Part shown: positions 1 through 64,000 of the stretch, piece by piece | Numbering within the stretch: position 1 is the stretch's first letter | Layout of the letters: each line of letters begins with the position of its first letter | DNA from: a virus | IMG/VR virus record: IMGVR_UViG_3300025162_000043 | Span: 1-64,000 of that record | DNA: 64,000 bases | Strand: one strand, 5' to 3' | Program-made: the position numbers and the translations under genes | Notes under the pieces: generated by a model | The model's database searches: none | Seen by the model: the letters and a program-made list of their open reading frames with translations, nothing else | Told to the model about the DNA's origin: nothing

Positions 1-98
1 AATGTCATACAATTTGAGTTTGGATTCGGGATGGACTCCATTGGTACTCGTTAAAGAACCATAGAAGCCCAATCTCTTTAGAGGTTGGGAGCATTCAC
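1..98 (+). mobile_element. Right end/omegaRNA 3' part of an IS200/IS605 (tnpB-type) element, truncated by the window start
   Basis: GAAGCCCAATCTCTTTAGAGGTTGGGAGCATTCAC: subterminal hairpin with TTTAG loop ending in TCAC. Confidence 0.7.
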
Positions 99-219
99 TC
101 TCGGCACAGATAACATAAGATTTTGACGGACAATACTTACCACGTACCAACTATCTGTGCCAACTAATAGTTCAATGGTATAGAGTATTGTTCGTCATTC
201 TAATAAAGGCACAGATAGT

Positions 220-1119
220 ATGATTATAGATAGTGAGATGTGGAAAAATGAAAATGGAAGTTGGTGTAGGAAATGCGGATTCTGCCATAAAATCATAATT
301 CATTCTTCCTTACAAGTTTGTAGTTCAGCATATAAAAAACATCGTTTGTGTAGAAAATGTTCCAAAGCAGGGAAGCATTTCGAACCCAATCAAAAGTTAA
401 TTGACGATGAGATTATTTGGAAGGATTTTCTATCTTCTAAATGGTGTAGAAAATGCCCTAATTGTTCAACGATCATTGGTCATACAACAATAAAAATTTG
501 TATTCGTGGGGTTAGGCAAAATCTGGATTGTTTTAGTTGTCGGGAGACAGGAAATAAAAATCATAGGTTTGGTACTACGGCTAGTTCGGAAACACGCAGG
601 CGGCTATCTCTTTCTCGTACAGGAACTAAACATTATTTTTTCGGAAAACATCATTCGTTAGATACTAAGAAAAAATTATCTTTAGCAGCCAAAAGAAGAA
701 CGCCACAGGAAATAGAAAAACGTATAATTAGTATGAACAAGAATAGATTCATACGAAAACCATATACTTTTCCCGACGGAAAACCAACTATATTTTTACA
801 AGGTTATGAGGCATGGACAATTGACTATCTCTTATCAAGTTCCTTATCATCACAAGATATTAAGACCGAGCACGCCGATAAGCCGAAAATTAAATACGAA
901 TTATCGGGTTCACCAAAAACTTATTACCCAGACTGTTTTCTGCCATCATCAAATACAATAGTAGAAACAAAATCTCCGTGGACATGGAATCAAAATTTGG
1001 CAATGAATAAGGCTAAAATAAGTAGTTCCATTGATTGTGGGTTTAATGTTAGAGTAATCATATGGAATCGAGATCATAAGTTAGTAGAAGATATCACATA
1101 CCTAAAAACAGTACCTTGA
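220..1119 (+). CDS. Free-standing homing endonuclease-like protein (CxxC repeats, NUMOD3-like motifs, C-terminal PD-(D/E)XK)
   Basis: Two WCRKC..C repeats; HYFFGKHHSLDTKKKLS; YYPDCFLPSSNTIVETKS. Confidence 0.75.
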   Translation: MIIDSEMWKNENGSWCRKCGFCHKIIIHSSLQVCSSAYKKHRLCRKCSKAGKHFEPNQKLIDDEIIWKDFLSSKWCRKCPNCSTIIGHTTIKICIRGVRQNLDCFSCRETGNKNHRFGTTASSETRRRLSLSRTGTKHYFFGKHHSLDTKKKLSLAAKRRTPQEIEKRIISMNKNRFIRKPYTFPDGKPTIFLQGYEAWTIDYLLSSSLSSQDIKTEHADKPKIKYELSGSPKTYYPDCFLPSSNTIVETKSPWTWNQNLAMNKAKISSSIDCGFNVRVIIWNRDHKLVEDITYLKTVP

Positions 1120-1143
1120 CTTTTTATGAGTGAGTGATATAAT

Positions 1144-2316
1144 ATGAGCATGATTATAGATTATCCGATTTTGAGTTCTATTTTAGATTCAGATTTGTAC
1201 AAATTTACGCAAGGCCAATTGGTATTTCACGACTTTCCCCATGCAATTGCCAAATATGAATTTATCAATCGTGGGAAAATAGAGTTCCCCCCAGAATTCG
1301 TGTCTGAACTAAGAAATCAAATTGATCTAATGAGACACATGATGCTAACAAAGGATGAAATTCGATGGCTTAATACAATTCCCTTTATTCGTTCGACGTA
1401 TGCCGAATGGTTAAGTGGATATAGATTTAACTCCGACGAAGTTCGCATTACTCAGGAGAACGGCAATTTGAAAGTAATAATTACAGGGCCGTGGTATCGC
1501 ACGATTTTATTTGAGGTTCCGGTCATGTCTATAATTTCCGAATTATATTTTCTATTAACAAATCAGAATAAATCAGATGATTGGAAACAGCGTATAGAAA
1601 ATACAGGATTACATCTGAGTAATAATGGATGTTATTGGATGGACTTTGGAACAAGAAGAAGATACTCTTTGGAAACACATGATGCAGTAGTAAAAATAAT
1701 GCGAGAGATGCATGGGTTTCTTGGAACAAGCAACCCCTACTTAGCATATAAATACAATGTGAATCCTCAAGGAACTCTGGCACATGAATACATCATGGGA
1801 CTTTCTGCTTTTTACGGAGTTCGCATGGCTAATATTAAAGCAATGCATCATTGGACCTCTCATTTCGAAGGAAATCTTGGAATTATGTTATCGGATACGT
1901 TTTCGACGAACGTGTTTTTAAAAGATTTTGATATGTATTATGCCAAACTATTCGACGGTGTTCGCCAAGATAGCGGAGACCCCATAGAATGGGGCAATAA
2001 GATGTTGGCACACTATAAGAAATTGAACATTTCGACAAGTAATAAACGCTTTGTATTCTCAGATAACCTTAATGACGAAAAATATATCCGAATTCATAAC
2101 ACATTCAAATCTGTATGCCAGCCAATTGGAGGGATAGGTACATTTCTAACGAATAATGTAAATGTAAAGCCTCTTAATATGGTCGTCAAGATGAAGTGCA
2201 TAAAGCAAAATCCAGATGTGGAATGGGTAGATGTGGTAAAATTAAGTGATGACCCAGGAAAACATACTGGAAATGCTGATGCTATTAGGCGTGTAACCGA
2301 GGAACTGGGAATATAA
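1144..2316 (+). CDS. pncB: Nicotinate phosphoribosyltransferase (start probably ATG 1150)
   Basis: SILDSDLYKFT, DFGTRRRYS, GTLAHE, DGVRQDSGDP, KLSDDPGK; TTGACT-N17-TATAAT promoter directly upstream. Confidence 0.93.
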   Translation: MSMIIDYPILSSILDSDLYKFTQGQLVFHDFPHAIAKYEFINRGKIEFPPEFVSELRNQIDLMRHMMLTKDEIRWLNTIPFIRSTYAEWLSGYRFNSDEVRITQENGNLKVIITGPWYRTILFEVPVMSIISELYFLLTNQNKSDDWKQRIENTGLHLSNNGCYWMDFGTRRRYSLETHDAVVKIMREMHGFLGTSNPYLAYKYNVNPQGTLAHEYIMGLSAFYGVRMANIKAMHHWTSHFEGNLGIMLSDTFSTNVFLKDFDMYYAKLFDGVRQDSGDPIEWGNKMLAHYKKLNISTSNKRFVFSDNLNDEKYIRIHNTFKSVCQPIGGIGTFLTNNVNVKPLNMVVKMKCIKQNPDVEWVDVVKLSDDPGKHTGNADAIRRVTEELGI

Positions 2317-2391
2317 TTTGTAACTGTTTATGTAAACTTAAATTGTTTACATAGTTGACAAATTGAAGTGGTTAATGTAGGATAGTTTCTA

Positions 2392-3024
2392 ATGGAAATT
2401 ACAATGGGGATTTGCGGTACCGCCGGACGGCGTGAAGATGCAAAACGTCTTACTCGAAAGCATTTTGAGGCGATGTGTATTCTAGCATCGGGTTTACTTG
2501 AACAGATAAATACTATAGGATACCCAATATCTTGTTTGATAAGTGGTGGATCGGCTTGGGCCGATTTCGTGGCGGTAAAACTGTTCCTCGACAAAAAAGT
2601 CCCCGCGTTAAGATTATGTCTACCTGCTGAGTGGCAAGATGGAAAATTTTATGATAATGGACAGACAGAACACAATGATGGAGGAGTTTGTAATTATTAT
2701 CATCTTCAATTCCAACGAAATACTGGAATTAATTCATTAAGTAAAATGCAGATTGCATACTTGGAAGGTGCCGAATTTATTCCAGTATCTAAAGGTTTTT
2801 ATGCCAGAAATGCTCTCGTGGCCAAGTCTGATTTTCTTCTTGCTTGCACCTTTGGAGAAGGAAAGATGGTAAAACGATGGGGTGGCACGGAAGACACTGT
2901 ACGAAAATATCTAAGAAGAGTTCGTAAAGAAGGAGTTTTTGATAAAAGTTTTCATTATGATCTTAATTCTGGACAGATTTTTGAAGGTTGTAATGTGGCT
3001 CCCGAAGAAAAAAAAAGATATTGA
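2392..3024 (+). CDS. SLOG/YspA-like nucleotide-binding protein
   Basis: ICGTAGR, LISGGSAWAD, ARNALVA, GGTEDT motifs. Confidence 0.6.
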   Translation: MEITMGICGTAGRREDAKRLTRKHFEAMCILASGLLEQINTIGYPISCLISGGSAWADFVAVKLFLDKKVPALRLCLPAEWQDGKFYDNGQTEHNDGGVCNYYHLQFQRNTGINSLSKMQIAYLEGAEFIPVSKGFYARNALVAKSDFLLACTFGEGKMVKRWGGTEDTVRKYLRRVRKEGVFDKSFHYDLNSGQIFEGCNVAPEEKKRY

Positions 3025-3035
3025 TAGTGAAATAC

Positions 3036-3251
3036 CTAAAAAACTACGGTCTTATTCTCTTTAGCCAAATAATGCCCAAGGCTCTTCATGCGGCGTTCGA
3101 CTTGTTCGAGCAAATACTCTGCTCGTTCCTTGTCTGCTTCGTAATCATCTTCGCCCCATCCATAACTTTTGGTGTAGACCGAGATCATAGTAGCATAATC
3201 AAAATTAACGAATTCCTTGAGCGGCTTATGCAAGGCTTCAAGAGTTTTCAT
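3036..3251 (-). CDS. Hypothetical protein
   Basis: 71-aa ORF; ATG abuts the mini-IS left end. Confidence 0.6.
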   Translation of the reverse strand: MKTLEALHKPLKEFVNFDYATMISVYTKSYGWGEDDYEADKERAEYLLEQVERRMKSLGHYLAKENKTVVF

Positions 3252-3319
3252 ATTTTCTATCGTTGCGGAAACCCCTATCCCTTCAGGGTCCCTACGCCTT
3301 TAGGCTAGGGGTTGTTGAC
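3252..3319 (+). mobile_element. 68-nt non-autonomous IS200/IS605 derivative (fused left and right ends)
   Basis: Follows TTCAT; CGTTGCGGAAACCCC left end as at 8396; CCTACGCCTTTAGGCTAGGGGTTGTTGAC right end as in the tnpB element. Confidence 0.8.
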
Positions 3320-3544
3320 ACTGCGAACTTTATTTAGATCGATCATGGTCTTCCATTTCTTTTTTCCACAGACATAAGGACACCACAAGAAGTGGGATGA
3401 GGACAAAAATGATAAATAACCATTCGCCTATCCACTTCAAGAATTTCTTCATGGTTCCAATATACTCGAAACTATCCCATCTGTCAAATGGATTTCGCAA
3501 AATTCAGTTTGACAATGGTAAGGAGTATGTTATATTGTAGATAT

Positions 3545-3727
3545 ATGCGCTGGACTGTAATATGTAATATTTGTGGAAAGAAAAGTATTTTCGCCGATGC
3601 GAAAGACATAACTCAGTCGCATTGGACTATTCTTACGTGGTTAGTCCCAAGTGGTGAACCTCGGTGCATCTGTCCCAATTGTGATTACGGTAAACCAACC
3701 CCAAAACAAAAAGGCAAGAAATCATGA
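3545..3727 (+). CDS. Small zinc-finger protein (CxxC...CxxC), leaderless
   Basis: MRWTVICNICG...CPNC; TTGACA promoter upstream. Confidence 0.55.
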   Translation: MRWTVICNICGKKSIFADAKDITQSHWTILTWLVPSGEPRCICPNCDYGKPTPKQKGKKS

Positions 3728-3990
3728 AACTTTTTAATCTGATGTATGGCAGGGCTAAAGACAGAATGCATTGTATAATGACTGATAAACTCTCCAAATG
3801 TGAGAACTATCGGGATGCCCGACTTCCTTCTGTAAAGGGATGGCACTCTATTGTTCCTGCCGAGGATGGTGCCGAGATATGGCGTAAGAAGTCTGCTACC
3901 GTTGGCGGTAACCGCTGTGAAATGGTTCAACGAGTAGGGCATGGTCCTGCTGGTTACATTAATAAACGCGGATTTAATCCACATACATAA
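3724..3990 (+). CDS. Hypothetical protein
   Basis: ATGA-coupled ORF. Confidence 0.6.
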   Translation: MKLFNLMYGRAKDRMHCIMTDKLSKCENYRDARLPSVKGWHSIVPAEDGAEIWRKKSATVGGNRCEMVQRVGHGPAGYINKRGFNPHT

Positions 3991-3993
3991 AAT

Positions 3994-4524
3994 ATGAAAA
4001 CACCACTGAAAGAAATTAGATATGAAACGCCAATTGCGGATATTGATTTTACAAAACCATCCCTGTTCTTGGCGGGGCCGACAGTCAGAGGAAATCAACC
4101 ACATTTAACTTCTTGGCGATTTGAGGCAATTAGACTATTCGCCAGCAAAGGGTTTGAAGGCAATCTTATTATTCCCGAATTCACCGATAAAACTGAATCG
4201 GATAAGTATCGTTACGATATTCCTATATGGGAATACACTTGTTTGCGTATGTCTCATGTCATTATGTTCTGGATTCCAAGAACCCGAGAATTAATTGGAC
4301 TTACAACGAACCATGAATTAGGATATTGGATGGCTCGTGACCGAAGCAAGGTGATCTATGGCCGACCTGATAATGCTTATAGAATTACGTATTTAGACAT
4401 CATGTGGGTAGAGGATTCCAAGCGAAAAGGATTACGCATGGATAATGATAAATGGTGCCCGATTTATAATACGCTGGATGATACGGTAAATGCAACATTG
4501 AAGAAACTGGCGCAAGAAATATGA
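3994..4524 (+). CDS. Nucleoside 2-deoxyribosyltransferase-like protein
   Basis: LFLAGPT...SWR...WE...VIMFWIPR...GLTTNHELG. Confidence 0.8.
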   Translation: MKTPLKEIRYETPIADIDFTKPSLFLAGPTVRGNQPHLTSWRFEAIRLFASKGFEGNLIIPEFTDKTESDKYRYDIPIWEYTCLRMSHVIMFWIPRTRELIGLTTNHELGYWMARDRSKVIYGRPDNAYRITYLDIMWVEDSKRKGLRMDNDKWCPIYNTLDDTVNATLKKLAQEI

Positions 4525-4542
4525 ACGAAGATTTCGAAAACA

Positions 4543-4825
4543 GTGAAAAACCCCCGAGATTTTAGCCTCGGGGGGTATTAATTTGAATGTTATTCGTCCC
4601 AGATTTCGGATTGTGGGTATCCCCAGTTAAAATTAACATGATGACTTAAATCAGCGGGAATGTCCAGAAAATTATTTTTTGATTGTGTTGTGAGACTTGA
4701 TTATCGTCTCTTATTCAATCATATTACCAATATATATTATGACACAGAAGAAGTCAACTAATTATATTTGTGGGTCGCATTCATCTCCTTGGCTGAAGAC
4801 CAAGGAGTTTTCTGCGACGACCAAA
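4543..4825 (-). mobile_element. Non-autonomous IS200/IS605 derivative
   Basis: Left-end hairpin CTCCTTGGTCTTCAGCCAAGGAG after TTTAT; right-end hairpin ending TTCAC; ~160 nt shared with 5736-6033. Confidence 0.75.
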
Positions 4826-4866
4826 ATAAATATCACAGACCCAATGAAAAATGTCAACAAGAAAAT

Positions 4867-4944
4867 TGGTGGCACCGAAGGGATTCGAACCCTCACTGTT
4901 TCGGGTTTGGGCCGAACGCCTCCTACCAATTGGGCTACAGTGCC
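4867..4944 (-). tRNA. tRNA-Leu(CAA), short variable arm, C33
   Basis: Cloverleaf, GGTTCGAATCC T-arm, TTCGG-CCCAAAC-CCGAA anticodon arm, encoded CCA. Confidence 0.8.
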
Positions 4945-4953
4945 ATTTATTTC

Positions 4954-5001
4954 TGGTGGTCTCGCAACAAATCACCACTACTACTTTTACATCAAGGGAC
5001 C
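4954..5001 (-). pseudogene. Internally deleted tRNA remnant
   Basis: GGTCCC..GAGACCACCA acceptor-like ends, only 48 nt, no anticodon arm. Confidence 0.45.
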
Positions 5002-5007
5002 ATAATT

Positions 5008-5081
5008 TGGAGCATGTGGAGGTAGTCGAAACCCCATCTCAAGTGTGGAAAACTCGCATAATGCCGTTATACTACACATGC
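5008..5081 (-). tRNA. tRNA-Gly(TCC)
   Basis: GCATGTG acceptor, loop TTTCCAC, ends TCCA. Confidence 0.85.
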
Positions 5082-5087
5082 ACAAAA

Positions 5088-5161
5088 GGGAGGACCAGGA
5101 TGGTTACGCTCCATCGCCACAACTCTACCAGGGTCGTATTCTGCTATTAAACTACAAGTCC
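5088..5161 (-). tRNA. Degenerate tRNA, anticodon GGT (Thr?)
   Basis: D-arm and loop CTGGTAG present; atypical T-loop; ends CCC. Confidence 0.5.
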
Positions 5162-5162
5162 G

Positions 5163-5237
5163 TGGAGCATCGTGAGGATTTCGAAACCTCGGCCTTCACA
5201 TTGGGAATGTGACGTTCTGCCTCTGAACTAACGATGC
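5163..5237 (-). tRNA. tRNA-Gly(CCC)
   Basis: TCACA-TTCCCAA-TGTGA arm, ends TCCA. Confidence 0.9.
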
Positions 5238-5426
5238 ATTTACAAAGAACAATATTTGAAAGCGTTGGCTCACATAACTCTGAACCAATAAGAGTAGGAG
5301 TTTAAAGCAGTCATCCCCGACCTGGCAGATATATCGTGATCTGCAACGATTGGTTTCTAGTACCAACCATGTAACTGTTGAGTTTTTAATTTAAGGACTT
5401 TCGCTATACACTCAACTAACCTAAAT

Positions 5427-5497
5427 TGGAGCATCTTGTATGATTTTACATACATTTGCTACTTGGAAAGTAGCCGTCTTAATTAAACGATCAATGC
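5427..5497 (-). tRNA. Divergent tRNA-Gly(TCC)
   Basis: GCTAC-TTTCCAA-GTAGC arm, ends TCCA, aberrant T-arm. Confidence 0.6.
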
Positions 5498-5554
5498 ATT
5501 TACAAAGAACAAATTGATTGGACATTATTGGCATCGCCATAACCCAATCAAAAA

Positions 5555-5629
5555 TGGTACGGACACCGAGTCAACGCTCTCGGACCTGAACCTTGGCAAA
5601 GTCCCATGATACTCTTTCACCATGCCCGC
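5555..5629 (-). tRNA. tRNA-Gly(GCC), atypical T-loop and discriminator
   Basis: GCGGGCA acceptor, loop TTGCCAA, ends ACCA. Confidence 0.7.
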
Positions 5630-5637
5630 ATTAAAAT

Positions 5638-5711
5638 TGGTGCCAACTCTCGGTTACGCTCCGAGGCATCTTCCTTATGAAAGAAACAGGCTACTATTAC
5701 ATCAAGCTGGC
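5638..5711 (-). tRNA. tRNA with CAT anticodon (Met or Ile2)
   Basis: GCCAGCT acceptor, loop TTCATAA, ends ACCA. Confidence 0.7.
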
Positions 5712-5735
5712 TTTATTGTAACTACACTCTAACTC

Positions 5736-6033
5736 ATGAACTACCCCTACGCTAAAGACGTAGGTGTTTCCGACCCAATCAACTGCTTCGTTATTTCTAA
5801 CGAAGTCTTATGTCAAGACAGACGGCTTATACGGTCGTTCCGACCGTTATCTGGTTTCTTAACCAGAAAATTATTTTTTTGATTGTGTTGTGAGACTTGG
5901 TTATCGTCTCTTATTCAATCATATTGCCAATATACACTATGCCACAAAAAAGTCAACAACAAAGTTTAATTATATTTGCGGGTCGCATTCATCTCCTTGG
6001 CTGAAGACCAAGGAGTTTTCTGCTCCCTAAAAG
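5736..6033 (-). mobile_element. Non-autonomous IS200/IS605 derivative retaining an omegaRNA-like 3' end
   Basis: Same left end as 4543-4825 after TTTAT; ACGGTCGGAACGACCGT hairpin; CCTACGTCTTTAGCGTAGGGGTAGTTCAT right end. Confidence 0.8.
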
Positions 6034-6120
6034 ATAAATATATTCGTATCAACAAAAAACTGAAATTATTTATTCGAGTTCTAACTTACAATAAGCATTA
6101 TACCACATTCCACCCATTTG

Positions 6121-6615
6121 TCAAGTCACCCACGAAGATTTCGGCATTCCATGTTCAGAAAGTCCCTGTTTATAGAACCTTATAATTTCTTCATTTTTAT
6201 CAACATAGTCTTGATAGACCTCATTAATATGATTATGAACCATACGATTAATTTCTCGGGCAGCACCTCCGAATTTCTTAGCGTCCCGAATATCTTTCTC
6301 CACAAAGGATTCGTTCCCTATCATTTTATAGGCAATATCTTCGGATTGAATTGACCCGACTGCAATTTGTGCATACACTACAAACTCGGAAAAATACGTC
6401 AACTCGTCTTCTGTAGATACCTTCAACGTAATATATGTTTCAACTTGGTCTTTCCATTTGTCTTTGTCTATACTAGCCTCGACCGTAATAGAACAAATTA
6501 AAGGAATATGGTCATCAGTCTTGAGAGTTAATTGCCAGTTTTCTCCCGCAGACCACTCATGTTGTTTGAGAGCTTTAACGAGTTGTAGTAAAATTGCTTC
6601 GGCTTTTGAATTCAT
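6121..6615 (-). CDS. Hypothetical protein
   Basis: ORF preceded by the ATATTTATA motif. Confidence 0.65.
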   Translation of the reverse strand: MNSKAEAILLQLVKALKQHEWSAGENWQLTLKTDDHIPLICSITVEASIDKDKWKDQVETYITLKVSTEDELTYFSEFVVYAQIAVGSIQSEDIAYKMIGNESFVEKDIRDAKKFGGAAREINRMVHNHINEVYQDYVDKNEEIIRFYKQGLSEHGMPKSSWVT

Positions 6616-6626
6616 AAGTATAAATA

Positions 6627-6791
6627 TCACTGTTTACGTAAAGGACGTTCGTATTTTCCCATCATATAAACCTTATGTGTATAGTCCTTAAGTTTCTCTC
6701 GCTCTTCGCGAGTCATTTTATCCATCGGTGGATATGTAGAGAAATACTCCCGCCATAGTATTTCAAACGCATTTATTTTTTCGTCGTGTTC
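6627..6791 (-). CDS. Hypothetical protein
   Basis: Short ORF in a minus-strand operon; start uncertain. Confidence 0.45.
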   Translation of the reverse strand, partial: EHDEKINAFEILWREYFSTYPPMDKMTREEREKLKDYTHKVYMMGKYERPLRKQ

Positions 6792-6799
6792 TTGGTAGC

Positions 6800-7141
6800 T
6801 CATAATCCTCGTGATTGTACTTCCCACTCGTTTAGATTTCCGATGGCATGTGCCAGTTCATGAAAATAAACATGGCGCACGTCATCTATAAAACGTTCTT
6901 GGTTTTCTTGACAAACCTCAAAAATTTCACCCACATAAATAACAATAGCTTGATTCCACATTCCACAAATTCCAAATACTCTTTGTGTATCAGTGGAGCG
7001 AGGACTGAATTTCTCAAGGAAACATGTCCATGTCTCCGTGTTTACCCACACTGGGTCGGGAAGTTCTGCCATTGCTTTCTGAACAGTTTTATCGGCTGTA
7101 TCAAACAGCTTTTCCCATTGTTCTTCAGTTAAGTTAATCAT
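6800..7141 (-). CDS. Zincin-like metallopeptidase
   Basis: VRHVYFHELAHAIG (HExxH) in a minimal zincin-size ORF. Confidence 0.75.
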   Translation of the reverse strand: MINLTEEQWEKLFDTADKTVQKAMAELPDPVWVNTETWTCFLEKFSPRSTDTQRVFGICGMWNQAIVIYVGEIFEVCQENQERFIDDVRHVYFHELAHAIGNLNEWEVQSRGL

Positions 7142-7143
7142 AA

Positions 7144-7470
7144 TTATTTTTCTGCCTTTTCTATAGCTTCACTCACATGACAAATTCGGCACGGATGGGT
7201 ATTTAATGTTCCCGCTTGGAAATTCAGACAGCACGAGTTTCCTACCTTAAACTCACGACACACATATGGACGTTTTCCATAAATATTACATTTGCCATCT
7301 TTAAGTGCAATACATTCCATCTTGTCATTGGTTCGCATTACCTTATCATACCGCATGTCTTTATCCTCCGTGACAAGTGTATCATCATAGAAAATTTCAT
7401 CGGCGCAATAGACATCGATAATTCCTACACAACATCGACCTTTACATTTATCGCAATTAGAATCCATTGC
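7144..7470 (-). CDS. YkgJ/CxxCxxCC Fe-S or Zn cluster protein
   Basis: CDKCKGRCC...CIALKDGKCNIYGKRPYVCREF. Confidence 0.8.
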   Translation of the reverse strand, partial: AMDSNCDKCKGRCCVGIIDVYCADEIFYDDTLVTEDKDMRYDKVMRTNDKMECIALKDGKCNIYGKRPYVCREFKVGNSCCLNFQAGTLNTHPCRICHVSEAIEKAEK

Positions 7471-8395
7471 AAGCATCCTCCACAAACAATTCTTCGACTG
7501 CCCGCACAAATTCTTTCTTTGCCTGTTTCCACCGACCGTCAGAACCTGGGAGACGAAGAATTCGACTATCCTTATCTGCGGAAATATCCCGCAGTTTATG
7601 TTCGTCAATCAACCGGACAAGCAGCTTTTTCCCAGCCTCCTGTCCGTGTTTTCTGATTTCTTTTAGATCTGGTCCTATGCATGGCATATTCTACCTCTTT
7701 CTCAAATGCAAACCGCAAGCATTCAATCATGCGGATTGCACCAATTGAACGATGCTTTTGCATAATTTTGCGGAAGTCATCCACTATTTGTTTGTCATGT
7801 TCCAATTGATTCATTATTATCTTCTTTCCAAGTTAATCCGTCAAAATTGGCAATGTTTATTTCGTATCTCCCATCATCGTTACTCATTGAAGTAAGAAAT
7901 GGAGAATTACAACAACCACACGCATTAACTATAATTTTGTATTGTCGAGAAAGTTTACTTAACTCTCTTACAAATGCTTTTACTTCGTCTTCTGCTAGTT
8001 CTTTTACTTCGTCTTGTTTTAATATTTTCATATTTTTAATTTTTTCATACTTCTCTAACTCTTTTTCCGCCCAGGGCGTCAGAATATCACCGTTATTCTT
8101 CATTTGCCTCAGTCCCTCTCCCCGCGACGTAAATGGGTGGCTAAGCCTACCTTTGAGGGTGGGCCACTCCGTATTATAAGATTTGTTCATTGACAATATC
8201 TCTATGAAAGTGATCAAACGCTTCGTTTATTGCCTCTGTCTTGGCCATCTCATCATTCAAATTTCCAATTACATGACGTTCAGCGTGCCACTCTCGTTCC
8301 AGACCATCCATCTCTTGAATATGACATGCCCATGCCCGCTCAAGGTTCAAATCCTTATCAGGGTTTCGTTTGTAACAAATGAAGTCAATTTTCAT
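7457..8395 (-). CDS. Run of four small hypothetical ORFs (7457-7687, 7605-7814, 7795-8190, 8174-8395)
   Basis: Tightly overlapping minus-strand ORFs; no recognisable motifs. Confidence 0.5.
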
Positions 8396-8791
8396 ATTTT
8401 TCCTTTCGTTGCGGAAACCCCGATGGCTTTAGCCTCGGGGAGGAGCAACGAAATATAATTAATAATTTCTGTTGACATTCTTCTTAATTCCTGTTATACA
8501 TATCACAGTTCTTTGATACATGGTTTGGATAGTAGAAAATAATTGCTTCTATCCAGTAAAATCAATCAAGCATCGTTTTGTGAATAGACCAGAAGTCACT
8601 CCGCTTTGCGGAGGAACCGTTATGCAGGTCTTTGACTCACAATCAACATCCTCCTCGTTATCCGTTAAGGATAAGCTGGAAGGCAGGCCACGGTCAATTG
8701 GCCAATCGTCTGTAAATCTTTCTTGAGTTATGTTAAGCATAAGCATTAGAGTCTGGCAAGCCCCGACCCTTCAGGGTCGCGGGTAGTTGAC
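8396..8791 (+). mobile_element. 396-nt tnpB-less IS200/IS605 cassette: left end + sigma70 promoter + omegaRNA
   Basis: After TTCAT; TTGACA-N17-TATACA; scaffold homologous to the tnpB 3' end; ends GGGTAGTTGAC; near-identical to 46752-47147. Confidence 0.88.
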
Positions 8792-9102
8792 AATCTTCCA
8801 GTACCATTACAATCAGTGCATTTAACACTGGGATTAGTGCTAAAAGAATAATATCCATTTCCCGAACACTTACAACACTTAGGACTGACATAAAAACGTT
8901 GCAACTGTTCAACATGAATATATCGTGCGATGAATTGGTCCACAGTCTTAATTTCGACAGGAACAAACGTTGATTTCCAATGATTTTTCACCATGAGTTC
9001 CAGCATTTCAGCGTGTGAAGGTTTGTGGTCAATGAATACGGACTCTGACGCCCACTCATTCCACACTTCGTAAATTTTATGTTTCTTTGATAATTTAATC
9101 AT
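8746..9102 (-). CDS. Hypothetical protein with DnaJ-like CxxCxGxG zinc finger; C-terminal 14 aa derived from the IS cassette
   Basis: CCKCSGNG...CTDCNGTG; tail STTRDPEGSGLARL. Confidence 0.65.
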   Translation of the reverse strand: MIKLSKKHKIYEVWNEWASESVFIDHKPSHAEMLELMVKNHWKSTFVPVEIKTVDQFIARYIHVEQLQRFYVSPKCCKCSGNGYYSFSTNPSVKCTDCNGTGRLSTTRDPEGSGLARL

Positions 9103-9219
9103 GACAATATCCTATCACATGATGTTTCAGTTGTCAAGGTACAAGAAAAAAAAAGAGCGACCCGAAAGCCGCTCTGGGGGCGTTACCGCCCTCCACCATT
9201 TGGCATCACTGCCAAATCC

Positions 9220-9807
9220 TTAGAATTTTATTTGTAATCCCAGAAAGTAAGTAAGCGCATTGACTTCGGAGAACCCACCGCTTCTATCCGTATAAGGATA
9301 TTCAAGTCTTCCGACAATAGCCACATCCTTTTTCATCCACCATCGCAGACCCGCCTCGGGGGCAACTATCCACGTTGCTTCGGTGTCTCCATAAATAAGT
9401 CCAACATTAGCACCCGCAAACAAATCGACCGTTTTATATGTGAACAATGTCAAATCTGCATATGCCTTTGTACTAAGCAATACATTACCATTATTTTGGG
9501 ACGCATAAGAAATGCCTTGCCGAACACCAACTTCAACGTTATTCAGATAACTTTTATCTGATAACATAATACTCCTGCCAACACTCAAATCTACACCGAA
9601 TACACTTTGAGAATCTCCCTTTGTAGTAGTACCTCCAGAACCACCCAGGGTCAAAACCCAAGCGTCAGTAGGTACATCCACAGCAACCGTGGTTACTACC
9701 ACAGGAGCATTGGTTGATGCATTTACGGCGGTGCTTGCGGCAAATGCCGAAGTCGCAAGTAACAAGGCGCAGAATACGCCAACTATCATTTTATTAATTT
9801 TCTTCAT
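9220..9807 (-). CDS. Outer-membrane beta-barrel-like protein with signal peptide
   Basis: MKKINK..SAFA signal, alternating beta pattern, C-terminal YFLGLQIKF; AAGGA RBS. Confidence 0.7.
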   Translation of the reverse strand: MKKINKMIVGVFCALLLATSAFAASTAVNASTNAPVVVTTVAVDVPTDAWVLTLGGSGGTTTKGDSQSVFGVDLSVGRSIMLSDKSYLNNVEVGVRQGISYASQNNGNVLLSTKAYADLTLFTYKTVDLFAGANVGLIYGDTEATWIVAPEAGLRWWMKKDVAIVGRLEYPYTDRSGGFSEVNALTYFLGLQIKF

Positions 9808-10129
9808 TGTATTTTCCTTTGGTTGTGTTCTGGCCCTACTAAAATAGGCCATCTCATTTTCGGACCACATTATGCCCGAAATAAATTTAATTGTCAAGTC
9901 ATAAGTATCCGCGAATATTAAAAAAACTCTATGCCCACTCATATTTTATTTGGAACATTCCGAAATTATTAGTTATTATATTCCACCGTTAGTTGTAAGT
10001 TCCATCCATCGGGATGCACAGCATAATGAACATGATTATAAAAAGAATATGCTATGGTTTTGACACCATATTTCTCGCCTTCCCGCTCCCATTCCATATC
10101 GGCACCAGGGCATCCTCCTGAATGACAAA

Positions 10130-11202
10130 TCATAACATATCTCCCAGTAATCGAGCGTATGCTCCATTAGGAATGTTCCAAACCTCTGGTTGAATAATAG
10201 TCTGATAATATACTTGTCGTCGATTTCCCGTTTCAGCATAGAACAAATTCAGATAGACATCATTGCGGCCATAACAATATGGTTCATTATTGTCCCAACA
10301 ATCATGCCAGTAAGAATCCGCTTTTAATGCTCCATCATTTAGCCATTTCATCCAGAATTCATCGGTATCTACAACCGATGTTTCCGTTTTCCATTCAGTA
10401 TATGAGACTCTCATAATGTTATTGTCTTCCCCCGATATTCATCCACTATTTTCAAGATTCTATTCCATCTTTCTTCGGCATCTAATTCCATCGACATAAC
10501 CATTTTAATGGCATTAATACGTCTATCTCGAAGTTCAACATTATCCAGTCTTTCCATTTCCATATTTGCTTTAATGTTGGAATAATCAGTTACAAAAAAC
10601 ATCTCGCGATAAGTTCCCATACCTTGATTTCCAGCCAAAGATACCACCACGATAGGACTTCCAGATTCAATACAGGTATCTATTTGGCTTTCTATGGTAT
10701 TAGATTCCAATTCATATAACTCACCATCTTTACAGTAAAAAGGACGTAATCTTTCTCCAACTTCACCAAACGCTTTGGCCCCATTTGTCACGTCTTTTAT
10801 GACGCCAGTTACCTTTGTCCGAACATACGCAATTATTTCCTCTCTCGTGCCACTATTAATTTCGATTGGTTTCATATTTTATTTATTTGATTCTAACTTC
10901 TCTATTAATTTTAACATGAGAAATTGATACGTTGGGTCTGGAATAACTTCATGATGTATAGGATATTCAATCTTCGTTTTTCGGACATTCCGAATTTCCA
11001 TTCGCAAAACATTTATGTCATTCGGATGTAATCTGCTTATGGTCACATTTGCCAGAAACACAGTTAGACAAACCTCGGCGATTTCATCAAGGTCTATTAC
11101 ATTCATAAACACCACCATATCATGGATGGATGCTTGAAATTCTTCATTTTGTAGAAACTTTATAAATTGTTCCTCGGCATATTTAGATAGTTGCTCGCTC
11201 AT
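10130..11202 (-). CDS. Three hypothetical ORFs (10130-10414, 10411-10875, 10879-11202)
   Basis: Operon-like packing. Confidence 0.6.
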
Positions 11203-11211
11203 ATAAACCTA

Positions 11212-11808
11212 TTATTGCTTTTTAACATAACAAGGAATCTTATCATAATCAAGTCCATGAGCTTTACATAAATCTCGGCATTTTATAAATGCTTGACCAG
11301 CTTCCGCAGGATTTGAACTCTGAGCAAGAGCTTTGAGTTTTTTTATTCGGTCAAACATGTCGAACGAAACTTTCCCATAAAGATATTCCTCCAAATCAGG
11401 AGTGTCTTTCAGAATAGTTTTTTCAATGTCGTCTTCACGTAACGACCCAAATTGTTCATTCAACTTATTCCTCTTTTCATAATGTTGAGGTCCATAATGA
11501 GGATCGTTATCCGATTCCCTAAGCATAAAATACAATAAATTCAGAATAGGCGTATAAACCGTTGGAAGAAATCCATGATACTGTTGCATCACGTCATTCT
11601 CCGATAACCCATGTGATGCTCCCTCGGATAAAAGTTTGGCACGCTTCTCTGTTCCATCTAAAATTTCATCTCTATACCTATCTCCATACAAATTCGCAAT
11701 TTCCAAGAGATTCTTTTTATCTTGTTTGATTTCCGTTACCTTCCTGGAAATACGTCTTCCGAATTCTGAATCGGATTGCATTATAGAAATAAGCGATAAA
11801 CTACTCAT
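11212..11808 (-). CDS. Hypothetical protein with C-terminal DUF2786-like domain
   Basis: DRIKKLKALAQSSNPAEAGQAF..C..L...HGL. Confidence 0.6.
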   Translation of the reverse strand: MSSLSLISIMQSDSEFGRRISRKVTEIKQDKKNLLEIANLYGDRYRDEILDGTEKRAKLLSEGASHGLSENDVMQQYHGFLPTVYTPILNLLYFMLRESDNDPHYGPQHYEKRNKLNEQFGSLREDDIEKTILKDTPDLEEYLYGKVSFDMFDRIKKLKALAQSSNPAEAGQAFIKCRDLCKAHGLDYDKIPCYVKKQ

Positions 11809-11816
11809 AATTTTAT

Positions 11817-12431
11817 TTAATAAAGATGAACATAACCCGTACACTTTTGCGATATATCACTCCATTTTCGAATATCTCTGAATCCAACACATATTCCATC
11901 ATCTATTATTGGCGTCATCCATTTATTATGTTGAATATCATACACTTTAATAGAATTCAATTTATTCAAACTATCTTGCCAAGTACTATAACCATCACAA
12001 TATTTTGTACAGATAATCTTTGAATAAAATTCTCCTTTTTCTTTTTGATGTGGAAGTGTAGTTTCTACAATATCATACAAAAAAAATTGGGAATACATTA
12101 TCTTCCAATCTATAGTATTGTATCGCAAGCAAGCATACCACTCATTTTTATCATTTTTAAGAATAAATGGCCATCGCGGATAAAGCCAATAATCATTGCC
12201 GTTATAAGTAAAAAATTTACTATTATATTCCTTTAAAAACACATCTTCATCTTCTACATATATAAACCCATTTTTATCACAATATGTCCTCAATTCGTCA
12301 ATTGTAAATAAACTCTTATTACACCGCTTCTTATTTGAGTTTCCTATTGATATATACGGAAATGCTACTGCTATTGCCGATGTTACCGTTGCTGATTTAA
12401 TAAAGTTTCTTCTATTCATAATTTTATTCAA
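11817..12431 (-). CDS. Hypothetical protein with Tat-like signal
   Basis: MNRRNFIKSA followed by a hydrophobic stretch. Confidence 0.55.
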   Translation of the reverse strand: MNKIMNRRNFIKSATVTSAIAVAFPYISIGNSNKKRCNKSLFTIDELRTYCDKNGFIYVEDEDVFLKEYNSKFFTYNGNDYWLYPRWPFILKNDKNEWYACLRYNTIDWKIMYSQFFLYDIVETTLPHQKEKGEFYSKIICTKYCDGYSTWQDSLNKLNSIKVYDIQHNKWMTPIIDDGICVGFRDIRKWSDISQKCTGYVHLY

Positions 12432-13880
12432 ATATCATGGAGCTTAGGGAGATTCACCGCATTTCTTATAGTTCCTATCACCCACCATTCCTTCCCATTT
12501 TTATATTCTGCCATAAGATGATTTCCACTTACAGAATATCTATAGAAATCCTTTATTTCTGACATTCCTTTAACAAAATCTATTTCCAACAATTCTTCGG
12601 TTGTATCAAATCCTACCATTTGGTTATCACTCAAAAAATAATCGTGAGTGTGAGATATAATGCGATTTTTTCTAATTGGTTGATTTAGCGGATCATAATT
12701 CACACATTGTTTATTATGACCACCCTCTATTATATCCCCACAACATTCAAATGTCGGCTTATAATTCTTTCTTACTTCCTCTTCTTCTAACTTTCGTTTA
12801 ATCTTATTGGACCGAAGTTCATTATACCATTCTATAGTATCCATATTTTATTCAACTTTTTCTAAAACAAATCTAAATTTACCAGATTTTGAGTCAGTAT
12901 AGAATTCATTCATTTTATCTTCTTCAGTAATTATAGAAATGACGTTTCCATCATTAATATTTATTACATACATCTTATGTGTCTTTCCATCCCTTACATG
13001 TTCCGAAAAAAGATATTTCCAGAAGTTAAATCCTCGTTCAGATAATAATTCATCGGAAATAATAACAGGTTCCCGCTTCAATATATAATCATCAAAGAAG
13101 TTGCGAGCTAATCCCTTATCCCACTTAAAATTCCATAAATGTTTATTTTCAATACCTTTTATAGGATCACTTATACGAATAAAGGAATATTCCATACTGA
13201 TAAACGGCTTATCTTTATCCATCAAATAATAAGTAATATTATCTCCGTCGGCATTATAAAATAATCGATAGGTAAAACTACTAAGCTTATAATCCCCAAT
13301 CTCTTTACATTTCTCTTCTACCCACACTGCATCCTGAGCATTTAATATAACATCATCACATCGATAATTGCCCCGGTAATATTTATTAGGCATCTCCGTC
13401 AGATTATATGTCTCTAACATATATTCGTTGTAATTGAAATTATGCGGGTCAAACATATCAACATTTACTTGGAATTTCAAGTTTAATGCCACAAATTTTA
13501 TATCGAATTACATCGTACCACTGCGGAATTTCCGATAAGTCAAACGTCTGTTTTCCTATGATTAATTTCGCTTTAGGTTTTATTTCATGTATTCCTGCAA
13601 GTTGTTGAAACCGACATCGACACGGACAAGGTTTCTCTTGATTCCAAGAAATCATCAAATTCTGAAAAAAAGATGATTTCTTAACCTTTAATGGTTCATC
13701 ATCACTTTCTAATTCGTCAATTAAATCGTCAATCTCTTCTCGTTTCGATCCCGGTTGACAGGGCAATTTAACTGTAATATCATCAAAAAATATGTTTCCA
13801 TTCTTCGGCGCATTGTCCCGAAGTGCCTTCGTATCATCAAGTGCTTGTTTTATTATCGGATTATTTGTTATTGTGTTCAT
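12428..13880 (-). CDS. Three hypothetical ORFs (12428-12844, 12848-13492, 13458-13880)
   Basis: Contiguous minus-strand ORFs. Confidence 0.6.
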
Positions 13881-15025
13881 AGGACTCCTTCCATTGGCTG
13901 ACAGAACTGACTCCACTTCTCAGGAGGCGGAGAAACTACTCCTATAATCCCGCCAACAATAGCGCAATTTGTATCTACATCACCGAACGCCATTGAAGTT
14001 TCAATGATAGCTTTTTCATACAATTCAGGTGACTTCCCGTTAAGCGTCAAATGTTTAATCACAAGGTAACAACAAAGCGGCACTGTGTCCTGACATGTAA
14101 CGTGGGTGCCATTCCCAAGGATTTGTATAACCTTGCTAATCGGCATATCATACGGCAAATCCCTCGCTTTGGCAATTCCATTCCACACTTGACCTTTAAG
14201 AGTAAGGCGTAAGAGATTCTGGTAGAAAATCTTGTCTTGATTCGGATAGTCAAGATAGTTGTTAATAGCTGCATCTGTCACATTATGAGACAGGGTAGTA
14301 ACAGCAATTGACCCCGCAATCCCTTCTGGATGACAATGGGTTACTTCGGCTTGTAATGCTGCCTCTGAAACAATTCGTTTCTCAAATCCACATAAACTAC
14401 TACCCTCGGACCATGCGTCTTCATCTCCATGCCACGTAGGCGCAAGAAACGCACCCAATGGGGCAACTCTCATGGCAGAACCATTGCCACAGGAACCTTG
14501 AAGTTCACCTCCCGTTTCGCCTTTCTTCTGCCTTTCCAAAACAAGATTGACCTCATGCATTGCTGCCTTCGTATCTTTCCCTTGGGAAAGACTATCAACC
14601 AAGCTATCAATGTGAGACGGCATACCTTCCGATTTTGGTTTAATAAACTTATTGGCAACTGGCCACGGAATTCCCTCGTAGATGTCTCGGAGAACTTTGC
14701 GAGTGTTGAGTCCATAACCGAAAATTTCTCCGTCGGGATCTCGCGTCATATATCGAGTCGCAAACTCCATAGCCAATTTATTTTGATTAATATATGGACT
14801 ACTTTTAACGTCAACCGCCATTAAATGATTAAAAATTACAATCGACTCTTCCGTATCATCCGAATATTGAAATTGCTTTTGAAACTTATTCAACTGTCCC
14901 CCAAACTGTTTCATTCCTTTTTCAAGAGCTTTAAGTATATCACCTACAGCGTACATTTGGCCCAAATTTCCAATACAATCTCCGACCCATAATCCTTCCA
15001 GTGATCTCTTTGCATAATTTATCAT
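13877..15025 (-). CDS. ADP-ribosylglycohydrolase (DraG/ARH family)
   Basis: GLWVGDCIG, YSDDTE, GSCGNGSAMRVAP, VTHCHPEG, GDVDTNCAIVGG. Confidence 0.92.
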   Translation of the reverse strand: MINYAKRSLEGLWVGDCIGNLGQMYAVGDILKALEKGMKQFGGQLNKFQKQFQYSDDTEESIVIFNHLMAVDVKSSPYINQNKLAMEFATRYMTRDPDGEIFGYGLNTRKVLRDIYEGIPWPVANKFIKPKSEGMPSHIDSLVDSLSQGKDTKAAMHEVNLVLERQKKGETGGELQGSCGNGSAMRVAPLGAFLAPTWHGDEDAWSEGSSLCGFEKRIVSEAALQAEVTHCHPEGIAGSIAVTTLSHNVTDAAINNYLDYPNQDKIFYQNLLRLTLKGQVWNGIAKARDLPYDMPISKVIQILGNGTHVTCQDTVPLCCYLVIKHLTLNGKSPELYEKAIIETSMAFGDVDTNCAIVGGIIGVVSPPPEKWSQFCQPMEGVL

Positions 15026-15059
15026 GTTTATATTCTTTCTGTGTATGTATTTCTATATG

Positions 15060-15395
15060 TTATTGTAACTTCTTCAGTGGTTTTAACGGAGTAAAACGTT
15101 TCGACGTTTCAATATCAGCATTGATCCTGTCTTGTATTTCTACAAGTTTTTGCTTCAAACGCTCTCGTCGCTGTGTTAACACCGTGAACATCTTAAGATT
15201 GTGTAAATATAACCCCTCATTTCGTGGATTTTTGAATTGTGGATTGGGGCCAATAGCGGCGAGTTCAAGCTCTATTTTAGGAATTTGCTCATCAATCTGC
15301 GTAATCATATCCTTCGTGCGATTATAGTAATCTATCACAGTTAGATTGTCAAGCAGGTTTCCTCTTACAAATCCAAACTCTTTCTCTTCTCCCAT
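15060..15395 (-). CDS. Hypothetical coiled-coil protein
   Basis: ORF track. Confidence 0.55.
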   Translation of the reverse strand: MGEEKEFGFVRGNLLDNLTVIDYYNRTKDMITQIDEQIPKIELELAAIGPNPQFKNPRNEGLYLHNLKMFTVLTQRRERLKQKLVEIQDRINADIETSKRFTPLKPLKKLQ

Positions 15396-15398
15396 AGG

Positions 15399-16463
15399 TT
15401 ATCTCCTATTACGATCTTCTACAAAAGTATAAAGCACTCTCGCCGTTGCTACTACTTCTTCGGGCGAAATTTTATTATCCCTATTATTGTGAAGTAATAC
15501 CGTTACGGCGCACTCTAAAATATCTTCCCTAATTTCAAACGCGTTTCGCCCTGCCACAGGCTGGCGACGTGAATAAACATCTTCAGTTTGAATTGTATCA
15601 TTCCCAACACTTGGATGTAGAGGTGCTCCCACGAGTTTTTGAATGCGTTTCTTATCTAAGACTAATGTGTTTCCGACCATGACTTTCTCCCCATCTTTCT
15701 CGATTGGAACATTTGTCTCGGGACGATTTTGCGAATGAATAACTGTATTGAAAAATTTAAATGGTAACGGAGGTTTTCCTTCGGCAATATAAGTAATAAC
15801 AAAATCTCGGGTATCATCAAACTCAATTTTAATATGAGAATTGAATTCCTGAAGTTTTTTTAAAGCATCACTGGGAAGTTGAGATAGAATAAGTTCTCTG
15901 TCCACCAATGGAAGTCCATTAAGACTAATGGATTCGGATTCATTAATTGACAACATCACACACAAAACTACCGACCCCTCATAAGTAAGATATTTAGGAT
16001 AGGTTGCAATTTTCTCTTTGAAAGTTTCTATTAACTTCTTGGTTTCAACCAGATTTTTGGTTTGTTCAATTGGGATTCCGCTGGAAAAATTAGGAGGAAA
16101 TGTTTTCAGAGTTCCACCAACTTCTGCAATGATAGCTTTGAGATCAGACGTAGTAAGTCCCTCTTGAGCTTTCTCCACAAGGGCAATTCGAGCAGCAATG
16201 CGCTCTTTTTGACCGTCGGCATAAAACTGTGCGGATGATGATAGCTCTTTTTTGCCTGTGGGAATCTGACAGCCCCGCTCTTCTGGTTGTGCCGCGAACT
16301 TTTCTGAGATATTCTTGAGCAAGGTAGTAGCAAGTTCTTTTTCTCGGGGGGATTTAGCTTGCTCCAAAATCGCAGTTGCTTTGGCGACGTGCTCGGGGGA
16401 CGGAAACATCTGACTCAAAGCTTTTTCTTGACGATCCCGCTCTTCTGGCGTATTATTCTGCAT
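15399..16463 (-). CDS. Hypothetical protein
   Basis: Long ORF, AAGGA RBS before ATG 16463. Confidence 0.7.
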   Translation of the reverse strand: MQNNTPEERDRQEKALSQMFPSPEHVAKATAILEQAKSPREKELATTLLKNISEKFAAQPEERGCQIPTGKKELSSSAQFYADGQKERIAARIALVEKAQEGLTTSDLKAIIAEVGGTLKTFPPNFSSGIPIEQTKNLVETKKLIETFKEKIATYPKYLTYEGSVVLCVMLSINESESISLNGLPLVDRELILSQLPSDALKKLQEFNSHIKIEFDDTRDFVITYIAEGKPPLPFKFFNTVIHSQNRPETNVPIEKDGEKVMVGNTLVLDKKRIQKLVGAPLHPSVGNDTIQTEDVYSRRQPVAGRNAFEIREDILECAVTVLLHNNRDNKISPEEVVATARVLYTFVEDRNRR

Positions 16464-16633
16464 ATGACTATCCTTTCTGTGTGTGATTTCCAAAATGGAA
16501 ATGTGTGTATTCTGCTAATACATAGAACACATCCATTAAAAACAGAAATAAAAATATTATTTTCTGTGTTTTTCGTAAAAACAAATATATGGCTTCTCAA
16601 TTAATAGAACATTCGCATGACTATTTATAACAA

Positions 16634-17104
16634 ATGACGCAAAACTTATTTAATAAACTACAATCAAATTTTAATACGTTTATTCGCGAAGCATCCAATC
16701 TCTTGCCAGAGCATTCAAACGATTTTACATTCAATTCGTCCCATATTGGAAGAAGACTGAATGATATTGCCAAAGACATTCAAATCAAGTCCATGATTGG
16801 AAGTGGAATACCAGAAGAAATCATTAAGAAATCCCTTCGAGGAAAGAAGTGGGGATGGGAAGTTTCTGTAAATAAAATATTTGATTTGGAGAAAACATTC
16901 ATATTTGGTTACGGCGACAATGAGATCGGATATAAGATTAGTTTCACCGATACACTTGGAAATGAATTCATATGTCTTGTTAATACAAACTTTGAACTAG
17001 AACTCGGAAATCATTGTGTTATTGACGGAACTATTTCGGAAATTACTCCCGATAGAAATCAAATCCGACTCAACCGTGTAAAAATCATCAGAAAAACACA
17101 ATGA
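16634..17104 (+). CDS. Hypothetical protein, OB-fold-like C-terminus
   Basis: FTDTLGNEF...VIDGTI...IRLNRVK; TATTTATA motif upstream. Confidence 0.55.
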   Translation: MTQNLFNKLQSNFNTFIREASNLLPEHSNDFTFNSSHIGRRLNDIAKDIQIKSMIGSGIPEEIIKKSLRGKKWGWEVSVNKIFDLEKTFIFGYGDNEIGYKISFTDTLGNEFICLVNTNFELELGNHCVIDGTISEITPDRNQIRLNRVKIIRKTQ

Positions 17105-20100
17105 TTACTTGAGCAATTTTGCTGTATGAGGATGCTCCATTATCATACTCACTAAATCTTTAATTATTCCTTCTTCGATAAATACTGAATACTTATCCCA
17201 CAAGAATTGCATTAAGTCTTTGACCGTATTATGATAGTATGGTCCATCCTCAGGAGTCTTCCAATACGCTCCTATACCACTTGCGAAGAAAAATGCACGA
17301 TCAGTTCCTCCTTTATTTTCATATATAACTTTGAAGGCAATATCCGTATCTGGTCCATCGTTGATTTTCTCCACGAACCCTATCTTAGCCAACGTATGAA
17401 CATCATCGGAATTCAATGCGATGGAAGTATTCGGCGGAACATCTGCCCAATAATTCTTCCACCATTCGGCATAGTCCGTACCACTATATGTCATCTCGCC
17501 CGTAACCTTTGGTTTTTTTTGAGTAGATGGTTTATGTTTGTTCCACAAAAACTCCATTCCTTCTTTTACGGATGAAAACTTCGTGGGGTCTGTACTAATA
17601 ACTAACAACGGCGCATTCGCGTCGGGTGTCGTCCACGTTCTCCACTGCGAAGTACCATCATCAAATACTTCAAACACTTCGTCTATAGTATCGGAGATTT
17701 TCTTGAAATATCCTTTGACGTTCGTATCCCGCTCGAATCCTATAGACTTAAGAACATTTTCATCATACAGATTCACCGTAGTTGGGTAATGATGCGAATC
17801 CTTTATTTTGTAAGTAGCACCGCTATATGGCATATCTTCCATATCCTCAGTGCCCGCCAACACTTTCTTTTTTTCATTTCCTTGTATGCTTGGCTTGAAT
17901 TTATCCCATAAGAACTGTAAACATTCCTTCACAGTAGGGAATTGATCCTTCTTCGTCCCAGTTCCCATATCATTTATACTTGCATGACCGTCAGCAAAAA
18001 ATTCAACAAATTGCCCAATCCCCGTTTTCTCATACCATATCACATTTTCAGTTTTCACACGGACAAACCCCATTTTATTCAAGGTTTCTTCGTCTTGTGG
18101 AATAAGACTAATAGTAGTGTAAACAGGCTTTTTCTTCGGGTCTTCAGATGGTTGATTATAATCATGCCCACTATATGGAACTTCATCTGACTGTTTCGCA
18201 GACCCCTTGTTCTTCCATAGCCAACGAATAGGCATTTCAATCTCTTGCCAATTTTGAGTGGGCTGACCATTCTTGTCGCTCCAATACTCCGTAAATCCAG
18301 AAGGATGGAATATCATCTTTTCATTTCCATTTTCATAGGAATATCCAACCTTACTATTACCTACTTCGTTCCAACCCATTTGCTTTAACGTATGCACTTC
18401 GGCTAGATGTATGCTCATACCCTTGCCAGTCCCTATAACTTTCAATGCCACCTTGCCCCATTGCAAATAGTCAGTCCCTGACCACGGCATATCCTCAGTG
18501 CCCGCCAACACTTTCTTTTTTTTGTTTCCTTTTATGCTCGGTGACCCCCCAAATAAGGTTTCCAATTTTTCAATAGCTTCTGGCACACTCAGAGTCCACT
18601 CCTCCAAAATTTTGTGGTATCCTTTCGTCGGCTTTGCATTACTCTTAGTAAACTCTATCGTTTGTTTCTCAACATGATAATTAATAGCGTATTGAAACGT
18701 CGATGTAAACTTCGTGAATAGAATCGGATAACTCTTCGGAGAGTTTGTATCAATATATTTAAATCCAAATTCTTTTATCTTTTCTTTTATCTTTTCTACT
18801 ATAGGTTCTTTCTCATGCGCGGTTGATAAAGGCGATGTTATCCACAACTGTTCCATAACACTCTTGACTGTGATAAAATCAAACTTTTTACCAGTACTAT
18901 CAATCATTCGAGCATGTCCATTCACGAAAAAGTATATGATGTCACCATTTTTACTATTGGAATAATAATAGGCATCATTGTTATCTTGTGATGTAACCCA
19001 TCCTAATTTCTGCATCACCAAATCATCGGCAGGCACAAGCTTAATGGTAGCATCGGGATTGTGCTTTGTATTTTTAGCCCATCCAGAATAATCATATTCC
19101 GAAAATGGCATTGGAGATGAAACTTTTCCTTTTGTCGATGTCCCAATCTCTTGTGGAGGAAGAATTTTTCCTTTTATCGTTGTCCCTATACCAGAAGTTG
19201 TCCCTGTGCCGCTTGGCTTGAATTTATCCCATAAGAACTGTAAACATTCCTTCACAGTAGGGAATTGATCCTTTTTCGTCCCAATTCCCATATCCTTTAT
19301 ACTTGCATGACCATCCCCAAAAAATTCGACAAGTTGTGCAATCCCCACTTTCTCATACCATATCATATGTTCAGTTTGCACACGGTGAAATCCCATTTTA
19401 TTCAAGGTTTCTTCGTCTTGTAGAATAAGACTAATAGTAGTATAAACAGGCTTTTTCTTCGGGTCTTTAGATGGCTGATTATAATCATGCCCACTATATG
19501 GAACTTCATCTGACTGTTTTAATGACGACATCGTTGAATGTTCAGGTGTAGATGCTTCAAAGTTCTTAGATGCAGACCATAGGATGGCGTCATAAAAATT
19601 TGTAAACTTCTTTTCCTTCACTTCTTCATATCCCTCACTGTTATCAGGCCGCATTAATTGCGCCTGTGCTTGTCCATTCCCAAAAAACGTAATGCATACT
19701 TTAAGTCCTCCACTGCCGAAGGCATGTTCATATCTCGTTTCTTCTGACACATAGATAAATCCTTGGAGGATAAGTTCAGCAGAAAGATCAGTGGCAAGAA
19801 GCAATTTGATTCCACTCGTGTTATGATCTTCCAATACATGAAGGCCATATGTCAAACTCTCAAACACGAAAGAACCAAGCAGCCTGTCTACTCCAGCAGT
19901 ATCATAAAGACAGAACTCCATAGTATGATTAGGAAACACCACTACCACTTCCTTGATTTTCAACGTCGTTTTATTATCAGGTAGAAGTTTATCGAAATAC
20001 AAGTCATTAGGCACTAATTTGTTCGTCTGTTCTGCAAACCCAATTATCTTCATCTTACTTTTAAGTTGATCTATCTCATACTTTGACAAAGGATGGAATC

Positions 20101-23100
20101 CCCATTCAAGTTCGCCATACTTCGACTTAAGCATATCGAAGAAATGACCAATGCTGTTATCCATACCCCCGCCCTCACCCATACCAGTAAATTTATACCA
20201 CACAAAACCTTCTTCAAAAATCTTGAACTTGTCTTTTGTCTTGTAATTCTCGTATGTGTTAGTTGTTGCATTGAACACAAATCCTGCCTGTAGAACTGCT
20301 TTATGATCCGAGTCAATCAATTTAACTGCTTTATTTGTGACCGAATACGTATTCCATTCGGGAACCGTTGGTGAGTAATTCTTTGGGTCCAACGGATAGA
20401 TTTTCTTTGGCGCTCCTGTGGATGTTCCCATAAGAAAATATTTCTCAATTCTCAATTGAATTTGACTGAAATCTTTCGAGCAAAAATACCGTGGGTTTCC
20501 TTCTGCGGTATGATAAAAATAAACAATAGTCCCATTCTTATCGAAACGAACGGCCTGCCAACTAGTTCCAACTTTACCATTGATATCTTTCCAAGAGTAC
20601 ATCGCACTATCTGGCATCCATTCAAACCCATAAGCATCTAACTCTTTATGTATCCAATCTTCTGGCTTGATATTAGTCGGATTTTTTTTCGGTGCATACG
20701 GTTGATATGGCGTCCACCCATTTGGAGCATTGAAATAGTTGGCATCACCTTTCTTAAGAGCATCATCTTCGGATTGAACAAAATTTCCAAAGTCGGCATT
20801 CTCTATCTTTTTTATGGTGACCAAAACATAATATAAATCAGAACTTGAGAATTCTCTATAGGTATAAATTTTTTCATCCGTTGTATGAGGATGACTTATG
20901 ACATAAACATTACCAGTCCATTTAATACATGTTCCCACGAACTCATTATACTTTTTGTAATAACTCTTCGTCGAGGGGTCATACTCAAATCCACGATTCC
21001 CAAAATCCTTATGAGCAAACGGCGGAGCTTGAAAACTATCTAAGTCGAGGAACGTCTGGGAAGCATTAGGCTTATTAATGGCAACATTAACTGGCTCCAA
21101 GGGTCCAGGCAAATCCTGCTGAGTATCAACAGGAATAGTCTTAATATTACCAGCTAATTTATGCTTCCATCGCTTCCAAATAAAAGCCAAGACGATAAGA
21201 ATCTTACCTTCTTCCGTTTGTTCTTCTGTATCTTTCTCAAAGTATTGCCAAATAGCATAGCCCGTATCATACGCAGTAAATACTTCATATTTGTCATCTT
21301 TTATGGCGTCTTTATTTATGGCTTCTTGAACTTTAGACATATCATTCGAGCCAAGCTCTTTGATATACTTCATGTTTGCCTTATCAAAATGAAATCCGAG
21401 CTGTTTCATTATAGCATCATCATGAGGATTGAGTTGAATCTCCACTACATTGCCTCCAACATCGGACTTGTAATCTTGATTACTAAATACACTGTGTTTA
21501 ACCACTACGAACTTCAAAGCATGAGGAATGTTATCAAACGTAGTAACCTCCCCGTTTTCAGGTTTATCGGGATGACCGAAATAATCAATATATTCCGCCT
21601 TTCCTGTATCAAAAAATTTAATAATATTTCCCTGCGGATTTTTATAGAGAGGATTTTCCGATGGAAATGGCATAAACTCCATCAATTGGAGTAATTCCGC
21701 ATCATGAACATTCAGCCAAATCATATCAGCATTTCCCTCAACATCATGAGTCTTGTATGCCTTGCCACTAGGAGTCATCGCACCCATTTCATGGTCTGTA
21801 TCTTCCTGAGATGGCATGGCGGCAATAAACATCTGGTCAATAGCTTCTTCATTAACACCAGGAGTAACATTCGCTAACGCCTTCTCCAAAAACTTAGGCT
21901 GGTCATCCTTGAGAATGCCAAATCCTTTCGCTCCTTGACTAAAATGCCAATTGATGGCTTTCTCATACAATTCAAAGTAAAATCCACTCGGGTGAACCCA
22001 CTTATTTCCATATGCGGACAGATTCTCAGACTTGAATCCTTTGCTCTTAAGAAGATCAAGGATTTCGGGACCGGGATAATACATCTCACCCTGGTCATTC
22101 AATGGTCCTTCCGCCTGGCCAAGATTATGTCCATCGGCATCCTTAATAGACTTGTGAGTAACAAGGTTTGTAATATTATTCTTAATCCATTCGACCATCG
22201 CATCTTTATGATGCTCTACAAATGTGTAAACTCTGTACATGCCACTTGGATCGTCTGACACCGCCTGTCTAATATACCACACGACATTGGTTCCGACTAT
22301 CTTTTTGCCGATAGCAAACTTCAAAACATTTCCGCCAAGAATATGAATTTCTCCATTCTCACTGGCATGGCTGGATTGGAAATAAATACTATCAATACTT
22401 CCCGCTGGTGCTCCTATGTCTTTTAAATCCTTCGTGATAAGATTTTTAGCATTAAAATCATTCGTAAGAATACTACCATCATTCGTAGAGAATTTGTCAG
22501 GAGTAAGACCATAAGAGGCACTAGGATTTGCTTCCAAAAAGGTAACTACTTGATACGGATATTTATATAGATGCAGACCAAACTCCTTAACAAGTTTGTT
22601 CATATCAGAAATACGACAAACTGGTTTACTCTCATCAACCTTTCGGTTATAGAATACTGCCCGATAACCATGCGAATTGTAGTAAGCGGCAACTGAATTG
22701 GTTTCATGACTTGGCTTAAAGATCCATCCCAGTTTCTTCATCCTATCGTCATCTTCTTTCGTCAGCCGAATAGAATAGACATTCGTGTAATGCCCGAGAT
22801 CATCATAATAACTCTTGGCGTAATCATCGTCGGAAGATTGTTGTGATGGCCATTGAGACGTTGTTGACATTCCTGCAGCACCAGACAAATAATTCTTCAA
22901 ATCTTGGTTGTTGGTAAATGCTAGATTCGCTTGGGTTGCGGGAAATACTATCTCGGAATTACCATCCAAGGTATAATAATGAAGTTTAGTTCCGTTAGAA
23001 TGCAAGAATATAAGATCTGTGCCTTCTTGAGAATTTTCTTGGCCGTGATATACAAATCCCGATTTAATAATAATATCATTAAGTGATTCGTCCCCCGTGG

Positions 23101-26100
23101 ACCATCCAAGGCCAACATAATCATCGCTATATTCCAACAATATATCAATGCGTTTAGCTAAATCGTATGTACTCTCATATGAAAACGATATTGGATCACT
23201 ATCGTCCACCGTTTGCATAACACCGCCAGATGGAAATGGCACAACTATTAATTTATCATTCGTCCATTTAAACCCCATCTCAGTTAATTGGTCTTCAATT
23301 TTCTGAAACTTTCCTTTCACAAGAACTTGAGTAAAATATGCATCAATCCAACTCTTCGGCTTCAAATACTTATCCGTAAGATATTGCTTTAAAATAGCAT
23401 ATGTATTGAAGAAAAATGACTTGGGCTTCGATGTCCCTGCCAGAACTGATCGGGCAGGAGTAACTGTAGAACTACCATCCGCATGAAGTTCAACATGGTC
23501 AATAACTGGTTTAAGATTTGAAATACTAGTCTTATCCCACTTCGTAGTCCATTGGTGAAACTTATTCTCGGTTTTGAATCCAATAACTTCCAACTGATTT
23601 TGTATATCTATGAGTTCAGAGGATACCTTATTCTCATACTTCATTTCCATCCAAGCAATAAGTTCAGGAATAGTCTTGAATCCCACCATCACTTTACTCC
23701 CACTTGGAGTTTCCTTAGTTTCCTTATACCATACACGAGAACTTCCATCGTCGAAGAGATAAATACGCTCATCCTCATCATTATCATACACTTTGGCATT
23801 CTTGGAAACATTAGCATCAAGCGCAAGCGTTGTTGTATTAATGTAATTATATCCAGCATTGGCCATCAACGAAGCCAACTTGCCTTCGGGCACAATATTT
23901 CCTTCATCAGGAAGAGGCTCATTTTTCATCTCCTTAGAAATAACATCATATATTTCCTCCCAAGAGTTTGCCGTGGATATAATTTTCCATTCGTCAAAAC
24001 TATTATTGGCTTCAAATAACTTGTAAGTTCCGTCGGCCATCTTGGAAAGGACATAATTCTTCCCGCCTGAATCTAATTCGCCCGTCTCAATAAAGACATA
24101 TGGAACCTTTCCCCCCGACTCCTTGGAAGTCATATACTTTCGACGAACTTTAGCTTTCGGCTTATACTCCTTGACCAAATCCTTTATAATCTTTAATTCA
24201 TCATCATCAATTTTATCTACTTCTGTCGGCTCTTCTTTAACATAACTGTTGAGGTAATAATCAAGATACACAAGCATTTTTTCAAATGTATTAAATTTCC
24301 TAATAGGGAAATAAGCATCATTAACTCCTTTGGAAATTACATATTCACCTTCATCTTTAGTAATCTTCAACCACACCTTATGAACAGGATCGGAAATACC
24401 TAAACTATACGCTTCTTCTGGAGACGAAGTATCCTCCGTCAACTTTTTAGTGTACATTGTGGAGATAGTAAGTTTAAACTTCTTAACCAACTTCTTCAAC
24501 TCTTCCACTTCGGTTACAGATAATTTCTCAGGGTTATGAGATGGAGTTGTCTTTGCTAATGGATGCTTAAGCTTGGAATTCTTCAATGCTTTAGCAATAT
24601 GAGTGACCAAATCTTCAATATAAGCCGTCAATTCATTGAACGTAGAAACTTGCTTCTGAATTATCCACTCGCCATTTTTATTCGTATGATTATCCGTATA
24701 AACTCGATAAACATTCTCTTCTTTTGTTATCTTGTAATTCACACTATTATCGCCTACCCATCCCCAAATAATCATCGCATCTCCCGTAGGATCATACCCA
24801 CTAAGATTAGGTAAGTGTTCAATAACAATATCTCCGATTGTCTTTTTCTCGTCGTCAAGCAATTTGGTCGGCACATCACCAGCAGGTGGAGGTTCTCCTA
24901 AATGAACAAGGAACTCGTCATTGTTCCCATCCATGTTCGGCAACCCATGCAGCTTGATATAGTCCAAGAACTGACCGAGATTCTCAATGGCCCATTTAGT
25001 CTTTGCAAGGCCACACGGCCCGCCCGTAACTTGCATAATGTAAACCCGTAACGCCTTAATGGCATTTACTTTTTTCGAATGTAATATTGTAAATTTATCT
25101 TGCTCTAGAAACTCACCACTATTTAACAGATTAAGAATACTATTATTAAATTTCGCTGCCGTGTCTGGAACCTGCCCCTTCAAATAGTAAATCTGGAACC
25201 AATTTGTAAATACTTGTGGATTCTTAGTGTGAATTGGTCCCATCACTCCCTTATGCGTATAAGTCACTGCACCATGTGGTCCCACTGAAATAGTTTCGTT
25301 ACCACCTTTAACATAAGTAAGTGACTTACCTTCCTCGGGCTTAATGGAATTGAAATTGGCACTCGTAGCTAAATCACCAATCATCTTCAATATTTCAGGA
25401 TGAACTTCTGCTTGACTCGCTATCGCAGACAATATGGAGTGGATACGAGCAATAATACCTGCTAAAGTTGGCGAATTGTCTTTGGGTTTGTTCTGGTCAT
25501 CATTAATTTGATAAAAATTGCCAAGTTTCCCAATACTAAATATTATAGTCCCTGGTTCATCAAACTTTGGCTTATGAGTAACTTCAACATAAGCACTCTG
25601 TCCATATGCCGCATGAACATATTCGGACCATACACTTTCTCCATAGCTATCAACTGCTTCTTTAATTTGTTGATAATCCTTTAATGTAATACCTTCTGCG
25701 GGTTTGTCTGTGGGTTTGTCTGGGGCCTCTATCTTATAAGGCTTCAATTGCTCATGCAAATATAAAATTAATTTTTCCCACTCTGGCGCAATAACTACAG
25801 GTTCAAGTATTGGAGAATCAAACAACGGTATTTTTTGGAGGTGAAATTTATTATCAAGTTTTCGAATGGTATAGAGCGTATCGACACCATCTTTAGCCAC
25901 GATGTGAATATAAGCATTTCCAATCGGGTGATCAATATACTTAACTTTGGCAGTTAATCCATAACTAAACACAATCGCCTCAATGATTCCTATCTCTGTT
26001 TCCGATAAAGAATTATTCAAGTTTTGGAGAGATGGGTCTGCAGGCTCTATCTTATAAGGCTTCAATTGCTCATGCAAACATGAAATCATCTTATCCCAAT

Positions 26101-29100
26101 CTGGTGTAAAAACTATACTATTAGCAGATGATGGACCACTGAAACCAACCGAAGGCAGTTTGTTGAAATGAAATTTATTATCAAGTTTTCGAATGTTATA
26201 GAGCGTGTCGATACCATCTTTAGCCATGATGGCTATATAAGCATTTGCTCCAATCTTGGAACCAATATGCTTAACTTTGGCAGTTAATCCATAGCTCTGC
26301 ACAATCTCTTCAATGATTCCCATCTCTGTTTCCGATAAAGAATTAGCTGACTGCGAAAGGGATGGTATAGTTGCCAAATAATTAACTAGAACGTCAGGAG
26401 TATCAAAGTGTTGAGATTCTCCATCGGAAGTTTTAGATATAGACTTCTTATTGCTCTTATCATAGACAATAATTTGACCCGTTGAATTATTCTTATATAC
26501 GTTAACAGTGTCAGAAGTCCCGTCTATTAACTTGAATCCAGAACTGGCGAGTACTACATCAATCTCTTGGTCAGAAGGAGGGGTTAATATTTTTTTTTTG
26601 TCTTGCGGAATATTCTTAAGATATGCGACAAGTGCTGGTAAACTGTCAAAAGTACTCATACTACCTGCGCCATCAACCAATGTGGACTTCGGGAAAGGCT
26701 TAATAGTAATAGTAGAATCATAACCAAAACTATTAGGCTTAATATACTTGCTTATAACCGGATCCCAGTTAAACCCCGCAGTAGAAAGAATTTTTTCATA
26801 CATTGCTCCCGCTTTGGACCCCTTTGGTGAATCCTGTGGTGGAGCTAAAATAGGAGACTGTGTGGCTCCTGAATAATTGACCTTTAACCATTCCAAAGCC
26901 TCTTCAATTTTCTTGGTAATAACAACCGAAATATGGTCCTTGTTGAGAACAAGAATCTTGGCAACATCATTCGGAAAGAACTTGACTGTATCGGCAATAG
27001 TCTTATGAACATACCATACATCAGTGCCTACCATCTTTGGTTCAAATCCTAATTTCTTTATTTCATTCTCATCTTCTGTAGTTAGACGAATGGTATGAGA
27101 AGGTGGTTTATCAATGCCTACATGAGCCGTGTAAGATGCCTTTGATAACGAGGGATAACCCATTGGAGTCGATGATACCTGCGCCATAATTGATGGACTA
27201 GTGGGCGCAAAGATTTGATGCGCTACCTCCGATGCAACTTGAGTAAGCAGCGAGAAATTATCTTCGACAAAACTATAAGTCTGATTCCAGTTGGCAAAAT
27301 GCCAATTTTCATTTTTTCCATCAGTAAGAAAATGGGTAACCACATAGTTCTTGCCCTCGGAAGAAATAGCTTTCTTTTGAATAATAAGAGAAATAAAATC
27401 ATACCCTCCAATCGTGATTGCAAAAGTCACACTTACACCTGGCATAGCATTGGGTACAACTTTAATGCCACTGTGTTGACTTGCGAGAATTTGTAATGTA
27501 TGCACTTCGACCGAAGACATTGCATTGCTGGATTCAGGAGTAATATAAGTGACTGGTGGAGGTGCCCCCACAGATGGAGACGTAGGAACAGCTTTGGACG
27601 GAATAATCTTTGGCGGAGGCGCTGTCATCGACAAACCAATCCATGCCTTACCTTCATCATACTCTGAACTTGGTAATGGCAATGCATTAGCCGTCATATT
27701 TTTGCAATGCTCAAATGCAGCACTCCAATTGTCAGATTTAACACCAATCATTCCAGTGGACTTGACACATCCCATAAACGTTCCGTCGGAAAATGCATAG
27801 AACTGGAATCTATTATCGTTCGGAAGATGTGCCTTATAATAACTATTTGAAGGTCTCCATGCCATCTTGCATTCTTCTAGCAATTTGGTTTCCTTATCGG
27901 CACTCAACTTAATTTTAACCTTTTCCGAAAGATATTTATCCTTTTCCGACATTTTCGTCGGAGTTGATGGTGCATAATTATACTGCCCAGGCGTAGATTT
28001 AACGAAAGAACTAGCATAATGCTTTAGTATTTCTTCAAGCTCTGGCCAAGTGGCAAATACTTGAACATCGGCATCCATCGAATCTGCAATAGAAAATAAT
28101 CCATTCTTATGAAACTTTACTGTATATTTGTAATTAACAGTCTCATTCTTCTTATTCGTAAATGGAGCGTGAACAGTCCATTCCTCCCCCGACGGGGACT
28201 TCACAAATTTGTTCTTCTCCAAAAATGTCTGTTGCTCTGGTGTAAACGGTTGAACAGGACTATGAATGGTCGATTGAATGTCCTTCTCTATCTCTGGATG
28301 TTTGCTAACATACGGAAGTACACGTAGAATAAGCCGCTGAATAAGTGTAGATACATTTGGAAGATAGCGAGATAAACTGATAATTTTAGCACGACGATCC
28401 AATTCAATTGTTGGAACATACATACCACCCTTATCCAAAAGTTCTCCATTATTATGATACAAATCATAGATATGATCAATCTGACCCGCCATTGCCTCAA
28501 TATCTTTGCTTTTCGCTTTTGGCATCAAACTCATGTATGCTTCTACACCAGCCCCCCACTTAGGTCCACCATAACCCTGATTCCATTTAAACTTGTTATA
28601 GCCAAGCATGATGTCGTTCCATGTTAATCCCGATTTATCAATTGCCTTCTTGAGTTTAAGAATAGTGTGAGGACTAAGACGACCAACAGCATAACTTGGG
28701 TTGTTAATACTCTCGGTGAATCCTGTAAGTCCTTTTTTATACTTAAGCAAATACTTATTCGTAAGTACTTTTTTCTGATCTATCCACTGCTTAAGTTTGT
28801 CCTTATTAACTTTCTTAAGTTCATCCGAATAATCAACTGGATCATCTTCTGACTCGGCTCCTGGTGGAACTTCCACAGGAGGCATGTCATAATCAGTATC
28901 ATCAGGCTCCAATGGCGTTTGAACTACTGAAGGTTCTTCTGGTTCTGGCTCAGGTTCAGCTTTCGGTTCAATAGGAGGCTTACCTACTATTGGCTCAACA
29001 GGCTCAGCGGAAGCCGCATCCGCAGGATCAGGAGACATTGGCGAGTAATACTTACAGAACTTTAATAGACGCTTGACAGCATCTTCATTCCCCTTCATAA

Positions 29101-29833
29101 CCGGAATTTTCTCGGCAACAGCAGCATTAAATTCTGATTTGGAAATCTTACCCGAATTTTTATTATAAATTCCAACCAACTTATGACGAAACAGTTGCCA
29201 GTCGGGACAAAGAGAAATAAAATATCGAAATTCTTGAACTAGCGTAAGACGCAAATGCGCCATTAACATATCAGAAACTTGAATAACAACTTCGTCAAAC
29301 ACTTGATCAATAATCTTACGAAGTCTGAAAGGAACAATAGAAACTCCACTTGGATGAAATTCAACATCATTCCAATCGGGAACAAAGAAAACACCCATAG
29401 TATTCCCACCTTGTAGACCAGCCTGAGCGATAGCACTTTTGTATTTATGTTTTTGCTGTGGAGTAAATTCCCCCGCATACTTCGGATTATTAAGATCTGG
29501 ATCTGGTATCGGACTTCCCACAAATCTATGCATTAATTCTATCGCGTAAAAATCATAAAATATCCGTGTAGCACTCTCACAAGTCTTGGGATCGCTCTTT
29601 CCTTTCTTAAGTATGTTCACAAAGGGAGCTTTATAGTGAAGCCTAATTGCAGTTGAAGAACCAGCTTTCGCTTTGGGATCATATTCAAATGTTGATTCTT
29701 CTCCCGCTGGATTAGTGTAATTCATCGTCGCTTCTGTCAAAGCGTTATCAATCTCAATTGAACTATACCCATGCATTATAGGTTGCCTTATTTGAATCGA
29801 TTGATACAATTGGTCTTTAAGTAAAATAGCCAT
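17105..29833 (-). CDS. Giant 4242-aa modular repeat protein, function unknown
   Basis: Uninterrupted 12.7-kb ORF with internal duplications; TATTTATA motif upstream. Confidence 0.85.
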   Translation of the reverse strand: MAILLKDQLYQSIQIRQPIMHGYSSIEIDNALTEATMNYTNPAGEESTFEYDPKAKAGSSTAIRLHYKAPFVNILKKGKSDPKTCESATRIFYDFYAIELMHRFVGSPIPDPDLNNPKYAGEFTPQQKHKYKSAIAQAGLQGGNTMGVFFVPDWNDVEFHPSGVSIVPFRLRKIIDQVFDEVVIQVSDMLMAHLRLTLVQEFRYFISLCPDWQLFRHKLVGIYNKNSGKISKSEFNAAVAEKIPVMKGNEDAVKRLLKFCKYYSPMSPDPADAASAEPVEPIVGKPPIEPKAEPEPEPEEPSVVQTPLEPDDTDYDMPPVEVPPGAESEDDPVDYSDELKKVNKDKLKQWIDQKKVLTNKYLLKYKKGLTGFTESINNPSYAVGRLSPHTILKLKKAIDKSGLTWNDIMLGYNKFKWNQGYGGPKWGAGVEAYMSLMPKAKSKDIEAMAGQIDHIYDLYHNNGELLDKGGMYVPTIELDRRAKIISLSRYLPNVSTLIQRLILRVLPYVSKHPEIEKDIQSTIHSPVQPFTPEQQTFLEKNKFVKSPSGEEWTVHAPFTNKKNETVNYKYTVKFHKNGLFSIADSMDADVQVFATWPELEEILKHYASSFVKSTPGQYNYAPSTPTKMSEKDKYLSEKVKIKLSADKETKLLEECKMAWRPSNSYYKAHLPNDNRFQFYAFSDGTFMGCVKSTGMIGVKSDNWSAAFEHCKNMTANALPLPSSEYDEGKAWIGLSMTAPPPKIIPSKAVPTSPSVGAPPPVTYITPESSNAMSSVEVHTLQILASQHSGIKVVPNAMPGVSVTFAITIGGYDFISLIIQKKAISSEGKNYVVTHFLTDGKNENWHFANWNQTYSFVEDNFSLLTQVASEVAHQIFAPTSPSIMAQVSSTPMGYPSLSKASYTAHVGIDKPPSHTIRLTTEDENEIKKLGFEPKMVGTDVWYVHKTIADTVKFFPNDVAKILVLNKDHISVVITKKIEEALEWLKVNYSGATQSPILAPPQDSPKGSKAGAMYEKILSTAGFNWDPVISKYIKPNSFGYDSTITIKPFPKSTLVDGAGSMSTFDSLPALVAYLKNIPQDKKKILTPPSDQEIDVVLASSGFKLIDGTSDTVNVYKNNSTGQIIVYDKSNKKSISKTSDGESQHFDTPDVLVNYLATIPSLSQSANSLSETEMGIIEEIVQSYGLTAKVKHIGSKIGANAYIAIMAKDGIDTLYNIRKLDNKFHFNKLPSVGFSGPSSANSIVFTPDWDKMISCLHEQLKPYKIEPADPSLQNLNNSLSETEIGIIEAIVFSYGLTAKVKYIDHPIGNAYIHIVAKDGVDTLYTIRKLDNKFHLQKIPLFDSPILEPVVIAPEWEKLILYLHEQLKPYKIEAPDKPTDKPAEGITLKDYQQIKEAVDSYGESVWSEYVHAAYGQSAYVEVTHKPKFDEPGTIIFSIGKLGNFYQINDDQNKPKDNSPTLAGIIARIHSILSAIASQAEVHPEILKMIGDLATSANFNSIKPEEGKSLTYVKGGNETISVGPHGAVTYTHKGVMGPIHTKNPQVFTNWFQIYYLKGQVPDTAAKFNNSILNLLNSGEFLEQDKFTILHSKKVNAIKALRVYIMQVTGGPCGLAKTKWAIENLGQFLDYIKLHGLPNMDGNNDEFLVHLGEPPPAGDVPTKLLDDEKKTIGDIVIEHLPNLSGYDPTGDAMIIWGWVGDNSVNYKITKEENVYRVYTDNHTNKNGEWIIQKQVSTFNELTAYIEDLVTHIAKALKNSKLKHPLAKTTPSHNPEKLSVTEVEELKKLVKKFKLTISTMYTKKLTEDTSSPEEAYSLGISDPVHKVWLKITKDEGEYVISKGVNDAYFPIRKFNTFEKMLVYLDYYLNSYVKEEPTEVDKIDDDELKIIKDLVKEYKPKAKVRRKYMTSKESGGKVPYVFIETGELDSGGKNYVLSKMADGTYKLFEANNSFDEWKIISTANSWEEIYDVISKEMKNEPLPDEGNIVPEGKLASLMANAGYNYINTTTLALDANVSKNAKVYDNDEDERIYLFDDGSSRVWYKETKETPSGSKVMVGFKTIPELIAWMEMKYENKVSSELIDIQNQLEVIGFKTENKFHQWTTKWDKTSISNLKPVIDHVELHADGSSTVTPARSVLAGTSKPKSFFFNTYAILKQYLTDKYLKPKSWIDAYFTQVLVKGKFQKIEDQLTEMGFKWTNDKLIVVPFPSGGVMQTVDDSDPISFSYESTYDLAKRIDILLEYSDDYVGLGWSTGDESLNDIIIKSGFVYHGQENSQEGTDLIFLHSNGTKLHYYTLDGNSEIVFPATQANLAFTNNQDLKNYLSGAAGMSTTSQWPSQQSSDDDYAKSYYDDLGHYTNVYSIRLTKEDDDRMKKLGWIFKPSHETNSVAAYYNSHGYRAVFYNRKVDESKPVCRISDMNKLVKEFGLHLYKYPYQVVTFLEANPSASYGLTPDKFSTNDGSILTNDFNAKNLITKDLKDIGAPAGSIDSIYFQSSHASENGEIHILGGNVLKFAIGKKIVGTNVVWYIRQAVSDDPSGMYRVYTFVEHHKDAMVEWIKNNITNLVTHKSIKDADGHNLGQAEGPLNDQGEMYYPGPEILDLLKSKGFKSENLSAYGNKWVHPSGFYFELYEKAINWHFSQGAKGFGILKDDQPKFLEKALANVTPGVNEEAIDQMFIAAMPSQEDTDHEMGAMTPSGKAYKTHDVEGNADMIWLNVHDAELLQLMEFMPFPSENPLYKNPQGNIIKFFDTGKAEYIDYFGHPDKPENGEVTTFDNIPHALKFVVVKHSVFSNQDYKSDVGGNVVEIQLNPHDDAIMKQLGFHFDKANMKYIKELGSNDMSKVQEAINKDAIKDDKYEVFTAYDTGYAIWQYFEKDTEEQTEEGKILIVLAFIWKRWKHKLAGNIKTIPVDTQQDLPGPLEPVNVAINKPNASQTFLDLDSFQAPPFAHKDFGNRGFEYDPSTKSYYKKYNEFVGTCIKWTGNVYVISHPHTTDEKIYTYREFSSSDLYYVLVTIKKIENADFGNFVQSEDDALKKGDANYFNAPNGWTPYQPYAPKKNPTNIKPEDWIHKELDAYGFEWMPDSAMYSWKDINGKVGTSWQAVRFDKNGTIVYFYHTAEGNPRYFCSKDFSQIQLRIEKYFLMGTSTGAPKKIYPLDPKNYSPTVPEWNTYSVTNKAVKLIDSDHKAVLQAGFVFNATTNTYENYKTKDKFKIFEEGFVWYKFTGMGEGGGMDNSIGHFFDMLKSKYGELEWGFHPLSKYEIDQLKSKMKIIGFAEQTNKLVPNDLYFDKLLPDNKTTLKIKEVVVVFPNHTMEFCLYDTAGVDRLLGSFVFESLTYGLHVLEDHNTSGIKLLLATDLSAELILQGFIYVSEETRYEHAFGSGGLKVCITFFGNGQAQAQLMRPDNSEGYEEVKEKKFTNFYDAILWSASKNFEASTPEHSTMSSLKQSDEVPYSGHDYNQPSKDPKKKPVYTTISLILQDEETLNKMGFHRVQTEHMIWYEKVGIAQLVEFFGDGHASIKDMGIGTKKDQFPTVKECLQFLWDKFKPSGTGTTSGIGTTIKGKILPPQEIGTSTKGKVSSPMPFSEYDYSGWAKNTKHNPDATIKLVPADDLVMQKLGWVTSQDNNDAYYYSNSKNGDIIYFFVNGHARMIDSTGKKFDFITVKSVMEQLWITSPLSTAHEKEPIVEKIKEKIKEFGFKYIDTNSPKSYPILFTKFTSTFQYAINYHVEKQTIEFTKSNAKPTKGYHKILEEWTLSVPEAIEKLETLFGGSPSIKGNKKKKVLAGTEDMPWSGTDYLQWGKVALKVIGTGKGMSIHLAEVHTLKQMGWNEVGNSKVGYSYENGNEKMIFHPSGFTEYWSDKNGQPTQNWQEIEMPIRWLWKNKGSAKQSDEVPYSGHDYNQPSEDPKKKPVYTTISLIPQDEETLNKMGFVRVKTENVIWYEKTGIGQFVEFFADGHASINDMGTGTKKDQFPTVKECLQFLWDKFKPSIQGNEKKKVLAGTEDMEDMPYSGATYKIKDSHHYPTTVNLYDENVLKSIGFERDTNVKGYFKKISDTIDEVFEVFDDGTSQWRTWTTPDANAPLLVISTDPTKFSSVKEGMEFLWNKHKPSTQKKPKVTGEMTYSGTDYAEWWKNYWADVPPNTSIALNSDDVHTLAKIGFVEKINDGPDTDIAFKVIYENKGGTDRAFFFASGIGAYWKTPEDGPYYHNTVKDLMQFLWDKYSVFIEEGIIKDLVSMIMEHPHTAKLLK
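17888..19520 (-). repeat. Near-identical ~310-nt intragenic duplication (about 17888-18197 and 19210-19520)
   Basis: KQSDEVPYSGHDYNQPS...CLQFLWDKFKPS occurs twice. Confidence 0.9.
25723..26345 (-). repeat. Tandem ~110-aa intragenic duplication
   Basis: SLSETE(M/I)GIIE...HEQLKPYKIE occurs twice. Confidence 0.9.
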
Positions 29834-29916
29834 AATTTGTTACATAGTATAAATATACAGGAACAGTGGAAAGGAAAAAAAAAAAAGAATGGGACGAATA
29901 TGATATATTTATTCTA

Positions 29917-30546
29917 ATGCAACAAAAAGATAAAATACCAAAATGGAAACGTATCTTAGACTATACATTAATTATAATATTATCTCCTATCTTACTTATA
30001 ATTGGTGCTGGTATAGCCCTATCGATAAAACTGAGTTCACATGGTCCAATACTATTTTGCCAACAACGTATAGGACTAAACGGAAAAGAATTCACATGTT
30101 ACAAATTTAGAACAATGCATCGGAATGCAAATGCTAAAATACACCACAATTACGTACGTCAGTTAATTGAGAAAGAAATTCCAATGATTAAATTGGATAT
30201 TCGGGGTGATACTAGATTATTATTCTTCGGAGCCACTCTGCGCGCCACTGGATTAGATGAACTTCCACAACTAATCAACGTACTATGTGGAGACATGAGC
30301 ATTGTCGGTCCACGCCCATGCACATTATATGAATACAAATTATATGCGCCTCGGGATTATAAAAGATTCAGTGTAGCCCCTGGACTAACTGGACTTTGGC
30401 AGGTTAGTGGTAAAAATAAAACCACATTCAAACACATGATTCACTTAGATATCGAATACTCCCAACATTTTAGTATTTGGTTGGATTTGAAAATTATACT
30501 GAAAACTTTTCCAACTCTCATTAAACAATGCTTGAATATTCACTAA
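29917..30546 (+). CDS. Bacterial sugar transferase (priming phosphoglycosyltransferase, WcaJ/PglC-like domain)
   Basis: KRILD-TM, FCQQRIG, YKFRTM, LDELPQLINVLCGDMSIVGPRP, PGLTGLWQVSG. Confidence 0.93.
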   Translation: MQQKDKIPKWKRILDYTLIIILSPILLIIGAGIALSIKLSSHGPILFCQQRIGLNGKEFTCYKFRTMHRNANAKIHHNYVRQLIEKEIPMIKLDIRGDTRLLFFGATLRATGLDELPQLINVLCGDMSIVGPRPCTLYEYKLYAPRDYKRFSVAPGLTGLWQVSGKNKTTFKHMIHLDIEYSQHFSIWLDLKIILKTFPTLIKQCLNIH

Positions 30547-30556
30547 TCGAACCCAC

Positions 30557-30606
30557 ATCAACAACCCCTACCCTAAAGGGACAGGGGCTTCCTTGCTCCC
30601 AAGGAT
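30557..30606 (-). mobile_element. 50-nt single-hairpin IS200/IS605 derivative
   Basis: TTCAC|ATCCTTGGGAGCAAGGAAGCCCCTGTCCCTTTAGGGTAGGGGTTGTTGAT. Confidence 0.7.
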
Positions 30607-30613
30607 GTGAAAT

Positions 30614-31013
30614 TGGTGGACCTGCCGAAGATCTGCCCTTCGGGTCTCTATAATAGAAAACTTACAATACTACAAGTTTAGTTCGTTGGTGATTTCTGCC
30701 GTTTACTTACGAACACCTGAGCGGCATATCCATACACTGGTATGTCAGCAGTAATATGATTGGAACCATATCAAGTTTCACCCGCTATAGAGCCGTGGAT
30801 TTTGTAGCGAGTATCCTTATCCACGTCCGAATTATGCCAAAGCCAACTCGAAAACTGACTCCTCAACATCGTTAAGCGACATCTCAAAATCAATTTCTGC
30901 AATCTTATTTAAGCGATTGTCATCTGTCTTCGGTCAGATTTTATGCTGTCCATCCGACCAACCAGCACTTGCATTATAAGCCATCAATCATAGATCGAAT
31001 CTATTACAGGCCC
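30614..31013 (-). ncRNA. ssrA: tmRNA
   Basis: GGGCCTG/CAGGTCC-ACCA acceptor with G3.U70, GATTCGA motif, pk1-like region, tag ORF 30921-30832 ending ELALA*, TTGACA promoter upstream. Confidence 0.92.
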
Positions 31014-31060
31014 ATTTCAATAAATATACCAGACCCCATCAAAGGTGTCAAGTTTTTTCG

Positions 31061-31128
31061 GTCAACAACCCCTAGGTCGGAATTCCTCCCCAAGGCTAAA
31101 GCCGTTGGGGCTTCCTTCCTCCAAGTAA
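31061..31128 (-). mobile_element. 68-nt IS200/IS605 derivative inserted in a gene 3' end
   Basis: After TTCAC; hairpin with TTTAG loop; ends GTTGTTGAC; excision restores ...GIFTEKT*. Confidence 0.78.
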
Positions 31129-31511
31129 GTGAAAATCCCCTTCTCCTCAGAATACATAACATCTTTGATAACTATCTTGTCAACTTTAACCTCTGACCCA
31201 TTCTCAAAATATACATCCCCCTTAATAGTAAACTGAGTTTCGTGAATACTGTCAATATCCCCCTCCTTTACCACAAGCCTTATGGCTAATGTATCATCAC
31301 TCCTAAATGCCAGACTTAATACATCAACTTTAATGTGATCAAAATACATGCTCACACAAGGACGCTTATCTAACTTCTGATTGAACTCTTCCACGGCCTC
31401 ACGTAATATATAAGGATGAAACTCGTATTGCTTAAATACAGGCGGAGTCACAATAGGATGATAATAATTAATCCCCCGATCCATTATCACACTCTCAGAA
31501 TCAAATCTCAT
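31062..31511 (-). CDS. Hypothetical protein, C-terminus IS-derived
   Basis: ORF track. Confidence 0.55.
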   Translation of the reverse strand: MRFDSESVIMDRGINYYHPIVTPPVFKQYEFHPYILREAVEEFNQKLDKRPCVSMYFDHIKVDVLSLAFRSDDTLAIRLVVKEGDIDSIHETQFTIKGDVYFENGSEVKVDKIVIKDVMYSEEKGIFTYLEEGSPNGFSLGEEFRPRGC

Positions 31512-31562
31512 AGCAATGAATAAAAGACAAATGCAATATAATGCATATGAAATAAACACAAA

Positions 31563-31850
31563 TTATTGGCCATATTCAGGATTAATAAGTAGTTCATGAG
31601 ATTTCTTTCTCCGTTCTTTATTCAACCGACGTTTCTTCTCTTGTAGTTTTTCTGCATCAGTCATCTCATTAATCCAATTATCAACTTCTTTGCGAAGCCC
31701 CCTTAATGTACGATTGCGCCGACGCATATCCCTGGAAAGAATTCGACTGCTCTCTATAAAACTCTCAGTAATAAGATCTTGAATCTCCGCTAATAACTTG
31801 ATTCGACTCTTTTGAAATTGATGCATATTCGATAATATATAGACGTTCAC
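31563..31850 (-). CDS. Hypothetical basic protein
   Basis: ORF track. Confidence 0.5.
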   Translation of the reverse strand: MNVYILSNMHQFQKSRIKLLAEIQDLITESFIESSRILSRDMRRRNRTLRGLRKEVDNWINEMTDAEKLQEKKRRLNKERRKKSHELLINPEYGQ

Positions 31851-31902
31851 AATTCTAAAAATAGGAAGTTGACAAATATTTCAGATGTGCTATGTTGCAC
31901 CC

Positions 31903-32172
31903 ATGAATACATCTTGGCCCGAAACCATTGACAAAGACAAATCTTGGCCCGAAACCATTGCTAAAGAAAAAGAAAAAATAAAAATAACCTTCCGACTTAT
32001 ATGTGCATCCAAAGTAAAGAAGTTTGCCCTGGAATTTGCAAAAAATCAAATCCGTACCAAAAATCATACCCGCGTAAGTGAAGAATTCCTCATCTCTTGC
32101 GAAATAGCACTCAAGAATTATATCATCTCCCGAGTAAAAATGCAACCCACAAAAGGAAAAACTTTGACGTAA
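31903..32172 (+). CDS. Putative histone-fold-like small protein
   Basis: LICASKVKKF...RVSEEFL...ALKNYI...GKTL resembles prokaryotic histone alpha1-alpha2-L2. Confidence 0.5.
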   Translation: MNTSWPETIDKDKSWPETIAKEKEKIKITFRLICASKVKKFALEFAKNQIRTKNHTRVSEEFLISCEIALKNYIISRVKMQPTKGKTLT

Positions 32173-32196
32173 TACTTATAACAAGGTAATATTACA

Positions 32197-32629
32197 ATGA
32201 ATAACTATAACAAGAACGAAGAGGAAATTATAACCCAATGCCTAATGGTCTCTTCTTGCTGTGGTGCTGCCCCATTAGGATGCTTGGAAGAAAATATATG
32301 CGGACATATGATCGGAATATGTTCGGAATGTCACCAAGAAACTAACTTCGAGAAAGATACGGAAGATGAAAATAGTCGCTAAATATATCGGAAAAGTAAA
32401 CGAATTCAACCAACCCCCAGCCCTATCCTATGTCACATTGAAAAATGTAGACACCAATGAGGAAATTAATACACATGCCCTATCCCAAATGCTCCTGGAT
32501 GCAGGAGTCGATTACGTGAAATGTGAATTCGAAGTCCTCGTCATGGAAAATGATGAGGGAAAACATAAAGCAATAACTAAAGAATTAAAATCCCATAATA
32601 ATACCCCAACTGATAATTTTGATATTTGA
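32197..32629 (+). CDS. Two small hypothetical ORFs (32197-32382 Cys-rich; 32366-32629)
   Basis: SSCCGA...GICSEC; overlapping ORFs. Confidence 0.55.
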
Positions 32630-32632
32630 TAT

Positions 32633-33964
32633 GTCAACTACTCCTAGCCTAAAGGCATAGGGGCTTGTAATACTTCCTTACTAGCAGAAGATTTACATAC
32701 AATTGGCGAATTGACTGTCGCCTGCCCATAAGTCAGATTCGAGGTCTGTGATACGGGAAGTTTGGATAATTTTGCTATATTTATACTAGCATTGATATCC
32801 GCATCATAAACAAGACCGTTTTTAGAATAAAACCTACAACCATGTCTTTCACCTTCAATCTTACCGCTTACGCAGTCAGTTTGAGAAGTATAAGATGGGC
32901 GAACGAAAGTTATGGTTTTACCCATATTCTCTGCCTTATATGTTATTATTCTACGGAGTTCAAACATCGGTACTTGACTAATGTTTCTCTTATTTTGATA
33001 TCTATTTTTCTTTTTCTTTATTCCTTTGAGATTTTCTAATACAATGGTGTCGGCATTAGTTTTTAATACTTCATTGGCAATTAAATGAGTTTGATTTTTA
33101 TTTTGGTTATGCTCTTTATGACGCAGTTTGTTAAGATGTTTTTTGGATGATTTATTACTTTTAGATTTAAGACAATCTTTTAAATGTCTTAACTTACGTT
33201 TATTACCATTAAATTTTTTATCAATAATTAATCTACCATCTGATGTGGCGGCACTACGTCTAATTCCTATATCAACCCCCAATGCTAATTTCTGGTTTAA
33301 CATTTCTTTTGGTTTATTTTCAAAACAAAAAGAAATAAACAATTTTCCATTATTTTCGTAAATAAGCGGATCTTTATATTGATATTTATCCAATAGTTTC
33401 TTAAGTTGTGGATAAACAACAAATTTAAAAGACTGTCGTTTGTTATTAGTGGTAATTCGGATGGAATATTTATCTTTTTTATCTTGAGAATAAAGTCGTT
33501 TATCAAGACGCATTGATAAATTCTTCTTAATAATTGGAAATTTTAATTTGTGTTTATTAGATTTTGTGGATTTGTAACTGGAAAGACACTCCTGTTCCGC
33601 TTTAATAATTACTTGAGATGGAATGTTTGAATATTGTTTTCGAATATTATTATAAACTTTAGAATGGAGAATTATCAGCGAATTCTTTTTTTCAGTAAAT
33701 TGAAGTTGGGAAGCGAAGTTAAATACTATTTTATGCATATCAAGAATTGATTTCAGCGAATCAAAATCTTCTTCATTTTTCATTAAAAGTTGAGTATTAT
33801 AACTTAGCACACTAATATATATCATTGAAATTATCAAAACATCAAATTATTTCAAAATAAATGATTTTTCTTTTGTTGACATTTGGAAAGGATGTGTTAA
33901 CATTAAGAATGGTCGCAATTCCTCCGCTACCCTAAAGGGATAGCGGTTTCCTTGCTCCAAAAAT
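32633..33964 (-). mobile_element. IS200/IS605-family element carrying tnpB only (IS1341-like)
   Basis: TTCAT|ATTTTTGGAGC left end with hairpin; right end GCCTTTAGGCTAGGAGTAGTTGAC. Confidence 0.9.
32644..33837 (-). CDS. tnpB: RNA-guided nuclease TnpB (start uncertain)
   Basis: RuvC motifs LGVDIG, IVLENL, DADINASINI intact; YTSQT motif; degenerate Zn finger. Confidence 0.92.
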   Translation of the reverse strand: MIISMIYISVLSYNTQLLMKNEEDFDSLKSILDMHKIVFNFASQLQFTEKKNSLIILHSKVYNNIRKQYSNIPSQVIIKAEQECLSSYKSTKSNKHKLKFPIIKKNLSMRLDKRLYSQDKKDKYSIRITTNNKRQSFKFVVYPQLKKLLDKYQYKDPLIYENNGKLFISFCFENKPKEMLNQKLALGVDIGIRRSAATSDGRLIIDKKFNGNKRKLRHLKDCLKSKSNKSSKKHLNKLRHKEHNQNKNQTHLIANEVLKTNADTIVLENLKGIKKKKNRYQNKRNISQVPMFELRRIITYKAENMGKTITFVRPSYTSQTDCVSGKIEGERHGCRFYSKNGLVYDADINASINIAKLSKLPVSQTSNLTYGQATVNSPIVCKSSASKEVLQAPMPLG

Positions 33965-34198
33965 ATGAATATGCCGTTCAAATCACCCCAAGAAGCTATC
34001 GATGCCTGTGAAGCCGAATCCCTACGAGCCTGGCAAGAATACCTCGTAACTAATAAACTCGACCCCGAGAAATCTCCCAAAGCCTGCGCAGCCGCTCATC
34101 GTGTGTTCCACGCAGGTTATATCGCAGGCGCTAAATGGGTCAGCGGTGCCATCATCGAAAAAATGATGGCAAATGACAATCCAAACTTAATATGGTAA
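33965..34198 (+). CDS. Hypothetical protein
   Basis: ATG abuts the IS left end. Confidence 0.6.
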   Translation: MNMPFKSPQEAIDACEAESLRAWQEYLVTNKLDPEKSPKACAAAHRVFHAGYIAGAKWVSGAIIEKMMANDNPNLIW

Positions 34199-34814
34199 CT
34201 GCCCACTCGGTGATGGCCTCATCCGCCGACCACTGTTCATTAACCAATCATCCACCTCAACCGTGTGCTCTCGATAATATTGCCACCCCAAAGGATTAAC
34301 CGGATCCTTCTTCCCACTCTCGCAAATCAAAAATGACGGCACATTCTCCAAATATACAACCTTACCTTTTAATTCTTTTTTCATATTTTTTTACCTTCTT
34401 GGGCCTCTTTACCCATGTCACCTTCGCAGGTTCTAAATCATACATAACAAAATATCCGCAAATAGTTCCATATTCTTCACTCCGATCATCCCCGTTGTCA
34501 TATAATATCCCCCCGTTAAAAGCAATCGCCGCGTGCCCAAACCTATCGTCAACCATCGAAAGACTAACAATACTGTAACCCTCTGGCCCAATCGGACCGT
34601 TTAATCGTAACCCCCCAGTCTCCATAAACGCACGAGCAGGAATATATACCAACCCCCTCCGAAAATTCTTCTTCAACCATACCCGAGTCATGTTCATATA
34701 CTTCTCCCCATATAACTTCACAAACTTCGGAACCCGCTCAGGCTCTATCTCCAATAAACATGCCAAACAATCCGACCAACATGTGTTCTCTGTGTTAGTT
34801 ATATACTTTTTCAT
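34187..34814 (-). CDS. Two hypothetical ORFs (34187-34384; 34362-34814 with a Cys/His papain-like pattern)
   Basis: TCWSDCLACLL...GHAAI...YD. Confidence 0.5.
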
Positions 34815-34981
34815 ATCCCACTACATTACCATACCCAATTCCAAAAAGCAAGCTATAAAATTTGTTTTCCAGGATTTTTTTGAAACACCTATACCTCTAC
34901 TACAAATTCTATGCCTATAAAATACGCATATGCATGAATACGTATATGTAGCTATTAAAAGTAGTATCCATATGTTAAACA

Positions 34982-35063
34982 GGTAGGGGGGGCGATTGGG
35001 AGGGGTGTTTTCAGGCCTGTTCAGACACACACCCCCGGGGGAGCCGGGGGGGAGTCTGGGGGA
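34982..35063. other. G-run/GC-hairpin tract at a compositional boundary
   Basis: GGGGGGG, GGG, GGGG, CCCCCGGGGGAGCCGGGGGGG, GGGGG within ~80 nt. Confidence 0.7.
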
Positions 35064-35066
35064 CTA

Positions 35067-35549
35067 TTAGGTTTTCTTAACTAAGTACCATTTAGATCGG
35101 GGAATATTGCTTTCCCGATCAATGTCTTCGTCTGGCGTCAAGTCGATTTTTCCGATAGTTCCATCTTGTGTCCCGTACGTGGACAAACAATTCCGTACCG
35201 ATTGCGGCCGGTATCTTGTCGTACCATTGGCAAACCTTACGCCGACCATGTCAATCACTTCGGTCGTGAATAGACTGACGCCGATTGCCACTGGCCGAAT
35301 TTCAGTCTTCTCAATACCTCTTGGCAATTCGGCATTGGCCATTCTAAGAATGTCCCGGACTAACTCCATGATGCCAATTACAGATGATTGCTTGCTCTTG
35401 CCAAGCTTGGCATAATGCGCTTGGAAGTGTGGCCGGACACCGGCAATGGTCAGCGTATTGTTGATCGCTTTGCAATTGTCAAGAATTTCAGAGGACATGG
35501 CTATAGCCGCCTCTTGATCCGCGTTCACTGATTCAATTTTATTTTGCAT
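35067..35549 (-). CDS. Hypothetical protein, possible C-terminal winged-HTH
   Basis: Leaderless start; LFTTEVIDMV..QSVRNCLS..SKWYLV. Confidence 0.5.
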   Translation of the reverse strand: MQNKIESVNADQEAAIAMSSEILDNCKAINNTLTIAGVRPHFQAHYAKLGKSKQSSVIGIMELVRDILRMANAELPRGIEKTEIRPVAIGVSLFTTEVIDMVGVRFANGTTRYRPQSVRNCLSTYGTQDGTIGKIDLTPDEDIDRESNIPRSKWYLVKKT

Positions 35550-35761
35550 ACTTGCCACTAAGATCGCACAACCAAGCTCAATTGTCAAAAAGTATTTGAA
35601 ACTACTTTTTGCGCCAGCGAGGGAGGGAAGAAATACTGGCCAGTAAATGATTCGGTGAAACGAGGGCAAAAAAAGAAATACTGGCCAGTAAATGGTTCGG
35701 TGAAACGAGGGCAGGAAAAGGCTCCCGGGAGCAATTCCCGGGAGCGTGAGATTAGGAATCG

Positions 35762-36136
35762 TTATGCTTCGTTGGGATCGCTAGGCCATCCCTGAATTGC
35801 ATTGGCCGGGAGCAGCCAAGTGCAATTGCCCTGCCCCGGACCGCTAACATAGGTTCGGAGCGTGCGCCCAAAGTAGGTCACGCGGTTGGCAGACCCATCT
35901 GCCGGCTTATAGCTGATGGTGCAGACCATCTTGACCTGCGCCTTGCCATCGGCAATGGCTTTGTTCAACCGGCTAACGGTCACGCTTCGGGTCTTGCCGA
36001 CCTGCACGCCAACGGCAACGGCAACCGCGTCAAGTTCCTCCGTGGACATAGACGCAATAAGGACGGATGCGGCAGCAGGCTTGCTGGTTTCAGGGGCAGC
36101 GGCAATGATGTTTTCGGCAGTATTTTCAGTATTCAT
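35762..36136 (-). CDS. Hypothetical protein
   Basis: ORF between promoter block and terminator hairpin at 35721-35745. Confidence 0.65.
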   Translation of the reverse strand: MNTENTAENIIAAAPETSKPAAASVLIASMSTEELDAVAVAVGVQVGKTRSVTVSRLNKAIADGKAQVKMVCTISYKPADGSANRVTYFGRTLRTYVSGPGQGNCTWLLPANAIQGWPSDPNEA

Positions 36137-36451
36137 TTGATTGTCTTTCCAACACAGTATTTTTCGAGACTTGGCGGGCTTACGTATCCCGCTCTCAACA
36201 TATAGACCATAACACAGGTTCTCTGTTTGTCAAAAAGTATTTGAAACTATTTTTGATCGCTATCGTCCGAGCTGAGGTTCTCCGGCATGGGGGAAGAAAT
36301 ACTGGCCAGTAAATATTCAAAGAAATACTGGCCAGTAATTCTTGCCATGCACAGTAAATGATTCGGTGAGCACAGTATTTAATTCGGTGAGATTTGGGCA
36401 GGGAAAAGGCCCCGGATGTCTGCCTCCGGGGATGAGTGATGATGCTTTCCG

Positions 36452-36709
36452 TTATTTATCAGCGTGCAACGCGATTGAACACCTGACATGGTGCAAATCG
36501 CTTTGATGGGTATATGTCGCGCCATCAATTGACCATGCATACCGGCATCCTTCGTAGCTACCATCGAAACCCCAATAGGTGCCAACTTCTATCACGGTAC
36601 AGGTTACTGCTACACTTATCAGTTTTGATCGCCGACCGTTGCCAGTCCGGTGGTGAACTAAATTTCTAAACTTCATTCCCAGAACAATGGGTGTATCATT
36701 CATGTCCAT
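36452..36709 (-). CDS. Hypothetical protein
   Basis: ORF between repeat blocks. Confidence 0.45.
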   Translation of the reverse strand: MDMNDTPIVLGMKFRNLVHHRTGNGRRSKLISVAVTCTVIEVGTYWGFDGSYEGCRYAWSIDGATYTHQSDLHHVRCSIALHADK

Positions 36710-36960
36710 ATCATACATCATCCAGGTAATTTGTCAAAAAATATTTACAACTACTTTTGATCGCCAACCCGGCTTCCCTGCCTTGACCGAAGAAATACTG
36801 GCCAGTAAATATTCTTATATCGCCTAATGTATTTAGAAATACTGGCCAGTAATTCTTGCGGAGCACAGTATTTAATTCGGTGAAATTTGGGCAGGAAAAA
36901 GCGAAGGACCGTACCATTTCTGGCACGATCCTTGCTCGTGTTGTGTTCTCGAATGGCCAA

Positions 36961-37563
36961 CTAATCGGCTAAAATGGATTCGACTTCGGCCATTTCTGGC
37001 ATTTCAACTACTACGCCAGATGCTCTTAGATAATAGACGTTTTTGAGATTGACGGCAATCACGGAGGGCTTAAAGTCTGGTTTTTCAGTTTCCTTGTAAA
37101 GCCAGGGAGCAACCACTTCATCAAACTCTGGTTCATTGGCTTCATTACAATAGGCACGTGTGGACTTATGCGGGAAGTATTGGAGATAGTATTGACCATC
37201 ACGCTTGGCTTCGTCCTTGTGTTGGACCAACGGAAGATTTTTGCCGTCTATGGTCTTAAGGTGTTCATACCATGTTTCGCCGTTCTGGTACTCAACTTGG
37301 GACAATTCGACGCCAAGCTTAGCAGCAATCCGAGTGCAAACGCTAGTATTATAGTTAGCGTTGACAATGCCAATCTTCCGGGATACCTTATACAAGCCAT
37401 TTTTGGACTTGGCAGATGCTCCCCAGGGGTTTCCTGCCTTGATCTTGACCACTGGCGTTTTGCTAAGGATAGCGACAAACCGGCAAGCTGTTCCATTGGT
37501 CTTGATAAAACCGAGCATCTCTAACACGGATACCATTTGAACCACATTTTTCTTGTCTAACAT
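36961..37563 (-). CDS. Phage hypothetical protein
   Basis: 200-aa ORF between repeat blocks. Confidence 0.7.
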   Translation of the reverse strand: MLDKKNVVQMVSVLEMLGFIKTNGTACRFVAILSKTPVVKIKAGNPWGASAKSKNGLYKVSRKIGIVNANYNTSVCTRIAAKLGVELSQVEYQNGETWYEHLKTIDGKNLPLVQHKDEAKRDGQYYLQYFPHKSTRAYCNEANEPEFDEVVAPWLYKETEKPDFKPSVIAVNLKNVYYLRASGVVVEMPEMAEVESILAD

Positions 37564-37862
37564 ATTTTTACTTTCGAGTTAACACTAGAGAGCGTGTTGC
37601 TCTCTTACACCAACACCATACCACAGGTTCTCTGTTTGTCAAAAAGTATTTGAAACTATTTTTGATCGCTATCGTCCGAGCTGAGGTTCCCCGGCATGGG
37701 GAAGAAATACTGGCCAGTAATTCTTAATTATATTATTCCACGGGTATTATATTAAGAAATGTTTACTGGCCAGTAATTCTTACGATGCACAGTAAATGAT
37801 TCGGTGAGAAGTACAAAAAAAAGGCCCGAGGTTTATACCCCGGGCGTGATCGACCAGATAAT

Positions 37863-38900
37863 TTATGCGGTAGTATTCGCCAATAGCTGTTTGCCTAAGT
37901 CAACACAACCGTTGAATGATTCGTCATCATCATCCCTAGTAACCAATCGCCAAAAATCGGCTTTAGATTGCTGCCCCGAACCGTATTCGGAGGAAAGGAA
38001 TTGACGCATTGGATTGGTGTCTTTGCCACTAGAGTAATGCGTATAGTAATCAGTCACCGCTGAAAATGCGTCGGCACGAGTACTACCGCCATTCCCCTTG
38101 CCAGACTCATAAAGGTTTACAAGTTGCAATATAGTATTGTTTGCCCGAGTGGAAAGACCTTTTTCCACGGTCTTTGCATCGGTTATTCTACGCCCGAGGA
38201 AGCCAGCAAAGAGATTTGTAGCGACTGGACTAGACAACGGCACTTGGCTTAGTTTTTGAAATTCAAGTTGAAATTCAGCTTGAACGCCAATTGCCTTATC
38301 GATCAATTTCGCCATCTCTGGCAACCGCATGATTGCGTTTTTTGTGTGGCGCTGGCGGATACGAATATCATCGGAATTATCGGAATGTTTATTTTCCACG
38401 CTAAACAGATTGGAAGAAAATGTATTGTCGCAAACCGTGCATGTATTACTAGTATTGACCCACAACACCGAGGATTTATCGTGTCCGTTGCCGAAATTGA
38501 GGTAGGCGGAGAATGAACGACCGCCAGCGACAAATGCTTCCATACCATTTAGCTTAGTGGAAACAAAGACCCTGCCCCTGTTGCGGACACTTCCCACGGA
38601 AACAATTTCATGCGAAGTTCCGGCGATACTAGCCCTGACCAGTTCAAGGAAGGATTTGTTGTCAACCGGCTTGAAAGTTTCGGGGTTGTAGGGTTGCCCT
38701 ATTTCAACGTCGGGAATGTCAGAGCATTCAAGGACTGCCCATTTCGATGGTTTCCCACGTTTTTCCAGGAGAATGGGTTGCACATCCCATTCTGTTAGCC
38801 AATTATCTTCTAACGTGATAACTGGCTTGATCTTAGTAAGACCGTGCCATGCCTGTTGAATACCTTGCTGTTGATCGTTCTGTTCTATTCTATGAGCCAT
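37863..38900 (-). CDS. DUF932-family protein
   Basis: AWHGL, GSVRNRGRVF, NGHDKS, VCDNT, RHTKN, AFSAVTDYYTH. Confidence 0.85.
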   Translation of the reverse strand: MAHRIEQNDQQQGIQQAWHGLTKIKPVITLEDNWLTEWDVQPILLEKRGKPSKWAVLECSDIPDVEIGQPYNPETFKPVDNKSFLELVRASIAGTSHEIVSVGSVRNRGRVFVSTKLNGMEAFVAGGRSFSAYLNFGNGHDKSSVLWVNTSNTCTVCDNTFSSNLFSVENKHSDNSDDIRIRQRHTKNAIMRLPEMAKLIDKAIGVQAEFQLEFQKLSQVPLSSPVATNLFAGFLGRRITDAKTVEKGLSTRANNTILQLVNLYESGKGNGGSTRADAFSAVTDYYTHYSSGKDTNPMRQFLSSEYGSGQQSKADFWRLVTRDDDDESFNGCVDLGKQLLANTTA

Positions 38901-39300
38901 ATTTTGATTCTTTCAATTTAATTGTTTTTTACTCTAACAATTACACACTACATCTAAACAGGAAAAAGTCAAATTGTTTTTGATTTATTTTGGATTTATT
39001 TGATGCACTAAAAAGAATTTAAGCACCGACGGCAGAGAGCGGCGGAGGCCGAAGAAATACTGGCCAGTATTTCTTATACTATATTTCAATAGTATTCCGC
39101 CCGTTATTATATTAAGAATTTGAAGAAATACTGGCCAGTAAATATTCAAAGAAATACTGGCCAGTAATTCTTACGATGCACAGTAAATGATTCGGTGAGA
39201 ATAGTATTTAATTCGGTGAGCGAAGGATGAAAAACAAAAATGCCTCTGGTTCCGACCAGAGGCACCTATACAATATGAATATAGAACCGCCAAAGAAATC

Positions 39301-40014
39301 TTACATTTTCACAGTCTCTTGTTCTCCAACATGGAGGACTTCTGTTTTATATTCTTCTGATTGACTGCAATAACCACCTTCATAATGCCCATAGTAAACA
39401 TTCTGAGGATCAAAGATTGTTCCGAGTTTTACTTTTTTGCATTCACATGCATAAAGATTGCCCCGAGGAGTACAGAACAATCCACCACAGCAACCAGCTT
39501 TTTGACTGCGATTGCCCCAGTTTTTAGCCCTGCCCATTGCTTGAACATAAGTTATTTCGCCATTTATGTCCCTGCAATCGTATTCATTCTGAAAGTTAGA
39601 CGCATATAAATCTTTTTTAGGGCGTTGAAATGCTTTGCGTACTTTATCAGTAACCATACTTTTATCATGGTATTGATCTTGAGATAAACGACACCCAATA
39701 ACTCCGCGCTCTGCCAAGTGTGCAAGCGTAAGAGAAACATTCTCATTGGTGCCGTTAGTTACCATAAACACAGCAGGAGACCCCAGACTATTGGATTGGG
39801 ATGCTAATTCCCATACAGCATACATAAGGAATTCCTGAAAAAGTGGATGCAAAGTAGGTTCTCCGCCTCCAATAGTAATTGAACAATCCTGATCGGAGAC
39901 AAGTTTAATTGCCGCGTGGAAAGTTTCCCTGCTCATATCGGTTCCCTTGGCAGTGCAAGCAAAACAGCAGTGACTGCAAGTCATATTACATTTTGTCGAA
40001 ATCTGTATATACAT
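39301..40014 (-). CDS. Radical SAM protein
   Basis: CNMTCSHC, GGGEPTLHP, VTNG. Confidence 0.88.
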   Translation of the reverse strand: MYIQISTKCNMTCSHCCFACTAKGTDMSRETFHAAIKLVSDQDCSITIGGGEPTLHPLFQEFLMYAVWELASQSNSLGSPAVFMVTNGTNENVSLTLAHLAERGVIGCRLSQDQYHDKSMVTDKVRKAFQRPKKDLYASNFQNEYDCRDINGEITYVQAMGRAKNWGNRSQKAGCCGGLFCTPRGNLYACECKKVKLGTIFDPQNVYYGHYEGGYCSQSEEYKTEVLHVGEQETVKM

Positions 40015-40050
40015 ATATCGTCTCCTACATTAACACAGTCTATCCTGTTG

Positions 40051-43000
40051 TCAAATGGTTATTCCTGAAAGTTTGTTCACGATTGAATGCTCTGCACAGA
40101 CAGGGAATTCCAATCCGTTTGTTTCCCGTCCTTCTGCTTGTTCCAGGAGGTTCCGCAAGTGAGCATCATTTGACACACAAGAATAAGACAGCGTAGAATA
40201 CAATGACCCTGGCTTAGGTGGAGCGTATGGAGTCCAACCGTCCAAATAGCTTTGCATCCATTCTGGCAATTTATCACATTGATTCCAATCTTCATTGCAC
40301 TTTGTTTTGAATTCCGCATTGGCAATATCCCAGAGACGATCAAGGATTTGATCGTTTGGCATGAATTCAAACTTATTCAAGTATGCTTGTGCAAGCTCGT
40401 CTATTTGATTAGTTCGGAATAAAATTGCGGCGAAGTAATTCATTAACGGTTGTGATTCAATTTTTTGTTTCATATTGTATTAACACCTTACACCATAAGC
40501 ATATAAATGTCAAACGGAATTTTCAAATATCTTTTAGGCACCGCCGACGAAGATCATACGAAGAAATACTGGACATTATTTCTTGGTGGAACCGTGAGCA
40601 TCCTATGAACATCCTGTGAGCATCCTATGAGCATAGCAGAATAATTACTGGACATTATTTCTTGTCTGAGCACAGTAAATGATTCGGTGAGAAGTACAGA
40701 AAAAAGCCCCAGCATTGAATGCTAGGGCCACATGGATTATTTATATTGTATATTAGTATTTCATATTATTTTATTGTGTTATAGTTTAGTCATTCGTCAG
40801 AGAAGAGGCGAGAAATTCTCGTGATATTCAGCTATGCAAAAAGATGTCATATCATTCAACTTTGCATATCCTCGTTCATCAAGATCAAGGGCACCGCTGA
40901 AAAGTGATTGAAACTTGTCAAGAGCAGTTTTAAAGTCACATGGAGCAGATTCGGCTAAAACTTTGTTGGCTCCATATTCTAACCGAATTAAAGCATATCG
41001 TTTCATACTGTTGTAAACTCTATCATTGTTCCCGTATGTCATATCTATTACACCATAACATACTCCTGTAAAATGTCAAAAAGTTTCTTCAAATATCTTT
41101 TATACACCACCGACGAAGATCAGGCGAAGAAATACTGGCCAGTAATTCTATATCATAGATATACATTTACTGGATATTATTTCTTGCCAGGCACAGTAAA
41201 TGATTCGGTGAGAAGTACAAAAAAAGCCCCCAGCTTAAAGAAGCTAGGGGCTTCGCTCACTACAAACCAATCATTGGCGCATTACTTTTTCGCTAAACAG
41301 TTTTTCGGCCAATGTATATTCATCAGGAGCAAGGTCCGCGACATGCAACAACTCATCCCAATTGCGGGCTAAATCATTTTCCGAACCGAGAAAATGGTTA
41401 TATCCGCTATTACCTTTAACTTGTGCGAGAACAAAGCCATCACCTGTTACCACCAAGCTATTAACTTGCGGAGTAACCCATTCTTGCCCGAGAATATAAG
41501 CAACAATGCTACCCATCTTTGGGGTCATAAGCCTAAAGCCTTTGGGATTAAGTTTTTCCACAAGTGTAAATATTGAAGCGGGAAGATTCCAAATTTCTCG
41601 ATATTCATGCAGGACAATTTTCTGACAATCTTTGGGCAATTCAGAAAAAGGAATGCGCGTGCCAAGATAATTTTTGCGACCAATAGCAGGAGCAAATCCT
41701 GCCTTATTCACGTCAACTTGACGCTTGCTTTCACTACGTTCAAAAGTACCTTTAGAATCAAACGGATTCTCCGACATGTAAATCCATAGGAATCCAGTAG
41801 GACCAGTTTTCGTACAACACTGCCGATTCGGGATTGAACGATATTTGCCCGAGTAAATAACAACATATCGCTCATCAGAACCTAAACAACAATTGTCATA
41901 AACTCGAATGTATCTTGGAATGCCTTTAGGCATTAGTGACCAAACTCTATTTGCAGTTTTTTTATTCATAGTAATACCTTACACCTATTTATATTTTTGT
42001 CAACCGATTAGTTAAAGAATCTTGCGCTAGTAACTAGCTGCCGAACAAGACATTTGGCATCCCGTCTGCTACTTGCCCGAACAAAGACCTGAACTGGTTC
42101 AAATTCAGACCAAGCACAATACATGTTGGTTTCTGGAGTGTATCCCCAATACGCCCCGCTTTTATCATAATCTAAATCAATCCATTTAAGTTTTTCCATG
42201 TGCAATTTAATAGGGGCATTAACATCTTGAGGCAAACGAGTTAACCTGCCCATACTTGCGCCGAACATATTACATGCTTTAGGAAGAATTAGTTTCATAT
42301 TATTACCTTAGCATAGTTATTGAAATTGTCAAATATTATCTACAATCTTTTTTATATTGTTTACGCCATTCTACCGGGGAAAGTGTCTGAGTGGTATGTG
42401 GGCGAAATTCTAATTCACCATCTTCCCGCGAGCCAATATAACCATGTTCTGTTTTAGTGGTTGCGGGAATACTGAAATAAGTGTCGGGGATAGTTGCTTT
42501 GCATCTTACTAGTTTACCAGTAACGGAATGAAAAACGATTGCTTGACGAGTGAACATGCCATAATCCCGACATTGTTCCTCAGATCCAATTGAAGTTATA
42601 TTCATGCTTCACACTATACCATAAAATACAAATGTCAAAAACTTTCGTCAAATATCTTTTGGACACCGCCAGCCATACGAAGAAATACTGGCCAGTATTT
42701 CTTTATCATAATATAAGAAATACTGGACATTATTTATTGCCAGACACAGTAAATGATTCGGTGAGAAGTACAAAAAAAAGCCCCCGGGAGTGAGAATCCC
42801 GGGGTATAGCGCCTGGCCAGCGTTATTTAATGGTTAGATGCTGAAATATATTGTGGCATAAGAGGCCTAAGCATTTACAGTTTATTCTGCTGTTCTATCG
42901 GCTACTCTCTATTAGAACCATTCGATGCCACGAAATGTTATTTGCTATCAGTTATTTCGTATTTTTCAATGTCCAATGTTTCAATGTTTACTTCGTCATA

Positions 43001-43659
43001 AATCTAATTGTTATCAAACGGAATTCATCTTAAGAAAACAGGTCATAACTCATTGGCAAGGATTGAACCGCTTCTGAGGCATGTTTCCTGGCACAAATAA
43101 AGCCAATGCAAAAAGAACGGGCTTGTTTATAGTCATCAAAGGTGTATATATCTTTTGCAAGTACACCAGATTGAACTTCAACTGTAATATGATCTTCGTG
43201 GTTAGTGATAATTAGTTTCATATAAGTTAATGGCTTTTACTTAAATCATCTGTCTTATCGGGAATAGCATCCCACAAAGTATCTGCTTTACTCTTAGCTT
43301 CTTCCATAGCAGTTTTGTATTCCCGCTCCATTGTTGGTGTGAGCCAAGACATGTACCAGCTAAGGGTTGCTTGATAGATGTCCCTGTAGTTTTTTGCCGC
43401 TTTGAGATATTCGCGGTGCGCGTCATTGAAGCAAACAACCGTACCCCAGTTCCCGAGATAAACTTCAGTTTTCATACCAATACATTAGCACACAAAAGTT
43501 ATTTGTCAAACCGAAAATGCCGATTGTTAGCATAAATGATGGGATACTTACTATTTTTCGGAGGGTTCATCCCATAAAAATAATAGGGCTTATCTGTATT
43601 GAAATGTATCCACCAAGAACCGTCATACTCGGATTGCTTGTAACAAAATATATTCTTCA
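40051..43659 (-). CDS. Series of small hypothetical genes, most with their own promoter (40051-40473, 40797-41042, 41271-41969, 42008-42298, 42336-42605, 43030-43221, 43227-43475)
   Basis: Most are preceded on the minus strand by TTGAC-N17-(-10)-N6-ATG. Confidence 0.65.
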
Positions 43660-43907
43660 TACCAATACATTAGCACACAAAAGGAATTTGTCAAAAAGTT
43701 TCTTCAAATATCTTTTAGGCACCGCCAGCCATACGAAGAAATACTGGCCATTAATTCTGCGTTATGAGAGAAGAATTACTGGACATTATTTCTTGGGATG
43801 ACTCGGTGAAACGCAGTATTTGATTCGGTGAAGTTGAGTAAATGATTCGGTGATAAAAACTTTGAAAAAGAATTTGACATCTTCATTTCGTGTGTTATGG
43901 TATAAGT

Positions 43908-46277
43908 ATGATAAATAAAAATCTTTGTGGTAAAATGAGAACGAAAGACAATCCTTATGAAGTCTGGCAATCCCTTGATGGGAGTTGGACATGGAAAGTT
44001 TTGAAAAAGTATCAAACTCCCGATAAAGAAATGAGCAATTCATTCGCTCGGTGGTTCTGTTATGTGACATCTCCCTTCTGTCCGTTCGGTGAAATGGGAG
44101 ATACTTACATTAATGAAATTAAAAGTCAAGCCGTCAAAATCTTCATTTGACAATTCGGTGAAACGTGCTAGGTTAAATATATGAACGCTAAACAATTCCG
44201 AATCGTAAAACTTGCCGTAGTGGTAAGAGAAAAAGATGCTGAATCAATTGCCGACCAACTGTGCAATATTTCATGCGACTTTGGCATCTATACTATGAGT
44301 GCCACGGAGAGCATTCCTACTCATGCAGAATGGAAAGAGATATTAGAGAACGTGCCTGAAGAAATACTCGGTGAAACAGATGAACAACAACGGCGGGATG
44401 AAAAGCATGGGCTTTATGGTGATAAACAAGATATTAGTAATTAACAATTAAACAAAACAAAATAAAATGAACGCAAAAACAGCAACGAAACTAAATGAAT
44501 TGCAAAATGCAGCAATTCCATTGGCCCTGGTAATCAATAGCCGGACACTTTGCATCCTCACTGGCAAAGTACATAAGTCAACAGCCAAGGCAATAACTGC
44601 CGCATTGACTAGAGTGCTTCCCGCAACAATTGCCAATCGGATTATCTATGGCGCAAAGCATCGGGAATTTGTAGCGTTGCCCGAAGTCGTTGAAATGTCG
44701 TGCCCTATGTTTTACTGGCTAACTTCTGAAGATACATACAAATTGGCACTGCCAGAGATTACTGCCATAATCAATCAACAGAATACGGAAACCCTCAATG
44801 CCTATGAAACATACAGACTGGCGTGTGAACAGGGAGTAGCCGTACCCCCTGAGAAATAACTATCAACTACAACCCCAGGGCTAAAACCCTTGGGGTTTCC
44901 CTCCTTCAAAATATGAAACAAGTAACTTGTAAATCTGGATTAAAAGGATGGCAGGGCCATTTGCGAGAGAATTATGCATCCTTCAATGAGTTTGAATATT
45001 TCTCGGAGCAAAATGGACTTCATGCCAGGCTTGGGTATAAAACCGCTTTAGCGGCTTGGCACAATAATCCAAAAATTCAAGGCTCGGTGAATCCCAGTGA
45101 TTATCGGAGGGTTCGGTGAAAACAATATACTTTCAATTAACTCTCAATGTTGCATTTGACCCGAATGGAACTACTCCTGCTGAATTGAAAGCAAATCTAT
45201 TACAAGTTATTAAGGATGCCACAAGTAACGGCACACTGACAGGAGAGACCCCCGCAACCGTGAAGCAGTATGCTGTTTCGGTGAATCAACTTAAAAAATG
45301 ATGTTATGTCATATTTTGCCCATCTTAAAGCGAACTGGAAAGTTGCCGTGAAATGTTTGGCTTTATCCACCTTTCATTTTATTCATGGTATTGTTCCTTG
45401 CAAATATACCGAGCATGAATATTATGGGTTTAATTTCAAAAAAGATAGTTGACATTCTTCCCCCGAACTGTTATTCTTAGTGGCATGAAAAACAAATGGA
45501 TATTAAGAAATAGAATGTCAACACAGGAATTTGATAGTTTCCCCTATGCTTTCCGTAATATGTTCGCTATTGTGAAAAAGAGTGCAGAGACAGGAAAGCT
45601 AGAGGAAACAATTAAAAGCATAAGAATCATTAGTCCTCAAAAAGATAGTTATGGAGACCCACGAAAATATAACTATACTGCCGCGTGTGAAATGGCTAAA
45701 GCAAGCGGACTTCTGAGTTCTGATGATCAAATCAATTCAAAGGAATTCAAACGAAAATGAAACAAATCACTTAACGTGAACTAAAATTTTATCCATTGCC
45801 CCGCTTATGCGGGGTTTTTTATTGCCCACCGAATATAAGAAATACTGGCCAGTAAATTTTATTTCAAACGCACTTGACATTTTCCGAAAATGTGGTTTAT
45901 TCGTGCTATGACAAAAATTGAAGCCATAGCATATCTTCGCAAGAAAGTACTTTTGGAAAAGAAAGCTGCACTCAAAGAACAATTCAATGTTGCTCGGCGG
46001 GAAACCGAAGAAACAATGAGAGAACTTGAAGAAATAGAGAAAAAGAATTTGACAAATCAAGAAGATGATATAAAATAATAATATGACTAACAAAAAAAGA
46101 AATTCATTGCCGACGGTGAAACAATCCATTGCTCACATTGAAGCTACAGACTATAAGTTAATGCACCGCAAACGAGGATTGTATATCTTTCGCAGTGAGA
46201 CCCGTCCATTACATGCCAGAGAATTAGCATTCACCATGCGAGAATTGCGGGATGCTCACCGAGGAATTGGATTTTAA
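43908..46277 (+). CDS. Plus-strand series of small hypothetical genes (43908-44150, 44181-44444, 44467-44859, 44913-45119, 45116-45301, 45485-45760, 45908-46078, 46083-46277)
   Basis: ORF track; several leaderless promoters; terminator at 45798-45822. Confidence 0.65.
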
Positions 46278-48576
46278 GACACAATTTCGTAAGCATCTTT
46301 CGGCAATCCATAATAAGTATCCCCGTCATAGGTTTCAAAGAAAACAGGATTCAACGTCTCTACGTTGAGTTCCTGCCATTTTCGTAAGGTAATATCCCAT
46401 GTCTCATCCAATTTCGGTTTGTACACCTCAACCAATATATCTCTGAGAATTCTTATTTTAGTCATATTGATATATACTGGCCAGTAAATGTTTACGTATC
46501 CATTTTCGGTGAGTAAACAAAAAAAGACCCCATCACTTGATGGAGTCTTCGGCAATAAAAAGAAACTATTTAGAAATTGGACGAGTAAGTATGATTATAC
46601 GAAAGACTGTTTCGCCCTCAAGGAGTAATTCCTGATTATCATTGATAAGTTGTACAATCTTTTTACCTTCAATCAAATCACCCTTTTTAATCATCTTGTT
46701 CTCATCGTATGTCATTTCTACACTGGGCACCCAAATTTGAGTTAGTTTCATATTTTTCCTTTCGTTGCGGAAACCCCGATGGCTTTAGCCTCGGGGAGGA
46801 GCAACGAAATATAATTAATAATTTCTGTTGACATTCTTCTTAATTCCTGTTATACATATCACAGTTCTTTGATACATGGTTTGGATAGTAGAAAATAATT
46901 GCTTCTATCCAGTAAAATCAATCAAGCATCGTTTTGTGAATAGACCAGAAGGCACTCCGCTTGCGGAGGAACCGTTATGTAGGGTCTTTGACTCACAATC
47001 AACATCCTCCTCATTATCCGTTAAGGATAAACTGGAAGGCAGGCCACGGTCAATTGGCCAACCGTCTGTAAATCTTTCTTGAATTATGTTAAGCATAAGC
47101 ATTAGAGTCTGGCAAGCCCCGACCCTTCAGGGTCGCGGGTAGTTGACATTTTTACACCCTTACCCACCAATTGTAATGCATCATCGCTTTCAATGGCGAT
47201 CAATGTCCAATCGCATATATCCCCGCCAGTATCACTAAGACCATCAAGATCCCGCAATCGGAAATACTCCATGTCAAAACAAGGATGCTCCATTGCAATT
47301 CTACGAATGGATTTTAATGCTTTTATCATCTCAGCTTCGGCAGATAGATTTGTCATAATTCAGTATATTCCACCGAGACAGAGGAAGGAGTAGCTAAATA
47401 TGGAGAAGCACAATATTTCTTCTTAGCTTTCTTCTCAGCCGCATTGTGAGAGCCAGCTTTGATATATCCCCTCTCAAGCCCATTTACATAAACAATAAAG
47501 GTTTTCATATTATTTTTAATCGCCGCTGTCAATTTTGATATATGCCTCTGCAAGATAGATATAACGACATCCTTCTACCTTAGTGAATGCCCCAAGACTA
47601 CAGCCAGCATTCCCCTTTGGTAACATTTTGGCAATCTCACTTCTCCATTGCAAGGAAGTACGAGACGAAACATTGTCATAAGTGGTATCATCTGGATTGC
47701 CTTTAACATATACCAAGTAATTGAAATGGTCATAAGACCGACCAAGCGGTTTACTTCCATTCTCAACGATTGCTATGTGAATAGACTCAAGGTTAATTGT
47801 CATATTGTTATTTAATCTACAAATTCATGATCGGCAAATACTTTTTCAATAGGTTTCAGCTCTGCCTTTGCTTTTGGTTCTGGACTTTTTGTGGCGAACA
47901 ATCCTACTCTCCATCCTAATTTTAACAATGCCTTATCAAGTGCATCGTCATAATCATATGCTTCCACTTCAAAAGAATTGTTATTGTCTTTATAGTTATA
48001 TACAGTAAATGTTCTCATATCTATACAATACACCGCTTGCCTAAATTGTCAAATTCTTTTTCTGATTATTTTTATCGTTCGGGCCAACCATTGAGGATGA
48101 CAGCCACAATCATAATAAGGATAGCCACAACGAGGACAACATTCCCCACAAATTCTTATGTGAGTCATAAATGAGTCAGTTACTTTATCTCCTTCGGGAA
48201 ACATAGATATACGTCTCCATCGGTATTTCTAACAATAAAAGAATTGTCATTGGGAAGATATACAATTTCAGAAATAGTAATAACATCACCCGTACTAATT
48301 GTAATTTCATCTCCTGGCTTCAGATTCTTTCTCCAATCTTTACAATTGTCTGAAACCGTTGAATTCTTAGCTGTCTTTATTTTCATATTGTTGACTCAAC
48401 GCCTGATATATTTTTCGGGTATATTCCGCTAAATTCATAAATTGTTCTTCCGTATAAGCCATAGACTTCTCTTCTATTTCTCTTTGTTTATTCTCCGCAA
48501 TCATAGCCTGCATCTGACATTCAGAATAAAATAAAAGTTCTGCTATGGCCATCTCGGTTGTATTGTCTATAATCAT
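46274..48576 (-). CDS. Series of small hypothetical genes (46274-46465, 46566-46751, 47102-47356, 47353-47508, 47516-47803, 47812-48018, 48180-48386, 48367-48576)
   Basis: ORF track; duplicated 45-nt promoter at ~48015 and ~48573. Confidence 0.55.
46752..47147 (+). mobile_element. Second copy of the 396-nt promoter+omegaRNA cassette
   Basis: Near-identical to 8396-8791; after TTCAT; ends GTAGTTGAC. Confidence 0.88.
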
Positions 48577-48670
48577 ATCTATACAATACACCGCTTGCCT
48601 AAATTGTCAAATTCTTTCTCCGATTATTTTCTATTTGACATTCTCAATAGGTGTGCTATATTTATCGTAT

Positions 48671-49407
48671 ATGGCAAAAATAGATTCAAATAATACGTTC
48701 GGTGATTTTTCAAAACGAATTAACCTGTCTTCAGATAGACATAACCTTAAACCTATAGCACCATCACTAACCTTTGAAAAATACCTTATACAATCTATTA
48801 AAGAAGGTAACGCTATACTTGAAGCCGAAAAGAATTCGGTGAATACACCGCCTAAACCTGACTCGGTGAAGTTACCTACCAACCCCTGCACTGAAGTAAG
48901 TAAAAATGCCTACACAAGAGCAAGAATTGAAATCCTGGCAAAGTTAACCCCAATAGCCCGAGGTGTTATTGAAAAAATGGAACGAAATGAATTGGAAAAA
49001 GATAATCGTTACGATAGATTCTGCCAAGCTATCGCCATACTCGGAGATAAATTAAGTGAACAAAAATAGTTATGTTATACATTGACCCATCAAAATTACT
49101 CAGTCGTAAATTCTACGTCCATGACTCAAAAATCATTTATACTGCAATCGGATATGGCCAAAATGAAACCGCATTCATTGTAGGAGAATACCCAGACCCA
49201 GGCTATTTAGCCAAATATAACCGTCTCGTAACCCATAAACTAACCGATTGCAAATTCACTGACTTTGTGCCATCAGCAGTATCTTCACCTTCACCACCAC
49301 CGCCAATTCCACCTTCATGGGATACAGATTCAATTGCACCACCACCGTATCCACCACCACCAATTCCACCTTCATGGGATACAGATTCAATTGCAACTGT
49401 TCCATAG
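48671..49407 (+). CDS. Two hypothetical genes (48671-49069; 49072-49407 with a duplicated Pro-rich tail)
   Basis: TTGACA promoter; PPPIPPSWDTDSIA occurs twice. Confidence 0.6.
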
Positions 49408-49596
49408 CTTTCATTGCAATTGCAACAAACCTAACCCCTTGACCGTTCAAGGGGTTTTTTAATGCCATTGGCTATAAGAAATACTGGCCAGTAAATCTAT
49501 TCTAACTATATGATTCATATCAAGACAGGAAAAAACGGCAGGAACCCCCTGCCGCCAATATGACTAACACCACACCTTAAGGCTTCCAAAATTTAT

Positions 49597-49629
49597 GTTT
49601 CAATCCGCATCCCTTGCGGGATGATATAC
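49597..49629 (-). CRISPR. Solitary CRISPR-repeat-like unit (type I-C-like), not an array
   Basis: GTATATCATCCCGCAAGGGATGCGGATTGAAAC: hairpin plus GGATTGAAAC end. Confidence 0.55.
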
Positions 49630-49635
49630 CGCATC

Positions 49636-50139
49636 TTAAGGCTTCCAAAATTTATGACGGGCTACATCGTATGCTTCTTTAACATTTGACCCGTGTCCAT
49701 ATACGTTCTCGTGACATAATGGATCACAGGGTATGTTATTGCACCAAACCTGTATTCCCGCATCATCTGCAATTACAGTCATTGGCCCATCACAAAGAGG
49801 ACATTTATATATCAGGTTTCCTGTAGTTACCACACGATGATTCAATTTAGCCACTGGAGGCGTCGAAACCACTGGAGGCGGGTTAGACATGGTTTGACGC
49901 ATTACAGTGGCTAGAATAGGCCCTGGCGAATTAGTACAGGCATTACCAGTTACAAGTCTGTAGAGATTTGATGCCTTTCCTCTGCCAGAAGGTTGTGGAC
50001 GAGTACCTGTTTTTACAATAATACCACTCTTAAGGTCATCTTGAAGCAAAAAATAAATTGAAAGCTTCTCTCTGCCATTAGAATCTGCCAATTCAGCTTG
50101 AGTAAATTCACCGTCGGGATATTGTAATGTATTAACCAT
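49636..50139 (-). CDS. Winged-HTH plus Zn-ribbon protein
   Basis: EFTQAELA...GRGKASNLYRL; CPLC...WCNNIPC. Confidence 0.55.
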   Translation of the reverse strand: MVNTLQYPDGEFTQAELADSNGREKLSIYFLLQDDLKSGIIVKTGTRPQPSGRGKASNLYRLVTGNACTNSPGPILATVMRQTMSNPPPVVSTPPVAKLNHRVVTTGNLIYKCPLCDGPMTVIADDAGIQVWCNNIPCDPLCHENVYGHGSNVKEAYDVARHKFWKP

Positions 50140-50143
50140 AAAA

Positions 50144-51127
50144 TTAACCTTCTTCTAAATTTGTAATCTGTTCCACCAGGTCTTTTATAGTTTTCTCCAA
50201 TTCAACCGCCTCATCTATTTTCTCACAGACAGGACAGTTTTTGCATTCGTAGCAAACTTCTTCGTGATTATGGCAACATAGAGTCATAGTTTTAATCAAC
50301 CAGATTAGGGTTATCTTCGCACTCATGAAGCACAGAATCTTTAAGGCTAAAATAAGCAGTCTTTGCTGCATCATCCAGTGTTTCCCGCTGTTTATCATCC
50401 GAAGCATCGTCGGGAACTTGAACTGTCACAATTGCCGACCAAACATAAGTTGCGGTCAAACTTTTCATGCTCTTATTCATTCGTGCATCCTTTTGAATTG
50501 CTTTAACAAAATTATGTAACTTAGCATAATTACTAGTATTAAAGTCGCCATCACAAAACTTATCTGCCCATTCTTTTGGTGTTTTCATATTTATCACTCT
50601 AACACAACATTGAAATTTGTCAAATGGAATTATCAATCTTTAACGATTTGCTCATCATAAATCCATTGACCGAGTTTGCCGCTCAAGGTTTCCCCAATAT
50701 AACCCTCTTTGGGATTTTCGGGGGTACCCATCATTCGTACTTCCACTATTTTCATTTTTCTGATTACATATTTGCTATCATCAATCCCATGTATGGGATA
50801 TACTTTATACCGAACTACATCATTGAGTTTTAGTTTCATAATTTTCATGACATTGCAGCAGGATTAAACGATACAACTTTGAATTGCCGTATTCTTGACT
50901 GGCAGAACTTCTTGAATTGATAGCGGGGATGTTCATTCTTTACGGTTCTCTCCAATCCTGTAATATAACTCCCCGTTGCTGAAATAAGACGTACAACACG
51001 AAATACAAGTTCCCCCTGTAATTGACGAAGGATAATCAAAAGTGACAAGAGGACTCTTTTCAATTATCCGTGAATTCCTTGAGGCTTTAGCTCTCACATA
51101 ACCAGAAAATACAAACACATTCATCAT
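50144..51127 (-). CDS. Small hypothetical genes (50144-50287, 50292-50588, 50633-50848, 50933-51127)
   Basis: ORF track. Confidence 0.45.
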
Positions 51128-51352
51128 GCCTATATAATAACACAACATTGAAATTTGTCAAATGAAAATAAAAAATATAAAAAGTTGCCGACAGGATTAT
51201 TTGTGTTATAGTTATCCAACATTGACGAAATGAAGTTTTGGTTCATAGTTATTGATTGACACGAAAGCACTACCAATAAAATAATTTCTCAGTTAAGCCC
51301 CCCGGAATTTTGGGTAGTGCCTTCTTCCGAGGGGCATTTTATTTAAGGCACT

Positions 51353-51838
51353 ATGACTAAACCGTTTTTTTTGAAAGTTCCGAGTGATTTACTCGCCCGA
51401 ACTGATATTACATCAACCCGAAAACTAATTCTTTCCTATTTCCAACTTCGCTCAGGTATTAACAACTGGACCTTTAATGCCACTGATATATCCATAACAA
51501 TAGGGATTTGTTATAGAACTGCCAAAAGAGAACTCAAAGACCTTGAATCAAATGGAATAATCAAATGTATAGGTTATTCTTCCAGATGGCAAAAAAGATA
51601 TAAGAAATACATTCTCATAGAACAGGACAAAATGTCCTTTTCCAGAAAGGGACAAAATGTCCCCTCCAGAAAGGGACAAAATGTCCCACTAGAAGAAGTA
51701 CAGAAAAAAGAAGTACCAGAAGTATATAAGAAAGAGAGTACAGAAGTACATAGTACTCCTGGTATTATACAGGAAAACGTAGAAGACATTATTCGGCAGA
51801 TACGATATAACTCCCAATTTCTTGTAACTCGAAAATAA
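51353..51838 (+). CDS. HTH replication-initiator-like protein with intragenic iterons
   Basis: FLKVPSDLLARTDITSTRKLIL + HTH (ATDISITIGICYRTAKRELKDLESNG) + GQNVP repeats. Confidence 0.6.
   Translation: MTKPFFLKVPSDLLARTDITSTRKLILSYFQLRSGINNWTFNATDISITIGICYRTAKRELKDLESNGIIKCIGYSSRWQKRYKKYILIEQDKMSFSRKGQNVPSRKGQNVPLEEVQKKEVPEVYKKESTEVHSTPGIIQENVEDIIRQIRYNSQFLVTRK
51625..51686. repeat. Three iteron-like palindromes GGACAAAATGTCC
   Basis: At 51625, 51650 and 51674. Confidence 0.85.
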
Positions 51839-51841
51839 TCT

Positions 51842-52057
51842 ATGAACTTAATGAATCCTATTGAAATTCAATTAAAACGAAAAGCCAAACGACTTGGGTA
51901 TAGATTGAGACGTATTCCAACAAATGATCCGTGGTATCTTTCAATTGGTCCCTATTACATGGTTAATCGATCTTCCAATAGGGTATATTACAAACGGCTT
52001 GGCTTACACGAAGTATTTGGAATCCTAACCACCATTCAACCTCCCAATAAAAAATAA
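51842..52057 (+). CDS. Hypothetical basic protein
   Basis: ORF track. Confidence 0.5.
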   Translation: MNLMNPIEIQLKRKAKRLGYRLRRIPTNDPWYLSIGPYYMVNRSSNRVYYKRLGLHEVFGILTTIQPPNKK

Positions 52058-52735
52058 ACAAATACTGGCCAGTAATTCTTATACTATATTTCAATAGTAT
52101 TCCGTCCGTTATTATATTAAGAATTTGAAGAAATACTGGACATTAAATATTAATAAATACTGGCCAGTATTTCTCAATATTGGCAGTAAATGATTCGGTG
52201 AAACGGAGTATTTCATTCGGTGAGTACAAAGAAAAACGACGAATGAAATAATTGCATACGTTCTCACGTGCATAAGTGCTTAAGCAACTACTTACATTCG
52301 CCGTTTTAATGAGAGTATGGAGAAAGTTAGCTATCCTTTTATCCATACTCTCTTTCACCGTTACATTAGACAAGAGGGTTTATTTAACCTCTGTTATATT
52401 CTCTTATTTATCAGGGCGAGGGCTTCCACTGAAAACCAGTCTAATTCAACGGGATTTGATTCCCATTCTACTGAGATTCCTCTGTTACTTGTGACTGTGA
52501 CTTAACTTGACTTGTGACCGCACTTGTGAAGGTCACAGTAGAATGTTATCCTTACTGAATAGAATCAAAATTAGATGTTACGGGGGTTTGTGTTTACTGG
52601 ACTCACCTTATCCCGTTTTTGTGGTAGTTGTCCTATTCCTACCCATTAACTAACATCCAAATTCAAAGATCAATCTGCAAAAACACCAACTTTCCGAGTC
52701 ATTTTCAGTTGGTTGACTCATCAACTAGTCATCCG

Positions 52736-53564
52736 CTATTCCTCATTATACAAAAGCATATCCGTATGATCCCCCTTGAACCTTACTCCTGTTTTATCAT
52801 ACGTTTGCTTTGTATTCTCATCATACCGACCCACAGTTGCACCAGATGCATCCTGTACCAATGTCTGAGAACCATACTTAACCTTATACCCTATCGTCCT
52901 ACCACTACCGTCTCTTATTGTCTCTTTCATACCTATACCCTAACACATTCTTGAAAATTGTCAAATTCTTTCTTCATTTTTGTTCAATCAAAATTCTTCC
53001 TCAATCTTCAGAGGAACCAATGAATAAAGCCGAATGACACTTTGACTACCCTCATGATCATACAACGAAATCAGATGGTCACTACTCATAATCGCATTGC
53101 TCAATCCAATCTCAGTGAAAATAACAGAAAACTCCTGCTCATCATCAACCCAATTCATGCGGAGAACTTCGTTATCCTCTTTCCCCGTGATCTCACTCAC
53201 AGTCACCGAATGTAAATAAGGACTGTCATCCACAACTATAACATCGGTGCGATCAATAAAATTTAGTAAATATTTAACTTTCTCAGTATTCATAACACAC
53301 TCTTGATAATTGTCAAATTCTTTCTTCACTTTCTTCGGAAACCCCCCTCTCTCCCGGGGGTATGGGAATATATGTTACTTTATTCTCAATGTCCACAATA
53401 TGGACACCCTCTCCCACCGGTAACTCCCTTGGGGGAAACCACCAAATTTCTTCACCGTAAATGGTTGCTTTATCACGTTGAACCCAGTCTTGGGCAATAT
53501 CACTCCAGAACAGATTCAAGTCATTTTCTCCAACGGGACCAATGATTAAGTATTTAGGCATAAG
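52736..53564 (-). CDS. Three hypothetical genes (52736-52930, 52988-53293, 53313-53564)
   Basis: ORF track with promoters. Confidence 0.55.
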
Positions 53565-54396
53565 TAACCTTGCGAAATATGGAATCATAATTGGCTCGCA
53601 TGGTATCAATTTTCGGAGTAATCTTTACAGCGGGCACACTGACAGTTTTATTTTTAGACTTAGCATAATGACCAAAATAATCAGACTTGTAACCACCTTT
53701 GCCAGACTTAATAATCTTATACCATGCTTTCCCTGCCTCCGAATTTTTAGGCTGTTGGCCATGAATCACAATAGCAAAGTCTTTATCACCCTTCCAACAC
53801 AAACAATCATCATGATCAATCTCAAGATTCAATTTCTCCGCCTCATCCTCCGAAAATACAACCCTCACCGAACGCAACCCCAGTGCATCAATCAATATAT
53901 CATGCGTACCACCACGAGAAGCAACTAACTTCATATTGAAAGGAATTGAATTAAGCCGCTTGGCCCAATACGGCAATGCCTTAGTATAACCATATACTAC
54001 AAATTCAGAATGTTGTTCAGCAAATAATACCCAAGCATCAAAATATGCCTGACTAAAGAAATCACCACTGGAATGCATCCGAACTAACTTGATATTCTCC
54101 TTTCCAAACAAAGAGGATTCAATTAGATTTGCCATTCCGATTGTTGTTTTTGCCTCTTTAATCAATTCAAAATTCCGCCAGCGGGATTTTCTCACGTTCG
54201 GAAAAAGACATTCTGCCCCAGTAGCATAACAACGGAATTTGCAATCCTTCCCATCTTCAATCTTCCCAGTAACTTTATTCACATGACTCCTACAATCCTT
54301 GGCAAAAGGACAACTATATCCCGCAGGCAAAGAAAGAATCGCGGTATCTCTTTCTAACTTAGCATTCCCCAATCCAAAAGTTAATTTGTTAATCAT
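53554..54396 (-). CDS. Gene product 88-like protein (Cys-rich, radical-SAM-related)
   Basis: GNAKL, LPAGYSCPFA..C...CYA, VRMHSSGDF, YGYTK. Confidence 0.75.
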   Translation of the reverse strand: MINKLTFGLGNAKLERDTAILSLPAGYSCPFAKDCRSHVNKVTGKIEDGKDCKFRCYATGAECLFPNVRKSRWRNFELIKEAKTTIGMANLIESSLFGKENIKLVRMHSSGDFFSQAYFDAWVLFAEQHSEFVVYGYTKALPYWAKRLNSIPFNMKLVASRGGTHDILIDALGLRSVRVVFSEDEAEKLNLEIDHDDCLCWKGDKDFAIVIHGQQPKNSEAGKAWYKIIKSGKGGYKSDYFGHYAKSKNKTVSVPAVKITPKIDTMRANYDSIFRKVTYA

Positions 54397-54510
54397 ATTA
54401 TACCCCAACACACAATCGATAATTGTCAAATTCTTTTTATATAAATAATGCTCTCGTCACTGCTATCCTATGAAAAATACAATAACGAGAGCATTCACAA
54501 TCCCACGTTC

Positions 54511-55215
54511 TTAAATGTTTACCAGATTAGTCTCAAGCACAGGAATAGCTTCAGGAGTAGCTTCGGCTTGATTAGTCTCAAACGCAGCAGCAGCCTCAGG
54601 AGCAACTTCAACTTGAACAAGAGTAACTTCAGCAACAATGGCAGGAGTAACGACAGAAACCACTTCAGGCGTAATTGTCACAGCAGGAATGGTCAATGAG
54701 GGGATAATTTCAGGAGTAGCAAGAATAGCATGAATTGCATCAAGCTTATCAGCGGTTGGTGTCTGGCTCTTGCTAATAGGTGTTTTCTCCTTAGCAACCT
54801 TAGTAACCGCAGTAACCGCAGTATCCTTCCCCGCACGAAGACTAAACAGTAAAGCCCTACGGCCAAGCCCCTTCTTGGAATTAGGCTCCGCTGTTATACC
54901 CCGTATGGCAATGATAATACTACGCGGATTTGCCTGCGTTCTATTCGCAGCAATAATACGCTCCCCCTTCTTGTGAAAATACATGTCCCGCTCTATTGCC
55001 TTGCGAAGTGTAAGCATAGAACATAATGGACCTTTCCCAAATGTCTTGCTCTCCGAATCAGTATCAATATCGTTCGCTATCATCCAATCCGTAAATGTCC
55101 ACTCCTTAGACTTGGGAAACTTCGGCGAATACTTTGGACGACCAGGACGATCATATTGCTTCTCAATAATTGCTTTCTTCGCGGCATTTACTTTGTTTTT
55201 ACTATTCTTCTTCAT
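54511..55215 (-). CDS. Basic DNA-binding-like protein with acidic low-complexity tail
   Basis: RPGRPK AT-hook-like motif, EWTFTD, GLGRRALLFS. Confidence 0.5.
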   Translation of the reverse strand: MKKNSKNKVNAAKKAIIEKQYDRPGRPKYSPKFPKSKEWTFTDWMIANDIDTDSESKTFGKGPLCSMLTLRKAIERDMYFHKKGERIIAANRTQANPRSIIIAIRGITAEPNSKKGLGRRALLFSLRAGKDTAVTAVTKVAKEKTPISKSQTPTADKLDAIHAILATPEIIPSLTIPAVTITPEVVSVVTPAIVAEVTLVQVEVAPEAAAAFETNQAEATPEAIPVLETNLVNI

Positions 55216-55328
55216 AACTATTTTTTCTTTCTATCTATTTTTGTTTTTGGCTTAACTATTTTTTTCTTAACTATGTCAATACGTTACTACATGTATATGC
55301 ATCTGTCAAATTCTTTTTTATATTTCTT

Positions 55329-55890
55329 TCACCACTTACAATTCGCAGTTATATACAACGGCGCAATAAATCCTAATGGAGTAAGAATGTTCTCCAAATC
55401 ATCGTAAGTATAATCTACATTCCTTTTCGCCACATCAACGGCAGCATCAACTATTCGGATTGCTTCGTCTGTCTTCATTCCTTGGGGAATAATAAAATGT
55501 AAATCATACTCCCTATCAGAATCTTTGTCTTGTACTGTAATCAATCTCATATTATTTTTCATATTTTGTTTACCAGTGTTAACTTGTTTTCTCTCTTTTG
55601 TATGGTGAAATTGGTATAAAATGCCAAAACAAGTTAACGCTCTCTCAATCAAATTGACTCATTCCCCGTATAGCATCGGGTTGTACCATAGTAAACGGGC
55701 AATATGGCTCTACCCTGCCACAATCTTCCCCCGATCTCCACCACTTAATGTCATAATAAGAAAGAGGTTCTCCCTTCTCATCTTCGTAAGTTACTTCATC
55801 CCCCGCAATAAATTCCTGAGACAAAAGAAATTCTTTCTCAGTGTCAAATGTTTGAACTACAAATCCAATTGTTATTTTTTTAATAATCAT
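55329..55890 (-). CDS. Two hypothetical genes (55329-55562, 55645-55890)
   Basis: ORF track. Confidence 0.55.
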
Positions 55891-56664
55891 ATATGCACTT
55901 TCGCATGTCTTTCGTAATTGTCAAATTCTTTCTCTCTATTTTTCTTTTTCTTTTCTCAACCCCCACCAAAAAACAAATACTGGCCAGTAATTGTTTGAAG
56001 AAATACTGGATAGTATTTGTTTTTTATGCCAGTAAATAAGCATACTTATGTTCGGTGAGAATAGACACATTTATATACGTATATATATGTGTAAAGAATA
56101 TTTACACTTTGTAATGCAAAGTGATTTGCAGCGCAAAGTATATATACCAGTAAATAGTATAGATAACGCTCGGTGAAATTGGGTAAATATATGCTGTTTT
56201 GCTAAGGAATATGCATATTTATCACTCGGTGAGATTGAAATGTATTTATATACGTATTGCTTTCTATTGGAATATATGTGTATGTATTCTTTATATTTCA
56301 TTCAAATTGCTCTGTATCACAGAGTAAATTACAAGAAATATAAAAACTGAGAATTTAACAAGTGAATACGTATTCAAAAATGAATTATAATATATCTATA
56401 CGTTGCATTAGAATTACTGGATAGTAATTATTTCATAAACATTAGAGTTACTGGATAGTATTTGTTTACGCATACCAGTAAATAAGCATACTTTAATTCG
56501 GTGACATTTGCATGGATAGGCGAAAGGAAACTGGAATATGGATATATGCACGTCTATACACCAGTAATAAGCATACTTTAATTCGGTGACATTTGCATGG
56601 ATACAACGTATATTTTACGATGATATCTGGGATATGTATTGGCAAAAAGAAGTAAGGAATAATT

Positions 56665-57123
56665 ATGATTGAAATACAGAAATCTAAAACTGCCGACACT
56701 CGGACTTGTGATTATGTCAATACTAGCAAGTCAACACTTTTGGCATCAAGCCGCCAGCACATTGGGGACATTGCGAAGGCATTGGCGTTCTTCAGCGGCA
56801 AGATGACTGAGGCCGCAGCAGAGCACGACTACGACAAGCTGACAGCAATCGACGGGTTTCATGCCGACTTTGTGACTGGGTTCAAGCAGACTGGATGGTG
56901 GGACAACCACCGAAAGGTCCATCGTCATCATCTTTCCGCTCCTGACGGCGTGCCAGAGAACGTGAACCTGTTGGACGTGTTGGAATACATTTCAGACTGC
57001 GTGATGGCTGGAATGGGACGCAGTGGAAGCGTTTACGAACTAAAGGTTCAAGACGAGTTACTACAGCGTGCTTTCCGAAATACGGTTGAACTTCTGAAGG
57101 CTGAGATTGTGGTAAAGGAATAA
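56665..57123 (+). CDS. HD-superfamily / DUF5662-like protein
   Basis: HIGDI, EHDYDK, HRKVHRHH, LLDVLEYISDC; AAGGA RBS. Confidence 0.6.
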   Translation: MIEIQKSKTADTRTCDYVNTSKSTLLASSRQHIGDIAKALAFFSGKMTEAAAEHDYDKLTAIDGFHADFVTGFKQTGWWDNHRKVHRHHLSAPDGVPENVNLLDVLEYISDCVMAGMGRSGSVYELKVQDELLQRAFRNTVELLKAEIVVKE

Positions 57124-57269
57124 ATAATATAAAGTAATTATTTCATACACCAGTAATTAGTATTAAGAACGTTCGGTGACATGGATAGAAAGCAGGCACC
57201 GATGGATTAGAATATGGATATATGCATACCTGTATATCAGCACATTAGTATATTCAATGTTCGGTGGGA

Positions 57270-57545
57270 TCAGAGGGTAAGGTACCATTTATTATTTGCG
57301 GTATTGATTTCGGAGATTAGGCTATGGTAAGCATGTTCCAGAGTTAATTTACAATGACCAGTTATTTTTAAACTAGGGGACCATTGGGCGGAGAGAATAT
57401 ATCCACATTTCCCCTCATATTTTCCATAGGAGAGGATAAGGGTATTGAAGGGGAATGTTTCCATGACAGAGTTACCGTTGGGGTTTATTCCGTTATATTT
57501 TAAGGTACTACCTTTTAGTTGCAGTTCTATTTCTTCGTATGTCAT
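57270..57545 (-). CDS. Hypothetical protein
   Basis: ORF track. Confidence 0.5.
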   Translation of the reverse strand: MTYEEIELQLKGSTLKYNGINPNGNSVMETFPFNTLILSYGKYEGKCGYILSAQWSPSLKITGHCKLTLEHAYHSLISEINTANNKWYLTL

Positions 57546-57618
57546 TGGTTGATTTGTATAGTATGTATATGCGTGAGTAAATATTATAAGAATAATAACC
57601 CCCGACGGGATTAGCCGT

Positions 57619-57662
57619 GGGGTTTAGTATTGGGGTTTAGTATTGGGGTTTAGTATTGGGGT
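57619..57662. repeat. 13-nt tandem repeat GGGGTTTAGTATT x3
   Basis: Seen directly. Confidence 0.85.
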
Positions 57663-57665
57663 ATA

Positions 57666-58434
57666 TTATTTAATCATTTGGACGATGGTTTGGGCGGCAA
57701 AGAATTCTGGGTTACAGATTTTGCCTATGGTATCACTTCCCAAGAGCATGATATTAAAGAAGATGATAACACCGAGTACAGTTCCAGCGAAATACCCGAA
57801 CATTGATTTATCTCCGCCTTCATCCAATTTGCCATTAGCGATGCCCATACGAATTAGCAAGACAGACATGATGACACCTACAGCCATTAGGAGCAATTGA
57901 GAGATACCTGTGATGACTTGTTGTCTGACGAAGATTGGGTAGAAGTGATCTGTAGCGACGCCAGCTTTTGATGCTAAGATGGCAATACCTTTCTCTAATT
58001 TATCTCCGAGTTTACTAAAGACTTGGGTAGTATCATTAATTGACACGAAGATATTTGTTTGGGTATTTGGTTCACTAGCGGAAGCCAGTGATGGGAGTGA
58101 GAGGGCTATTGATGTAAGTATGGATGCAAGTATTGATGTATGTAATTTCATATTTTGATTAATGTTTTGACTATTGTTTTTGACTATTTGTTCTTGGATT
58201 TTGGTCATATTGGCTGATTTATTTATTATTGATTTGTTCCATGCGTTGCATTATGCAAGTACCGACTAGGGCAATTGAAGTGATGGTAGCGATGATACCA
58301 TTACGGAGGACTTCGATTTCTTCTTTAGCGGAATTCATACGGTTCATATGATAGATAACTATCCATGCCAGGAAGATGAGGATACCGACATCGAATAGGG
58401 TTGAGATAACGGGTTTATTTTGTTTATTTTGCAT
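57666..58434 (-). CDS. Two membrane proteins (57666-58151 with signal peptide and 2 TM; 58219-58434 with 2 TM)
   Basis: Hydrophobic segments. Confidence 0.6.
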
Positions 58435-58466
58435 ATATTTTTAATATAGCACAGTTCTTTGGGTTG

Positions 58467-59057
58467 TCAAATTCTTTCCAGGTATACACCGAGGGATATA
58501 ATAAGATTACGCACCGCGTTATGTTTCATTAATTCTGGATTGAAGGCACCGCCAGCGGAGAGGTAATTTTGTATTTGGGTGAGCAATGCTATTTTCTCGC
58601 TATTATATCCTGGTGGATTAAACACTACGATAGCACTTGGGAAGGGTGCCGAGCTTAGGACGCGGTTATTTTGTAGGAATTTGACTCTTCCTTTAATGAA
58701 CTCAATATTTCCTTTCATGCAATAATCGTGCCAAACCTTAGTATCTGGTCTGGCAGGTACTAAAAGGACGACTGTGGCACCTCTGAGGGATTCTTCGTAT
58801 GCTTTTTTAATCCATTTTGCTTGGGTTCCACGGGAGTAGGGGGGGTTACAGAATACGCGGTGTCCTGTCCAGGGTTGGGACAGTCCATCTTCTTTAACGG
58901 TAAAGTGTTTAATGCATTTGGCAGTTTTGTGAGTACAGCAGGGGTCTAGGGTAAAGTTATAGGTAGCGTTTAATTTGGCGAACAATTCGGGTGGGGTTTC
59001 CCATTCATCTGTATTACTGGAGAAGTGGACATTTGATTTGGTGTTTAATTTATTCAT
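58467..59057 (-). CDS. Phage DNA N6-adenine methyltransferase (Dam-like phage family)
   Basis: DEWETPPELF, FTLDPC, DGLSQPW, FCNPPYS, LVPARPDT, APFPSAIVVF. Confidence 0.9.
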   Translation of the reverse strand: MNKLNTKSNVHFSSNTDEWETPPELFAKLNATYNFTLDPCCTHKTAKCIKHFTVKEDGLSQPWTGHRVFCNPPYSRGTQAKWIKKAYEESLRGATVVLLVPARPDTKVWHDYCMKGNIEFIKGRVKFLQNNRVLSSAPFPSAIVVFNPPGYNSEKIALLTQIQNYLSAGGAFNPELMKHNAVRNLIISLGVYLERI

Positions 59058-59103
59058 ACCCACAACGTAGCACAGGTTGGGTATTTGTCAAATTATTAAT
59101 GAA

Positions 59104-59119
59104 TGTTCCACGTGGAACA
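59104..59119. promoter_or_regulatory. parS-like site
   Basis: TGTTCCACGTGGAACA, perfect 16-bp palindrome matching the bacterial parS consensus; intergenic. Confidence 0.8.
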
Positions 59120-59127
59120 TTACAGAT

Positions 59128-60212
59128 TCAAGAGGAATTGGAGCCGACGGAGACAATTTTGACTTTGAGTGGTTTATATTCCCTGCCGAGGTAATATGCC
59201 ATTGTAGATTCCATATAATTCTCTATATCTTGTCTTAGTCGTTCAACTGTTGTGTCGGTGATATTATCGGGCAATTCAATTTTTAGATAGTGGGTGATTT
59301 TACTCATAACATGTGAACCTCTAATTTTTAACTCATCCATATTTGTTTTGAACGTCTTGTCGGTTTTATTAATTGTGTTATCATATTTTGTGTTATATTA
59401 GATTATAATTGATTTTTTATCGAGCCAATCGAATGATATAGTAAATAATCCACACCCGAAATAGAATCTACTATGTCCATTATATTTGTCCACATAAGGC
59501 CAACAAAATCCATTTAGGGTAAGTAATGTAAAAACAAACCATTTACTATATCCATTAGCTATGCCATATGGAAATTCTATATAAATTAAACAATTATTAC
59601 AATTTCCCTTGTTAGAATAGGAAGGTGATGTTAATCTAAAACGTTTGTAAGACAATTCCATATAACAGGGTGTTTCTTTTTTTTAATAATTCAATATTAG
59701 TCATAATTTTTTAATTTATAATATTCTTTAGTAGCATCTACCGCCAACTTCTTATAATATTCTTTTATAGCATCTTCCATCATGTTAAATTGGGCCAGAC
59801 ATTGTTCACAGGGTTTAGTACCAAAACATTGATTACAATTAATCCATGAGAAGCAATGAATCAATGCTAGATTTAATTTTTTGGCAACTTCCTTCCACGT
59901 ATCTAATTCAGTTTCATTATTATTCATAATTTTGCCAATATTACAGTGTAGATTCCATGCTCATGTTACCTCCATTTTAATTTCGTAACGTACTTCGTCC
60001 AAAAAATCATGTAATAATGTCATTTCATCGATTTTATTCTGTATTTCTTTAATATAACATTCCAACTTAGTTTGATGTTTAGAATCTATTACGTTTCCAC
60101 GTTTAATCATTGTACACCATCCCATTCGATATTTATTAAATTGTGCTTTAAATTTATAACCACGTTTTGTTAGGGTAAATATGGTGGTATTTTTAGGTTT
60201 TTTAATTTTCAT
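59128..60212 (-). CDS. Four hypothetical genes (59128-59340, 59398-59661, 59697-59927, 59961-60212)
   Basis: ORF track. Confidence 0.55.
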
Positions 60213-60274
60213 ATTTTGTGGTGTATCATTACTACGTCATTGTTTTCGATTTTTATTATATGTGGTTTTATATT

Positions 60275-60607
60275 TTAATCCATTACTGCTCGTTGCATTT
60301 TTTGGAAATAGTCATATTCTTGGACCCGACCAATTTCCCAAATGCCCGCGTCCAGTGTTACGGGACCGTGTTCTTCGTGGACCACGGTAGCAGGAGCTAC
60401 GAGATTGAGCAACATACGATTGCCGATTTCAATTAACTCCGATTCATCGTCTTCAACAACGTGTGAATGCCCAGACTCTCCGTGAGCCAATATCATTTTC
60501 TTCATTGTAATCTTAGTTATGGTTCCCTCTGGCATTTCTGTCAGTTTTCGCATAAGAACATCACCCTGCTGCACCGACGTTATCATTTTATTTTTCATAA
60601 TTTTCAT
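60275..60607 (-). CDS. His-motif protein typically adjacent to DUF6745 genes
   Basis: QQGDV, LAHGESGHSH, HEEH, RVQEYD. Confidence 0.6.
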   Translation of the reverse strand: MKIMKNKMITSVQQGDVLMRKLTEMPEGTITKITMKKMILAHGESGHSHVVEDDESELIEIGNRMLLNLVAPATVVHEEHGPVTLDAGIWEIGRVQEYDYFQKMQRAVMD

Positions 60608-60651
60608 TTTATCAATATACATTGTATCTATTACTTTACTATTGTCAATCT

Positions 60652-62358
60652 CTATGTCAAAATTTCAGCATCTTCATACCAATTATTATTTCTCCATTTA
60701 AGTGCCTCGGTAATAGTTGAAATTCCCGGTTCTATACCTTCAATATGCCAAGTTTTAATGGATGGATTTAACATTTTAAGATACCGAGCATCTTTAACTT
60801 CATTACTCAAATCAATACTATATAATTCATAATTTCCTCTTTTTTCGAGTAATTTATGGGGCAGTGAGTTCATTGCTCTTTCAACACCAACTTTCCTCAG
60901 CAATTCCCGACGTACCTCTGTATTAGTTTCCTTTAATATCATTTCACCAGAAATTTCATGGCTCGGAGTCATTACATATTCTTTTTTCATAACAACTCCA
61001 TTCAACGCATAAATCTCATTATCTCCATTATAAGATAATGCTGGACCATTTTCGCAATGTAAGCCACTATTATTCTTCTTAATTATTGTTGGTGGCTGAC
61101 AGACGATGCATAATTCATCAAGAGGAAAAACCATTCCATAGTCCTGACAATTTTTAAATGTATCATATTCGGGTGGATAGTTAATACCGCATTCATTTCT
61201 AAAGAATTCATAGAAAGAGAACCATCCTGCCCAGAATTGGCAATCAAAGTAAGGATACACGAAAGTCAACTCTTGTCCATTTAACTTAACTTGTTCCCCA
61301 ACTTGTGAATCAACTTGTGACTCAACTTGTGACCGAACCTGCGAATAAACTTGTGATCTAACTTGTGAATCAACTTGTGACTCAACTTGTGACCGAACCT
61401 GTGAATTAACTTGTGATCTAACTTGTGAATTAACGTGTAGCCTAACTTGCGAATAAATTTGTGACCTAACGTGTGATCCCACTTGTAACCATACTTGTGA
61501 ATTAACTTGTGAACCAACTTGTGACCTAATTTGTTCCCCAACTTGTGAATTAACTTGTGAACCAACTTGTGACTGAACCTGTGAATAAACTTGTGACCAA
61601 ACTTGTGGATTAACTTGTGATGCAACCTGTGACCTAACTTGTGACCCAAATTCATAATGAATTTGCGATACAACTTGTGAATTAACTTGTGACCAAACTT
61701 GTGAACTAACTTGTGACCAAACTTGTGACCCAACTTGCAATGCAACTTGTGACCAAACTTGTGAATTAACTTGTGATGCAACTTGTGAATTAACTTGTTC
61801 CCTAACTTGTGATCTAACTTGTGAACTAACTTGTGAACTAACTTGTGAATTAACTTGTTCCCTAACTTGTTCCCTAACTTGTGAACTAACTTGTGAACTA
61901 ACTTGTGAATTAACTTGTTCCCTAACTTGTGACCAAACTTGTGAATCAACTTGCGAATAAACTTGTTCCCTAACTTGTGACCCAACTTGCAATGCAACTT
62001 GTGACCCAACTTGTGACCAAACTCGTGAATAAACTTGTGACTCAACTTGTGAATTAACTTGTGAACTAACTTGTGAATAAACTTGTGACCAAACTTGTGG
62101 TCTGACTTGCGATTTGATTTGTTCTTGAGATTTATTAAAAAGTAATTTAACAATACTGACCGCAATCCAGCATTTTAATGGAGAATCAAGAATTACGACT
62201 GGAGCCACGGATTTTTTTAAGATGTTTTTTTGAAACAGACTAAAATCAATGATGGCATTTTCCAGAGATTTCGGTTTAATAGTCAGTCCCTTTTCTGTCC
62301 AAAGTTTAACATATTCTGGAAACTTGTTGATTTGTAACTGTGATAAAGTGTTAATCAT
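60652..62358 (-). CDS. DUF6745-like protein with a long (xSQV)n tetrapeptide repeat
   Basis: C-terminal LHCENGPA..Y.LNGV, NTEVRRE, PS...HIEG; ~270-aa repeat. Confidence 0.75.
   Translation of the reverse strand: MINTLSQLQINKFPEYVKLWTEKGLTIKPKSLENAIIDFSLFQKNILKKSVAPVVILDSPLKCWIAVSIVKLLFNKSQEQIKSQVRPQVWSQVYSQVSSQVNSQVESQVYSRVWSQVGSQVALQVGSQVREQVYSQVDSQVWSQVREQVNSQVSSQVSSQVREQVREQVNSQVSSQVSSQVRSQVREQVNSQVASQVNSQVWSQVALQVGSQVWSQVSSQVWSQVNSQVVSQIHYEFGSQVRSQVASQVNPQVWSQVYSQVQSQVGSQVNSQVGEQIRSQVGSQVNSQVWLQVGSHVRSQIYSQVRLHVNSQVRSQVNSQVRSQVESQVDSQVRSQVYSQVRSQVESQVDSQVGEQVKLNGQELTFVYPYFDCQFWAGWFSFYEFFRNECGINYPPEYDTFKNCQDYGMVFPLDELCIVCQPPTIIKKNNSGLHCENGPALSYNGDNEIYALNGVVMKKEYVMTPSHEISGEMILKETNTEVRRELLRKVGVERAMNSLPHKLLEKRGNYELYSIDLSNEVKDARYLKMLNPSIKTWHIEGIEPGISTITEALKWRNNNWYEDAEILT
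61290..62110 (-). repeat. 12-nt tandem repeat array (core AACTTGTGA on +), roughly 68 units
   Basis: Seen directly; encodes xSQV. Confidence 0.95.
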
Positions 62359-63340
62359 ATTCTCTAAAACTTACATTTTTGAGACACTCACATTGGAGTA
62401 GAAAATCTCCTATAGTCATCACTGCATCAACCTGTGCGGTAATTCCATTCGTGCAAACTCCTGCGTTAAGTACGGAAATTATGTCTCCGTGACACAGTTT
62501 ATAGAAAACTCCTGTATCATAATTGGCATAGGTTATTTCGGCTCCATTTTTTAATTCTTCGATTGCTTGTTCCGCATTCATATTTTAATTATAATGTTTA
62601 CCGCACCAACAATATATTACAAACCATTTGTTTGGTTTGATGATAACCCAATGTTGATTTTTTACCCAATGTATTTCAAATGGACTTCTTTCGATCATTA
62701 GGTGATGGCACCCGAATCTAATATTAAACCACAAATTGCTCATGATATATAAACTTTTAGTTCTTTCTTACTTCTACTTTTCAATAGTTTCTCAATATTT
62801 TCTATTTCTTCATCCACCCATTTTTTAATATATTCAAAGTCTTTCGTATTGTTAAACACCCCATCTGTTTTACCTCGAATCCATCGAATATAAATCTGCA
62901 AAGCGTGTTTTGCTTTCTGACCTGTTACCGCCGGTGAAACTTTCCCATTTGGTTGGACCATACACATATATGTGATATGTGTTGGCGTTTGTTGCAATTC
63001 TATCCTGTTACAATGTAGATTCATGCTCATATTTTTATTAACTTAATCCCCAAAACCTTTTCATTTCAGGATTAGGATGATCTTTATAGGTGGATGCGGC
63101 AGCATCTTTAAGTTCCTTATTTATTTCATCAAGCTGATTGGATGACTCTAAGAAAATCTTATGTGCTTTATCCCTTCCTGACAACTTATTTCCTCTTACC
63201 ATCTCGGATGGAATATACTTGCAAGCGGTTTGAAATTCTTTTTCCAGCTTTTTCTGTTGGTCTTCAATCAAGGACCGCAAATAAGCATAAGTTTCATAGG
63301 ACATTCTGGTATTAGTTCTATCTTGTAAATTGTTTTTCAC
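62351..63340 (-). CDS. Hypothetical genes (62351-62581, 62740-63030, 63038-63340)
   Basis: ORF track. Confidence 0.55.
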
Positions 63341-63885
63341 TTATTTTTTAATAATTCTGGATTTTCAAAGATATTACCGATAACTTTTGAATGGGTTGCA
63401 TATAGGAGTGGAAAAGTCATATGGGTACTATTAGGATTTCCACATACAATGTCCAAATTCACCGATGTTAGATTACATTGAATTACTCCTGTATAGTGTT
63501 TACCGATCATCCCACATTGAGCAAATGCCTCCGTCTCTGTCAAATTTTCCCACGCAAAATCTCCAACAAAATACTTAAATTTGATAATATCGCCCTCAAA
63601 TATTTCTTTTTTGGATTTATCTTTGATACCAATATATTGTTGAATGACAAAATTAAGTGGATTGGGTAATGGATTAAACACTGAATCTGCGGAATTATCT
63701 CCGTTTCCACTTGGATATAAAGCGACTCTAATATTTCCACTAAAATCTAGCAGGAGTTTCCCCACTTCTCCGTATCGGCCATATTTAGTTTTTTCAAAAT
63801 ATTCACCCCAACAATATTTTTCGGAATCAATAAAACATTTGTGGGAAATATCCCAAACTCTAAATTTTAATTCTCTGTTATTCAT
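63337..63885 (-). CDS. YopX-family protein
   Basis: RELKFRVWD, QQYIGIKDKSKKEIFEGDII, VIGNIFENPELL. Confidence 0.88.
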   Translation of the reverse strand: MNNRELKFRVWDISHKCFIDSEKYCWGEYFEKTKYGRYGEVGKLLLDFSGNIRVALYPSGNGDNSADSVFNPLPNPLNFVIQQYIGIKDKSKKEIFEGDIIKFKYFVGDFAWENLTETEAFAQCGMIGKHYTGVIQCNLTSVNLDIVCGNPNSTHMTFPLLYATHSKVIGNIFENPELLKNK

Positions 63886-64000
63886 TTTTTAATAATCCTG
63901 GGGTTTCTGAGATATTGCTTATTACCTCTCCATGAGTAGATACATTACGAATCCAGTTCCAATATTTACCTTTTCTGTGGGTTAATACAAATGCACTATA
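63882..64000 (-). CDS. 3' end of a second YopX-like gene (truncated by the window)
   Basis: Minus strand reads ...GEVISNISETPGLLKNE*. Confidence 0.55.

Follow-up and report, generated by a model that had tools for sequence, protein, structure and literature searches.

A solitary type I-C-like CRISPR repeat flanked by a duplicated gene end in a freshwater phage: a candidate RNA anti-CRISPR

What is a single CRISPR-repeat-like hairpin doing behind the last gene of a phage gene block, and why is it followed by a second copy of the end of that gene? The locus that raises these questions lies in the first 64 kb (64,000 nucleotides; this whole analysed stretch is hereafter termed the window) of a 78,054-bp IMG/VR virus record, which is of freshwater and lake metagenome origin and for which CheckV estimates a completeness of 22%. 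An earlier note on the window described a gene end, a repeat, the gene end again and a terminator hairpin, and proposed that the product is either an RNA anti-CRISPR (Racr) or a self-regulatory guide. All of these elements are present on the minus strand (Table 1).

The repeat-like unit reads TCATCCC-GCAA-GGGATG-CGGATTGAAAC (49624-49597), i.e., a 6-bp stem followed by exactly 11 nt which end in GGATTGAAAC, a sequence that occurs once in the full 78-kb record. The unit begins 9 nt past the stop codon of a 167-aa gene and has an intrinsic terminator downstream; the second copy of the gene end is separated from this terminator by 12 nt (GTTAGTCATATT, 49568-49557). The repeat hairpin and the terminator appear in both the minimum-free-energy and the centroid folds. 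The 140-nt region as a whole has no extra stability compared with shuffled sequence (z = -0.42), and only the two local hairpins matter. There is no terminator between the 167-aa gene and the unit, and a strong one after the unit. Cas5 is the processing enzyme in type I-C systems (PMC7049708), and a stem with an 11-nt handle is the geometry expected for Cas5 processing into an 11-nt 5' handle; the predicted Cas5-type cleavage point is between 49608 and 49607.

Table 1. Features of the repeat-like unit and its surroundings, listed in the direction of transcription of the 167-aa gene.
Feature	Positions	Strand	Basis or content
167-aa gene	49636..50139	-	ORF and translation; adjoins the repeat unit on its 5' side
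Upstream copy (copy 1) of the 29-nt duplication	49628..49656	-	last 6 codons, stop codon and 8 nt past the stop
Solitary CRISPR-repeat-like unit	49597..49627	-	sequence and fold; 31 nt
Degenerate 5' end ATA	49627-49625	-	part of the repeat-like unit
Core TCATCCC	49624-49618	-	last 6 nt, CATCCC (49623-49618), are the 5' stem arm
Loop GCAA	49617-49614	-	part of the repeat-like unit
3' arm GGGATG	49613-49608	-	part of the repeat-like unit
11-nt handle CGGATTGAAAC	49607-49597	-	3' end of the repeat-like unit
Downstream copy (copy 2) of the 29-nt duplication	49569..49597	-	overlaps the handle by one base, its final C
Spacer-like segment, 40 nt	49557..49596	-	between the handle and the terminator stem
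Intrinsic terminator	49530..49556	-	stem 49556-49534, T-run to 49530; 10 pairs, 6 of them G-C

The 167-aa gene (167 codons, ending ...HKFWKP-stop, with the stop codon at 49638-49636) is the last one of a minus-strand block of small ORFan genes. Five homologues of its product, 41-99% identical, have the C-terminus ...KF..P in common, indicating that the upstream copy of the duplication is native coding sequence. An AlphaFold model (pLDDT 65.5) consists of a winged-helix-like N-domain, a disordered Pro-rich linker and a Cys-rich, zinc-ribbon-like C-domain. The similarity of the N-domain to winged helix-turn-helix (wHTH) repressors is weak (53 residues superposed with an rmsd of 1.1-1.6 A; E about 0.01), the only Pfam match of the protein is a sub-threshold, Lar-like one, and none was found in PHROGs. 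Searches of PHROGs and Pfam assigned no family to the neighbouring genes and matched no known Acr or Aca family among the genes next to the unit. Anti-CRISPR operons are usually closed by a regulator gene, and a wHTH/zinc-ribbon protein at the end of the block recalls such regulators, which is only an analogy. Relatives were found neither in an isolated-phage collection, at the DNA and protein levels, nor by a protein-pattern search of IMG/VR.

Type I-C repeats proper are about 32 nt long, start with GTCGC and stand in regular arrays beside cas genes. The unit differs from these and has instead the characters of a solitary repeat: its sequence and fold resemble those of the subtype, no further repeat and no Cas5d or Cas1 gene occurs in the 78 kb, and it is intergenic on a mobile element. 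The Rfam model CRISPR-DR9 gives the unit 21.4 bits, below its 45-bit threshold (E = 3.8 window-wide), and is the only CRISPR-type Rfam hit in the window. A hairpin followed by GGATTGAAA and then C or T is expected 0.007 times per 64-kb window.

Arrays with closely similar repeats exist in bacteria. In a Verrucomicrobial MAG (G002), the array repeat combines a 7-bp stem with the very handle of the unit, CGGATTGAAAC, and one of the arrays shares a contig with cas3, cas5d and cas8c, which bears out the earlier description of the unit as a solitary type I-C-like repeat. A regular array, spaced at 67 nt, is also present in a second Verrucomicrobial genome (G087), and the stem of its repeat, CATCCC/GGGATG, is the same as in the unit; in the consensus repeat of a third (G090), the 5' arm is the same and the 3' arm is a variant. 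Arrays from gut and other metagenomes (L044 and L080) are equally close to the unit. Overall, the unit is identical to real I-C repeats at 22-25 of 32 positions (69-78%), a likeness which in part exists by construction, as the search patterns that brought up the arrays and relatives came from the unit itself; agreements that were not forced in this way are the first base of the handle, the terminal C and, in L044, the GCAA loop. Compared with the array repeats, the unit lacks the 5' GTCG, reading TATAT(C) instead of GTCGC, and its stem is 1-2 bp shorter. An array with exactly the repeat of the window was found neither by an exact-copy search of IMG/VR nor, among the 80 loci listed, most of which are an unrelated terminator beside a tRNA gene, by a metagenome scan. 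Of the Verrucomicrobiota sampled, 2 of 401 have arrays with the same stem, against 0 of 401 Bacteroidota, which is only a hint on the host.

The same core recurs on other mobile elements. Of the viral contigs found to contain the 17-mer GGGATGCGGATTGAAAC, two (L096 and L098) also carry the 5' arm TCATCCC, here with a 12-nt loop; the units of the two contigs are the same, and this phage (54% GC) has no proteins in common with the window phage (38% GC). The flank-duplication layout of the window recurs together with the core in L096. Five other viral contigs with GGGATGCGGATTGAAAC were discarded as they are without a pairing arm and fit a rough, hand-estimated chance expectation. The metagenome scan yielded a further unit (L082), TCATCCC-ATTC-GGGATGCGGATTGAAAC; about 34 nt separate it from a strong terminator, and it lies on a conjugative element, downstream of the gene for a type IV coupling protein. 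The core TCATCCC-loop-GGGATGCGGATTGAAAC is thus present on three unrelated mobile elements (window phage, L096/L098 and L082) with three different loops, and in alignment all of these units are without the GTCG start of the array repeats. We take the retention of stem and handle alongside a varying loop as the best available sign that the unit in the window would be functional rather than debris. The L082 unit (303-345, minus strand) comes from an activated-sludge contig which encodes a TraG/VirD4-like coupling protein, a ParA-like protein and a large N6-methylase, and a handle-like GATTGAAAAC stands immediately 5' of its hairpin; it is a candidate plasmid-borne Racr or Cracr (a crRNA-like RNA of the kind discussed below).

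Because of this anatomy, the likeness to real I-C arrays and the recurrence on other mobile elements, the unit is read, with moderate confidence, as a phage-borne solitary repeat unit, a Racr of the RacrIC1 type, which would mimic a type I-C CRISPR repeat over its 3' two-thirds. We infer that the unit is transcribed as the 3' tail of an early operon ending in the 167-aa wHTH/zinc-ribbon gene. Host Cas5 (type I-C) would bind the hairpin and cut at its 3' base, thereby releasing an RNA that starts with the 11-nt handle CGGAUUGAAAC, continues with about 40 nt from the phage and ends in the terminator hairpin. This RNA would occupy Cas5 and Cas7 in useless complexes and compete with real crRNAs. 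The 29-nt duplication would be a by-product of the entry of the repeat, either through array capture or through insertion with target duplication. The host would have a I-C (or I-G) system with a GGAUUGAAAC-type handle; the data are a weak indication of a type I-C host, possibly one of the Verrucomicrobiota.

RacrIC1, the I-C solitary repeat which the unit resembles most, lies 11 nt downstream of acrIC5 in a bicistronic arrangement and inhibits type I-C on its own (PMC10651486). Like RacrIC1 and other viral solitary repeat units (Camara-Wilpert et al. 2023, PMC10651486), the window unit is a single, cas-less I-C repeat in a phage. Both are placed directly downstream (3') of a gene in the same transcription unit, which for the window is predicted, and both keep hairpin and handle, so the likeness to Racrs drawn in the earlier note stands (PMC10651486). 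Unlike RacrIC1, the window unit follows a wHTH/zinc-ribbon ORFan rather than a known Acr gene, has a degenerate 5' end and is flanked by a 29-nt direct duplication. Taken by itself, it extends the list of probable RNA anti-CRISPRs by one, from a large freshwater phage that is uncultured, and the kept stem and handle with the variable loop would mark the part of a I-C repeat that matters for mimicry.

The duplication requires separate consideration. Copies 1 and 2 are identical at 27 of 29 positions with a period of 59 nt; there is no mismatch in the first 22 nt, and positions 49634/49575 and 49631/49572 account for both differences. The earlier note had a duplication of 22 nt, which is correct for the exact part; the full duplication is 29 nt long, and five nucleotides (ATGCG), located between copy 1 as then described and the repeat, had been left out. 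An exact 21-mer of the duplication has only these 2 sites in the window, where 0.01 chance matches are expected with 3 mismatches allowed. A tandem duplication of a 59-nt unit was considered as the origin and rejected, as a by-eye alignment of the unit with the 30 nt that come after copy 2 shows an identity of only about 30%. In the processed RNA, copy 2 would supply the first 28 nt of the spacer-like part, and copy 1 would be the corresponding target. The Cascade of type I-C reads 5'-TTC (10.1101/2022.06.15.496202; PMC8406640), and some I-C Cascades tolerate only pyrimidines at position -3 (10.1101/2022.06.15.496202). The triplet before copy 1 is GTC, i.e., a purine is at PAM position -3. The G and T of this triplet are part of an Arg/Lys codon which is conserved in all homologues of the 167-aa gene, suggesting that TTC was probably never there.

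Several sequencing runs bear on the stability of the locus. In contigs of three other runs, which belong to two studies, the structure is present from end to end with zero differences and is therefore not an assembly artefact. Among the public runs listed for this DNA, none is an RNA run. An allele without the unit was not seen in the contigs of the strain runs, which are a material that cannot show absence. In one run from a fifth study (X11), a low-depth contig (depth 3) has an 18-nt insertion at 49596/49597, by which the unit comes to end in three tandem copies of GATTGAAAC, i.e., with two extra copies of the handle. This insertion would shift the register of a guide by 18 nt and would leave a decoy intact. 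All the strain variants are near-identical and thus provide no evidence of selection within the lineage.

Flank duplications were also sought at other viral I-C solitary repeats, in a set of 47 distinct solitary hairpin-plus-handle units from viral contigs. An exact flank duplication of at least 13 nt, starting right after the repeat, is present at 4 of the 47 units; a shifted control gave 0 of 47, with none of at least 8 nt. The duplications are 19 nt (L096), 15 nt (L145), 13 nt and then eroded (L162) and 34-35 nt (L201) in length, and their sequences are unrelated to one another. The triplets in the PAM position of these four are GCC, TTT, TCT and TTC; over the duplications at other units in general, CTT is seen as well, and the lengths vary from 15 to 35 nt. 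About one in ten viral I-C solitary repeats, in this small sample, is accompanied by a duplication of the insertion site, which is a clue to how phages acquire such repeats. A literature search found nothing that links solitary repeats with target-site duplication, and the recurrent flank duplication is the part worth systematic study.

One of the four, the L201 unit (IMGVR_UViG_3300032053_000217, about 8700-8840, minus strand), is a canonical 32-nt I-C repeat located within an IS3-family transposase ORF, between the HTH_21 domain and the rve core, with a perfect 34-35-nt duplication, a 67-nt period and TTC before the upstream copy. This arrangement looks like a fresh spacer-repeat-spacer capture. 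Since the repeat is inside a transposase, a designed RNA gene is not expected there. When the repeat and one copy are removed in silico, the transposase of L201 is not restored, being also broken elsewhere, and the result for L096 is ambiguous. Searches for empty sites corresponding to L096 and L201 returned filled alleles only.

These observations give some weight to the view that the window unit is a neutral scar, a repeat captured or inserted once and now functionless, whose RNA is not bound by Cas proteins or is ineffective when bound. The L201 unit, within a broken transposase, is a case in which function is not to be expected; in the window, the 5' end of the unit has degenerated, GATTGAAAC has expanded in tandem in one strain variant, and the near-identical variants carry no signal of selection. 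A scar, however, need not have kept both stem and handle intact, nor would it explain why the core is retained on three unrelated mobile elements with differing loops and why the window unit shares the strand of transcription with the gene before it and precedes the terminator of that gene. We regard a neutral scar as rather unlikely.

Whether or not the unit acts as a Racr, the match between its spacer-like part and the adjacent gene end is most simply viewed as a probable by-product of acquisition rather than a designed guide, because of the GTC flank, the duplications at other units and the register shift in X11. Two routes could produce it. In the first, the phage would recombine with a host array via a spacer that matches it (spacer-protospacer recombination) and then exit by recombination between the two repeats flanking that spacer, resulting in spacer-repeat-spacer. 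A later deletion over the junction of the upstream copy and the repeat would generate shorter duplications and 5'-truncated repeats, as in the window and L096, and would also relieve self-targeting. The features of L201 (67-nt period, 34-35-nt duplication and TTC in front) fit this route exactly. In the second, the repeat would be inserted with target duplication, for example if the adaptation machinery integrates off target; duplications that range from 15 to 35 nt in length speak against a fixed integrase ruler.

Recombination between phages and CRISPR arrays has been documented (Varble et al. 2019, cited in PMC7099407), as has off-target spacer integration by Cas1-Cas2, yielding 'neo-CRISPR' (Nivala et al. 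2018, cited in 10.1101/148544, PMC7054753). As in the present case, both processes are known to put parts of arrays, or duplications of similar size, in new DNA; in the accounts given by these citing sources, neither is described as yielding a solitary repeat flanked by a duplicated target. The order target copy-repeat-target copy might be conceived as the footprint of an undescribed route by which repeats enter phage and plasmid genomes, with the RNA serving as a possible weapon or drive against sisters that lack the insertion; we offer this combined proposal as a speculation that is probably wrong in this full form.

The second half of that speculation can be weighed by itself. In its specific form, the RNA would have a full-length match only to the uninterrupted site and, in I-C hosts, direct Cascade-Cas3 at insertion-less rival phages, a conflict or homing-like drive which we consider improbable. 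It includes the proposal, to which we give the same low credence, that the upstream copy of the carrier is too short and too mismatched to be cut. The self-match in the window does extend over 27 of 29 positions and then stops, and viral mini-arrays typically have one spacer against a close relative that often matches the carrier imperfectly (PMC7099407). Mini-CRISPR arrays (Medvedeva 2019, PMC6858448; Iranzo 2020, PMC7099407) share with the window locus the cas-less repeat and the imperfectly self-matching segment. They have at least two repeats, however, and their spacers hit PAM-flanked sites in relatives, whereas the window locus has one repeat and a non-PAM GTC flank, and no relative was found. 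With a purine at -3 and a conserved Arg/Lys codon which argues that TTC never occupied this position, cutting of a sister phage would not be expected; no relative or empty-site allele was found by the protein patterns in IMG/VR or in the strain-run contigs. A guide would moreover lose its register in the X11 variant, and the full 34-35-nt self-match of L201, next to TTC, would be suicidal.

The earlier note suggested that the 21-nt self-match could allow binding without cutting. In such a scheme, Cascade loaded with the RNA would bind copy 1, leave it uncut and repress either read-through or a promoter of the unit itself. An identity of 21-22 nt on the PAM-proximal side followed by mismatches is indeed what regulators of the CreA/CreR type have, and a promoter-like site (TTGGAA-16-TATCAT) overlaps copy 1. 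That site is weak and at chance level (4 found, 3.0 expected), however, and its start point would fall in the loop of the repeat hairpin. GTC is not a I-C PAM, the register is shifted in X11, and duplications recur at other units with varying length and PAM triplet, one of them within coding sequence. The suggestion is thus not upheld, and we rate self-regulation as quite improbable. As a more general caution, a 'spacer' of a solitary repeat that matches its own neighbourhood should be called a designed guide only after its PAM has been inspected and an empty site compared.

Regulation of the host is a related proposal, to which we assign a very small probability: the spacer-like part would pair with a cas or creT promoter of the host, so that host Cascade represses its own immunity. 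Viral crRNA-like RNAs (Cracr; Liu et al.) are built from a repeat-like unit with a spacer-like segment behind it and a rho-independent terminator at the end (10.1101/2024.10.29.618823), and the window unit has exactly the layout of CracrVA1. Cracr and CreA/CreR, in which a second degenerate repeat may take the place of the terminator, have this layout in common with the window unit and L082, and share with the window unit a spacer-like part that is partly complementary to a nearby site. In addition, G002 contains, between cas3 and cas5d, a host crRNA-like unit whose loop and 3' end, GCGGATTGAAAC, are those of the window unit. Cracr spacers, however, copy host CreA/CreR spacers and target PAM-flanked host promoters (10.1101/2024.10.29.618823), for which 9 or more PAM-proximal matches are the yardstick, whereas the spacer-like part in the window copies the end of the phage's own gene, and this target is without a I-C PAM. 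A search of three Verrucomicrobial I-C genomes gave a single good match, in a reductase-like ORF, where AAC precedes and a PAM is absent. This is an exact 20-nt match between window 49580-49599 (minus strand; last 3 nt of the handle and first 17 nt of copy 2) and G002:C11:1108-1127, antisense in an ORF for a CysJ-like flavoprotein reductase. It was rejected as a target and is probably a coincidence, in view of the coding sequence, the AAC flank and a genome composition that inflates matches.

Huge phages often carry Cas genes, and the unit could in principle be a guide or a remnant from a CRISPR-Cas system of the phage itself, encoded outside the record, which by the CheckV estimate covers less than a quarter of the genome. 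The 78 kb that were searched in this 22%-complete record are without Cas5d, Cas1 or a second repeat, and a phage-borne system is as remote a prospect as regulation of the host. Finally, that an ordinary hairpin resembles a CRISPR repeat by chance is scarcely credible: the Rfam E-value is high, and very many windows were scanned, so that a few such chance matches are expected somewhere, but the expectation in a single window is far below one, the 11-nt handle and the 6-bp stem are each found unchanged in real I-C arrays, and the core appears again in L096 with the same flank-duplication layout.

Some minor observations were made in the course of the analysis. In a Terrimicrobiaceae MAG (L007; JBGTLQ010000168.1, 5162-5193, minus strand), a solitary repeat-like unit, GGTCCTCCCGCAAGGGAGGTGCGGATTGAAAC, occupies the gap between cas3 and cas5d-cas8c of a I-C locus and is divergent from cas5d; it is a candidate host regulatory crRNA-like RNA of the CreR/CreA type in Verrucomicrobiota. 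One I-C array of G002 (G002:C316, L228) has the same spacer twice, two units apart. The window itself contains a tRNA gene cluster and a tmRNA-like gene (4867-5711 and 30614-31013). ARAGORN counts 3 tRNAs in the cluster and Rfam up to 6; the tmRNA-like gene, at 48.9 bits, is just above threshold and is without an ARAGORN call. Close to the repeat-like unit, at 49286-49395, two 53-nt tandem copies are 92% identical with a 57-nt period; they are located inside the overlapping ORFs 49072-49407 (plus strand) and 49256-49468 (minus strand), and one strand encodes a Gly/Gly-rich repeat.
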